Shown here: positions 1 through 64,000 of the stretch, in pieces | Numbering within the stretch: position 1 is the stretch's first letter | How the letters are laid out: each line of letters starts with the position of its first letter | Source: Moniliella sp. 'wahieum' | Taxonomy: Eukaryota | Length of the DNA: 64,000 bases | Direction of reading: 5' to 3' | Assembly: GCA_003971905.1 (NCBI GenBank) | Contig: RSEE01000139.1 | Coordinates: forward strand, 62,001 to 126,000 | Translations under genes and position numbers: made by a program | Notes under the pieces: model-generated | The model's input: only the letters and a program-made list of their open reading frames with translations | Told to the model about the DNA's origin: nothing | The model's database searches: none

Positions 1-253
1 TGGATCCTGCTTCAGCCTATCGGTAGCGGTACCGGATCCATGAGGACATACGACGGAGATGAGGATACATATCGAGGGAGGGTATGCAAAAATGGAGTGG
101 AAGGGGAACAAGGCAGGCGAACAACAGCACTGGTGTAGCAAGGAGACGAGACCCGTCTGAACCCTCCCCCCCTTCTCCCTGAAGGCTTAGGCTTAGCGCG
201 AAGGGTGGGATGGGGGAATGGGGGTAGCCCACACAGTCTCTCAAATCTGGAGT

Positions 254-850
254 TTAGAGCAGATCGAAATCGTCCAGCTCATTTGTACTTGGCAATGGTG
301 CGCTTGATGTGCGAGGTGTCGAGCCAGGTGACAAAGTCTTGGCGGTTGCGCGTGACGAGGTAGGCGGGATCGGTGATGGTATCCGGTCCCACCCGCACAT
401 GCCCGCCTTGGACGTACTGCGTTGCTTGGCTCACCGTGTCGGCCATCTTGAGGCGAACCATGATGACGGGCAAGCGGCGGCGGGCAAAAGAAGATACGGT
501 AACCTTTTCCATAATGTCACTTGGTTTCTCCGCCGTGGAGAGGAGACCCATATCGTACAACTTGGCCAGCAGTTGTTGTTCGTGCTTGGTGCGGAACGAG
601 TCTTGGGCTGGCAGCGTGCCGAGACGGAGAACAAGGTGGCGGATCTGGCCTACCAAACGATTGTAGGTGGCATACTCTTCCCGCCCAGAAAGCTGGTAGC
701 GCTTGATGATCTTGACCTGCCGCACGTTGTCCTCGCCTTTCCATTCCAGAAAGTCGTGCCTGGAGGGTGGTGCGTCAGGACACACGGACAGAAACGCAGA
801 GGAGAATAACGTACTTCTTGAGCAGCTTCATGGTGTTTGAGTTTACGCAT
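254..850 (-). CDS. IMP3: U3 snoRNP protein Imp3 (S4 domain), 2 exons
   Basis: MRKLKHHE..LLK(intron 760-814, GTACGT..CAG)HDFLEWK...VTVSSFARRRLPVIMVRLKMA..GHVRVGPDTITDPAYLVTR..FVTW..ELDDFDLL*; two apparent indels. Confidence 0.93.
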
Positions 851-1140
851 CGTGGGGCGGAGGCGCGAGACGGGTGGTGGTGGCGGGAGCGGGGGGGGGA
901 GCGGGTCGCGGGTGAGCCAGGGGATGTGGCCCCCCAGCTGAGGCTCTCCCAGCAGGTGTATTTTTTTTTGCTGAAATCAATATCAGGGCCAGACCCGATC
1001 CGCCTTTCCGCCCGCTCGGTTCCGCTCCGCGCGACACTTTTTTCTCTTCTTCGTCTCTTCGCGCTGTCGGCCCAGCTTGGCGTTGCCCTACCACCACCAC
1101 CCACCTCCATCCTACCAGGTACGTTGCTCGCTTCCCTCCT

Positions 1141-1237
1141 GGGAGAGGATGACAATACCTCATTGCTCTAGGCCTGGCCTTTCTACCAAAGGGCTGGGAC
1201 TCGATGACCCGAGATTTGTCATAGTTACCCTGATCCT
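1141..1237 (+). ncRNA. Intronic box C/D snoRNA, snR63/SNORD46(U46)-like guide for LSU helix 69 Am (yeast A2256)
   Basis: C-like AGGATGA 1146-1152, C'-like CGATGA ~1202, guide GTCATAGTTAC 1218-1228 antisense to conserved LSU GTAACTATGAC, D box CTGA 1230-1233, short terminal stem; lies in intron GTACGT 1119..CTGAC..TGCAG 1290. Confidence 0.8.
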
Positions 1238-1319
1238 TCTCATCCTCGTCGATGGCCTCCAAACTGACATCTCGTTTGTGGCTTGTGCAGATTCAAGGAA
1301 CTTGAGCCGGAATTGGGTA

Positions 1320-1760
1320 TACCTTGTCGCATGGGGCCAAGTCAAGGTGGCGGTATTTCCTCCGACGGGTTTCTATATGCTGAACGCATGGGCTTTTTCG
1401 TGACAGAGCTGTGGGCGCCATGCGACCCCTTCGGATAGGTACGTCCACTCGGCTACTGACACTTACGACAATTTCATGGGCATCCCCACGCTCTTAACGG
1501 GTGCATGCATAATGAGAGATCAGTTGTGTCCTCTTAGTCCTTGTGCGGTTCCAGCCGAAGTCGATGGGGCACGTCAGCGGCAGTTTTGTTTTATTAATCA
1601 GCCCGGAGTAACCCTGCCATAGAAAGGTTTTGCCGTGGGCCGAGAGGGCGGATAATCGACTATCAACGATCATCTTGCTCGCCCCACCCTCTCGACAACG
1701 AGACATCCCCATTGACTATGCCATGCATACTCAAGTGGACGATGTGGTTGAACGCTGAAC
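1320..1760 (+). ncRNA. Candidate structured non-coding RNA(s) in the snoRNA host transcript
   Basis: Nested inverted repeats (GTCGCATGG/CCATGCGAC; GGGTGCATGCATA/TATGCCATGCATACTC; GATGGGG..GTC/GACATCCCCATT; GAGAGGG/CCCTCTC); no convincing ORF. Confidence 0.4.
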
Positions 1761-1877
1761 AGGTTCGTTCTCTGTTTGTGCTCATTAATCATTGGCCATT
1801 GCGCTCCTTTTGTCTTGGCACTACTTTATCCCTCTTCCTGGCAGAATGACATGTGAGAAGAGAAAATGTATGTCAGT

Positions 1878-3177
1878 CTAGACGGGACAGAACGCCAAGT
1901 AGGCCGCCAACGTTGCTGAAGGCCCCAAGACCAAGGTCACAGCCAATGTGAGGGGAAGGCTGAGCATAAGGGGCGTATCGAGCTCCCATGCGATCCACAA
2001 GGGCGTGCTGAGCGCAATGCCACGTGGTCCAAGCCGATGGATGCACGGGCAGGATGCGACCACAGGGTTTCCCACAGCCGGTCCCAGAGAGGCAGCGAGC
2101 TCGCCTCGTACACCGCTTGGGTCGCCTTAGCTCGTACAAGAGAGCGCAGCGAGGGTGAGCAGGAGGTAGGTCGCGCGCGCCCTGCGGATTTGTCGAGAGG
2201 AGCGTCGGCTGAGGCGGCCCAGAGAGGAGAGAGGAGAGAGAGAGAAGCAGCGGGCCCAATGCATAATCAAGATAGACCCCAGTTCGATGGGTGGGCATAG
2301 ACGACTGCCATCCCCAATGGAACGGCAATGCAAGTGAGCCACCATCCTTTCCACTGAACCCCCTAACCCTTTGTGCGGTTTGCCTGCTCCTCTTTCCCAG
2401 TGGAGCGAGGTGGGTCAGGGCCGAACCAGCAGCGGCGGCACGCAGAAACAGGTTGTTGGCCACTGAGATGGCCACCAGCTGGCCCGTGAGCATGTACACC
2501 CATAGCCCTGGACCTGGTAGCGGCCAGCGAGACGACGCATAAACAGGGGCCAGACACCAACGGTGAAGAGACAGATTTCAGCCGACCACCACCAACTGGG
2601 GGGGTGGCGACGACAGTCAGCCACGCCTGTTCGAACAGCCCGTGGCCTTAAGCCAAGCATGCAGCTGCGCTACATGAGCGGCAAGCGCGTCACATGGCAC
2701 CCGACCCAGCCCTCTGCCTCTTCCGTACACGAGGCTAGGGTCCAGATTGGTTCAGCGCGCCTCGGCTTGCTGTGCCCCAAAGGTGCGGTAGGACCAGGCG
2801 AGGAAGGCGAACATCTGGCTCCAGGTCCCCAAGAGGCTCAGGACGGGGAAAGCGAGGTCCACAGCACAGTGGCACGCGTGGGAGCAGCGGGAGCGCGAGC
2901 CAAGGAGCGGACAAGCAGGAGAGCGACGACAAAGGGGTACGTGACGAGGATGAGGATGGGGATGCTGGTCAACGTCCAGGCCAGTGCGAGGAGCACCGCA
3001 CAAAGCGTCTGCCCCCCGTCGGAAGAGGGAGGCACTGCGCCTCCGATCCGGTCAAGGAGGATCTCGAGATGGAGATGGTCCATTTGGCAACGCCGCAAGC
3101 CAAGCCACGAGGAGGAGGGTGGAGCAGTGCAGGAGGAGGCACGACAACTTGCTTATTGTCTTCCAGGATCCATCCAT
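1878..3177 (-). CDS. Uncharacterised multi-pass membrane protein (frameshifted)
   Basis: Successive hydrophobic segments across frames: LLALAWTLTSIPILILVTYPF, WSQMFAFLAWSY, WWWSAEICLFTVGVWPLF, YMLTGQLVAISVANNLFL, LTLAVTLVLGPSATLAAYL. Confidence 0.65.
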
Positions 3178-3325
3178 TGGCAATTTAAGAGCGTGGTTCC
3201 GTGTCCACGCTTCGCTCGGCTGCGGATTTAATTAGGGCGGACAGAGATCGCGCTCACCGCTCGCACGCACGCCGTGTCATCTCACCCAACCCCAACCCCT
3301 CCAGCTCTCGTCGTCGCTGGTGACG

Positions 3326-3878
3326 ATGCACCGCTCGCTGCTGTTTCTGGGTGTGCTGTTCTCGGGCGCCCTGTTGGCCCGTGTGCTACCCCCGGAACGG
3401 CCCACGCCTCGCTTGCCCACCCCGGTCCGAGAGCTCCGCAGCTGTCGTCCCGCCTGCCTCCGCCACCCCTCCCACCGCCGCCCACACATCGCCCAAGACC
3501 ATCGGCGACTTGCGGAGGAAACGGCAGCGAGGCAAGAACGGCCGTGCACGCAGGAGAACCAGTGGGCTAGACCCCATCGCGGCTGGCCGTGCGCTGCTTG
3601 CCCTAGCTGCCCGACCCGACGCCGACTTGCAAGCTTGGTACGGCTGGCGCGGACGGCTGGCACGCCAGGCGCGCAGACTCCTGGGTTGGCCCCAGGAAAC
3701 TGAGCAGTTGCTGGTCTACATGTCCTACCCTCCCGAGTACCATAAGCGAGCGAAGCGCGACCTTGCTTCCTCTTCCGCTGCATCTCGCCACTCTTCCCCC
3801 TCGTCTTCCCCCCCGCCCCCTGGCGAGGACAGATCCCCGCTTGAGCACGCTGGGACCCTGCCGCACCCCGACCTTTGA
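3326..3878 (+). CDS. Putative small secreted protein
   Basis: Signal-peptide-like MHRSLLFLGVLFSGALLA; later KRAKR dibasic sites; frameshifted. Confidence 0.4.
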
Positions 3879-4026
3879 TATTCGGTCTATCAAGTAGGTG
3901 GGGTTGTGCAAGTCACTGCATGCCGAGGCCGCTGCGGGTCCTTCTACGAAATGATGCAATAGAACGAAATGATGCAATAGAGAAGTAATGAACCTTCTTC
4001 TCTAGGTTGCATCCGATTGAGCAGAT

Positions 4027-5138
4027 TACTGAGGAAAGGGCTGTATCAACAAAATATCGCTCCCAATCTGCGGCGATAAGAACGATTCGCGCACACAGTA
4101 TAGCTTGTTCATAAGAAAAAGTTGCGTCTCCATACGGACATTTGGGTTACCACTCGAACTCCGCTCCCGACGCCTCTGCCTCCGAGGACTGGGCCGTTGC
4201 TGGGGTGGAAAGGCCGCCTCCAGTCAAGGCGGCCTTCTCTTCATCCTCGTCGTCCGTAGGACTTGGAGATGGCTGGACAGCATGCTTGATGTACACCATA
4301 TTCTGCCCATCGCCCACATTGTCAATCCCCCCCGTCCCAGACGTCCGCGCCCTTGAGCATGATATTCTTCAGCGAGCGCTGTTTCAGTGTGGGCCGAGGC
4401 TTAATTACTTGCAGTCGCGCCTGGTTGGCCGAGGCAAACATGTATCGGTGCCGACAGCAAGATGCAGTCGCGCTGGTTGTAGGCGGTGACGACCTGCCGC
4501 CCCTCGAGCTGCGCGACGGGGGGGGAGAGCGATTGAAGCAACTGCCCACTGAGTGGCCACTCGGGGTAGTAAAGTTGTTGAGGATCAGCTCAGGTGTGTA
4601 GCTCGCCGAGATACCACGGTCGGCCAGAGTTCCTTCCAGAGCTGCAGTCCGGTGAGACGGAAGAACGCTGTAGGACCCTGAGGCAGCTATAGATGGCAGT
4701 CAAGGAGGCAGGTGCCTTGGTACGGCAGTCCTCCCGCGCCTCCAACATCGCATTGGACCCACGTTTGCTTGCCCATCCAGCAATTGGTCCAGACCATAAT
4801 CCCTTGGGCCTTGTCGCGGGGCGGTATTCAGCTTCCGGGATGAGTGATTAAGCAGGTCGCCAAGTAGCAAACATCCTCGTACGCTCGTAGGGACGCGCAG
4901 GGTTGTTGAGCGAAGGCACATAGGGCATAATCGAATTGATGGTCTGGCGCGGGCACTGGCCTGGCCTTTGCAGGCTAGTGTTGGAGCAGCTCAGGGCCAG
5001 AGTGAGTGTTTGGAGTGTTGATAATGGTGGGGCTGCAAGTGCGGGTATTTTCAATGGTACGTGGGATGTTGGTGGCCAGACGGTGGGTTCAGAGCTGTTT
5101 GTCCTCTTTCTCCGCCTAGCCGCTCGGCCCGGGGACAT
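4027..5138 (-). CDS. Hypothetical protein (frameshifted)
   Basis: Protein-like segments across frames (QQLYYPEWPLSGQLLQSL; KNIMLKGADVWDG; METQLFLMNKLYCVRESFLSPQIGSDILLIQPFPQ*); family not recognised. Confidence 0.4.
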
Positions 5139-5348
5139 GCTCGACCTTGTCGGCGGCCATGGCGGCGCGGGGCCGAGGGGAGCAAGAGGGAGTGGTGGTG
5201 GTTGCCCGCCCCCAATGCGGGCCCCCCATCGGGGTCGATTGGCCCTGGCCACGTGACCTACAACGTGATCACGTGGTCAAGGTGGCACATCCGGGGATGG
5301 ATCGGTGCAACCAAAAATTTCCGGCAGGCGGGGGTGAAAGTTGCAAGA

Positions 5349-8300
5349 ATGGCGGGCAGCAAAGACAAAAAAGTGGCTCCCAGCAACAAGAGCCAGTCAG
5401 CACACACGCAAGTCCTGGCGGGGCGGACTGGTCGTCGCAGCTGGCAAAGCACTCTGCTTCCTTGCCCCCCCTCCCGCCTCCACCTCCCCGATGGCCTTCG
5501 ACCACAAACGCCACGGCCTGCAGCTGCCGGCCGCACTGGCCCAGCAGCTGGGGCTGCCTGAGCGCGACGAAGCGGACGCGTCCTCTGCGCGCGGACGCCA
5601 TCCCCGCGGACGTGGCGGGGGCGTCCTGGGCCGCAAGGAGGCTCGCAAGGCTGCTCGCCAGGCCAAAAAGCAGAGCCGCCACCCCCCCGTCCACGAACCC
5701 AGCCGCGCTAGTCGCGGCGGCAGTACGCATCCTGCCTCGCGCCGCGCCTCGCTTCCCGGTTCATCTGCCCACCCCGCCACCCAGCCCGAGCGAACGGCCA
5801 AGGGAAAATCTAGCCATGCGCCCCAGTCCAATCCCAAGTCGACACCTCCAAAGCAGGTGCCGTCTGCCTCCGCCTCCACTTCCGTTGCTGTCCCTACAAA
5901 GGAGAAAACGAAGCGCAAGAAACACGCCACCCATCCGCTCAGCGAAGATGAGGCCCCACCAAAGAAGAAAAGATGAAGGCGCTCGAGGCTCCGGAGGAGC
6001 CCCAACCCAGCGGCAACAAGGCATCTCATACGCCAAGTGCCGAAGAAGAAAAGGCTGGCGAGCGCGAGCGCTCCCCAAACGTCCAGAAAGATCAGCAAGA
6101 GTACGGTGACGCCCCTCCAACGGCTTTTGAATAAGGCTGGCGTGGCTTCATCGGGCACACAGCGCAACCCAACCGAGCCAGTCCGGCATCCCAAACGGCC
6201 AATGTCCAAGGTCGAGAAGATGAAGAGGACGAGATTGCCTGGCTCGAATATAAGTTGGGCAAGGGGCGAGGAAAGGGTGCCGATGACGATGGCTTGGATG
6301 ACTTGCTCGAGGACCTGGACCGCTTCTACCCCGGTATGTACGATACCAAGGAAGATGGACCCGCTGAATCTGTCGATGGGGCTAGCGATGCCGACAGTTT
6401 CTACGGATTTGACTCGGAGGGCGAGAGCGCTTCGGCTTCCGCTTCCGATCTAGACCAGGCCGACTCGGATGAAGAGGGAGACGCTCAAGTAGAGCAAGAA
6501 GAGAGCAGCACTTCTTCCGATGTCGAAATGGAGAGCCAGCACACGACAGCATCCAATCCAGTTCCTCGTGCAGAAGCTCCTACACCCGCTCTGCTGCTCC
6601 AGCTTCTAGTGGCAAGTACATCCCCCCCGCTCTTCGGCGTCTTCAAGCAGCCAAGGAAGCCCAACCGAGCATGGTTCCATCCTCTGTGTCGGCCTATGAC
6701 GATCCGGCCAATTTGAACCTGCGTCGACAACTCAAGGGCCAACTCAACCGATTGGGCGAAGGGAACCTGGACGGGGTCTTGACCACGCTTGAGTCTATCT
6801 TCTCCACCAATTCGCGTGCCGTGGTAACCCAGATTCTTTCCCGTCTGCTACTTGATGCAGTGGTCTACGCTGCGCGGGCTACGGATCAGTTTATCATCTT
6901 GAACGCTGCCCTTGTCTCCGCCTTGCACCGCACGATAGGCATTGAGTTTGGGGCCTCGTTCGTGGCTGAATTGGTCGACGAACTGGTGGGCGCATACGAT
7001 GCTGCGCAAAAGGCCCAGACGGCGGCTGTGCAACAGGTTCAACAAGAGGGGCGGACGATGCTTCCGTCGGACGAAGGGGGGCTGGAAGGGGGCGAACCCT
7101 TACCCCCCCAAGCGATGGAGACGATGCAAGTTGTAGACCCTCTACAAGAGGCCAACAGCAAGAAAGCCATCAATCTCGTCTCGCTTCTCTGCGAGCTGTA
7201 CAACTTACAAACCATCTCGTGTCTGCTCGTGTACGACTTGGTTCGCCACTTTACCAGCCCAGCTCTTTCCCCGCGGCTGGGCTTAGTGAATTGAGTGTGG
7301 AGCTTCTGCTTCGAATTGTGCGCCTCTGTGGCGCCCAGCTGCGGAGCGACGATCCTTCTAGTCTACGGGACATTGTCGACTTTGTCCAGGAAAAGGCCGT
7401 ACCGACAGCCGTGACCAAGACGACATCGACTGGAATTCCTATTCCTCAACAAGCAGCTGCCGCGCCACCCCCCCTCTCGTCCCGGTCCAAGTTTATGCTT
7501 GAGCGTCTGGCGGACTTGCGGTCGGGCCGAGCGCAGCGCCAAGGCGCTGGCGGGCCCAGTGACACGTTGACCCGAATGAAAAAGTTCATCTCGGGACTGG
7601 GCAAGAAACGGGCGTTGCGGACGTACGATGCGATCCGGGTGACACTCAAGGACCTGCAAGATGCCGATCGCAAGGGACGCTGGTGGCTTGTTGGTGCAGC
7701 TTGGACCGGGCACGGTGGTGAGGGAGAAGACGCAGAGGGCGTGACGGCGGCGCGGCCCTTGACTGTGCGCAAGGAGGAGGACGAGTCGGAGGCGCAGATG
7801 GACGACGAGGAAAGCCAGAAACACAAGGCGTTGGTGGCTTACGCTCGGTCCCATGGTTTGGGCACAGCAGTACGCCAAGGTATCTTTGTCACGATCATGA
7901 CCAGTGCAGACTTTGTGGATGCGGCCACGCGGCTGCAAGCGCTCCGGCTCAACGAGGTACAGCGACGCGAGATTGTGCGCGTGTTGGTGCGCTGCATGCA
8001 GATTGACGAGACGTACAACCCTTACTTTGCGCTGATTGGTTTCCAGCTGGCCGGACCCCATGTGGGTGACCCGGCGCGGGCGGTGCGGTTTACCATGCAG
8101 TACGTGCTGTGGGACTTTATGCGTGCCACGCTGGGCCAGACCGGCGTGGCGGGCAAGTCGCGGGCCGAGGCGGAGGAGGAGGACATGGAAGGCGATGCCG
8201 AGGTGGACGAGAAGAGGATCGCGAATGTGGCCAGGGGTACGCGTGGTGGATTGCCAAGGGCGCGCTGACGCTCAATGTGCTCAAGGTACGTCGAGGCGGC

Positions 8301-8709
8301 GAGGGAGGGCGGGTGCTGGGCAGAGGATGGGAGGACGAGGGGATGGAAGACTGACTGACACGGACGGATGGACAGACGATCGACTTTGTGTCGCTGCGTC
8401 CCAAGGCGCGGTTCTTCCTGCAGCACCTGCTGGTCAACACGCTGCTGTCGACGCAGACGCGCTCGCCCAGCCTGGGCGCAGCGACGATGGGCGAGGCGGA
8501 CAGGGAGACGCTGGAGCGGGTGCTGGTGCAGGGCACGGTGGGCAACCTGGAGCTGACGCGGGGGCTGCTGGTGTTCACCAAGACGCATCTGGGGGCGCGG
8601 CAGCAGCAGAAGATGGCGGGTGGGGACGGGGCTGGCGAAGCGCCTGGAGTGGGTGCTGGGCGTGGCGAGGGAGACGCTGCAGGTGGGCGCGTCGCTGGGG
8701 AGTGTGTAG
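5349..8709 (+). CDS. SGD1: Nucleolar MIF4G + MA3 domain protein Sgd1/NOM1
   Basis: LRRQLKGQLNRLGEGNL (MIF4G start), ELSVELLLRIVRLCGAQLRSDDP, GRWWLVGAAW, RQGIFVTIMTSADFVDA..QRREIVRVL..YNPYF (MA3); intron 8286-8375. Confidence 0.9.
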
Positions 8710-9008
8710 GCAACTTGTGTATATGCGTCCGGCAGGACTTGTGTATCTGTCCAGCCTTAAGCCGCCTCTTCTCTCTGCCGAGCGACCGACAGGATCAATT
8801 AATTAATTGCACTCTGGCCGATGCCGTAAGGCGCAGTAGCCATAGCCATTAGCCACTGGTATCCGTTTCAATTCCCAATGGGCATCGCTGCTCTCCGTTT
8901 CAATTCCCATCGGCCCAGCACTTCTCATTCCGCCCCGCGGAACCCGTTTTCTTCCGGCACGGCCTGCCTCGTTCGTGGCTCGCCTCGCTTGGCTGCTCCC
9001 CAACGACG

Positions 9009-9960
9009 ATGCTGACGGCGGTGCGGACGGTGGCCAGGACGTGCTTTGCCGCACGCCCGGCGCTCTCCCTCGCACGCACCCTGCACCACTCGGCGCCTGT
9101 GCACAAAGCAAGGTCGAAGCCGAGTTTGAGCGTCTCGCCGACCCGAGCAAGGCGCCGCGCGACCTCCGCTTTGCCATCCCGCCCGGCCGCAAGTTCGTCA
9201 CCGTCGACTCGGTCCCCCGCCGATCGCGCAACATCCCCGATGGCTGGGTGCGCGACCCCGAGACCGGCAGGGTGTCCAAGTCCAAGGTCGAGCGCACCCC
9301 CGAGGAGCAGGCGGCGTACGAGGCGAAAAGCTCCACGCCGCCAGCACCCGCCCGTGTCGACGCACCAAGTCTTCCTTGGCCCCAACCTCAACCCTTACTT
9401 GCCTTCCCGTACGCCCCAGGGTCTCTTCCGTCCCCCGCTCTACTCGGCCATGACCCAGGCTCGCAAGATCAAGAAGGCCTACGCGAGGGCAAGGACTTGG
9501 AACTGCCGCCGTCGCCCAAGAAGACCAAGTACCAAGCCCGAGTGAATTGGTGGAAAGAGCAGCGCATTCGCGAAGCCAATTTCGACCCGGTCTTTGACGC
9601 CGCTTTCAACACGGCCTTTTCCGAAGCTGCACGCAACCTATCGGCAGACCAGGACGCCGTGTTCGCCTACCAGTGCGCCAAGATCATGATGCAGGACCAA
9701 GGCTCCTATGCCGGCCGCCGTATCTTCTGGAAGGGCAACAAGCGCGTCAAGCGCGCCCTCAAGCGCCGTGAGATCATCGCCGAACGTCTCAAGGCCATGC
9801 CGGACATCATCAAGGAGTACAAGGAGGTACGTCCCCTTTCTTTCCTCTCCCTTCCTTACCTTGCTGCTTGCGTACGAGCGAAAGACTGATATGGTACCTT
9901 TCCCCTCTACAGGAATCGAGAGAGAAGCGGGCCCGGGCTACCAGCCAGATTCCGTTCTAA
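9009..9960 (+). CDS. MRPL25: Mitochondrial ribosomal protein mL59 (MRPL25)
   Basis: Mitochondrial presequence; NPYLP..FRPPLYS..Q..KKA; YAGRRIFWKGNK..R..I.ERLKAMPDII.EY; intron 9827-9912; ends IPF*. Confidence 0.8.
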
Positions 9961-10211
9961 AAGGGAACCATGTCTTTGCCTTTGTGCTATGCGAGGGTTT
10001 GCTATGGCATGCCCCCATTGGAATGGGAATCAAAGAGGATGAGGAGGTGGTCACGTAGATGGGTCCCATGGTTATCCTCCCCCCCGCCCTCGCTCCCACC
10101 ACCAAAGGCTAGATTGGTACCGCTTATGGTGGTGAGTGACAGATGCTAGTAGGTCATTGGTCAGGAGAGCCAGTAGGAGACAAAACAATCGTGCTATCGA
10201 TGACTTGGCGC

Positions 10212-10897
10212 TTACCTGCTCGCAAGTGGGGGGCAGGGCACAGGACAGACGGAGCAGAGGTTGTGCAGGCGGGTTGACGCCTTGACGGCGGGTTCTACTT
10301 GGACCGCGCGAACTTGCCCATCTTCAGTAGCATATTCAGTACTAGCATAGGGTGCTAAAGCTGTGTCTGTATTTGCCCACAGAGCCTTCAAACAGGACAA
10401 AAACGCGCCGTTCCAGGCGCCTCCCCTCCCGCTTGGTAATGAGGAGTTGTCGGAGCGCTCCCGAGCAAATCATAATCGGCCCCAAACCGCGAAGCGCTGG
10501 CCTCGCCCCTTGTCGAATCGCAGAGCCCGTCGCGACGCTCCTCTTTAGCGGGACAACATTCCCTCCTGGATCGGTCCGTCAGTCTGGCGCAACATGAACG
10601 GCTCCAGTCGTCTCGCCATCAGCTCGGGTGGCAACCCCGAGCCCGTTCGGACACACTGTGACGCTTCGGAGCCGGAGAGAAGAAAGCTCCCAGGGAGGCG
10701 GAGCAAGTGGGCGGCCTGCTCGCCTCCAAGACATGCGCGTCGTATAGCACTTGTTTTGCAGAGGGGAATGGTGCAACTGGGCGCCTAAGCCTCCTCGTCA
10801 GTCGTGACATGTGACAGTCCGCAAAGGGTTGAAGGGCCGGGCCGGGTTTGGTGGTGGATATGGAAGCTAAAAGAGCGATAGTAGCGAAAGAGACCAT
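10212..10897 (-). CDS. Possible small secreted protein
   Basis: MVSFATIALLAS signal-like start and several Cys downstream across frames; structure unresolved. Confidence 0.25.
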
Positions 10898-10997
10898 GCG
10901 AGGGCGACTACGACAGAATCGAGGCTTCTACCATCGCCACCCTTGCGTACTGGCTTTGCTTGTTTTTTTCTTTCGTTCTTTGGTGCGTTTGTAGGTG

Positions 10998-13612
10998 CTA
11001 CTTATGCGTCAGTGGATCGATGGCCACAATGCCATCGAGCTCGAGGTAGGGGTAGCCCCACTCGCCAGGAAGCGCTTCACGGCAGTGCCGAGTCGACTGG
11101 CAGTAGGCTGGCCAGCAAGAGTATGCTTGCCAGCGCCGACAGCCACAAACGCCAGTCCCTGCACGCCCTCCTCTTCGAGGCCGAGAAGGAACTGTTCGGT
11201 GACTTCCTGCGCGGTAGCATGCTGATAAGATGGCAGCGCCCCAACGCAGACGCACATGCACACGTCAGTTTTTCCCATCCACCCCCACCGCCACAGCACA
11301 GAGTCCAACAACGTACCAAGCCATGCAGATCCAACAGATACTCCGCTCGTTCTTTCGGCAAAAGGCGTGCGGATGCGGCGCCGACCGCAGCGCGCCGTGC
11401 CACCCCAAGCACACCCCCATCCCCGCCCCAGCCGCCGACCCCGCATCCCACGCCCGGCTGGCTCGTCCGACGCGGCGCCCGACGAGCCAAGCAGCTTGGT
11501 GCGTAGCTGGCCATGCCGCTCCTTGAGTGTGGCCGTGGCGCTGCGTGCGCGTTCCTGGCCCAACTGCGCATTGAGCTCAGTAGCCCGACGAGACCAGCTG
11601 TGGGCACCAGCCCATCGCCGCGCGCATACGCGCTGGCCGCCGCACGCAGCGCCGCCGCGCGCTCCCCGATAAGGCCATCGTAGGTCCGCGTTCGTGCGCA
11701 TACAGATTGGCCACACTGCCTCCGGTCTCGAGGGTGGGGAGCAAGGCAGGAGGACGAAGGGGCAGGGCGTTGGGCCGTTTTGCCCTTAGTCGCCGGCGGC
11801 GCTGGGTCCACCGCGCCCCGTCCTGACACGGCAGGGCGTTGGTGCGCTGCCTGAGCCGCCGAAGCGTACCGCGCCGGCTCGACAGCGGGCTTCTTGGCAG
11901 GTTTGCGCGTGTCGAGTGAGGGGAAATCGGCCGTTTCCAGCCCTCGGTCCGAGGCGGGCCTGTCGAGCGCAAGACCGCCCATGCCCATGCCCGACGCGAG
12001 CGATTGCACCGCGCCCAAATCGTGCAAAAAGCCGCACTGCGCATTAAGGCATTCGCCTCGCAACCAGTACTTGCACAGCGCGCGGCCTAGGTCATGGCTA
12101 AACCGGCAATCGGACCGACGACAGTCGCCCGCCAAAAATACCGGCACACTCGTGCCCCGCCGGCAGGCGAGGAAGATGGCGTGCCGCGCTTGAGCGCGAC
12201 AAACGCTTCGGTCGACAAGACTTGTACGCCGTCGGCGCCACCACGGGCAAAGCCACGTGGTCCCTCGGGGAAGTAGAGGCGCGGGTTCATGCTGGCTGGG
12301 ACTTCGGCGCCCATCGGGGTCAGTACCGGTCCTTCCTCTTCCTCCTGCTCGGGCGGGGGCGGGGGAACGCCACCGTTGGCCAACACGGCCGTCAGCGTGG
12401 CTTGCACATCAAAGTTGTATTGCGCCAATACCGATTCGGCTGTCGCGCGCGTCCATCCCCCTTCCTCCCGTCCAGGCAAAAGAATGGCACAGAGCACATC
12501 CAACGGTGTCATCACTTCTTCACCCGTAACTTCCACTGCCACAGGGGCCTCCTCAGCCGGCGCAAGGTACGCTGCCGAGGCCAAGGTGTCACACGCACAG
12601 GCGGGGCAAAGGGTGAAAATTCATCTTCCTCCTCCTCCGCTTCGTTCTCTTGCTCTTCCTCCTTCTCTTCCATCTTGGGGTACAACAGCCGAGGACACCT
12701 TGGTCGGCGAAGCAGTGAGGTCCGCCCGGGCCCAAGGAACGCTCGTCATGGCACCGGCCGCACGCGGTGCCGAGGCCAACGGCGACGTGACGATCGGCGT
12801 GGTGCGTCCCGAGCGTGGGGTGAACTCGGCAGCAGCAAGGTTGAGCCGAGGCGAAGTAGCGATTGCGACGGCGGGCGATGTAGGGCGGGAGAGGTGGAGG
12901 GAGGTGGAGGTGGGGGTGGAAGAGGGCGGTGAGGTGGGAGGATCGCGCTCCAGCGGGGTTGGGGCCAAGGGGCGCGGGGCGATCCCGATCCGATCACGCC
13001 TGCTGCTGGTGCGACCGGGCGGGAAATGGGCGGGGGAGCAGTGCCGAGGGGTCGCAGGCCCCAGACGCCGGCAGGAGAGGCAGGTCGGCTGCCGCTGTCG
13101 CCGGCAACAGGCGCGCTGCCCCAGGCGGCGGCCGCAGCAGCAGCAGATGGGATACCAGATGGGATCCCAGTTGAGCCTGAGCGCACGGACGGTGGTTTGC
13201 GTCGCGGCGGAGGCGCACGCGAGTGGGCCGCAGCAGCAGAGGGGGTGGCGAGTAGCGCAGCGAGCGTGGGCGGCGGACTGAGTGGGCGGCCAGAGGGGGC
13301 GGCGTCCTCATGGAAGCGGTGGAGGAGCTGGAGGACGAGACGGTCGAGCTGGTCGGCGGTGAGGGCGCGGCGGGCACTGGCGGGAGAAGGGAGACGACCA
13401 GCGCGGACGTAGGCACGTGCCCAGGCGTCAAGCGCGGCGCGCACATCCTCCACCTTGCCGTCGTCGTCGGCCGCGAGCGCGAGGGCGGGCAGGACGGCGT
13501 CGGCGGGGGCAGCGGGGGCGCCGGGCGGCGGAGGGAGGGGCGCCGGGAAGAGGGCGGAGAGGAGGGCACGTGTGAGTGCCAGGGCCGGCGCGGCGTCCGA
13601 GGGGGCCGACAT
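10998..13612 (-). CDS. PAM2 + tandem CCCH zinc finger + Smr domain protein
   Basis: RLNLAAAEFTP (PAM2); CRYF..GDCRRSDCRFSH and CKYWLRGECLNAQCGFLH; LDLHG(intron ~11222-11316)..VAVGAGKH..WGYPYLELDG (Smr). Confidence 0.82.
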
Positions 13613-13620
13613 GGGCAGCG

Positions 13621-13680
13621 ATGGGATGGCGAGATGGCGAGATGGCGAGATGGTGAGATGGTGAGATGGTGAGATGGCGG
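13621..13680. repeat. (GATGGYGA)n octamer array
   Basis: About 6-7 tandem copies read directly. Confidence 0.9.
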
Positions 13681-13794
13681 CGGCCGGCCGACGCAGACAC
13701 CACGCCGCGCACCGGCAACCCTACTTCTCGCCCGGCCCACACCCAAATCAAACACACGCAGGCCCATTCGGATCGGGGGTTGCCTTTGGGCTGC

Positions 13795-13882
13795 TCGCCA
13801 TCGCCACTGCCATCGCCATCGCCATCACCATCGCCATCGCCATCACCATCGCCATCACCATCGCCATCGCCATCGCCATCGC
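13795..13882. repeat. (CATCRC)n hexamer microsatellite
   Basis: About 14 copies of CATCGC/CATCAC. Confidence 0.95.
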
Positions 13883-14025
13883 ACACATCCTATCCCACCC
13901 ACCCTCTAATCACACCCAATAGCGGTAGGAACGTTACATAACAATTCTTCTTCCATTCCGGTGGCTACCGAGCATGCTCATAGTCCCCTCCTCCCTCTTT
14001 CCCCTTGGTCTCCCTCGCGCCGTCC

Positions 14026-15014
14026 TCATACTGAAAAGTCAAACTGGACCCCGGTCAGCTGCTCCGTCACGTCAAACAGCTTGCCCGCCGCCTCCTTGTC
14101 CTGGCCGTTGGGAGCGACTGTGGCCGGGCCCACCTTGCCCGAGATCTCCATCCACCCCTGGGGCCCCCAATAGGATCCCGAAGCGACGCCGGGCATGGTG
14201 GCCGCATACGTTTGCGACAGCGCGCCCGTTGCGGCCGTTTGGGCAAACAACGAAGCCATGATCCACACCATGAGCGAACGAGGTGTGCCCTCGGTCAGAG
14301 CCCATCCTGGGTGCGCCAGTACCACCAACGGCGCAGCCAGCCCCGCCGCCGTGGTGCGCCTAGCCAGCTCTTGCCCCCACAGCAGGTTGGCAAGCTTGCT
14401 CTGTCCATATGCCACTTGGCCATTGTACGCGCGTTGGGTCCAGTCCAGGTCGTCGAGCGCAAGTGGCCCCGCTTGCTTGTGCAAAACGAGGATACAACTA
14501 CTACCCGACTGGAAGGCGTGTGCTTCAGCAGCGGGAACAATGTACCAATCAGCGTAGCGTGCGCCAAATGGTTCACTCCAAATACGGCCTCATGACCTGC
14601 ACGCCACAAGGAGGGTTAGTTGGTTAGTACAGTGCCAGCAAAGGTGGAAGGAGGGGGACGGAGCGGGATACGTGCCTTGGGCTGTCTGGTGCTTCTCGGA
14701 CGGATGAAGCACACCGGCATTGGCGACCAAAATGTCGAGTTGGGTATGGGTGGCGGCAAAGTCGATGGCAAACGTCTTGACCTTGTTGAGGTCGTCCAAG
14801 TCCAAGAGGGCCAACGTCGGCGTGCCCAAAGGCTTGGACGCAGTAATTTTCTCCACGGCTGCTTGGCCGCGACTTTGGTTGCGGCACGCTAGCACCACGT
14901 CCGCCCCAGCATGAGCGAGGTTGTATGCCGTCTCATAGCCCAGCCCGAGTTGGCGCCCGTGACAAGCGCGAGCTTGCCGGTGAGAGAAGGGATGTCGTTG
15001 GTGGTGAAGGCCAT
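14026..15014 (-). CDS. Short-chain dehydrogenase/reductase (retinol dehydrogenase-like)
   Basis: LVTGANSG, LDILVANAG, FGVNHLAH, YGQSKLAN (YxxxK), AHPGW; intron 14597-14675. Confidence 0.9.
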
Positions 15015-15490
15015 TGTATCTGAGGTGGAGCTGGGGGTGGCAAGGGGTGATGACAATGGGGGCAAAGGGGAGCGACCGGTTGAGGCAAAAGTTGCACTGG
15101 CCAACTCCAAGTGGCCTTTTTATAACCGTTCTTGTTTCGATGAGATATGATGCAGGGGTCAGGCCTCAGGAGCTGGGCCGGAAGAAGGGATCACCATACA
15201 CCCCTGGCGAGACCACCGGCTCAGGCAGAAGGGGTTTTTTCTCGTTCATCGCTAGCACGTCTCGCGCGTGATGCTTCCACAGACAGCCACAGTCCATCCC
15301 ACGCCGCTGTCCGCAAGCACGGCGTGCCTCCTACGCTCCTGGCTGATGCGCTCCAGATAGCCGCAAGCGTAAGGTGTATCGCTACAGCGCGTTCCAGAGA
15401 AGTCGCTGGACGTGGCTACAGTAAGCCAATTCAAATCAACTAATAGAAGCAGCGATGGACACCCCTTGTGCTAGGCCCTGTTTTGGGCCT

Positions 15491-16360
15491 TGAAGCTTGA
15501 AGCTTGAAGCTTGATGGAAAATAACCGGCCCCACGCCGGCTTCGCCTACATCCCGCGGCCAGCCTGTTGGCTAATCTCCGCTCTCAGATTGAGATCTGAC
15601 TGTTCGGGGACCTCCTCCCCCAACAAGTGCCATGAGTACTGGGGGTTCTGTGCAGATCATCCCGCGGCCACTGCCCCCATCCACCCACCCAGACCCACCC
15701 GCCTCGTGGCCGGAGATAAAGAACACCTTGGGCCTTATTAGGCCCAAGTACTTAGACGTAAGGCCGTAACGCGTAACGCGTAAGGCCTAGGTAGGCCTAA
15801 GACCAGTAGGTTAGGGTTAGCTAAGCGCTAAAGCTCCAAGACCGAAAGCTTTAAGGTTCGTACGTCCATCGATCATCAATCGATCATCTCGATCATCTCG
15901 ATCATCTCGATCATCGATCATCCGGCTCCATCCCTCTGTCTTTGTCGGAAAGACAGCGACGAGAAGATATGGAGTGCATCTACGCTATGGACGATGCGCA
16001 AGGGATCGAGGCTATCGGGGTTAGTTAGCGCCGCTCAAGCTTGAAGCTTTAGTAACGTCTAACGTTTACCGTTAACCGTTTACCGTTGAACGTTGAACTC
16101 AACGTCGAGGCAGATGAACAAGTGGTTGGTGATTGGGTTGGGGAGGGAGGGGTACAAGTACAAGCCAGAGCCGTCACTACGAAGCCTCTGTCTGCAAGAC
16201 AAGGAGGAAGGGAAGGTCTTTGGAGTCCCACTAGGGCAGCCTTGCAGCAACCTGGCCAGGGGCGTGGGGGAGGGGGGGGGGGGAAAGAGGGACCATCGAT
16301 CAGGCCCAGGCCACGGGCCACAAACCTCAGGGATGAAAGATCAGGCCTCAGGTCTCAGGA
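15491..16360. repeat. Intergenic patchwork of palindrome-core heptamer arrays
   Basis: (TGAAGCT)3 at 15491, TAACGCGTAACGCGTAA ~15767, ATCGATCATC arrays 15868-15922, TGAACGTTGAAC ~16087, TCAGGCCTCAGG ~16341. Confidence 0.85.
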
Positions 16361-18033
16361 ATGAGTTTGGGCCAACTGCACCTTCAACCTGCGAATCTCC
16401 TTTTCGCGCTCAATCAGCACCGCCCGACCCTTTTCAATCTCATTCACAATCGCAATCCGCATTGTCCAACCGTCTTGCTTCGCCCAACACGGATTCTTGC
16501 GACAAGGCTTCAATCAGCTGGCCACTGACGCTGTGCAGCGGATGAGGGTGGTGCGGCACAGGTGGCGCCCCTGCTTCTGTTTCTGCTTCCCCTCTGCCTC
16601 GGCCCCGGTCTCCTCCAAAACAGAAGAAGGTTCGAGCGCGGCGATCGGTTCAACTGGCTCAAGCTCTCCTCTTGCCGCGTCCGCCTCACCCGGACCATGG
16701 GGTTGATTCCCCCCTTCCTCCCCGACAGCCGCGTCGGGCGAGTCAAGCTGCATGGCTTCCCCTCCTTGTTCGGGGTGCAATGCCTCGCCCCCCTCCGTCT
16801 CGGTAGACTCTTTCTTAATCCGTACCGGCGCCGCCGCCGCGGCCGGGGCCGCCGGTGTGTCGGTGGAGGCCGAAGTGGGAACGAGAGAGGAGACGGCGTC
16901 GGTCGAAGACGCCGTGTTGGTAGGAGGGGCGGCAGTGGTAGGCTGTGCAGGCGGCTGGGCGATTGGGAGGGGCGAGGTGGCGCGGCGGGATGTCTCCCTG
17001 TTGGCGTGCGACAAGGCCCAGGCGGTGTAAATCCGTTTTTGCTCTTCGTACGTCGCATACACACTGGGGTTGGCAAATGCCTCGGCGCTTGTGGCGGGAA
17101 GTGGGGTGGGAGGGTGAGCGATGAGGATGTCGTAGAATGCCTCGGTGGGCTCGGGAAACACAATCTCCTCGTACTGCCACGAATGGACCACGGGGACGAC
17201 GACCAAGGACGAGGCCGCCGCCGGGTCAGGTAGCGACAGGATCGGTGCCACAGAAGTATCGGCTGATTCGGTACCGGGAAGAGGGTGGGTCGAAGGGCGT
17301 AAGACGCCAATGGGGTCAGGAGGGATGGGCTGTCCAACAACACGTCCGCCCACTCGTCCAGGGATGGAGCTTGAGATGGTGGTAGAGTGTGATGGGCTTC
17401 TCGTTGGCTTCCGGTACAAAGAAGATCTTGATTTGGATCTCAAACTCGCCCCAGCCCGTCTCGGTCACTTGAAACGGCGGTTTGTCCACATCTGCCGACA
17501 CACACATGGGGTTAACACAGGCCTTTTGCCTTCTCTCTGTCTAATCAAGCAGCCGCCAACAGCAAGGCGGAGAGCCACGTACTTCTCGTTGGTTGGGCAT
17601 ACGTCTCATGCAACTTAAACTGAACGCGGCGGATAAAGTAGGAAATGTCATCTTTGCCCCCAATCATCTTGTGAAAGTCCAGCTCCGACTCGCGTCCGCG
17701 CGTCGAAACGCCCACGTGCGCAGCGGTCGTAGCAGCCACAGCGGCGGCTGCCGCAGGCGTAGAAGGGGTAGGATGGTGGCGCAATCGAGCACCCACACCC
17801 GACGCACCAGGTGTGCCGCCTGTCGCAGGCGCATCCACTGTCACCGGCGGCGGCGCAGCAAGCATCGGGTTGGACGCTGCGCTGCGCACAGCCACCGTCC
17901 ACCGGTGGGTATGGTCCGGTGGGGACACCAGTTTCTCCGCCGGGCTAAGGGGCGTGGCAGTGGTGCCGACGATGATGGGGCGGCTGACAGCCACGCCGCG
18001 GATGCGTTTGACAGGCGGTTGAGGCGCAACCAT
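16355..18033 (-). CDS. YAF9: YEATS-domain protein Yaf9 (NuA4/SWR1)
   Basis: [68 protein letters not shown]-terminal coiled coil; intron 17492-17582. Confidence 0.93.
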
Positions 18034-18852
18034 GGGGGCGATGGTGGTGGTGGTGGTGGTGGCGGAGCAACAGACAGACGCGTCTGGAGATGGGCCGTCC
18101 CGAAGACACTTGCTCTCTCCCGCCGCCTCGAGCCGACGAGCGGGTTCCGCTTTGTTCCGCCCGACTACCCCGCGTGGGCACTGTGCAGGCGGGAATAATG
18201 CGATGCTACGCATGGGGCCGCAGGAGGTTGCGTTTGGGCTCGCTAGTGCGGATGCGTGATGCGCGTCAGCATCCCCCTTGGGACGAGTTGGTTCGTTCGC
18301 CAGGTGCAATCCAGCAGGGTTATTAATCTGGGAACGCAGCAGCACCACCATCGCCGTGGCTTGGAGGCTGCTCGGGAGCGCCTGAGACGGGGACATACCG
18401 ACGGGGGGCTATATATCCGCACACAACTAATCTCGTTTGCATGCGTGAGACAAATCGCCCGCCCAGATCTGTCCAGGCGTACACGGGGGACGGCACAGAT
18501 CCACAATCTCCCTCACACACGCTACGATGGTGGTGAGACAAACGATGAGATAGAACGACGAAGGCTAGAACGGATGGAAGGGAGAAAAGAGACAAAGGGA
18601 GCCACACGGTCGGACAAGATGCGAGAAACTGAGAGGGGGGAGACAACACACCCTGAGGCCTTGAAGGCTGTAGGGAGGCACGACTGCAGAGCCACAGTGC
18701 CAATGGAGGATGGACAGGGCTGTGGGGACAACCAACATGGACGGGAGGGAGAGGGCAGGAAAAGGGGAAGGGTTGTAATTGGAGACAAGAAAAAGGAATG
18801 GGGGAGAATCCCGTCCTTTCATCGCACAGGACGGGGGGGTAGGTAGGTAGGA

Positions 18853-20493
18853 TCAAGCAGCCATCATGTGCATCTGGGAGACCAAGGGCTGAGGGGGAGA
18901 ACGGGTAAAGTGAGCCTTGCCCATGATACGGGGGGAAGAGGGCGCGTCCTTCCGCGGGATCACCACCTCTGCTCTCCGAGGGTTGGGGGAAGATACCGAC
19001 GCCGGCGGACTGAGGGGCGTGGCGGTGGAGGACAAAGGAATATTGAGCGCGGCCAAGTTGAGAACGGCGGCCTCGGGCGCGAGTGGGTTCGACAAACTTC
19101 GCGCCATCCGCGGCTCGTCGGTCGGATGACTCTGTTGCCGCCGCAGCACATCCAGAATCTTGTTCATATCGTATGGCCCCTTGGGCACGACAGCTCCCAT
19201 AGGTGGAGGGTGGTGTGCCGGTTGGGCTTGAACAGGAGCAGGGGCGTACGCTGAGTCATCAACGTTCACTTCCGGTCGAACGGACGGCGGATCCGCAGCG
19301 GGGACAGAGACAACAGCAGCATTGAGCCCATGTTGCCGCACAAGCTCCCATAACCGTTCATTCTCGCTTGTCAACGAACCGTGTTTGCTCTTGAGCTCTC
19401 CGATCGCCTCGTCCCGCTGCGCCAACAGATCTTCAAGTTGGGTAATGTACTCTTTCCTCCGTTCCCGAAAGTTGCGCGCCGCGAAATCTTGTTGCGCAGC
19501 TGCCTTTTCTCCTTGGACGAAAGCGCGCGGTACTCTTCTGCGTTCCGACGGTCCGCTAAAGCCACCGCTTGGGCCTGGCCCTCGCTAGATTGTACACTGG
19601 GCAGTGGAGCGTTCCTGCGCAGTGCCCTCGGATGAGGCACGAACCAGGAAGATGCGCGGCGACCTCTGGAGCTGACATGCGTTCCCACACACAACTGGCC
19701 CGTCTTGGGTCCCTTCAGCGTGCTCAGGGACAGCCTGGGTCTGCAATGCCTGGAGCTGCTGCGCGATCTGGTCCGCTAGCGTCATTTGGACCAAGTGCGG
19801 GTCGATCGAGTTGGGGTCCAAGCTGTTGGATAGGTCCATAGATGGCTGTGAGATGGGAGGCAGAGCGAGCATGTCCGTGTCCTCCATCTCCATCTCTGTT
19901 TTCCTCGCTGCCCCCCACAGCGACGCAGACAGGGTCAGTGTACCTGACGGGGACGAGGCGGGGTGCAGGGGAGGGGGAGCGGGGCCAGTGAGTGCTGGTT
20001 CGGGCCGGAGAGGCACGGTTGGGAGGCAAGTGGGCTCGAGGGTGTATCGATGGAAAGAGGCGGGGGGTCGAGTTCGTCAAGAGTCCAGCCAGACAGGTCG
20101 TCCTGCCCGGCGTCCTCAGAGAGGGTAGGGGTAAGAGGGTGGGGTCGGGAAGCGGGGGCGGGGCAGAGGTAGCGGGAGAGGGGGCTGGGGGGCGGGAGGG
20201 CGGGTGTGTGTACAGGGGAACTGGCGGGGGCCAGGAAGGGGTCGGCGAGGTACGCGGACCAGCTGGGTTGAGGTTGAGATTGAGATTGAGGTTGAGATTG
20301 AGGTTGAGATTGAGGTTGATGAGTTGAGATGAGGTTGAGATTGAGGTTGAGGCTGAGGCTGGGAGGCTGAGGGAGGGAGAGGTGGCGTAGTGGGCACGGA
20401 GCGTGCGCTCGACGAGGGCGGGGGTGGGCTCGATGCCGTGGCGGCGGAGCTGGAGGATGAGGTGGTGGCGGAAGGTGGACTCGGGGTGGCCAT
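18853..20493 (-). CDS. bZIP transcription factor
   Basis: EEYRALSSKEKRQLRNKISARNFRERRKEYITQLEDLLAQRD..LTSENERL (one frameshift); start approximate. Confidence 0.82.
20268..20360. repeat. (TTGAGA/TTGAGG)n hexamer repeat in the bZIP N-terminus
   Basis: Read directly; encodes a Q/P/S-rich tract on the minus strand. Confidence 0.85.
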
Positions 20494-20780
20494 GGTGGGG
20501 GGGATGGGGAGGAGGCAGAGGAGGCGGTGGGCGGAGGATGGAAGATGGCGGCTGTTCGTGCGCTTCCTGGGCGGGGGGGTGGGACACGGTGGATCAGCGC
20601 AGCCCACCCGGGTCCTTTCAATTTCAACGGGCGAGTGACTAGTGATTAGTGATTAGGGGACGGTGATTATCGATGGGCTACAGGTTACGTCAGCTGCTGG
20701 TGCCACTCGCCTGTGCGGTGGATCTGACATCGGACGCCGTCTCCACATCGAAGCGCCCAATCAGTCGCTACCCCTCGGCC

Positions 20781-22056
20781 ATGAAGGAAGCCACACGCAA
20801 GATCATTGGAGAGGGTTAGTACACGCACCCATGCTTCTCCCTCCTCTTCCCTCTTCCTCCTCCTCCCCCAGCGCCTAACCACTCCCCCCCCCCCAGTCGC
20901 CGTCTTTGCCGTGTCGCAGTGGCGTTCTACTACGCCTTCCGCTACATCCTCTCCTCCCTCGACCCAACCGCTCCCAGCGCGCCGAAAGAAGAAGGCCGCC
21001 AACGCCAGCTCCGCGCCTCGGCCTCGCCTCGGGCGCCTCCGAGCTGCTCAACCTCACCGAGCACGAGGGAGCAGATCTCTCCGAGCTCATCCTCCCGACG
21101 ACATCCGCGAGAGACGTTTGCCGACATTGGTGGCCTCGAACCCATCATCTCTCGCTCCGTGAGAGCGTCATCGCGCCCCTCTGCTTGCCCAGCTTTTCCA
21201 CCCCGACACCGCGGCCGATGGCTCAGGGGTCGCCTGCTCGGCGCGCCTAAGGGTGTCTTGCTCTACGGGCCGCCCGGCACAGGCAAGACCATGCTGGCCA
21301 AGGCGCTCGCGAAGGAATCGGGTGCCACATTCATCAACATGCGTGTCTCCACTCTGACCAACAAGTGGTTTGGTGAATCCAACAAGCTCGTGGCTGCCTT
21401 GTTTAGCTTGGCACACAAGCTCCAGCCCAGCATCATCTTTATTGACGAAATCGACTCGTTCCTCCGCGAGCGCGGCTCCAGCGACCACGAGGTCACGTCG
21501 ATGATGAAGGCCGAGTTCATGTCTCTCTGGGACGGTCTCACCTCCGGATCGGACCGCATCATGGTGCTCGGCGCGACCAACCGGCCGAACGACATTGACA
21601 GTGCCATCCTGCGAAGAATGCCGAAACGCTACGCGGTAGCACTGCCCGATGCTACCCAGCGACGCAAGATTCTCAACCCTGCTCCTGTCGCCCGACAACC
21701 ACGTCTCCCTCGACAAGCAGTTCAACATGGACGCCTTGGTGGACCATACCGAAGGAATGAGCGGATCGGACTTGAAGGAACTGTGTCGGAACGCGGCCAT
21801 GGTACCCGTGCGCGAGTTTATGCAATCGGCCGCGGGCAAACAACATTTAGAGGCAACCGTGCGCGCCAACCGAGACCGTCACACTACTCCCACCCACGCA
21901 CCGTCTCCGTCTAACCCCGCCTCGTCGAGCCGCATCTTGACGCGTGCCCTGCGCAACTCGGACTTTTACGTCAACGATTCGGCTGCTACGCCACTACACA
22001 CACAGATGAGGGTACGCACCGGCTCGTCGGTGCCGCTAACAGAAGGGCTGGACTAA
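20781..22056 (+). CDS. MSP1: Membrane AAA+ dislocase Msp1/ATAD1
   Basis: N-terminal [90 protein letters not shown]; intron 20815-20896. Confidence 0.93.
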
Positions 22057-22441
22057 GTCCCGCCCGAGTCGTCGAGCCAATGGCGGCCAGTACGTTTAAG
22101 GGTGGGCGGTTAGTCGTGGTCTGTCCCCTGATTCCATATGGGAATGCCGAGACGTGGGTAGTTTCTCAGGATGACACTCACCGGTTCCCGATCTGGGTAT
22201 TGCGCATAGATCGCATGTGGACAGAAGGTGTCCACAGGCCGGGGCTGAGCATTTATTCCATTTGCCGGGCAATGGCTGGCCCCGTTGACAATCGTTTGGA
22301 ACCCCCCTGTTGAAGGGATGGGAATGAATGGGAGGCCACTGGAATGGAATCTGGACATCATGTCCTGCCATCGGCATCTCCTTCGTCTACGAGGACACAT
22401 TTACAGGCCTGTATAGCTCGCACTAGCGCCTCACTTAGTAG

Positions 22442-25400
22442 TTATAAACAAACAAACCACGTACCCACCCCAGTGATGTTAGCCCCAATCACTATACCAC
22501 CTGCGTCAAGGGCCATGGTCTCGCAGCTGTTTTGGCGTTCATCTTTGTCCCCTTGATCTTGTCCTGCCTGCTCCCACTGGGCCCAATTCAAAGACAGGCA
22601 GGGCTCTGTCCAACAGTAGGGGGAGGAGGACGGCCACAACAAAAGGGCGCGGCGACCTCTTTTACGCAATAGTAGTTTTTGCCCCCCCTCTGAAGCACTG
22701 CCGCTCCACCACTACCACCTCTCAAAGCTCTCTCGGATCGGTACTCTTTCTCATCCTCGTTTTTGGATCGGGAGCGGGGTGTTCTCTTTGCCCGGCGCAC
22801 TTCATTCATCCAAAGCATTAACAACGTGGCAGATCGTGGTCGCGGGAAAAGAAAGAGAGAGCGCACAGGCGCTTCTCTTAGCAATTCGAACAAGACAGCA
22901 GTAACATGTAACAGCGCAGGGGGAGGGGGGGAATATGGATCAGTGACGGTCCTATATGCAAAACCAAGAACCCGAGAGACAACGAAAAATAGCAGGATCA
23001 TCGTCACAACTCGGAGGACATCTCTGTGGTGTAGAAGAGGGGTTTCAAATCAACAAAATGCAATGCAATGGGTAGCAAGAGAGCGGGGGAGAGAAAAAAA
23101 GGTAAAAAGGGGAGGTCAGGTATACACAAAGAGGTAGATAGTAGGGCTTGGGGTAAAAGGTGTCGTCGTCAAGCCACAAAATCGCATCTTATGCATCATA
23201 CTCCCATCGAGTAAGAACCCAAAAAGGCGCGGATCTTGAGGCTCGAGGCGGAAGGCGGTTCTCTGTACTTGATTCTTCCTGTTGCTTCGCGTATGCAGCC
23301 CTCGCCTGTCTTCCTCTTTCAGGCAGACATCTTGAAGGGCTTACCTTGTGCCCATTATATACAGCAAAACGCTAGTCTGAATCAGCAGGAGAGTCGGCAC
23401 TGCTGTCCGTGCCTGTCAGATTGCTCGTCGATCCCTTCCGAGTGCCCCGACCGCCATTGGAATTCATGATAAACTGAGGGGGATACGTCCAGAGCGGATT
23501 GGGCGCAGCGGGGGGACATACGGCAACGTGGGGTCGGGAGGTTGGAAGGGTGGAATGGATGCCATGGCAGCCGTAGCTGGTGTGGCAAATACCAGTGCCG
23601 CCCCGGGCGCGGGAACAGGGATAGGACAACTGCCATTGGTACACAAAGCCGTTTGGATCACCTCGGTGTTCCACAACGTCCCATTAGACCAGTAGCCAAA
23701 CGTTTGGTTCGCCCACCGTACGTCCTGCCCCCATGCATTGAGCGACGGAGCTGACAAGACCTTGTACGTCACGTTATTCACGTTGGTGGGGGGCGTGATG
23801 GAGGCAGTCCAGATGTAGGCAGTGGAGTTGGCAGCTCCTTGGACAAAGTTGATCAACACGTACTTGTCCGGGAGCGGGGGCGCGGTGGTCGGGTTGGGTG
23901 TCGGTGGTACCATGGTGGCAGAGGGGATCGTGCTCTGCCAATTGGACGGCAAGGGCAGGTTGTCCCAAATGCCATACGCGGCCACATTGTCGTTGAGAGC
24001 GTGCAAATCGGCCACGCGGACACCCGAGTACGTGCGCAAGGAAGCGTCTGGGTTGGACGAGGTAGACGCTAACGCTTCAGCCGTAACCAGCAGCGCGTAC
24101 CATGAGGGGAGGTAATCCAGCCCAGCCCGGGCCAGCGGTGGATGATGTTGGTTCCATGCGGGGGGGTAATGGCGTTGGTCAAATCGGGCTCACCATCACG
24201 GAAACCCTGGGTGGCTAAGAACATGCCCGAGTGGTTGTTGGCCGCCAAGGAGAGCGCTTGGTCGATCGCCCAGAGCGCCAAAATAAAGCCATCCGAAATC
24301 CCGGCCAAACCGCCACACTGGCCCGTGCTCGTCTCGAGCACAATGAGAGGTACCTGTGCTTCCGCCGTCTGCCAAATCGCAGCGAGTTGGACTAGGCTGT
24401 TGGACACGGTTCTGGAATGGCTTTGGTACAGGCTCATCCCCTCTGGTGGGGGGTCGTATTGCTGCATGTTTGTTGCGGATCTGTGCAAGAAGAGGAGAAG
24501 AAAGTCAAAAGGGGCATAGTTAGGCACATATATATCCGCAACGTGTGTTGTGCCTCATCTGTTCCCTTTTCCCCATGGGGAAGGAATTTAGTACCAAAAG
24601 GGGAAAACATACAGTGGATGTAGGTCGCTGCGGTTAGGTTGTCTCCTGCCGTTTGCAACAGACTTGTGGTGATGTTGGTCGTGGCATTCGTAAAGTTCAG
24701 GACATCTGACAAATTCCAATGGCAGCACACACCGGGCCCAGCAAACAGTCCCTTGGCTGGACGAAGGGAGGGAGGCACAGCAAAAATGGCATCATGTATC
24801 ACGTGGTCCCATTCCGACAGAAACTGTTCCACGGAATAGTTACTAGCACGAACAGCTGCTTGAGGCACTGCAGAGGAAGAGTTGGACGAGCCGGAATATG
24901 AGACAGAGGTGTGAGGGTACATATCCGGTTTGTACCCTACCTCAACAAAGTCCAGGTTGGGACCCAAAGCTTCCATGGCCTGCACAACCTGTTGCCCCAT
25001 GTTGTTCCAGTTGAGGACAGAAGCCGACCCGTAATAGTCCCCCAGATTCAGCGACAGGCTGAAATGGGTATCTACCGACTGGGCCAGGTGCCGCAAAGCC
25101 CAGTACAGACCAAAGGTGTACGCAGCCTGGGGTATGTCTTCTCCCATCGGAAGTGAAGGGGGATTGGGATTGGGATTAGGATTGGCTGGACTGGGAGAAG
25201 CGTTGGGTGGATCTACGCCTTGACGACGGGCAGGAGAGAGAGTTTCATCGACGATGCCGTCAGAACCGGAACCAGAGTCGGAGCCAGAGTCGGAGCCAGA
25301 GTCGGAGCCATCTTGATTAGAAATATTCGTAATGTTGGGCACCGTACCGTTGATCAGGTCATAGAGAATAGGAAGGGAGAGGTTGGCGTCAACGGTGGCG

Positions 25401-25725
25401 TTGAAGATAACTCATCCTGGCTCGGGCCTCCCAGATGGACCCGCGCACCTACACGAGCACGCTGTTGCACTGCGCCCAGGTAAGCCGTGAAGGCAGCCGA
25501 AATATTGACCGCGTCCGCTTTGGCTTTGTCACTGTTATCACTCGCTTGGTCGTTGACCTTCTCCTTCCCCGGGGGCGCGGGGGCGCGACCGCCAGTGAGG
25601 AAGGTGTCGGCGACGCTCATTTCGATTTTGATGCCAAGAAAGTTGGGCGCGACTGGCAAACCAGGCCAGATTCCCGTCTCGTTGTCGCCACCGAGAGGGA
25701 TGCCTACCTTTGTCGCTCCGATGGG

Positions 25726-25774
<49 letters not shown>

Positions 25775-26045
25775 GGGGGAGGGGTAAAGCCAAAACCATT
25801 GTGGATCGTCGTGTAGTTCCACCCCACGCCATAAGAAGGGATAGGAGGAAAAGGAGGAGTAATGTTGGTTGGGTCCTGAGGGACAGGAGCCCAAGGCAGC
25901 GTAGGGGGCAGGATGATCATATCACTCCCAGCATAGGCCGGCTGTGTCGTGACGGGCAGCCGACCAGGGCCTTTTTAGCGCCAACATGCGTGGTCAAGAA
26001 GAGAAGGGGAACACAGAAGCGGAACACGGGAAGGCGCAGATACAT
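22442..26045 (-). CDS. Secreted/membrane-anchored glycoside hydrolase family 79-like protein
   Basis: Signal MYLRLPVFRFCVPLLFLTTHVGA; NFLGIKIEMSVAD; VHLGGPSQD; EVGYKPDMY; LETSTGQCGGLAGISDGF..ALWAIDQALSLA; WANQTFG; hydrophobic C-terminal exons (3' end uncertain). Confidence 0.75.
25729..25773. repeat. Poly-G tract (45 nt); poly-Pro in the GH79-like protein
   Basis: Counted directly. Confidence 0.9.
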
Positions 26046-29000
26046 CGAGTGGTGCAGGTATGTCCGGATGGTGGAGAAGAGAGGAAAGTTGAGTTGAAAC
26101 AGGAGTTGGTAGAGTGCTATATGTGGCTTAGAATCGGGATTCGGACACCCACGAAGCTACTACTGTTGCGGGCTGCGCTGTTGTGGAGCATCGCAGTGCA
26201 TCAGCAGAGAGGCGAATGATTGTTTCCATTGTAGGTGCTCAGATTGGCTCGGGGGCAGTAGCATCACAGCTGCAGAGACCATATCTTCATCTGGATTCGT
26301 ATTATCATTCGCCGAGAGCTTATAAGACCCGGGGGATAAAGAAACACTGCACCTACTTGGGACGCTCTCTTCATCGATCTCATCCTCCGTGCGCCGTTTG
26401 TGCTTGCAATGACTCAATTAGGAACCAGTGGGTCGGCAGTAGGCCAGGACCCTCTGGCTGCCGCGCCATTCGCTTCCGAAACCCCGATGCACAGTGGCGC
26501 GCATGGATGATCAAATGAGCCTAGTAGTGACGGAATTGTGAGCAGCGCGAACCATCTTCAACGAGGCCACGAGGGTGCCCTCTACTTATATAATGGCGCC
26601 TTACCTCCTCTCAACCATATGTATCTCGTTGCGAGCTACAAGTACCTTCAGTATTAACAAGGAACCTCACAGCAAATCGCCACTGAGTGCGCGAGATCCG
26701 GGGCGCTCAGACGGCGGACTACCGGTGTCAGCGTGGTCACTTAGTAGATCACATACTACCACATGGTCACGGCTAGCCCACGTACCACTCGGTTATTGTC
26801 TCCGTCTCTGACCTTCTGTATCTAGCGCTTAGGACTCCTGTGAACGCACCACACCACCATCTCATCGTTCTCGCGTTTCGATCAACACCGGTGGGCGCAC
26901 CCTCGTCTGCCTATGGTTCGAGCAGGCTCGAGCGCTCGAGCCATTCATTTATTGTTGCTGGGGTTATATTGTGTTTCGGCATTGGTATGCTGCTATCCCC
27001 CCTCGGCCGACCGCGACGAGACCCGCTCACAGGACATGCACTTTTTTAGTCGCCACAGCAGCTACAGACCAGGCAAAGCTCCATTTCTCAGAACCGGTCC
27101 GGGAGCTTGAGATCTGAGGGGCCTAAGGCGCCATGCGGGGACTTTTCCGTGGGCATCGCCATCAATTTTTTCCCAGTCGATATGTAGGTAGGCGCTGGTG
27201 TTCTGACGATCTGGCGGCGTCCACCGGATGCGGTCTTAGTGCTCGCTGAGGCGGGTGGCCGATATGTCGATGACGCATAACGATGCAGATGATAACCCCG
27301 GGCACGGCGCCAGTCGCAGAGCTTCGCAGCCCCCGCCACCTTCGCCGTCGTCACATGTCACACGTCACTAGCTCATCACTCGTCAGGGTCAGGACCCAGG
27401 CCGCAGCTGGCGCAGCCCCTCTGAGCGGGCGCTCTGAGATCTGAAAGTCTGTGCGCTGCCGAGCCACCCACGTAGAGCACAGCAGACAGTCGGGTCCTCA
27501 GCCTGTATGACCTCATATACCAATGCCATGCCCCTCCTTCACACGCCTCCACCTCACCTCCACCTCCCCCCCACTTCCTCTGGATTTCGCTGCGATCACA
27601 GGCCAAGATGTCTTCTTCTTCTGCCCCGTCTGTCCATGTCGACACCTTCCTCCTCCCGAAGCCAGCGCCTATATGGCAACACGCACGCTCCCCCTTCTCC
27701 AGGGATCCCTCGAGGAGCCTGCGCCCCCGTTCCTCCTCCATCTCCTCGAAGACCTGGAAGAACGCTATCCTGGCCTTCGAAGCCCCAATGCCACATGGTT
27801 CAATTCCGAGCCCCCAGGCAAATGGCAGTTCAACATCACCAATCATACCTCTGTCCGCCTGCCACTGCTGCTGCCTGGTGGTCTGCCCAGCTGGGTCCGT
27901 CCCCCCTCCTGCCATCCTACCACCCACTTGCTCCGTCTTCTCATATTGACACGACACTAACTCCTGGTCTACCGTGGGGAGCACAGGAGAAGTACTGTAT
28001 GAGCTGTGGCGCACAAAAGACGGCAATCCCAATGAAAGGATATTATGATGGACATGGCCTGTGATCCCCAACATGTACTCCTCCCACATGCCCAAAGAGG
28101 AGGGAGAGAAGATTCTCCAAGCAGCGCAATCGCCCAGAGAAAACACTGCACACTAGTTATCTCCTCGACCTGTCCACGACCTCGACCATCTCGGGGCTGG
28201 ACCACAATGGAAGTTCAATTTAACTACAGCTCGGCGCGATGGGTGGCACCAGCAAACAGCATATTGGATGCGCATCTTACGTACGCCTATCTCTCCATCC
28301 CATCAGAATCTTAATCCAGGGGGCCAGACTGACACAGCGGCGAATTGGTTGTGGCTACAGGCTTTCATTACACGATCGAGGTGTACCGCATCCCCATATC
28401 GGATCGGAACAGGAACCTCCACCCGAGTCAGTCCCGCTTCTGTCGAAACATTAGAGCAATGGCTGGGTCGAAGCGTCCATGGCGAGCCATGGTCTGCTAT
28501 GGTCTGCCAGCCAGTTAGCCGGTCAACAGTTCTGGCCAAAACGACACTCCCGCGTCGCTTTCGACTGGAGCTGAAGGTTTGAAGTGGCAGCATGTATGAT
28601 GCACACGTGTTTTATTGCTGTTTTGTTTCTTCTGTAGTAACGCGTAACGCCTCCAACTCTCCATCGATGCATGCATCAATGTCATGACTTGTGGGCTGGC
28701 CACCACGGAACGCACTTTGCTGCTCTGTGTGAGCTCTAGTTTGGGCGTCAATATAGTTCCCGGGGCGCGCTCGCCCGCTGGACGTGGTAAAACGGCTATG
28801 CGAGGGTGAGACCAAAGTCCTGTCAGAGAGAATGGAAAGATCGTTTCTGGGAGGAAACAACACGAGGTATCGGGTAGGGAACAGGGGCAAAAACCGGCTG
28901 CAGAACTGGAAATTGGCGCGAGATCGGTAACAATGCAGTATTTTTGGTCCTGGTGTTGCAAACTAGCACGACGTACAATGGGTGCGTCCCCTAATGATGC

Positions 29001-29703
29001 AGTCCTTTAATTACTGTTGGCAAAAACCATGCACCCCTTCCAGTCAGAACGCGGTTACAGGGGAGGATTGCGGCTCTCACGCTGGAGAAGAACTCGATGA
29101 AGGTGCGGCAATGCAATACACCACCTACTCATTAGGGAAACGAAGTAACCCGTGAAGGTGGAAGCTCAAACTATGAAGATGTGACCCTGAGGACTAGTGA
29201 TGGTGACCGGTGACGCCGGTAACGGTGATTCACTGTAGTCCCATCAGTCATTGACTAATCATTCATCATTCCTCCTATACTTCATTGAGCTCTCCGTGGG
29301 GAATGCACGTGGGAGGGATGCATGGGAGTGGGAGCGAGGGTGGCTCAGGCGCTCAGGGCGCTCAGGAGAGCAGGCGCGACTGGCAGCGCCGTGGTGGTGG
29401 CCGACTAGGGACGCGGACGGAGCAAGCAGATGGCCACGGAAACCCACAGCCCCTGGGAGATCAAGACACTGCCCCCGTGTCGGCTCTTCGGGACGTGCGA
29501 TCATATGGACCCTGGCTACCGTTTTCCGTCGGGCGCGCGAGTGGTTAGGTGAGCGCGCGAAAAGCTTCCCCCCACAACAGCCACAAGACACGCCCAAATA
29601 TAAAGAGGTCTCTGGCGTCGCTACTCCTGCCACGTCCTTTTCCACCACCCCTATACACGACACCCCATCCTCAATTTTCTCGTCTCCTCCCAACTCCACT
29701 ATT

Positions 29704-30020
29704 ATGGTACATCACCTCTCCCATCTTACATGCCTTTTGTTCCTCTCAGCAGGCTACCGACTGACCTCCCTCTCCTCTTTCCCGATATGGGGATGATCTG
29801 CATGCAGGGCCTGTGCCAATCCAAGACCAAGAAGACCGACCCCTCCGGGCTGGCACGCACCGCCTCCTCCTACGAAGGTACCCACACTTCCAACCCACTC
29901 CGCCACCCTGAGTCGGACGGGGCGCCCAAACCCAACCCCGCATCCGCCAGTGAGATGTACAAGGCCGACACGACCCAACAACGCATCAAGGCAGCCGAGA
30001 ATAGTCATCGCAGCGCCTGA
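29704..30020 (+). CDS. 71-aa microprotein with MGLCQSK acylation motif
   Basis: TATAAA ~29598; ATG 29704-6, intron GTACAT..CTGAC..TGCAG 29707-29807, then GLCQSKTKK..HRSA*. Confidence 0.65.
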
Positions 30021-32280
30021 AGGGCCAAGCATGTGATGCATGGTCGGTCCGACAAGAACCCAAATCCTGCTCATTTGGTTTGTGGGCTCGTTTCCCTGTT
30101 TTCCCGCATTTCACCACTTTTCGGCCCGTTGGGGGTTCGGGTAGACCAGTTGAGTCACCCCCAATCGGGATTTCTACGTCACACTATATCGCTCTCTTTT
30201 TGTTTCCCCCTCCTCGCCTTCGCACCTCCTGCACGCACGTTAATTTGTGCGTAGATGAAATGTGTATCGCCGTTTCTGTGGGAAGAGTCCCCTTCTATTC
30301 TTTGAAAACTGAACTCCACAATTGTTCAAGCAGATGATCCAGGCGGCCTGAGGGTCGGGAAGCATCACATGTCACAGTTGCTGGGTTGTGTTATCCATGC
30401 AGTGTGCATGAAACCTGCCTTGGGGAGACGGTGGGATGGTTGGCCTAGGAAAAGACGTTTAGTGTTGTGAAGATGAATTGGATGCGGATACGCCAAGCTT
30501 AGTGCGCTCTTGGGAGATTAACTGCCGGGCCACTGGAGGCACCCCGGTCATCCGTCACCACGCCCACCGAACAAAGCGATTGTCTCTTCTGCCATTTTTC
30601 AAGGGTTGCTGCTCAGAGGGACCCCACCGCCACACTATACTACCCCCCGCCCGTGAGCCTTGGTGTGCATGTTATACGCACAACCTTAAGAATTGTGCCA
30701 TACAAAAGCTCACATTATTCTGCCTTGTTTCTATCTCCGTTCGGGACCACCCCCAGAATCAATCACGAGCTACCATGAACCCGGAATCCATGTCTACATC
30801 GTCCTCCAATAATGGACTTTTGATACTTCCAAACTAGGCCTTCCGTCATTATAATCACTTGTGGTGTTTGAGGGACAAATTCATGACAGTCTCGATCTGG
30901 GAAACCGGCAGTCGCAACTATAATATTTCAAGGATGGGGCCAGTCGCAGTGCGATCCTCGATTCTCGCTCTGCATCCAATATCCACACCATCTCCCCGCC
31001 ACCGCTGCGCAGCACACCGGCTGCTTTCCAAAAAGAATGTTCAGCATGTGTGGCATCTTGCCCCAGGGCTTCCCAGCCGTCCTCGTTTCTTCCCGTTCGT
31101 CGAGCGCCAAGCCCCAAACCTCAGGGTCTCTCACACTGTATACACGCATGCGGCTAGTAATAGCGCTGCGTAGTACTTATATGAAACTCTCTGTCAAAAC
31201 TCCCATACATATTAACGATGTCGATCACCTCTTTTGCATATAGCAACGTCAATCGTACAGGATGTCGGTAGCACCGTACGGTGGAGCAACTCAGCTGTAG
31301 TCCCTCCTCCACGCACACAGTGCGGTGGTGGCTGATCGCAAGCTTCGCAAGAAGTGTCGTCCAACAGTAAGATATTCTCAGAAAGGGAAACACCATCAGT
31401 AGGCCACATACTAATGTGTCAGAGTATAGCGGCTATTAGTGACGGTCCAACAGCAAGGGGATTGATTGATCGGGGTCGCATCGATTTCATCTCTCCTTTT
31501 GTGTCACCACTGAGAGGGAACAAGGAAAAAAGCGAAGGGCAGCACAACGAGTTGCTCCCCTCACACTCGAATCATCTTTTGCCCGACAGAGCTAAAGTCT
31601 TTCATGCAAACACACAGTTCCTGTCATGTACCGGAAGGTGATTCGCAGCATCATATTGTGGCGCTGGAAGTGTGGGTGAGCGATATTGTGTGGCGTTGTT
31701 CTAAGTTGATGAGACAACTCCTCTTACCCCTTGCCAGGTGAATCAGGTAAAGGATGTCAGCTCTTCACTTGGAACAAAGAGAGCACACGAGACGGCTGTA
31801 CAGTGCTGCAGATGATGTAGGTGACAGTGAGTGGCTCCAACGTGGACTACGCATCGCAGTATAGATTGAACGCCACGAAGGAGAGCGACTTAGATGCGCA
31901 GCAGAGCAATTGGTACCTATGACGCCCCTTCCCTCCCAGAATCTGTCGATCGATGCTGCAAGGTGCCAGTGGGTTTGATGCAGAGCACTCGAGGTGTGAC
32001 AGAGTAGATCGTCCATGTGGAGATCGACACCAAAGTATGTGCTATACTGTGAGCGGATCCTTTCGCCAATGAAGCGCACACAAGGCTTGCGTTCTGTTTG
32101 ACCAACCCGTCCAACATGCTGATCATCTCTTCGAAGGGCCAACTGCGTGTTTTGTGTTCGGCTCCAGGACGAATATTTATACCAGGTCAATCTGTGGCCT
32201 CTCACCAAATTTCTACCCCACCCCCCCCGCACCACTCTCTTCCTCACCTCATTCCACCTCACCAAATCTCTGTTCTCACC

Positions 32281-33185
32281 ATGCGCACTACCGCCTTCTT
32301 CACTGCTCTTGTGGCCCTTGCCATCATCTGTCCGTACGCATTTGTCCACACACATCATACCAAACATGGACTCTTCCCGAACTCTCACTGACACACTGTA
32401 TCCTCAGAGGCCATGCCGCCCACCGTTCCCGAAACGAGCCTTGCGCCTCCCCTGAACCATTCCTCTCCTCCTCCGCATCACCCCCAGCACCGCGCTCTGG
32501 ACGGGGACAACCAACCGAACAAGGTACCGGTTCATTTCCCCCACACAAGCCGGGGCCTAAGCGAGGCCAGGCCCACCCTCCTCCGCCTCCTGCCAAGTCT
32601 GGTGGCCCGCGCCCGGAGAAAGGCCACGGCCAGGGGCCTGTGTCCAAGCGCGAGAAGAATGACCGTGCACGTCCTAAATCAGGTCTGCCCAAATCAGACC
32701 TGCCCAAGTCGGGTCTCCCGCCTAAGTCGAGCCCTCCTCCGGCTCCCAAGCACTCTGACGGCCACGAACCTGAAGTGAAGCGCCATGAGTCCCATCCGAC
32801 TCTGCCTCCTCCTCCGCCTCCCAAGGCCAGCCAGCCCCCCGAGCATGGGCATGGCGAACCGCCCGCGTCCAAGCGCGAAGAGGACCACCGTGCTCCTCCC
32901 AGGTCGGGTCTCCCGCCCATCCATTCCGCCCCCGGAACATGGGCATGGCGAACTGCCTGTGTCCAAGCGCGAAGAGGACCACCGTGCTCCTCCCAAGTCG
33001 GGTCTCCCGCCCAAGTCTATCCCGCCCCCCCAGGATGGACATGGCGAGCAGCCTGTTTCCAAGCGCGAAGAGGACCAGCATGCTCCGCCGCCCAATCCAG
33101 TCTTCCACCTCAGGCGAGCGCTCCCTTCGACGATAAACCGGCGCCCAAGCAGCCTAAGAAGAATTCGTCGCACGCTGCAGCTTAG
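32281..33185 (+). CDS. Secreted Kex2-processed repeat protein (KEP-like)
   Basis: Signal MRTTAFFTALVALA; intron 32334-32407; KR-delimited units KREEDHRAPPKSGLPPKSIPPP.(D/H)GHGE.PVS. Confidence 0.78.
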
Positions 33186-34553
33186 TCAAGCACAAGCGAA
33201 ACACGGCCTAAAAACAGGTTGGATCAATGGATCTAACCCAACCCGACATTGAGGGAGTTTCTTCTACAAGGCAACTCTCATTTCTCTGCCCGCGCAGAGG
33301 GGCGGGCAACTAAATGGACCCTCTCTACTTTTTTTTCTGTTGCATTTTTCCGTGGGGAGCAGGCTCCCCCCTTCTCCCCTTTTCTTTTGAGTTCTCTTCA
33401 ATCAGATGATACTAGAGGACCACCGGGCTTACGGCCCGGTCTGCGTACTCCTGGTGCTTTACCGTGCGTCTGTATTTTGAAAGCCTGGGGCTTCGCCCCA
33501 GCCTTCCTCCGTGTTGGTTGCGAACACCCCCGGTCATATTGGATGGGCTGCACGTGCTATTAGGTCAGAACTTGGCATCGAGCTCTCTGTTTTATTAAAG
33601 GGGGATGAACGATGATAAAATGATAGAATGTGAGGAGTGCGATCAGGCTTATAAGCAAGGCCTGGATCCTATCTGCATACAGCCCACCTCTGTCCACCGT
33701 GTGGTGCGAGAATGTCCAACTTCGGATTGAGTATGCCTATTCTGTTGTTTCTTCCCGTGCTTCCTTGGGTATCTGTGGTGCGGAAGCAGAAGGGTTAGGC
33801 ATGCAACCTCCCATTGATTGACCGAGTATAGATGACGGTCGTCCAGGGACAGGCGCCCTGCCAGCGCGAGCGCGGATGTTCCGGCGCTCAGCCACTCAGG
33901 CTGAGCCTCCGCCGACTGGGGCATAGAGCGGGCCAGGGACGGCAGTGTGGCCCTGTGCGGCGCGGATCTGATGGCCCCAAGAGGCAATCGCTTGGCACGC
34001 CAGGGTGCAGCTCGCACAGACAGCCGCCCCCCGCACGGCAGTGCTCAGCGCGGCAGACAGGGGCATGGTGCTCGCATTCGCCCCCAGCACGGCGCGGGTG
34101 CTCTCCAATGCAGCACTGGGGCAGCGCGCCGCCGCCACGCGAGGCTGCGCTATGCTGTGCCTGCCGAGGCGGCTGGTGCCTACCAGTGCTTGCTGGCGAC
34201 GGGAGAGTGGGCTGGTGCGGGGACGCGGCGAGCGGCGAGGCTGCGCCAAGCCGCGCGTGGTGCTGCTCTTGGCTGGTGGCGGTGGCGCGGCAGGTGCCAG
34301 CAGGCGCCAGCGCAGCGCAGTGCCCACACTGCTCTGAGATCTGATCCATGTATAGCTTGTCGCATAGCAGGCTGGGCAGCACGCAGCCGGCAGCCAGTAG
34401 CATCCCACCCCAGTCAATACGCGCGCTTCCATCTCCCACATCCACCTCTCCCCTTCTGTCCCAACCCCAACCCCACCCCATCCCCCCCCACCCTCCACCC
34501 CCCCACCTTCCTTCGCATCCGCCCCACACTCCTTAGCCCCCCCCCCTTCCGCC

Positions 34554-35789
34554 ATGGCGCTGCGCCTCTCCCTCCTCAGCGTCCTCGCGCTCTTTGCCGC
34601 CCTCCTGGCCCTTGTGGCCGCACCCGCTTCCGCCTTTAGGCTAGGTTTGCCCTGGGGCGCCAACAATGCCTGGGCCCACGAGCTGACATCCAACAGCCAC
34701 ATTGGGCTCTACCACACCTGGCAAGGCCGCCACATCTCCAGCATCTCCAAAGCCGGTGTGCAGTGGATCCCAACCCGCTGGGGCAACAAGAAGGGCAAGA
34801 ACTGGAAATCCATCAAGAAGCTCTTCCCCAAGTACCGCTACCCTTACGTCCTTGCCTACAACGAGCCCGACATCGCCACCCAGTCCGACTACACTCCCAA
34901 GCAGGCCGCGGTTGCTTTCCAAAAGGAACTGGCGCCCCTGCGTCAATACGGGACCAAGATCTCCTCCCCTCAGATTTGCTATGATGTTGACTGGCTCGGG
35001 AAGTTCACCAAGCAGCTCAAGAAGCGTGGCGGGCACTACGACTTTATTGCTGCCCCACTGTATGTTGTCCCTCTCGCTTTTGTTCTCCCCTTCGTCTTAT
35101 ACATGCGCTTCTACCTTGTGGACACTGACGTTCTTCCTGTTAGACTATGGTTCGTGGAAGTCGATTTCCAAGCTGCGCAAATACGTCAAGAGATCCACAA
35201 CAAGTACCCGTCCAAAGACATCTCATCACCGAGTACGGCGTCACATCGTCCTCCAACCCCTCGGCCGCCCAAGCCAAGCAGTTCATGGTGGACGCGACCA
35301 ATTTCTTTGCCTCCACGGGCTACGTCAAGGCCGCCTTCCCCTTTGGCATGTTCTCTACGCCCCCGACAAATTTGGTTCGCGCCAAAACGCAGCGTTCCAA
35401 TCGGGTGGCAGCTTGCGCAGCTTGGGTAAGTACTGGAAACATTACAGCAACTCTCGTCGCTCGATCGAATCGGGTGCGCTGTCCGGGAGCATGCTGCGTC
35501 GCCATGAGCGGATGCTCAAGCGTCTGGAGCAGCCCGACCCCAATGACGAGGAATTGTGGGACAACCATACCAACCAGACCGATTGCGATGAGATTTGCCA
35601 GAAGCGCGATGAGTGGCTGGCTAAGCTCAGTGACGACCAGGAGAGGACGACGTTGAGGACGACGCGGAGGACGATGACGATGACGATGATGATGACAATG
35701 TCGGTATTGACATTGACAGTTTCACTGAAGAGGACGCCAACGCCTGGCCTACCGAGGAGGATGAGGCTGAGGACGAGGACGACGAGTGA
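34554..35789 (+). CDS. Secreted GH128/Asl1-like beta-1,3-glucanase with acidic C-terminal tail
   Basis: Signal peptide; LGLPW, LYHTW, WIPTRWG, VLAYNEPD, ISSPQI, ITEYGV; intron ~35060-35143; D/E-rich tail. Confidence 0.8.
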
Positions 35790-36585
35790 GTCCCACCTGG
35801 TTGTCTCCCCACCTCCTCCCAGCCATTGAGTGGCTGGAGGATACGGTATCCTATTTCGCGTCAGGCTTGTCCACCCTTGGTCCGTCCTTGGCATCTTCCT
35901 ATTATACCATTTGGGTTTACATTCATTTTCGTTTCCCTTTCCGATCACCTGATCACACCCCGCTCTTGTCCCACCTTCCTGCCAACGGGCTGTTACATCC
36001 CCATTTTCCTTTCTTTGTTCCCCGACACGAAGCTAGACTTCTGTACCGGATTGTCTGGAACTCTCGGAAACTGCTTCCGCACATGGTCACCTCTGGGTAG
36101 GTTGCCATCAAAGTAACGTTGTTGTTCACGCACCGTCAACGTTCCCGCGCTTCCACGTTCACGGTTTTTTCTTTTTTGTTCGCTCGCTGCTCTTTCCTTT
36201 TGCTTCTCCTTTTGCGTTTGCCTTTTTTCCCGTTTTCCTGTCCATCGTTACTTAATGGTTGGTCCTTTGCATCTCTTGTCTAGCGAATCACGTATCACGA
36301 AGAGAAACAGGAAATATCACTAGTATAGAGAGATGAGCCAAGGTTGGCTTGACGGTGTCTCTGCGCGGCGGCGGCGTAACTGTTCTACACGACATAACTT
36401 TGGGCCCCAGCCGCGCTAATGGCCACAAAGAGAGAAGGTGAATCTGCCAGACATGCAAAATGTGTGGCAAGACTGCCACTGTTATGGGGCGCGGCAAACC
36501 GACCACTGAGTGGCTGTCAATCTGGAGCGGAGAGGTGGAAAGCTGAGAGGGTGTTAGACTGTGATCCTGCAGCTGCTCTTATCCC

Positions 36586-36657
36586 GGCTCGATAGCGTAG
36601 TGGTAACGCATCCCTGGCCAATAGGCGATGACCTGGGTTCGAATCCCATTCGAGTCT
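36586..36657 (+). tRNA. tRNA-like gene with aberrant anticodon arm (nominal CCA; identity undetermined)
   Basis: Acceptor GGCTCGA/TCGAGTC, D-arm GCGT-AGTGGTA-ACGC, T-loop GGTTCGAATCC, downstream TTTT. Confidence 0.7.
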
Positions 36658-36855
36658 CTTCTTTTCCTCACTATTTCCCCCGGGCTGTGCCTTCTCACAG
36701 AGGGGAAAAGGCGGAAAGCAGAGGAGGCAACTCCCAGGAGGAGCTGTGCCTATACTGTATGGATTGATGACGATGGAGACGCCAATAGATTGCGTCAACA
36801 GGCGAGACGACGAGAGATGTCCGCGATCCACATCAACCCCCATGATGGATGATGC

Positions 36856-37952
36856 ATGATGCATGACCCCAGTAACCCTAGTGCGCCGCACGCCATCACG
36901 CGTCGTGGTCCGGTCCGGTCCCCATCCGACGCTCCCTCCGACGCTCCCTCCGACAACGATGGTCAGGAACGGTTCCACCCGACTGGCACCCCGATGGGGC
37001 CCCGTCCCGCTCCTCTGTTGAGTGCTGAGCCCGCTCCCCTGGCCCCTACATTGCCTGCCACCGAGCTGACCGGCCTGGAGCGAGGCAGCTCAGCGCCGGG
37101 TCGATGAGGCCCGCAGATTGCGCCAGCTTCTGTTGACGGGGGCCCAGAAAATCAAGCCTACCTTGCTGCTCAGGAGGACCAGCACCGTGCTTTCGAGGTG
37201 GAACAAGAGGCGAAGCGCCGCGCTTTCCAGGTGGATCAAGGGGTGCAGCACGGGACCACCGCCTCCGCCAGCGGCGGAAGCAGCCGGTGCTCGCCGCGCA
37301 GGAGCCCGGTTGGCCGCCTCGGTACAGGAGTTTCAGACTGGTATCGTGTGCTCTGCCTCCGCCCCCTCTCCCGCCCCCGGGTCTTCTGTTGATCAGACCG
37401 CCATCCCACACAAGGCGCCTGAAGAGCCGAGATGTTCGAGCCCGCTTGTTTCCCCCCCTCGTCCGGTGCGAACCCCACTCTCGTACCGGGTCCAGGCCCC
37501 ATCGAGCACGTTGTCACCTCCTTCGAGATTTACGCGCGCGTCCCTCACCCTTGCATTCAGCGGCGTGGATCGACGGCTTTATGGGCCTGCTGAAGGGGGA
37601 GGCCCTCACTGGGATGAAGCAGTTCGGTTTGGAGGTGGTTCTTCCTTTGGAGGTGCGCACCGACGCCCCTTCAGCCTTGGCCTGCGTTTCGTGCCGCCTT
37701 CCTGCAGCAGGGGCAAGCGCAACCCGGCGCAGAAGAGTTTTGAGGAGTTTCGTCGTCTCCGGCATACGGGACCTGCGGCGGACTCGGGTGGGTGAGGCAA
37801 TCGTCTCCCGCCGCGAGCCGGGTCACTTTGGGCGAATCAGTTTCGAAGACCTGCGCACAGCGGCCTTTGACTTAGACCAATCCCACTCGCTGGACGCGCA
37901 CCGTACCGCAGTTTCCCTGGCATCGGGTAGCAATCGTTGGTTTCGGCTCTGA
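36856..37952 (+). mobile_element. Possible Ty3/gypsy gag-like remnant or hypothetical protein
   Basis: GLLKGEAL and NPAQKSFEEFRRLRHTG resemble Retrotrans_gag helices; no pol or LTR visible. Confidence 0.3.
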
Positions 37953-38029
37953 GCCCACTCATCGTCCGAGGCCGAGCGATAGGAGGTGAAAAAGACACCA
38001 ATGGATCGTGGGGAGTAGAAGAGGGTAGA

Positions 38030-38975
38030 GATGATCGATGATCGATCCTGGGGTCGTTGATGGATTCCCAAGAGGATCCCCCATCTTCTTCAAAAGATCA
38101 ACCTACCAAACACCTACCTCTATAACCTCACCTCACATGTCACACTGCCACTCGATCCTTGTCAACGCGTCACGCGTCAACTTCAACTGGCCTCTGCTCG
38201 TGGCTATCACCCCCGCTTTTGCGCATGGTTGGTGCTCGAGGGTACTAGAGTTCCCCTGCACGGCCCTCAGTACCGCAGTGCATCAGTTGAACGTTGAACG
38301 ATCAAGTTGAGCGACGACGCTCGCCTAGCCGGGCGGAAGAGTTCCACTCGCAGGGAGAGGGCGATGGTCTCCTGTCTCCTGCCCTTCCGACGTTGCAACT
38401 TGAGCTTGAGCTGAAGAGGACTGGGGCTTTACTGTGAAGCTCGTGAGCGCGTGAAGCTTGAAGCTTGAGCTTGAAGCTTGAAGCCTTGTCTGAAGATCTG
38501 AAGGCTGTTTTGCAGCTGATCGCGCTGATCCGCTGATCCCATAGAACCATGCATGTCACATGCCACATGCCACATGTCACGCCAGTCATATACTTGTCAT
38601 CGACATGTGTCACATGCCATCATGCATCATGATGCATGATGCGTACTGGATTTGATGGCCTGACATGTGACATGGCTGGTCGCAAGCTTCAAGGCTTGAA
38701 CGCACAGGCGCAGTCGTCCCTCAGGCCTACCTTTTACAATTCCTGCTACTCTGGCTTTCCGGGAGCGAGCAATCGATAGCCCGCGCTCTCTGGGGATTCG
38801 TCGTACCTCCACATGTACATGCCTCATGCATATCTTCGCTGGCATCGAGAGCCAGAAAGATCATGCAAATGGGAGTGATCATCGATCAATACACGGCAAC
38901 GCCTTCTACGACCGCCTGTATCCGTTCGATAACACGATAACGCAATGAATTCGATAACGCGATAACGCGCAACGC
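38030..38975. repeat. Intergenic patchwork of palindrome-core heptamer arrays
   Basis: TGATCGATGATCGAT, TGAACGTTGAACG, TGAAGCTTGAAGCTTGAGCTTGAAGCTTGAAG, TCACATG/TGACATG, TGATGCATGATGC. Confidence 0.85.
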
Positions 38976-39375
38976 CGCACCCCAAACGGCGGAATGGGGA
39001 CGGGCGGAATTGGGAAGCTCTTGACATGTGGGACGCTCTGGGACGCCCAGACTGGTGTCGTGCTTGTGTTGGACGACCCGGCGCCGGCTGGCAGCAGACG
39101 GCACCAGGCAAGTGTGCGCGCTCTTTTAGCCCACCCCGACGTGGCGGCACCACCAATCCCACTCAGCTGAGGCACCACGCCAGCCGTGTGCGGCAAGCCG
39201 CCTCCAATTCACAATTCTGGTGAGGCATCACGCGTCACGCACCTCGCCACTGTGCTTTATTAAGGAGGCCCTCTGCCGACCCCGCTTCGACGGACCCACC
39301 ACCACCACTGCTGCGATTCATCGCACCGCCATCGACGCCCCGCATCTACACGCTACCCTCCTCTGGTAGACGAAG

Positions 39376-42300
39376 ATGTGTGACTCCCAGGCGGCAAATC
39401 CGCCTTCCTCGTATATACCCGTCTCCCGAGCGGGCGAGGTATCCAGACTGGATGCAGGGACGTCCTGCCATGCGCTACCCATGGCCATGCCTCTGGCTTT
39501 GACGGCGTCCAACGCGCATGCATTCGACAACCCCATCACGCTTGCGCTGCAGATGTCCGGCATGTATGCCCAACAACAGCTGCAACAAAGTCAGCTGCAA
39601 CACCAACCACACCACTATCCTCGCCAGCTGGATCCACAACTACAGTCCAACATCCAACTGTGGGCTCCTGAATTCGCCGGCGTGAATGCTGGTCTCGACG
39701 TACCATCCCAACCTCACCAGCTACCATCATCACGGCGACCTCAGTCTTTCTCGCACCCCTTACGTCAACCAAACCCGGATGCGGTTGTGCCCGTCGGCAT
39801 GGCCTCGAACTTTGTTTCCACTCCTCTTGCTCCCAACTTTTTCTCGCCCAGCCCACAGCTCCCCAACTTTGTTCCATCTCCTATCTCCGTATCTGCTTCC
39901 ACCCCAGGCCTTTCCACGTCACCTGCGCTTTCCCTCGCAACCCCCCCACCATCCGCATCTCACCAGGACGGTTGGTCCTTTCCCCAACCGTCTCCCCCAG
40001 TGCCCCCGCATCCCAACCCCATGTTCAAGGCCCACTCTTGCCGGATTCTAGCGGTTTCGTGATTAGCTCTAGCCTGGATGATATGCAGTGCCGCACCGCA
40101 CTGGGCGCACTTGTTTCCTCATCCTCGAGTGTCCCCCTTGCCAAGACACCAGATGCCGCAACACCACCACCACCACTAGATCCAGCGAGCACGGTCGACC
40201 AGGTTCCGTCGGCATATAAGGATGATCCTGCAAGGGCGGCTGCATCCTCAGCCGCTGGTTCGCAGACCTCATCACTGTTTGCCATGCAGACGAGTTGGCC
40301 CCACTCTCGTTCCGTGGATTCGACAATGTTCGATTCGGCGCGACGAAACTCCAGCCCTCTGGCCACTGGGTTTCCTGCCTTTTTCGACAAGCACATGCGC
40401 CAGCAACTCGAGAAACAGGGCCAAGTCGGCTTGTCCCGCAGCAGTTGCAGACCTTGGCGCAGCAGCAGCACCGCTTATATCATGCGTGGTGCCTCAGGCA
40501 TACGCAACAACTACATGCACTGCAACAACAGCACGCGCAGAAGTCGCAACCGCAGGGACAACCGCAGGCGCAACCGCAGGCGCAACCGCAGGCGCAACCG
40601 CAGGCACAAACGAAACTGCAAAGGATATCGCGAAACAAACGGCGAAACAAGCCGGAAACGCAACCAGAAACTCGGCACCCCTCGCCGCCGAAGCAGCATA
40701 ACCAGGAGCAGCAAGCACCTCCGGTGTCACTAGCCCCTGATTGTGGTGATTCCGCCGCATCTGGTCCTATTTCCTCTCCAAACGTCTCCCCCAAAGCTTC
40801 TCCACCTAAGCACCTGCACCAGGTGCTTTGTGATGCGTTGGATCGTCTTGCTGCCGTTGACGTGAAAGACGATGAGACGCGCGGGAAAGTTTTGGATTCC
40901 ATTTCGTTGTCAAACTCCGTGTCGTTACTGCATCTGGTTCAACAACCGAGGATGCTACGACATATGCGCACTTGGCTGCAAGATCTCCACCCGACCGACG
41001 GAACGCGTGAGTTGGAGCGGTATCCACGTGTTTCACAACAACTACCAGCTTTACTAGAAAGGATGGTTCGCACTGTGATCCAAGCGCCTTCGGTTCCGGA
41101 TTGGGTTTCTCAGGATCTCGCCGACCTTCAAATAACGGTGAAGGGCATGCGGCCTGCCCTGAACAAGAAATGTGAGTTCCCTCCTGTTGTGTTCTGTGTG
41201 AGAGGGTCCCGTACGGATGGCCGCCGTGGCCGTCGGTTATTGATGGCTGCGGCCGCAGTTTTGGATCGAGAAGTAAATGTGCTCGTCAAATTGGGACGAG
41301 GGATCAAAATTCTAATTCGATGTACTGCCCCGTGCCAGGTCCTCTCAGACACGTGGCACACTGCCCCAGTGCGGAGCTCATACTGACTTGGCCTGCGTCG
41401 CCATTTTGCCTGTGTGATTTGTGCAGTTGACGACCAACTGTCCCACTTGCTGAATGCGTGGGACGATGCCCACTCTGACGCCACCACCACCACCTCCAAA
41501 TCTCGTTCGCCGCAAGCATCCCCGATGTGCCCGCTACATCTTCGGTGACACTAAGCGCAAGCGGAGCGACCCTCCTGCGGTAACCAGCGCCAAGAACCCA
41601 AGGTCCCGGAGATTGTGACGAAGCCCGCTTCCTCCAGCTCTCGGGTGGCTGCCCCCAAGCTTCCTCTCTCTCCCAAGAAGGGCGCCATCAATGCACCCGT
41701 GTCCAGTGCAGAGGGGAGTAAACGAAAAAGGACTGTATCACCGCCGCCTTATCCTCAGCGCAGCCAGTGCAACCTGACGGCGATGGACAAGCGTGCGCTT
41801 GCCGAGGAGGAGAAACGCCAGCTCTCGCTGCCCGGCAGGCTCTGGTCAAGAAGCATCGCCAGGCTCGTTGTCTAAGGACATAAAGGAGCCCACCAAGGTG
41901 ACAGGGAGGAAACAGGCGACCCTTCCTCAGGAGAAGCGACTGGAAAACCCAATCCCCTCCACCCAGCCTCGTCCCTCTCGGGTGGGCCCGGCGGGGTCGA
42001 GGCGGATCGTCCAAGCCTAAACCAGTGTTGCCCTCCTTCCGCAAGGTCTCACCTACCGGGGCACAGAAGGCGCCTGGCATGATGGGGATTGGGTTTTTGG
42101 ACGCACTTCTCCGACACACCAAGGAATCTGCCGAGTCCCCTTTGCCACCTCCCAAGGAACCTTCTCGCACTTCCAATGCGAAGGATCCCACTCCTCCCGA
42201 AACCAAGACAAGGGAAGCCCGTCCCCAGTTAGGTCGCAGGGGGAGGATAAAGCCTTCGAAAACTGGCCACTGCCCCTACAAAGTCCACTGGTCGTGTCGC

Positions 42301-43005
42301 GTTTGCAAGGGGTAGAGAGCTGGTTTCGTACCGGACCCTACCGAAACGAGACTATGCGCAGTACCATCCTTGGTGGCTTGCCGCCGACTGGGGAGCCGGG
42401 TATGAGGACCGCGCTCGTACCGAGTTGATCAGCCACCCCCTTTTCTCCAATTCAGGAGTGCCACTGAAGCAGAATGACCAGTTCATCTCTTCCTTCCTTT
42501 CAGGCAAGGACGCTGATGGGCATCATATGGTTCAGCGTTCCGAAGAGGTGAAGGGGGGGGAAAGGAGAGCGTTGAGGTTGTGGAGCCAAGGAGGGGAGAG
42601 AAGCGGGTGGAGATGAGGCAGGGGCAGGAGAGGGAGAAGGAGGAATTGGAGGAAGGGGAATTGAAGGGGGAATTGGAAGACTCTGATACCGACGGAGTCC
42701 TCCCCCCACTCTCGGATCCTCTTACCCCTCCGACTCTCCCAGGACCAGAAGAAGATCCAGCACCTTTGACCCCGACTCGCCCTAGCCCGGAGGCAGACCC
42801 AGCACCTTTGACTCCCACTCGCTCAACCCCAGAGGCAGACCCAGCACCCTTAACCCCGACTCGCCCAGGACCAGAAGAAGAACCAACGCATATGCAAGGC
42901 GTCACACTCGACTTACGCACCCCATCCAAGTCGGCAATACCGTCCTCAACTACGGTCCCTCCATCGTCACCGCCTCTTCGGTATGGCACACCCTGTCGTG
43001 CTTGA
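39376..43005 (+). CDS. Large low-complexity protein, possibly PNUTS/Ppn1-like PP1 regulator
   Basis: Q-rich N-terminus, helical LVQQPRMLRHMRTWLQDL segment, basic stretch followed by KVHW (RVxF type), TP-rich repeats; frameshifts and probable intron ~41172-41428. Confidence 0.5.
42757..42882 (+). repeat. 42-bp tandem repeat x3 (PAPLTPTRPSPEAD)
   Basis: CCAGCACC units start at 42757, 42799, 42841. Confidence 0.9.
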
Positions 43006-45421
43006 ATATGAACGCAGCGAGGGGAAGAAAGTCAGCTCGCCCCTTTGGATATAGACATTCCCTGGGCCATGGGAAAGGACGGCACAACTCCTGGATCTGT
43101 CTAATCCATATGCCTTCAAGGTAATCCGTATGTGTGTTAAGCCACGAGTCCCGCTTCATCGTCTTGTTGATCCAACTAGGCATGGCTGCAGATGGAAGAA
43201 AGAAAATATGCAGGGGTGGAAAGCGTGTGGGCGGAACTCGTGCTCCGCGCGTCCGTGCGAGAGCTTGACAGCGATCAAATCTGGAGGCGAGCGAATCGAG
43301 CACAAGTAGGACCTGCTGTGGAGGCCAGCGCCTCTCATTGATGCCACGGTTAACCCTCCCACGGTTCTTGCAGACCCCGAAACGCCACAAGTGCTTAGGC
43401 CAGGGACCATTAACCCACCATTCGCCTAAGCTTAACCGCGACAGATCATCAGATAACGCGCAACAAGTTCACGCCGGATAATGGCATTTGTTGACTTGGC
43501 CCCAAGCCTTTCCAACTCTCCAGATGACCTCGATGGCATATGAGAGGGTGCATTGAAGCACCGTGGCGGTTCACAGGCGGAGTATACCCCGGCTTGCAGC
43601 GCGTATACCTCCAGAGTTCCATTATGAGGGGCTCACATAACGTCCCACACGTCTGGTCGCATGCCACAGCCGCCATCAACGGGCCATCCGCCGGAAAAGG
43701 TACTAACTATTGCACATGTTATACGCGGGGCCATGAGGCGCCCAAGGAAAATGAGGCTCACATAGCGCTCTTCTCGCGCTGAGGATGCTCAACAATCATC
43801 GACATCGAAACTCCTGGAGGTCGAGCTGAGGGAAACCCCTCTGCGGCAGCAGCTCCTGGAGGCAGAGCCGCTTGAGATGGAGTCTTAATCGATAATCAGA
43901 TGTAGATAAGCCTCCACATGCTCTTTTCAAGCTGCAAGCTTCAGGCTGCAAGCTTGAAGCTGCAATCACATCAGATCTGCCCTTCTTAGGATGCCCAAGG
44001 AACGGGATGGCATCAATTCTCTGGCCTCGTCAGATCAAACACGAAGTAGTCCTAGTCATTTAGTAGTCACCTGTACCTTGAAGCTAGTCGTGGTTACTAG
44101 TTACTAGTTACTTGTTACTTTTAGCAGTACCTTTTGCATGTCGAATTCACGTGTAGACAACAACTTCATCCAGGTAGGTGCATGTCCTGCTTCAAAAGCA
44201 ACTCTCAGACCTCAACGAGGAGTATCAGATCTGCGATATGAGACGAACACATGAAGCCGCGCTTTACGTTCTTTCGCTATCGATGCATCAATGGCCTTGG
44301 TGCATTAGTCGAGGGGATGCTGGCGGGATCTCTCCTGTTGCTGTTGCGGCTGTTGCTGCTATAGCACCTGTTGCGCCTGATGTGTAGCACCACGGCTTCT
44401 CTCTCCTAAAATGTATCGTCTGTCAATTATAGCAGAGGTTGAAAAGCGCGTAAGCAATTGTTTGCTGGACGCCAAAACGTCCTGAAGTTGCTCGCGGACC
44501 AGCTAGCAACTGGTCTTCTATATTTGGATTGGATCGAGCAAGCTGTCCGTACCAGATGAACCCCATGATGCATGAGCGAGCCAGTGGGAGGTGCAACGTA
44601 TTGTTGCCCATACCTTAAGCACTGTAAATGACATTATGACTGTGTCAGACCTGAGGCCTGGCTCAGGACTCACACAGGTTTTTCGAGAGGGCCAACCAGA
44701 TTGTGGTTCGGCAGGTGCGCTGTCAAAGACAAAAAAATGGCGGTTTTGTGTGAGAACATGGCTAATCGAAATTTCTTGCGCACAATCTTGTGCGCCTTGC
44801 CCACCTTGAATTTTGTACGTAGTCCTACAGGCCTCACATATCTATCCGGAACCTTGTTACCAGCATTTCGATTAGCTATGAAAAGATGCGTCCTGAGAAC
44901 CTGGGGTGCGGGGCAAGTTCGGAATAGGAATGAGTCACTACCTTTCCGGGACACGAATAAGAGTAGTGAGATAGTGCTGTAATATGCATGCCACGTGGTG
45001 TCAGAATACCCAGGACGAGTGTTTGAGATGAATGTTCATATTGCTTTCCCAGTCAATATCTGTTCGCTTTTCTCACTCTGCCGAGACATATTTTTGACCC
45101 CGGAAAATCGCAACAGCAGGTTATGCATTATGCGCGACCGGAGGATGCACGGTTCTGGAGACGACAGCTCCGCACGCAAGGCTGAAGGCTATTGCCCATA
45201 CGCCGAGCGCCGACTAAGAGTTGTTCGCATGCGAGCAAGCGACCTCTCTCTACTGTTTATATAAGTCCAACCTATCCAGGGTAGTAGTGTGTCTCGTTCC
45301 CTACACCGTCCGCCACACCAAGCGACCCTTTTCATCGAGTAAGTGCAAGCGGTCAAATTTCCCTGTTTTGTTTTCATGGTCCCGACTGAGCATTAACACT
45401 AGTAACTCACTTTCCGTCAGT

Positions 45422-47141
45422 ATGGTCCACGTCGCGGCTGAACCGCTATCAACCTCCACCGGCTTTGAGGCTGATGCCCAGCCACAGGACATGGAAAAAG
45501 GTCCATTTGATGAGCCCCAGAGCACACCAACCGACACATGCTCTTCCAAAGGAGACTTGGATATGACTTACGAGAACGAGGACGAACTGACGCCCCAAGA
45601 ACGGCGGGTTCTGCGGATCAAGTGCTGTGCATTCATGGCCATTATCCCTGGTCTGAGCTTCTCACTCCAGTTCATGGACAAGTCCTGCGTTGCTGCAGCC
45701 TCGGTTATGGGCATGCGCAAGGATCTGCATATGGTTGGCGACAAATATTCCTGGACCGCTTCCAGTTACTTCATTGGCTACATGGTGTGCAACATTCCAT
45801 TTGCCCTGTTTTTGCTTCAGAAGGCGGGTCCTCGTTGGAACGGCGTATCGCTGCTATGCTGGGGCATTGTTGTCGCCTGCAGCGCTGGCGCTCAAAGTTT
45901 TGGTGGGTTCATTGCGTGCCGTGTTTTGCTGGGTATGATGGAGAGCGTGTGCGAACCAACGATTACCGTCATGACCCACCAGTGGACGCCTCCCGACGAA
46001 CACTTCGCATGGATTGAAACCTGGTTCTCATGGAATGGGTTTGTTGGCATCTTCCTCAACGCGGTCGGTACGGATTGTACAGAGGACAGGTACACCATGA
46101 GTACACCATGGCCGGATGGCGAATCCTTTTCCTCATCTTGGGCTTGATCAGCATGCTCGCGGCGCTCGTGTATATCTTTGTGTACGTTGAGATCAGTCCT
46201 TTTTGCAAAATAACCCTCAGATTTCGAAGAGCCGTGTTTTTTGGCACCTTCAATACTAACCTCACAAACACACTTCTCAGGGTTCCCAACAGTCCGCAAG
46301 ACGCTTGGTTCCTCAACGCGAAGGAAAAGCGAGCGATGCGCAAGACCGATGTCGGCGAGAAGCACAAGTTTAAGCGTACGGACATTGAATGGTACCAGAT
46401 TAAAGAATCCCTGACCACGGATCTGCACAAAACCGTCTTTTTGTTCCTGGCCATTTTCTGCAACTCGTTGAATGGTGGTGCGGTCAACACCTTCATCTCT
46501 CTCATCAAAAACGTTTGTCGTGCAGGGCAATCACCACTTGACGAATGTGCAGGCCAACGAGCGCTCGCTGCTCTATGGAATGATACCTAGTGCGATCAAA
46601 GCTGCTGGGTGCGCGATCATTGCGGTGTTGGCACTTAATGGCTTCATGAAACGCTACCGTTTCTTCTATATCCTCATCTTCTCTGCCCTTCACGTGCGGC
46701 CGCGTTTATGCTCACGTACGGCACCACAATAAGAAAAAGGCGGGTTCGAGCAGCGCCAATGTTCTCTGGCTGGTACGTACATGTACAACTTTTCGCTCGA
46801 AGTCGCCCACGGCGGTATCATCTCTTTGGTCGCTTCCAACACCCAGGGCCGCACCAAGAAAATCTTTGTCAACGGCGTCACGCTCCTGGCATTTGGCCTG
46901 GGCAACGTGCTGGGACCCAAGGTGATCTTCAAGGCGTCCAAGCTCAAGAGCGGGCATTGGGGAGCAGGCCAAGCAGCTATGGCTGCCCTCTCTGTCGTCG
47001 TTTGCTGTCCTGGTCTTCCTCTACATCTCGTATGTAGTGGAGAACAAGATTCGTGACAAGAAGAACGAAAAGCTGCCCGAGGGCGCTGACCCTGACCTTT
47101 TGACCGACGGTGAAAACCCCGAGTTCCGCTACCACCTCTAA
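45422..47141 (+). CDS. MFS transporter, allantoate permease (Dal5/ACS) family
   Basis: LQFMDKS..ASVMGMRKDLHMVGDKYSW..YFIGY; RVLLGMMES; ASNTQGRTKK; GNVLGP; DLLTDGENPEFRY.L*; intron ~46183-46280. Confidence 0.9.
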
Positions 47142-47559
47142 GACCTAAGCCTTTGTGTTCTTCTCATCATCACATCCCATTTGGCTGTGGTGTTACTTTA
47201 TTTTGTGCCGGGAAAAAGGTTGGTGAGCACAGCTGTTTAACCTCTGCCCTCGATACTCTACTACTACCTACTACTATCACTACCACTATCCCTGCTGCGA
47301 AGTTTTGGCAATGACACTGTATAGGTTGTTGGCGAAGGGAACGCGAGCAGTCTTAATTAGTTTGTGAAACCTAGTGGAGGATCCTCGGCAGCTTTCCTAC
47401 GGTCGTCCGATCCGTTCGCGCTAACACTACCTGCACTACTCTCTAAAACCGTAACCACCTCTTCGCAGTGCACATATAATGAGATTCCACAAGAACATAT
47501 CGACCTGGGCCTGAAGTATACAGAAAAGATGCGAAGGAAAAAAGAGTATTTGAGGTGAA

Positions 47560-50500
47560 CTACTTAATAGCCGTGTTGCACTGCTGCCCGCCCACCAGCC
47601 TGGGCTGGAACCTAATCGTGCTGTTGCTCAAAAAAGCGACGCGAGCGGCTAAACCAGAGCCTTGCCGCTTCTTCTCCACCGCCTTCTTGTCCGTCGCGGG
47701 GGACGTTGGGGCGAGGCGAGGCGCAGAGAGGGGCTGCGCCGGGCCCAGGGGCTTACGACGCGGGGGAGCACCAGCACCTTGGCTTGCCTGAGCAGATCGG
47801 GGAGGGGGCGAAGTGGTCTCCCACCTAATGTGGGACGTTGGCGCCGGTGCCGACGCGCGCAGCGCAGGCCGACCCTGCATCCCTTGCATCCCAGGCAGGG
47901 CCGTCCAAACTTGGGCGGCGCAGCAGGCTGCACGTCCGGCCGCGGCGAGGCGGCGTCCGAAGCGGTCAGGGAAGGTTTCTTGTTCAGGTTGAGCGGTGTC
48001 ACTGCCCCGGTCCGCCCACTGCACCCCGATCCCGCTCTGCCATCCGAGGGAGATGGGCTGAGACCCAGGCCGAGGCGAGTGCGGCGCTACCCCAATTCTT
48101 CCGCAGATCCGCTTCGATCGACCAATCGTCCGGGACATCGAGAGGACTCGTGCTTGGTCCGCCGCGCAGGGCCGGGTCCGAATGGCATTGCGGAGCAGTA
48201 GGGGCGCTGATAGGAGTAGCGTGGGCATAGGCTGGGTGAGCACGAGGTCCACCAGTTGTCCTTGGCACCTTCTTGCTCATCTCGCTCTCCGCAGAGTACT
48301 CGCTTGCCCCATCCGTGAGAGCGGTAAGGGAGAAGGACAGTTCAGCTTCCTTTGAAGGATCGTGTTGAGGAGCGCCTTGGAGCACCGCCTCCGCCTCCAA
48401 TTGTGAGAGCGTGCGCGCCTCGGCCAACGCATTCCGCAAAAGTGCAGATGCACTTTGGTCTTCTTCCTCCTCTGGCGCAGGAGGCTGCAGCTGCCTCCCA
48501 TCCCTCTCGGGGGGTGCGCCACGATCCTCAGCAGCGGCAGCCGCAGCGGCACTGGCGGCCGCACCAAGCCGCCGGGGGGGCAACGGCCGGCCATAGATGG
48601 CTGGGGAGGAAGAGGAGGCCGTGCGGGACGGGTAGTCGCGTCGTGGGGGTGTGTGCGCCGTGGTCGGGGCCGAGACAGCAAGCGGGATAGAGCTGAGTAC
48701 AGGCGTACCCGGCGCGGCGCGCCGAGTGCACTCGTAAACCTGGGACGACCCGTCGGGCTTACGCTTACAGCGTCCGACGAAGGCTGAACTGGGGTTGCCG
48801 GGTTGCAGGCTGGGGCGTTTGCGGTTCCGTACGGGCGGGGTAGGGCGATGCTCGGCCGCCAGGTTGATCTCCGTCGCAGGGCCAGCAGGATTGGTGGGGA
48901 CATGGACCTTGAGCGGTTGTGACAGGCTGTATTTCGCGGGGGCGGATCCGCGCCGGTTCGTCGCTAGACGAATGTCTTCCAACGCAGCACGGGCAGCGGT
49001 AAGTTCCTCGGTAGCACGCCCCAGTTGGCCAATCTCATGTTTCATCAGCCGCGTCATCTGTTCCACCCACATGTCCATCTCGGCGCTGCCGGTAGTCGAG
49101 ACGCTGGTCCCACTGGCTTCAGACCGGAAGGTGTCCGTACCACGTTTGCGCCCGGCGGCGGCAAATGACATTTGCGCATCCTTCTCCACGTCCACCACCC
49201 GCATCTTCAGCTCGCGTAGCAGCGGGACAGCGTACCTCTCAAATCGGTAGAAGCGGGCCATCATGTCGTCCAGCGCTTGGGGGAGGTGCGGATCTTGCCA
49301 GCCTGCACGTGGGGCAACGGCCCGGAGCCAGGAGTCAAACCGGACCCTGCGCTGGGTTGGCGCGTGCTTCGGTGGCCGTCGCAGCTGATGGTGCTGCTGA
49401 GAGAGGGCGGGAATGCGCAGCGCCGCCAGCAGGAGGCGGATGGGCGGTTGACTTGCTTTCTGCCGAGACTACCCGCCCCGGTGACGGCGGCACTGGAGTC
49501 AAGCTCCGCATTGCTTGCTTGTTGTTCGTGCGGAGCGGGCAGAGGCGTCGTGGCACGGTAGGCCGGGCCCGTGGGCGTGGTCGGGATGTGTTCCTTGAAC
49601 GGAGAGGGGGAACGCGACGCAAGAGGAGGAGGGTAGACTCTCTCTGCACCTGAGTGGGGGCAGGCACAAACGCTTGGCCCTCCTCGGCGTGGGAAACCCA
49701 ACTTTCCTCGGCCGTACGGTCACCCTCCTCAGACCACTCGCCCTGGTCCACCTCGCCATGCCCGACGCGCTGGGACTTGACGTGCTGCAGACCAGAGGAG
49801 GATTGGACGAGGATAGGCGATTGGGAGACACGCGCAACTCGTTCCCCATTGGTACCCAGGTGTGTCCAGGCGAGACAAGGGCGCCTGAGACTCCTCCACA
49901 TTCGGACCGGGGGGGTTTCCAGCATTCCCACCCCAGAGTGTCTTCCACGCGCCGGCCAATTGCGCCGCGGGGCTCCGCACCCGGCCGGTCACATCCGCAT
50001 CGGCGGTGCTGACACTTCCTAGCGTCGTTTCACTCACATCATCCGCTTGCATCGGCCAACCGGGGGGCTCGCGTGGAACTGGAGTATGAGCAGGCGCAGA
50101 GCAGGCGCAGGCGCAGGCCGAGTGGCACGGGGGAGGGGCAAGGGTTGGTTCGAGCGCGTACCGGGCGATCCTTTGTTCGGGTGAACTGGGCGGCCGGTCC
50201 TGGAGAATGTAGCGCGTCTGCCCGTCCCCCTCGGACGGGAGTGGGAGCGGGGAGGGTATCGGTGCGGGCGCAGGAGATGGGGCTGGGGGCTGGCGCAAAA
50301 GCGAGGGGGCGGTGTGAGGCGGGCGAGAAGGAGGGCCCGGGGGCAGAGGGAAGGGGCCGGCGAGCGGGGGAGGGGCTGCGAGCGGGCGGCAGCACGGGCA
50401 GCAAAGATGGACGTGGGAGCCGGGTGGGGGGAGGTTGCGGGGGAGGGTGCTTCTGCGCGCGACCAGGGGCGGGGGGGCATGTCGTGCCCGGCTGGTGTGG

Positions 50501-51274
50501 TGGGACGGCTGCCCATCGGGCGAGCCGGCGATGGGGACGGGGGCGGGGCGGCGGCCATGGGGGGGATGGCACGAGGTGGTCGATTGCAACGGCAATGGCG
50601 AGGGAGCGCGCGAGGGCGAGGGTGAGGGTGAAGGTGAGGGCAAGGCGAGGGCGTTTTGCGCTTGAACGCATTGGCCTGGATGGAGGGCGGGGCGAGTGGG
50701 ACATGCGTGGCGACGGCGAGCGTGGCGGGGCAGCTGAAGGCGTTGGGGTCGGGGACGGGGGCACGGGCGCGGCGCGCGAGGAGACGAGAAGCCGTACCCT
50801 GTCCCACCCCCAGGGCCGCCAGGGGGCACACCCAAGGCCGATCCGTAGCCAATGCCGCCACCGGGCCCGCCCAGGGGCACAGCCAAGGCGGCGGGGGGCG
50901 AGGGCGAAAGGGGCGCGCACGCCACCGGGGTCGCGCACGACGCTCTTGACGACGAAGCTGCCCTGGGAGGTGGCGAGGCGTTGGACGCGCGCGGCGGAGC
51001 GGGGCTTGAGGCTGCCGAGGAAGCTGCGGACGCTGCGGCCGAGCGGGCACTGACGGCGCTGAGGGCGCTGGGGCGCTGCGGCCGGAGCGGATGGAGGCGC
51101 GGTCGGACTCGGAGTCGTCGGAGGCGGAGGCGTTGGGACGCGCGGTGGAGGAAGGCACTGAGGCGGCGGCGGCGGTCGAGGGCGGTCCATCGGGGAGGCA
51201 GGAGGAGGAGGAGGAGGAGGTGGTGGTGGTGGTGGTGGTGGGGGCCCGAGAGGGGGGTGGTCATGATCATGCAC
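47560..51274 (-). CDS. Large Pro/Ser-rich hypothetical protein
   Basis: Long GC-rich overlapping ORFs with ordered block MARFYRFERYAVPLLRELKMRVVDVEKD..EMDMWVEQMTRLMKHEIGQL; start uncertain. Confidence 0.55.
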
Positions 51275-51888
51275 AATGCATCCTGCCCGCCGACACGCTG
51301 CGTCGCAAGTGACACGCGCGGAGCAGCGGTGCCAGACACACTGGCGCCATGCGGGGTGGTGGTCCAGGTTCTACCAGCGCTCCTTGCAGCGCGGAGATCA
51401 CCCATCACGCATGGTCCCGCCCCCGGCAGTGCTTGGCGACGTGGGTTCGAATCCGAGGGTGGCCAATGTTTTGGGGGCACATGTGAGAGTGAAGCCGTGT
51501 GACAGGTGGCAGGTGATAATGATTACCGCCTCGGCCCGTCAGCGTCAGCGTCAGCTAGCTAGCTAGCTGGTCGACTCATCGATCGTCTCTGTCTGGACGG
51601 CCCATCGTAACGTGAACATTCAATCGCCGCGCCGTGCCCGCCGTGCTCCGCCGCGCACGGGCCTCTGCTTCTTCTCCGCTATCGCGAATGGAGCAATGCT
51701 TAGTGCGCTTTATCCGTCCGGAGCACACCTCGTCCGTGCCCGATAATCGATCACCAGTCACGCCACACCGCCAGAGTGTCATCGTCATCGTCATCGCCTT
51801 CGTCAGCGTCACCGACGCACGCAGACGCAGACGGAGCTAGTCTCCTCCCTCCCTTCCCCCACCACCACCATCCCCCTCCGTCTGCGCC

Positions 51889-53295
51889 ATGCCGCTGCCC
51901 CCCCCCGCCCTCGCCCGCCCGCCCCATCCACGTCGACGACCCCGCCCACGCCTCCTACGGCCAGGGCCGCACCAGCACGCTCGGCGCCAACGCGCCCATT
52001 GCGCCCAGCCTCGTCACCTCCACCACCTTCCGTGCCCCGCCGCCGGCCACCGACCTGTCCGCCCGCCTGCAGAAGCTCGAGATTGATTGGCAGGCCAACG
52101 AGCTTGACGTGTACAGCCGCTGGGACAGCGAGACGCGTCACCGCGCTGAACTGGTGCTGGGTGCACTCCATGGCGAGGGTGCCCAGACGCTGCTCTATGG
52201 CTCGGGCTTGGCCGCTGCCGCCGCTGCCATCACCCACTTTTCCCCTCGGTCGTCGCCATTCGCAAGGGGTACCCGGGCGTGCATGGCGCGCTCAAAGCGT
52301 ACGCGCGCGGTCGCAAGCTCACCATTCTCGACCTCGATGATCCCTATCCTACCGTGCCTGTTGACGACCAAGAGTCCATCCCTGGTTCGGACCAGCGGCG
52401 CGGCGGTCTGCTCGTCTGGCTCGAGTGCCCGCTCAACCCTACAGGCGAAGCACGCGATATCCAGCACTACGCTGACCGAGCCCATGCGGTAGGCGGATTC
52501 CTCGTTGTCGACTCGACGTTTGCCCCGCCGCCGCTGCAAAACCCGTTTGCCCAAGCGGCCGACTTGGTGGTACGTTCGTCTCCCCTCTTGCTTTGCTTTC
52601 CCTATTTCGCGTACGCATCTCATCCCAGCGATCTGACCCCCCACCCACCCCCATGCAGATGCACAGCGGAACGAAGTACTTGGGTGGCCACTCGGACCTC
52701 CTCGCTGGGGTTCTCGTCACGCGCTCCAAGGCCGTGTGGAACACGCTGTTTGAAGATCGAATCAACCAAGGTGGCGTACCGGGCAACCTGGAGTCGTTCC
52801 TGCTGCTCCGATCGTTGCGTACGCTCCCGTTGCGTGTGGAGCGGCAGGCATCTTCGGCGCTCGCGCTGGCCACTTGGCTGCACAGTCTGACTGTACAGGG
52901 CGAGGCGGCGCTCGACCCGCAAGACGCGGCCTTGGGCAAGGGCAAAGTGGTGGACTGGGTGTGGCACCCGTCGTTGCAGCCCTGGACCGAGACGCATACC
53001 CCCTTTGGACGTCAACTCGAGTCGGTCGGTTTGATCCCCGTACCCAGATGCACGGCGGCTTTTCCCCTTGCTTCTCCTTCCACCTGGCACAGACCAACGT
53101 CGCAACCCACCTCGCCCACACTACCCGCTACTTTATCCCGGCCACCTCGTTGGGCGGCGTAGAGTCGTTACTGGAACAGCGCGTTGTCGTCAACCCCGAC
53201 GAAGACCCGGGCGTGGTGCGCATCTCGGTCGGTTGGAGAGTGTGGAGGATCTCAAGGCCGACTTGCGCACCGCATTTCTCACTTTGCTCCAGTAA
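51889..53295 (+). CDS. Cys/Met metabolism PLP-dependent enzyme (cystathionine gamma-synthase/beta-lyase family)
   Basis: VYSR, YGSGLAA, WLECPLNPTG, VVDSTFAPP, HSGTKYLGGHSD (PLP Lys), ATSLGGVESL; intron 52570-52658. Confidence 0.92.
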
Positions 53296-53615
53296 CTAGT
53301 AATGCCCAACCTAGTTGAACGTTGGCCCGGCTGGTTGCTTCCAGTTGCCTCCTCCTATACTGTTGTGCCGGCACTGTTCCCCACCTGGGTTGCGAGCAGC
53401 CTGCACATTTGGCCAGGGGTTGGTTACAAACAAAGACGTCTATGGTGCACAAATCATCACTGTGGGTAGCTCGCTGGCTGGTTGGATAGTGGATTCGTTT
53501 ATTCGTGTGGGCACATATGAGGGGAAAATATCGACAAAGCTTCGAAGTCGATAGAGAGAGGGTACATGTACATTGGACCAATGGGCAGGCAGGGACGACG
53601 GGCACCCTGACGTCC

Positions 53616-55824
53616 TTACGCCTTCTTGGCTGCCTCGGCTTGCTCCTCCGCAATCTCTTGAATCTCATCATCAATCGCAATCTCCTCATCCAGGTCCTCC
53701 ACCTGCAGGTTGGGGCGATGAATAAAGTCGGTAATGAGCTTCTTGTAAGGGTGGGGCTTGCCTTGTGGGTTGTTCCTGCGCACCAAACGGAAGTACTCGG
53801 CATAGACATTGCCATCGGCACGGCCAAAGGGCGAGTTGATAATGTGGTCCGACAGCACAAAGCTGTCCGTCAACGGCACTGCAAATCCACGCACCGTCTT
53901 GCACAGCGCCGACACGCTCGCCTGGACCGTATCCAGCTGCGCGGGCGCCAGCCAGCCCGAACGCAAAAAGTGCGCCGCCTTTTCCTCCATCTGCCACAGA
54001 CCGTACAGCTTCGCCACCGTCGTCAACGTCGACCGCACCCCATCCTTGTCCGCAGACGGCGGCAGGTGCTTGATAGCATTGTGGAACTGACGGAAAATGT
54101 AGTTCGAGGTATGGACCGACGCGGCAACAAAGGAAGCCTGCGAACACGCTTCCAATGCCGCTTGCTTGTTCAGCCCCTTCTTTTGTGCGGCCACCACATC
54201 GTCCGCCACCTTCTTGACCAGCATGGCCGAAGCAGCATCAAAGCCCTTTTGGATTCCCTCGAGCGAGTCGAGATCGGCATCGCTGGCTTTCGAGCTCAAG
54301 TTCTTCTCCCGTACGTCCGAGCCGAGGTAGATGAGTGCCTCAGACATGGGCTTGCCCTTGACCGCGTCCACATAGGCTTGCACCAAGAACCGACCCGATT
54401 GGAGCGCCAGAATGGTATTGTCGCCTTCCCACGTGCAGTGCACCGCAAAGTCAGAGAACATGTTGGCCAGGCCATTGTAAGCCGAGTACCCGTGCCCTCC
54501 GAGCGATTGCCGCGACTTTTCAATCGCGTCGAGCGTGGCCCAGGTGCAGAACGCCTTGAGACCAGCCGAGGTCGAGTGCGTCTGCTTCAGCATGTCCACA
54601 GTGCGTTCGAGGTTGGGTCACCAGGCTCCAGCGCCTCCAGTGCCTTGCTCGTCTCGTCGTACATGGCCGTCATCTCGAGCGCAGTAAAGCCAAATGCGAC
54701 CGCCTGCGCCAAGAGCGGCAGCAAACGCCGTTGGTGAATCGGGTAGTCAAGCAACTGCGTCTCCAACTTTTGCGATGGGTCCGACTTGAATTGCCGTCGC
54801 ACCGCCGCATACCGCACCGAGATGGTAAGTGCCTTCTTGGCCGTGTTGGCACTGTCGGCGACCATGGCGGTACGACCACCGAGCAGAGCACCGTACGTCA
54901 GCTGCGCCAGTGGCGGCTCCCGCACCTCGCCCTCGCGAGTAACCTGGGTGTGCTTCATGAGCATGTAGGCACGTGGGATGCGGACATTGGTGAATTGAAT
55001 GTAACCATTGTCAATCCCGTCGCGGCCCATCTTTTTGCCAATGTCGCCAATGTTGATGCCGGGAAGCAGGTCAAACGTCTGCGTGTTGCGCAGCGGAACA
55101 ATAACGTCTTGACACCATAGTCCTTGCCATCCACAATCAAACGCGCAAACACAGAGCAGTGTGTCGCCGTTTGTGCCGCACCGCCAATCCACCACTTGGT
55201 CGCACCCAGGTGCGGGGTATGGATGACAAACTCATCGGTTTTGGGGTCAAACGTGGCGCGCGTCTCGAGACCGGCAACGTTGGAGCCGTGCTGAAGCTCA
55301 GTCATGCCAAAGCATCCGACCATGCCCTGGAGGTAATGACACCCTTGTCAATCCAGTACGAGAACTGGTTGGCAGTGGCGCCAGAGCGGATGGCACCCAG
55401 GAACAGGCCATAGTGCACGCCAAACCGGGTCCAGAAGCCCGGTCAAAGAGCCCGATGAGCTCCATGCGCCTTTGGAAGTCCTCGACCGACTCGTTGGTAA
55501 CGTAGTGCACAAGAGAGTGATGCGCTTCATGGTCAACTCGCGCAGCTGCTCCTTGCTCAAGTCGTAGAAGTTGCCCATGTAGAAGAGGGGGTTGCGCTCG
55601 AGCTCGAGCATTTGTTTTTCCTTGAGCAGGAGCGCTGCTTCGGTGCCATGCTGGGCAATGGCCAGCTGGAGCGCGAAGATGCGGATTGGTCAGCAGCAGG
55701 AACGCGGGTTGGGGGGGGGGGGGGGGGGGAAGAAGGCACATACAGCGCGGACGTTGAACGGCGGGTTGGCACGCTCTTGCATCATGGTGGTGACGCTCTG
55801 CTTGTCGATCCACTTGGTCGTCAT
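53616..55824 (-). CDS. POX1: Peroxisomal acyl-CoA oxidase
   Basis: [64 protein letters not shown]; intron 55666-55743. Confidence 0.93.
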
Positions 55825-58800
55825 GGTGGGCAGGCAGGGTGGTGGAGGCGGGGGAAGTGGGGGTGTGGGTGGGGGTGGGAGTACGGCTGGCAAGTGCGGA
55901 GGCTTTTTATCGCCCGACTTTGGCGTGGGCCAGCCGGGACCCAGTCGAGGGAAGGGCCAGTGTGGGTGCGGCTGCCCACTGCCGCCGGCTGAGGCTCAGC
56001 CGCCCGGCACCGCCTAACCCTACGCGCCGGCACGCGTCTACCCGGCCGGGCCGGACACGCGACCTGGCTGTGAAATGGCTATGACGTAACGCCGCGCACC
56101 ACACCAGTGCGCGCCCCCGCGCTCGCACCAGCCGCAGCCCCCCATGCGTGAAAAGCTCCGCCTCACAGCACCGGTGTTCGGCTTACGCCCGCCGGGAGCA
56201 CACCGCGGCGCACCTAATCTGCGCCCTGCCACTTCCCCCGTGCGGGGTGTGCCGGACGCACCTGGGCGCAGGCAGCGTCGCGGTGGAGAGTGGCTGGGCC
56301 AGTGCCAGCGTCTGCGGCGCTAATGCCGCTGCGCGTGCGCCGGCTGGCGCTGCCCGCGACGGGCTGCCACCTCGGCTCCGCCAAGTCCGTCGCTTTCAAA
56401 CCCCAAGCCATCGATGGCCTGCCTGGCCAGGCCTAGTCTGTTCTCCCACATTCACTCGTCACGCGTCCAGCAACCTCATCATTAATCACCACCCCCCACC
56501 CCCCCCCCCTCCCGCACCTGCCCTGCCGTCCCGGTCGACGCCCTCAGATCCCTCAGACTCAGACAAGTGTGGACTGTCCCCCCCTGCTCCGCCCTGGACA
56601 CCTGCCCAAAGTCGCCCATCTCGTCCTGCGCCACCGCCGGGTGAACACACCCCGGTCCGCGTGTGACGCACAACGCTGGCACAGCTACTGCTTCGACCCT
56701 CTGTCCCCGCACGCTTTGGCTCGCAGTAGGTGTCCCTTCTAGACGCGTCTTCGTTTTCTCTCTGATCGAACACCTCAGGGGTACCTAGTACCTGCCCTCT
56801 GTGTGGATGTCGCCTGCATCTGATGAGCGCTCTTGCACCTTTTCTTCTTGCTAGTAGCATTCACAAATAGACTTCACACACTAACCTCCTTCTCCGGATC
56901 AAAATACCCCGCGTTAAGCTCAGGTCTATTATCATTTAGAATTTCAAGGTCGACCCACTCTGCACACAAGTGTGATTTGTGATTCACCGCATATGGCCTG
57001 CTTTTCTGAATGGCGCGGCAACGCGCAACGGGTACCGCATGAGATTATGGACCGGTACTAGCTACTAGAAAAAGTGATAGTCGCCTCTGTTTGTCTGACC
57101 TCTCTGGCATAGTGTCGTAGAAAACCTCTTCAGCTTCATTCTGCATGGGTTTCAAGCTTCATCGATAATCGATAATCGATCATCCTTCAAGCGCTCAAGC
57201 TCCATCGATCATCGACAGACAGCCTACACACTCAAGCATATAAATGCCACTGCAGCACGCAACGAGTTTTAGCGTACTCAATACTCATAACTAAGTGAGG
57301 TACATGCGACGGAGGCCATGCCACAGGATCGGTGTCGCAATCTGATCTGCGCCAACATGTGGGGAACTTCACCCACCCCGCCCTGTAAGGATCGGCGAAT
57401 ACGAGGGAGAACCACAGCAACTACCGCCAATAAGGAAACTTAGCAAAGGATGCACTGGTAAAGAGAAGGAAACGGGATCGGGAAGAGCAGTGAGATCTGA
57501 GAATATACTTGAATATTTACCTGATTGTGCATGCTATATCACGGCTGCACCTGCAGTTCCTGCTCAATCCTAACTTGGTACTGTCGGGAAGAGGCCTGAG
57601 AGGCTGCGACGGGGGCAACCTCAACTAAAGATCACATTTGTCCTTCTGAGAAGAGACGGCACACAAGGGACACTCAGATTGAGGTTGCCGGATGAGTAGC
57701 GTTGGATGGGCTGGGGGCAAGTGTGATGCAGATTTTGATCGAATTCGTCATGTTGGGTGCATTCTATAAAGTTCGGACGGATCCCTGAAAGGATAAAGTT
57801 CCCCCGGGGTGGGAACGAAACGATCACTTTTGACATGATCCTCCCCTTCTCCACTGGAAAGAGATGTGGCTGCCACAGCGCGCTCCACTCGAACGCACAC
57901 TGCCTAAACACGCGGGTGGTGCAGCCAAAAGGATATCAACGACTACCCTTTAGTGTATCAACTGGATCGTACGCGGCGACGAAGCGGTTACGATTGAAGT
58001 ACCACTGGCAGCACTGTAGAGAAGGAACGGAAGAAGTGTCCGCAATTGAAAGCGAGACTCAAGAAGACACCTCAATTATTCGAGAAGATTTGTCATAACA
58101 TGTGGTCGAGCACAGCAACAGTAGAGGTTAAAAACACCTGGCTTTCCTCGAGACCAACACAGTCACAGGTGCCTCGAGCTCACTGATAAAGCAGGTTCCG
58201 ATTGGTATCCTGCTTTGTTCCTTTGGTGCCGCTGTTAACGCGCAGCAAGCGCAAGGGTAGGATCTGATGTTATAGCTTGAACGCATCTTTTCCTTCCCCC
58301 ATACCCCAGTTCAAGTTTGGAACGCTTGGAACGAGGCTGTGTGAGGAGCCGATCCTCAAGCATGAGTGCACCATCTCCGCGGTAGTCATATTCACAATCG
58401 GCCGGTTAGGGAGGCACAAGAGGAAACGCGGCAAGAGGAGGCAGGCCAGATCATATTCCCGAATGATGAGGCCACGTGTGTTGGGAGGATCGCAGGAATA
58501 TAGTGATGGACCACACTCTCAATGATTCGTGTACAAAAGGAGAGGACATCATGGTTGTGTATATATTGCAAGGTGGTATATACGCGAGCTGAATCGTGAG
58601 TCCTACTCTTTACTGCATCAACGAAGAAAGGCTCCCTATAAAACTATCCTCGCTCTCGGCCTTCAATAAAGTCCTGTCATTTTTCATCCTCGCTCGACCT
58701 CCCAAATCACAAGGCAGCTCTCACCTCCAAGCTTCATCATGCCCAATACAGAGCCGGAGACTGCAAACGAGTGCGTCTTCTTGTGAGGCATCCGACTTAT

Positions 58801-58959
58801 TGTGTGCGCGCCGAGTTGATCGCCGCTCTGGCTTGGATCCGGACTGAGGATCCGCTGTCGCTTCGGGTTCGGTAGACGGTCCAGTCGACTGTGGGCAACG
58901 CACGTTTCAGCGTTGTCCTCCATCCAAAAGCATTTTCCACATCGCCATTTTGCGTGGGA

Positions 58960-59460
58960 GACCCAGGGGCAATCCAAAAGGGGCTGAAGGTGCAATTCAG
59001 GGGAAGCCATGCCTGACATATTAATGTCAGATGTGAGCCACAGTAGAGATGGTGGCCAGCGCTCGCCGGTTGGAACCAGTTGAGATCGTGCTTGCGCCGG
59101 AGCGCTGGCCAGACCAATGCGTCCGACCCGTCCCGTCCGCAACTCGCGCTTACATACTCAGTCTACTTCCCCTCAAACTTTAACTTTGTCCAGGGAGGTA
59201 AGCTGCCCGGACTTTACTCCTCCGTCGGGGCATCAGGTAATGTGCCGATCAATGCTTCTACCTCCGGCTGTGTGAAGGTGGGTCGCTCGACGGGACCGCA
59301 CCTCCTGCTGGTCGGCTCGGGTGATGTGGCGCACAGGCGGCCAAGGCGAGATCTAAGTCTACATCCCCCAGAAGTTGGGGGGGGGTACAAGCTTTGAGGG
59401 TTTCTCCATACTTCTTCTCCGCCATCTTCTAGTAAACGTTCATCCTGCCTCAGTGGTGTG
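58960..59460 (+). pseudogene. Degenerate polysaccharide lyase family 14-like gene
   Basis: YSVYFPSNFNFVQGGKLPGLY and SARVMWRTGGQGEI*VYIP (TAA 59354-6); further stops upstream; no recognisable C-terminal half. Confidence 0.65.
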
Positions 59461-60606
59461 CGATATCCATACTTGTGGGCAATCACCATCAATGTTAGGC
59501 GTAATGCTCAGCCTGTGCTACAACGGCATCGTGTGTGATCAATGCGAGTAGGTGGATACATATAGGTTCAATATCATGTCTGGTGTGCACCATCAGGATT
59601 GCCATCAGGAAATGACCCCTGTGACGACCCTGACCGTGCAAGCGTCGCAGAAGCTCAGTCCTTTCGAAGACGGTACACCGGGCTATATAGGCTGGCTCCA
59701 AGTGCTGCGTGAAAGAGGTACAAGAGTCTTGGGTATATGCGGAATGCTTCCATTGCCGTTTTCCTAAATTAGGAAATCAGAATGAAAGTGCTCCAACTAT
59801 GCACGGGCAAGCGGTCCCCAACGTACTGGCTGTTTGCCAGCATAAGTTTTGTAAGCGCAAAGGAGAGGACGAATCGACAACGAGAAGGAGGAGACAAGTC
59901 TGATTTCATATCGGGAACGAGGCTTACGAGCGCATATAATCAAAGGAGGAGAGAACATATGCTCGTCAAAAGCATTGTCCATTGTTTCTGAGGGCTATAA
60001 ATGCATTTCTGTGGCTAATATCGGGCGCAGCGGCAGGTGTTCCACAAGGTCGGTGTGGCCGGGCAAACGATGATGTGTGACGGGCGCCATATTCCCATGA
60101 CCGGCGGTGGAAGTTACGATTAGATAGGGACGACATCGCTTAGGTTGTACTATGACCTAACGGTGCATGTCCTTTGAGGATGAACAGGTCGTCGAATTTT
60201 AGGGCACCGAATGTATGTTTTAGTTGGCGCGGAGGGGTCCGGCTGGTCACTTATCAATCAAGACTTACACCCACCTGTAAATCCTAGGGAAAACAACGCA
60301 CCGTTGTCTGCCTGGACCCCAGAGTCGAAGGCGGTCTTTGTTGGGACTACCAAAAGAATGTGTTGCCTCAGGCCTCATCAGCGTTTGCGAAGCCTGTATA
60401 AAGGAGCGCTCCACTCCCCCCCACCATCTACATAGCAGCAGCAAAACCCTACTGAGCCAAATGGATGAGGATATTTCAACATTGCAATCACAAGCGGAAC
60501 CAGCGCCGAAATTTTGTGACCGGGCGGAATGGGCAGCGGGATGGCGCAACTGTCCTCAGGAAGAAGAGTTTGCTGGCCCCCACCACACCCAATTCTGCTC
60601 CCCATC

Positions 60607-61522
60607 ATGTCAGGTTTGCCAGCTAAGCCCACCGCGCCCATGGGCAACGTTCCTGCCGCCGAGCCCACCGAGCCTACCGCTTCGCCACCCCAAGCCTTCC
60701 TCTGCGTCCAACGACGAGGAGGCGGGGGACAAGACGGTGTTTGATGACCAGGAAAATTTTACTCTCTCGCACCCGCTTGCTTCCACCTGGACCATGTACG
60801 CCGACCTGCCCAGCTCCAATCGCCGCGCCACCTCTTCTTCCTGGGGCCAAACGATGGAGAAGCTGGCCGACGTGGACACAGTCGAGGCGTTCACTGGGTA
60901 CGTGCCAACCCTTTTCCGAACCCTTCTTTTTCCACCCCCTCCCCTCCCCTTGGCGCAGCACGAAAGCTAACCACGAACCACTGCTGTCAGTCTGTTCCAC
61001 CATGTGCCTGCGCCGACGCAGCTTGGCCAAAAAATGACTTTTTACCTTTTCCGGGATGGAATTCAGCCGGCCTGGGAAGACAAGGGGAACGTTGGTGGTG
61101 GCTCATGGAACGTGCAGTTCCCCAGGGACAAGCGGCGAGCAAGATTGATGACATGTGCGCAACACGATGCTTGCCGCGATTGGCGAGACGTTGGACATTC
61201 CTTTCCCCTCGGCGCGCGTCCGATCCAGAACCTGGACAAGGCCCCCTCGGTCGTGGCTGGCGTCGCGTTGGCGGCGCGGCCGAACTTTTACCGTATTTCT
61301 ATCTGGACCGCTCGCCGCCGGATGCGAACAAGAATGCGGAGGATGATGTGGCGCGCATCGGCCAGCGCACGTACGATGTCGGCTTGAACTTCAAGGTCCA
61401 TGCTCTTGGCTTTACGCAGGAAGAAAGGTTGAGACCGCTACGGCTCCGAGGTCGAGTTCCAGTCCATGAGGATGCAGGTCCGGAACAAGGGCCGCAAGGG
61501 TAAAAGTGGGCGTTTAGGTTAA
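60607..61522 (+). CDS. Translation initiation factor eIF4E family member (divergent)
   Basis: TVFDD..F...HPL..TWTMY, SSW, VEAFTG(intron 60898-60990)LF, YLFRDGIQPAWED, GGSW, MLAAIGET, RPNFYRISIWT; TATAAA ~60397. Confidence 0.88.
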
Positions 61523-61939
61523 CCCTTTCGTGTAGTAGTCTACCGACCGCGTCTCTTCTTCCTCTGCTCTTCCCCCTCGTGCGAGACTCTACAGTGGAGT
61601 GGTAGAGCGCTCTGCCTGTGAGCCGCTAGACCCTAACTGCCGGCCCCTACAGCTTACATGCCCCCAACCCATGGCCATTTCTCTTGTGCCGCTATTTCTA
61701 CGAATCCCTTTTCTCCCTCGTGGGCTTGTGCTTCTGCGTCACGTTATTCGGATGTCATCTTGTCTACACCAACTCCCAAAAGCCATGCATCTTGCTTGTT
61801 CTTGCCCAACATGTCACATGTTGCCAATGCAGCTCCGTGCGTTCCAGGACCACAAGGCGTTCGGCTGGAAAAGGTTCGAGCCCTCGGTTGGCTGGACTGG
61901 ATACTAGGCACTGGGAAGCGGGCAGTTGCATCTTATAGG

Positions 61940-63560
61940 GGCTCAGGCGCTCAGGCGCTCAGGCTGAGCTATGATATTGACGGATGACTTGGACGACCGA
62001 CAGGAGAATGCGTGGGAGGCCTTGCCGCCGCGAAACGGGGGCCAATGTACCTAGCCCGTTAAACTACTCGATTGGTTGGTCCGGTAGTTAGGGGTCAGTA
62101 CTCAGTCGCTGACCCGATCAGAATGTGTTGAGCGTTAGTACGTTGAATGTTACGCTTATACGCCAACGCGTCAACGTTCACGTTAAGCGTTAAGCGCTAA
62201 GCCTTAAGTAGCGCAGCAGAGAGAAGAGCCGCGGCTTCCTAGGGACTTGAAGAGCTTGAAGCTTGAAGCTTGACACCCAGGGTTGGATGGAGTAGGTCGA
62301 TTAAATACCGAATGAACCAGGGGCACCAGCAGGGACACTCAAGGAAGGGGCAGGGACGCCGACGCTAAGTACGTTAAACGTTAAACGTTGAACGTTGAAG
62401 CTTTGAAGCTCATCTGGGCAAGATGGCCAGATAGAAGGATGCCCTTGGAAACGGTGCAAAACAGGGAGGGAGCATCGAGCACACGGCTATGCTGGTGCCG
62501 CACGTGCTGGCCCAGAAGAGGCGGTGTACGGAATATAAGGATGTGCGCCTCCATCATGCATCGCTAGCACTAGTCACTAGCTCGTTAGGAAAAGTGAATG
62601 AGTGCGCTGCCTTCGACGGCCTGGGTCTTCTGAAGCAGGGCGCAGTGCGGGAACGCCGTAGCTTGAACAATGGCCCCGTGGTGCAGATGTGCAAGTTGCG
62701 CCAGACCGCCAGTTTGATCGCAGCTGGTACCAGTAAGTTGGTACTAATACTTCGTGGACTCTGTACTCAGTGTACTCACGTACTTAAGAGTTGAGTTACT
62801 CACAGTACCTCAAGCCTCAGGCGGCCTCAGGCTCAGTACCGAGTACTGATTAATAACTGATTGCATCGGCTGCTGCGTGGCGCCTCGGAGCGTTAGAGAG
62901 TACGTATCTCAGAGAGAGGATCTCAGATGTCATCATGTCATCGAATCGACGATCTCGGTACGGAGTCGGGACTTGTTAGTAGTGACTAGTGACTAGTGAC
63001 TAGTGGCTCCAGCTAGTGACGAGTGACTAGTGACTAGTAACGCGTAACGCTTCATAACGATGGGACGTTGGGAGTGGTTGGAACGCCCCATGCGCAGCGC
63101 CGACAGCCTCCATTGCCGGTTTCATAACCTCTTCAGTTTAATCGAATCCCTGTCGCTCCCTACCACCCTACCTTACGAGCTTTGATGTGCCCCGTACCGG
63201 TGACGGATGGTGGGTGGTTGATACTCAAAACGGAATGTACTGAATCGATAGTCGATAGTCCTTGGTAAATTTGAAAGCTCAATAGCGAATGCAGTGCCCC
63301 GTGCTGAGTGGCTGAGCCTTGCTGCGCCGTTGCGGGCATGTTGAGCAGCGGCCTGCAGCGGCTGAGCGGCTGCCTGCGCCTGCTGCGCCCGCTCTGGAAC
63401 CTGGGGTGTCCGGTGTGTGGCTTGAAAAATCCCGAAGATAGGGGCGGGAACGCCCATTGTACTACGTTCAACGTTCAACGTAGTGTTCGTTCGAACGTCG
63501 TTGAGGTTGAACTTGATGCGGTTCTCATCGATCATCGACTATCGACCATCGATTCTCCAT
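61940..63560. repeat. Longest patchwork of palindrome-core heptamer arrays
   Basis: TCAGTACTCAGT, TAAGCGTTAAGCGCTAAG, TGAAGCTTGAAGCTTGA, TAAACGTTAAACGTTGAACGTTGAA, (TGACTAG)3, TAACGCGTAACGC, TCAACGTTCAACG, TCATCGATCATCGA. Confidence 0.88.
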
Positions 63561-64000
63561 GATGATGTTGATGATGCAGATGCCGGGGGCATCTGGTGCA
63601 TCGTTCTTTGATGCTGGGATGGTCGATGGGGGCTCTGACGCATCCTCAGGCTCAGGCCTCATGAAGACGAAGTCTGAATACTCAGACTTACTGATGCTAA
63701 ACAGACTCATACGCAATCGCTCTAAGATCCCATCGCGCTCAGTCGAACAGCGATCTTACCGTCTTGCCCGTGTGTGGACGGAGATCCAAGAACCTCCTCT
63801 GCTTGGTTTTCGGGGCCGACGGGTCGAAGGGTGTCCCAGTGTTGGGAACGTTGAGCGGGGAGTACATGGTGCAGACATAATACGTACCTGGTGGGGGGTG
63901 TGGCCTGGTGTGGCCTGGTGCACCTGGGAGGCAGGCTGGCTGGCAGCAGCCATCGGCGCAGTGTAGCGCACATCATGCATGATCGTCATGCACCATGCCG

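What the first reader, a model, noticed from the sequence alone, without database searches (positions are those of the whole stretch)
61940..63560. One rule, many sequences: intergenic [T-N-A + 4-bp palindrome] heptamer arrays
Seen: short arrays with 7-nt period in which TNA alternates with a 4-bp palindrome, creating 6-bp palindromes A-xxxx-T. The core changes block by block: AAGCTT (62254-62272), AACGTT (62371-62400), AGCGCT (~62185-62200), AGTACT (~62095, 62760-62850), ACTAGT (62978-63038), ACGCGT (63038-63050), ATCGAT (63525-63553); AGGCCT, ACATGT, ATGCAT, AGATCT and ACCGGT occur elsewhere in the window. The middle N flips between complementary forms (TGA/TCA, TAA/TTA), so units occur in both orientations. 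Inference: one transposon or one DNA-binding motif cannot give about 12 different cores with identical geometry; a sequence-independent generator such as fold-back/hairpin-templated synthesis or template switching during repair, or a shape-read chromatin signal, fits better. From memory Ustilago maydis intergenic DNA is rich in ATTCACG/ATTCGTG heptamer runs, which may be related but is unverified here.
Basis: partly seen in the sequence, partly recalled or inferred. Interest (0 to 1): 0.8.

Follow-up and report, generated by a model that had tools for sequence, protein, structure and literature searches.

The report
Transposon scars stacked into heptamer repeats
The 7-letter repeats between the genes of this smut-related fungus are real and most likely scars left where a cut-and-paste jumping gene, which duplicates seven bases around T-any-A, landed and left again, piled up in very large numbers.

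Summary
The pattern is real: 76 T.A-palindrome-T.A units in the window against 7.2±2.2 in shuffles, for the T.A spacer only, and 0 in 12.4 kb of conserved sequence against 48 in 37.2 kb elsewhere. A second copy of the region (about 3% diverged) shows births: 36 of 64 clean 7-nt indels turn ab-TNA-xy into TNA-xy-y'x'-TNA-xy or its mirror, keeping N. Rarer 9-nt indels duplicate all seven bases. This fits a 7-bp target duplication whose ends were hairpinned and opened two bases from the tip. Following earlier scan notes I located a TIR family with an EnSpm/CMC-like transposase remnant. Five of its six two-ended copies sit in exact 7-bp NN-TNA-NN duplications. An inversion at 62583-63038 ends at two such sites. 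Open: scars (about 65,000, extrapolated) vastly outnumber elements, the extant family's targets are narrower than the scar spectrum, and excision was not shown. The scan found this pattern before on other DNA of this genome.

The parts
61937..61964 (.). 8-nt variant array (7-bp duplication plus one P base) around TCA
   Evidence: indel at 61957 fits the model
62086..62092 (.). Empty target site AG-TTA-GG; the C25 copy carries the 7-nt scar here
62095..62104 (.). Unit TCA-GTAC-TCA
62171..62200 (.). Units with ACGT (62171) and GCGC (62191) cores, partly decayed cluster
62257..62273 (.). AGCT-core array; a 9-nt indel at 62253 duplicates a full NN-TNA-NN plus 2 P bases
62375..62410 (.). Two-block array, ACGT cores running into AG/AGCT, as expected from left- and right-flank scars at one site
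62569..62590 (.). Left inversion junction: half of a CTAG-core array joined to the inverted complete 7-mer target CC-TAA-CG
62583..63038 (.). 456-bp segment inverted relative to the C25 copy
62983..63049 (.). CTAG-core array (other half, inverted) and right inversion junction with TAA-CG plus a CGCG unit
63171..63177 (.). Empty target site CC-TTA-C(G/A); the C25 copy carries TTA-CATG-TTA
63468..63477 (.). Unit TCA-ACGT-TCA
63525..63553 (.). TCGA-core array; in C25 expanded to about nine further imperfect CCA-TCGA units (slippage)
63652..63661 (.). Unit TCA-GGCC-TCA
60606..61520 (+). Context: eIF4E-like gene (approximate ends). The array cluster lies between its 3' end and an amino-acid permease gene on + just past the window end
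   Evidence: Pfam IF4E and AA_permease; conserved blocks

Best explanation
The units are excision footprints of a cut-and-paste DNA transposon of the EnSpm/CMC(T) type that targets NN-TNA-NN and duplicates all 7 bases. Step 1: insertion gives abTNAxy-[element]-abTNAxy (shown for extant copies). Step 2: excision seals each flank as a perfect hairpin (inferred from even-centred P bases and from known Transib/RAG/MULE chemistry). Step 3: a host nuclease opens each hairpin 2 nt past the tip, giving two 4-nt self-complementary overhangs, xyy'x' and b'a'ab (inferred). Step 4: end joining usually keeps one overhang and drops the other, giving TNA-xyy'x'-TNA or TNA-b'a'ab-TNA, a net +7 with the same N (products shown, joining route inferred). 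Step 5: the new site is again a target and a tandem repeat, so repeated hits and slippage grow arrays with one core from each flank (array anatomy shown). Mis-joining of ends at two such sites gives inversions like 62583-63038 (inferred). The huge excess of scars over elements suggests hit-and-run events, in which the element is re-cut soon after landing, or long purging of elements while scars persist (inferred).
For: Homeolog alignments (141.7 kb of columns, 4741 substitutions) show clean indels peaking at 7 nt (64, against 24 at 6 and 19 at 8). 36 of 64 fit the TNA model with P bases; the same test centred on GNC gives 2, CNG 0, ANT 0. All 3 of the 15 clean 9-nt indels that fit duplicate an exact NN-TNA-NN plus 2 P bases. 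Edges are asymmetric: of 463 single-core same-N units, 290 have the half-core on one side only, 73 on both and 100 on neither; chance is about 1/16 per side. Three gains can be polarised inside repeat families (1 of 8, 1 of 4 and 1 of 5 copies; two with a 1-nt irregularity, one with an added substitution; read by eye). TIR family: 5 of 6 two-ended copies (C23, C29, C34, C35, short C20) have exact 7-bp TNA-centred duplications, in unrelated flanks. Of 19 ends found by a flank-blind DNA search, 18 are preceded by T-N-A-N-N; 12 of these were pre-selected by my pattern, and 6 of the 7 others also comply. 17 of those 18 flank dinucleotides (TG, AC, TC, AG, CC) begin the five commonest cores; these ends are not independent. 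The C23 copy encodes the H-x3-H...E region of EnSpm-like transposases (HMM E 1.5e-9; DUF4218-like clusters).
Against: About 65,000 units genome-wide (extrapolated from 749 same-N units in 749 kb, less about 40 expected by chance) stand against 6 two-ended copies and a few lone ends. No element with a 7-bp duplication was seen in about 850 kb of held DNA or among the 18 large indels inspected. The extant duplications are narrow (three copies share one 7-mer, consensus roughly GW-TSA-TG), while birth sites are diverse (only 7 of 40 have TG/CA next to TNA), so this family alone may not explain the spectrum. The one copy read in full is decayed, with nested LTR and Helitron-like pieces. No intact transposase of this family was seen and no excision was observed. 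Joins that keep both overhangs (11 nt) were 0 of 6. Most births could not be polarised with an outgroup. 28 of 64 clean 7-nt indels do not fit the strict TNA model.
Confidence: 0.72

Rival explanations
1. Element-free cutting: a domesticated transposase or host nuclease makes 7-nt staggered breaks at NN-TNA-NN in open chromatin; fill-in and hairpin closure give the same scars with no element ever inserted.
For: Scars outnumber elements by about four orders of magnitude. Two CMC-like genes show no TIR in 13 kb around them (C17, syntenic in its homeolog C62; C34, single copy) and have array-rich, host-like upstream regions. Births cluster near older units: 22 of 29 within 25-250 bp against 28% of random TNA sites, which include coding ones.
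Against: Both genes show frame breaks, and the C62 copy reads with stops, though the assembly has many 1-2-nt indels. Neither matches the 7-bp family at DNA level beyond a nested LTR. Hairpin closure of a filled-in blunt end needs chemistry that an element-bound transposase supplies naturally. A real family with the predicted 7-bp duplication exists.
Confidence: 0.15
2. One reading: polymerase fold-back or template switching (a U-turn on a displaced flap at a nick) copies 5 bases and adds 2 inverted ones; slippage then extends the arrays.
For: The commonest product (5-nt duplication plus 2 inverted nt) can be drawn this way. Slippage is real, as in the imperfect-unit expansion in C25 at 63526. 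A small excess of N-flipped units exists (64 C/G flips against about 14 expected).
Against: It is strictly T.A-specific, while GNC and CNG, which would pair better, show nothing. Fold-back through the palindrome would complement N, but N is kept in 749 of 900 units. CCA/TGG births keep CCA in both copies, so T-A pairing is not what is used. The 9-nt events delimit an exact 7-bp duplication that matches a transposon TSD.
Confidence: 0.08
3. The arrays are a selected signal (shape-read chromatin mark, protein-binding code, or stop codons in all frames) kept by selection.
For: They are non-coding and clustered (variance 2.66 against mean 0.81 per kb), and here lie upstream of a gene. TNA is a stop codon on one strand and period 7 cycles through the frames.
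Against: Selection does not predict flank-templated cores, one-sided half-cores, or rapid gain and loss between copies only 3% apart. Units also arise inside LTRs and MITEs. Absence from exons follows from a +7 frameshift.
Confidence: 0.04
4. Sequencing or assembly artefact.
For: The assembly is indel-rich (1220 one-base and 478 two-base indels; frame breaks in eIF4E).
Against: Arrays are shared at orthologous places in two diverged copies, absent from conserved coding blocks, and match the TSD of a real element.
Confidence: 0.01

Closest known systems
CMCT clade (EnSpm/CACTA, Mirage, Chapaev, Transib, Plavaka, ESTA; PMC12730594, abstract and sections 3.1 and 3.2 read) and CNEST/CNIRT6 of Cryptococcus (PMC12810828, passages)
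   Same: H-x3-H motif before the last E, long TIRs with subterminal repeats, basidiomycete host
   Different: 7-bp TNA-centred duplication instead of 2-5 bp; ends begin CT-CAC rather than CA
RAG/Transib/MULE flank hairpins and P nucleotides (PMC5499845, passages; PMC2175297, abstract and outline)
   Same: Even-centred palindromic additions of mostly 2 nt at the flank boundary, within the 1-4 nt opening range reported for Artemis
   Different: Here one overhang is kept and the other dropped, giving a stereotyped +7 product, iterated into arrays genome-wide; Muta1 excision in yeast is mostly precise
hAT (Ac/Ds) footprints (PMC5873905, passages); hAT7 and Kyakuja with 7-bp TSDs (PMC12730594)
   Same: Target duplication plus P nucleotides; 7-bp TSDs occur in basidiomycetes
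   Different: Ac/Ds palindromes are centred on one complemented base (odd), these are even-centred; the element's protein is CMC-like; no hAT dimerisation or KDZ match was found (weak searches)
Ordinary heptanucleotide microsatellites
   Same: Period-7 copy-number change by slippage occurs
   Different: The seed is made by duplication plus inversion, and its sequence is dictated by the flank; 0 of 121 metagenome loci with an AAGCTT heptamer run show the multi-core rule

Membership tests
Hairpin-type transposon excision footprint | Target duplication retained around the joint | tested here: met
   5 to 7 of the 7 bases duplicated in fitted indels
Hairpin-type transposon excision footprint | Added bases are the reverse complement of the flank end (P nucleotides) | tested here: met
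   36 of 64 clean 7-nt indels; controls 0-2
Hairpin-type transposon excision footprint | An element with the matching TSD exists in the genome | tested here: met
   5 of 6 two-ended copies with exact 7-bp NN-TNA-NN
Hairpin-type transposon excision footprint | Same site seen with the element in one allele and the scar in another, or excision observed | not tested
EnSpm/CMCT transposon (the element) | DDE transposase with C(2)C and H(3-4)H motifs | tested here: inconclusive
   H-x3-H and a downstream E align; the two Ds and C(2)C were not recovered in the one decayed copy read
EnSpm/CMCT transposon (the element) | 5'-CA..TG-3' termini (most members) | tested here: not met
   All ends begin CTCACTG
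EnSpm/CMCT transposon (the element) | 2-5-bp TSD | tested here: not met
   7 bp; so it works like, and is related to, CMCT but is not filed as canonical EnSpm
EnSpm/CMCT transposon (the element) | TIRs with subterminal repeats | tested here: met
   About 60-80-bp TIR and tandem subterminal repeats
hAT / hAT7 | Odd-centred palindrome on the complemented border base | tested here: not met
   Even-centred xy|y'x' joints, N unchanged
hAT / hAT7 | hAT transposase in the genome | tested here: inconclusive
   PF05699 no match, but the control rang nowhere
MULE, KDZ/Kyakuja, PIF/Harbinger, Plavaka | Transposase profile match in the genome | tested here: inconclusive
   No match for PF10551, PF18758, PF13359, PF18759; PF13960 also missed the element that carries that region, so these searches are insensitive

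The most novel reading that the evidence does not exclude
A RAG-like, TNA-targeting transposase (mobile, or domesticated as the TIR-less CMC genes on C17/C62 or C34) works mainly as a hit-and-run or element-free mutator. It continually writes flank-templated 7-bp scars and inversions into open, gene-upstream DNA of this fungus, about one birth per 120 substitutions (40 per 4741), making it a major and possibly host-retained source of regulatory sequence change.
Probability: 0.2. Interest if true: 0.85.

Novelty: new variant of a known kind. Interest (0 to 1): 0.58.

Why it matters
Footprints are normally rare, local marks. Here they appear to be a genome-wide mutational signature of tens of thousands of sites that seeds a whole class of simple repeats and marks rearrangement breakpoints. 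They record past transposition long after the elements are gone. They also give natural evidence that an EnSpm-like transposase leaves perfect (RAG-type) flank hairpins, and point to a CMC-related lineage with a 7-bp TNA-centred target duplication outside the 2-5 bp given for that clade in PMC12730594. The prediction is exact and testable in yeast. I found no description in print, in nine library searches that ran; the library lacks most subscription journals and Repbase reports.

Tried and rejected
No sequencing run was listed for 60400-64000, so neither reads nor RNA could be laid. The TIR+TSD scan of about 850 kb of held DNA found no 7-bp element. An apparent 4-kb element on C5 was two inverted copies of a 117-bp MITE with a 2-bp TSD. 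Dispersed repeats in the sample were solo LTRs (5-bp TSD), Helitron-like pieces and that MITE. Profile searches for MULE, hAT, KDZ, Harbinger, DUF4218 and Plavaka gave no match. A weak CMC hit on C145 was spurious. A homologue search with the 494-aa C34 frame found nothing among longer proteins. Patterns ending CTCACTG-G, -T or -C gave no paired ends; only -A did (7 and 11 matches unlisted). Models worked through and rejected on geometry: 2-nt (Spo11-like) or 4-nt stagger with an odd hairpin, 3-bp TNA TSD (Harbinger-like), Ac-type central transversions, and fold-back through the palindrome (predicts flipped N). The U. maydis heptamers turned up only inside a primer in PMC2219887 (one passage). 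No supplements were read; Repbase-type data in the supplement of PMC12730594 could hold a 7-bp CMC family.

Full report
Setting. The window is C139:62001-126000 of a 69.5-Mb assembly in 223 contigs. An MSP1-type AAA frame has its closest named relatives in Ustilaginomycotina (Tilletiaria, Violaceomyces, Exobasidium, Ustilago, 88-90% over the aligned part), so this is a smut-related basidiomycete. The finding lies between an eIF4E-like gene and an amino-acid permease gene, both on +. The assembly holds a second copy of the region on C25 and a third on C71 that aligns mainly in exons, at about 80%. The C25 copy differs by 3.3% substitutions over 141.7 kb of columns from two regions, which allowed array births to be caught.

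Observation. It is confirmed. The window has 76 T.A-palindrome-T.A units against 7.2±2.2 in shuffles; non-palindromic cores and the other 15 spacers are near chance. Period 7 is special (99 of 181 arrays self-complementary; 10 of 237 at period 6, 1 of 30 at period 8). One two-core pattern occurs 973 times genome-wide against 4 for its control. In 749 kb from 11 contigs there are 900 units using all 16 cores, AT-only cores rarest, and N is the same on both sides in 749. Units are absent from 12.4 kb of sequence conserved with C71 (0, against 48 in 37.2 kb), and cluster. That argues against an artefact, although the assembly has many 1-2-nt indels and no reads were listed.

How units are born. 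Clean indels between the copies peak at 7 nt (64, against 24 at 6 nt and 19 at 8 nt). 36 of the 64 convert a site ab-TNA-xy into TNA-xy-y'x'-TNA-xy or ab-TNA-b'a'-ab-TNA; the same test centred on GNC, CNG or ANT fits 2, 0 and 0, and CCA/TGG fits 2. Some of the 36 are unit gains or losses in existing arrays. Across 6-10 nt, 40 fitted events are at sites not already palindromic. Two lie in the finding itself (62086-62092 and 63171-63177, scar on C25). The inverted bases always lie on the side away from TNA. Three 9-nt indels duplicate an exact NN-TNA-NN and add 2 inverted bases, and 8- and 6-nt forms with one inverted base also occur. So the duplicated target is 7 bp and centred on TNA. Standing units agree: 290 of 463 single-core units carry the half-core on one side only, and two-core arrays generally take the left core from the left flank and the right core from the right flank (read by eye). 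Three gains could be polarised within repeat families, each with a small irregularity; the rest could not be polarised. Dropped before these counts: indels without 8 gap-free flanking columns (6 of 70 at 7 nt). 28 of the 64 did not fit.

The inversion. Window 62583-63038 is inverted against C25. On C25 one end lies inside a CTAG-core array and the other at a single site CC-TAA-CG. In the window the array is split, the complete 7-mer stands inverted at the left junction, and its last 5 bases stand at the right junction. This is what mis-joining of four ends from two 7-bp-duplicated sites would leave (inference).

The agent. Before looking at earlier notes I gave a transposon 20%. Notes from other windows pointed to 5-kb elements with CTCACTG ends, and I tested this. 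A pattern search gave paired ends 4.9-5.0 kb apart on C11, C23, C29, C34 and C35, and 0.4 kb apart on C20. Five of these six have exact 7-bp duplications, all NN-TNA-NN, in unrelated flanks; C11 has two different TNA-centred flanks. A flank-blind DNA search with one end found 19 ends at 71-100% identity, 18 of them preceded by T-N-A-N-N; 12 were pre-selected, and 6 of the 7 others comply. The one interior read (C23) is decayed and carries nested LTR and Helitron-like pieces. It keeps the H-x3-H...E region of EnSpm-like transposases (profile of 54 fungal-type CMC sequences, E 1.5e-9; DUF4218-like clusters at 0.96 with a recognition value below the tool's threshold). PMC12730594 (sections 3.1 and 3.2 read) places EnSpm, Transib and RAG1 in one clade sharing this motif, with CA..TG ends and 2-5-bp TSDs, and reports 7-bp TSDs for hAT7 and Kyakuja. 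PMC5499845 (passages) states that hAT, Transib, RAG and MULE hairpin the flank. PMC5873905 (passages) shows Ac/Ds palindromes centred on a complemented base, which is not the geometry here. PMC2175297 (abstract) gives hairpin opening 1-4 nt 3' of the tip. A DRMBL-domain (Artemis/Pso2-type) match exists in the genome. That EnSpm-type transposases make perfect flank hairpins is my inference from the clade and from these scars, not something I read.

What does not fit well. Scars number about 65,000 by extrapolation, against a handful of elements. None lay in about 850 kb of held DNA. The extant duplications are narrow (three copies share one 7-mer), whereas birth sites are diverse, so other or older families, or element-free cutting, must contribute. 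One way out is hit-and-run: after strand transfer and gap fill, the flank 3'-OH already sits at the element border, as in the nicked intermediate, so the transposase could hairpin it and leave at once. This is inference; a similar resolution of RAG transposition intermediates is recalled, not read. Two CMC-like genes without visible TIRs (C17, syntenic on C62; C34, single copy) keep the element-free rival alive, but show frame breaks that may be decay or assembly error. Slippage also acts, and a few per cent of units have a complemented N, perhaps from longer hairpin opening.

Verdict. The feature is real, and best read as iterated footprints of a TNA-targeting, 7-bp-duplicating EnSpm-related transposase (0.72). 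Rivals: element-free nuclease (0.15), polymerase fold-back (0.08), selected signal (0.04), artefact (0.01). It works like RAG/Transib hairpin excision. The element fails two canonical EnSpm features (termini, TSD length), so it is a variant related to CMCT and not a filed member. No other organism with the rule was found (0 of 121 metagenome loci). The scan has noted the pattern and the element before on other pieces of this genome. Novelty: new variant of a known kind; interest 0.58.

Noticed in passing
G000 C139 / C25 / C71; C1 / C25 / C55; C17 / C62: The assembly holds copies at about 92% and about 80% identity with broken synteny (hybrid, polyploid or mixed haplotypes); several eIF4E-like copies elsewhere.
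   Followed up: partly
window 60606-61520 and homeolog alignments: Many 1-2-nt indels and frame breaks inside genes suggest an unpolished long-read assembly.
   Followed up: no
L103:4900-7900 (C17:556-559 kb) and L105:4250-7700 (C34:513-517 kb): Two CMC/EnSpm-like transposase genes without visible TIRs; the C17 one is syntenic on C62, the C34 one is single-copy and lies about 8 kb from a 7-bp-TSD element. Possibly domesticated.
   Followed up: partly
window 44757-44880: 117-124-bp MITE with CAT(A/G)G ends and a 2-bp TSD, at least 40 copies; this copy carries a scar-like insertion.
   Followed up: partly
window 33411-33605: 194-bp insertion absent from C25, with a CTAG end and hairpin, Helitron-like.
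   Followed up: no
window 36550-36703: tRNA-like 153-bp stretch present in the window and absent from C25; not scanned with a tRNA finder.
   Followed up: no
window 4043-4876: 833-bp segment absent from C25, no target duplication seen.
   Followed up: no
window 32820-33086 and 42730-42885: 94-bp and 42-bp tandem repeats, the first with more copies on C25.
   Followed up: no
L005-L006 (C139:48.8-51.4 kb): 2.5-kb TG..CA element with a 5-bp duplication centred on TGA, absent from C25.
   Followed up: no
C11:228236-233094: Full-length copy of the 7-bp family with two different TNA-centred flanks, perhaps a recombinant of two insertions and so a rearrangement breakpoint.
   Followed up: no
L242:2185-2324: Weak minus-strand matches to the Transposase_21 region inside the C23 element (E 0.007-0.009), possibly an internal inversion.
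   Followed up: no
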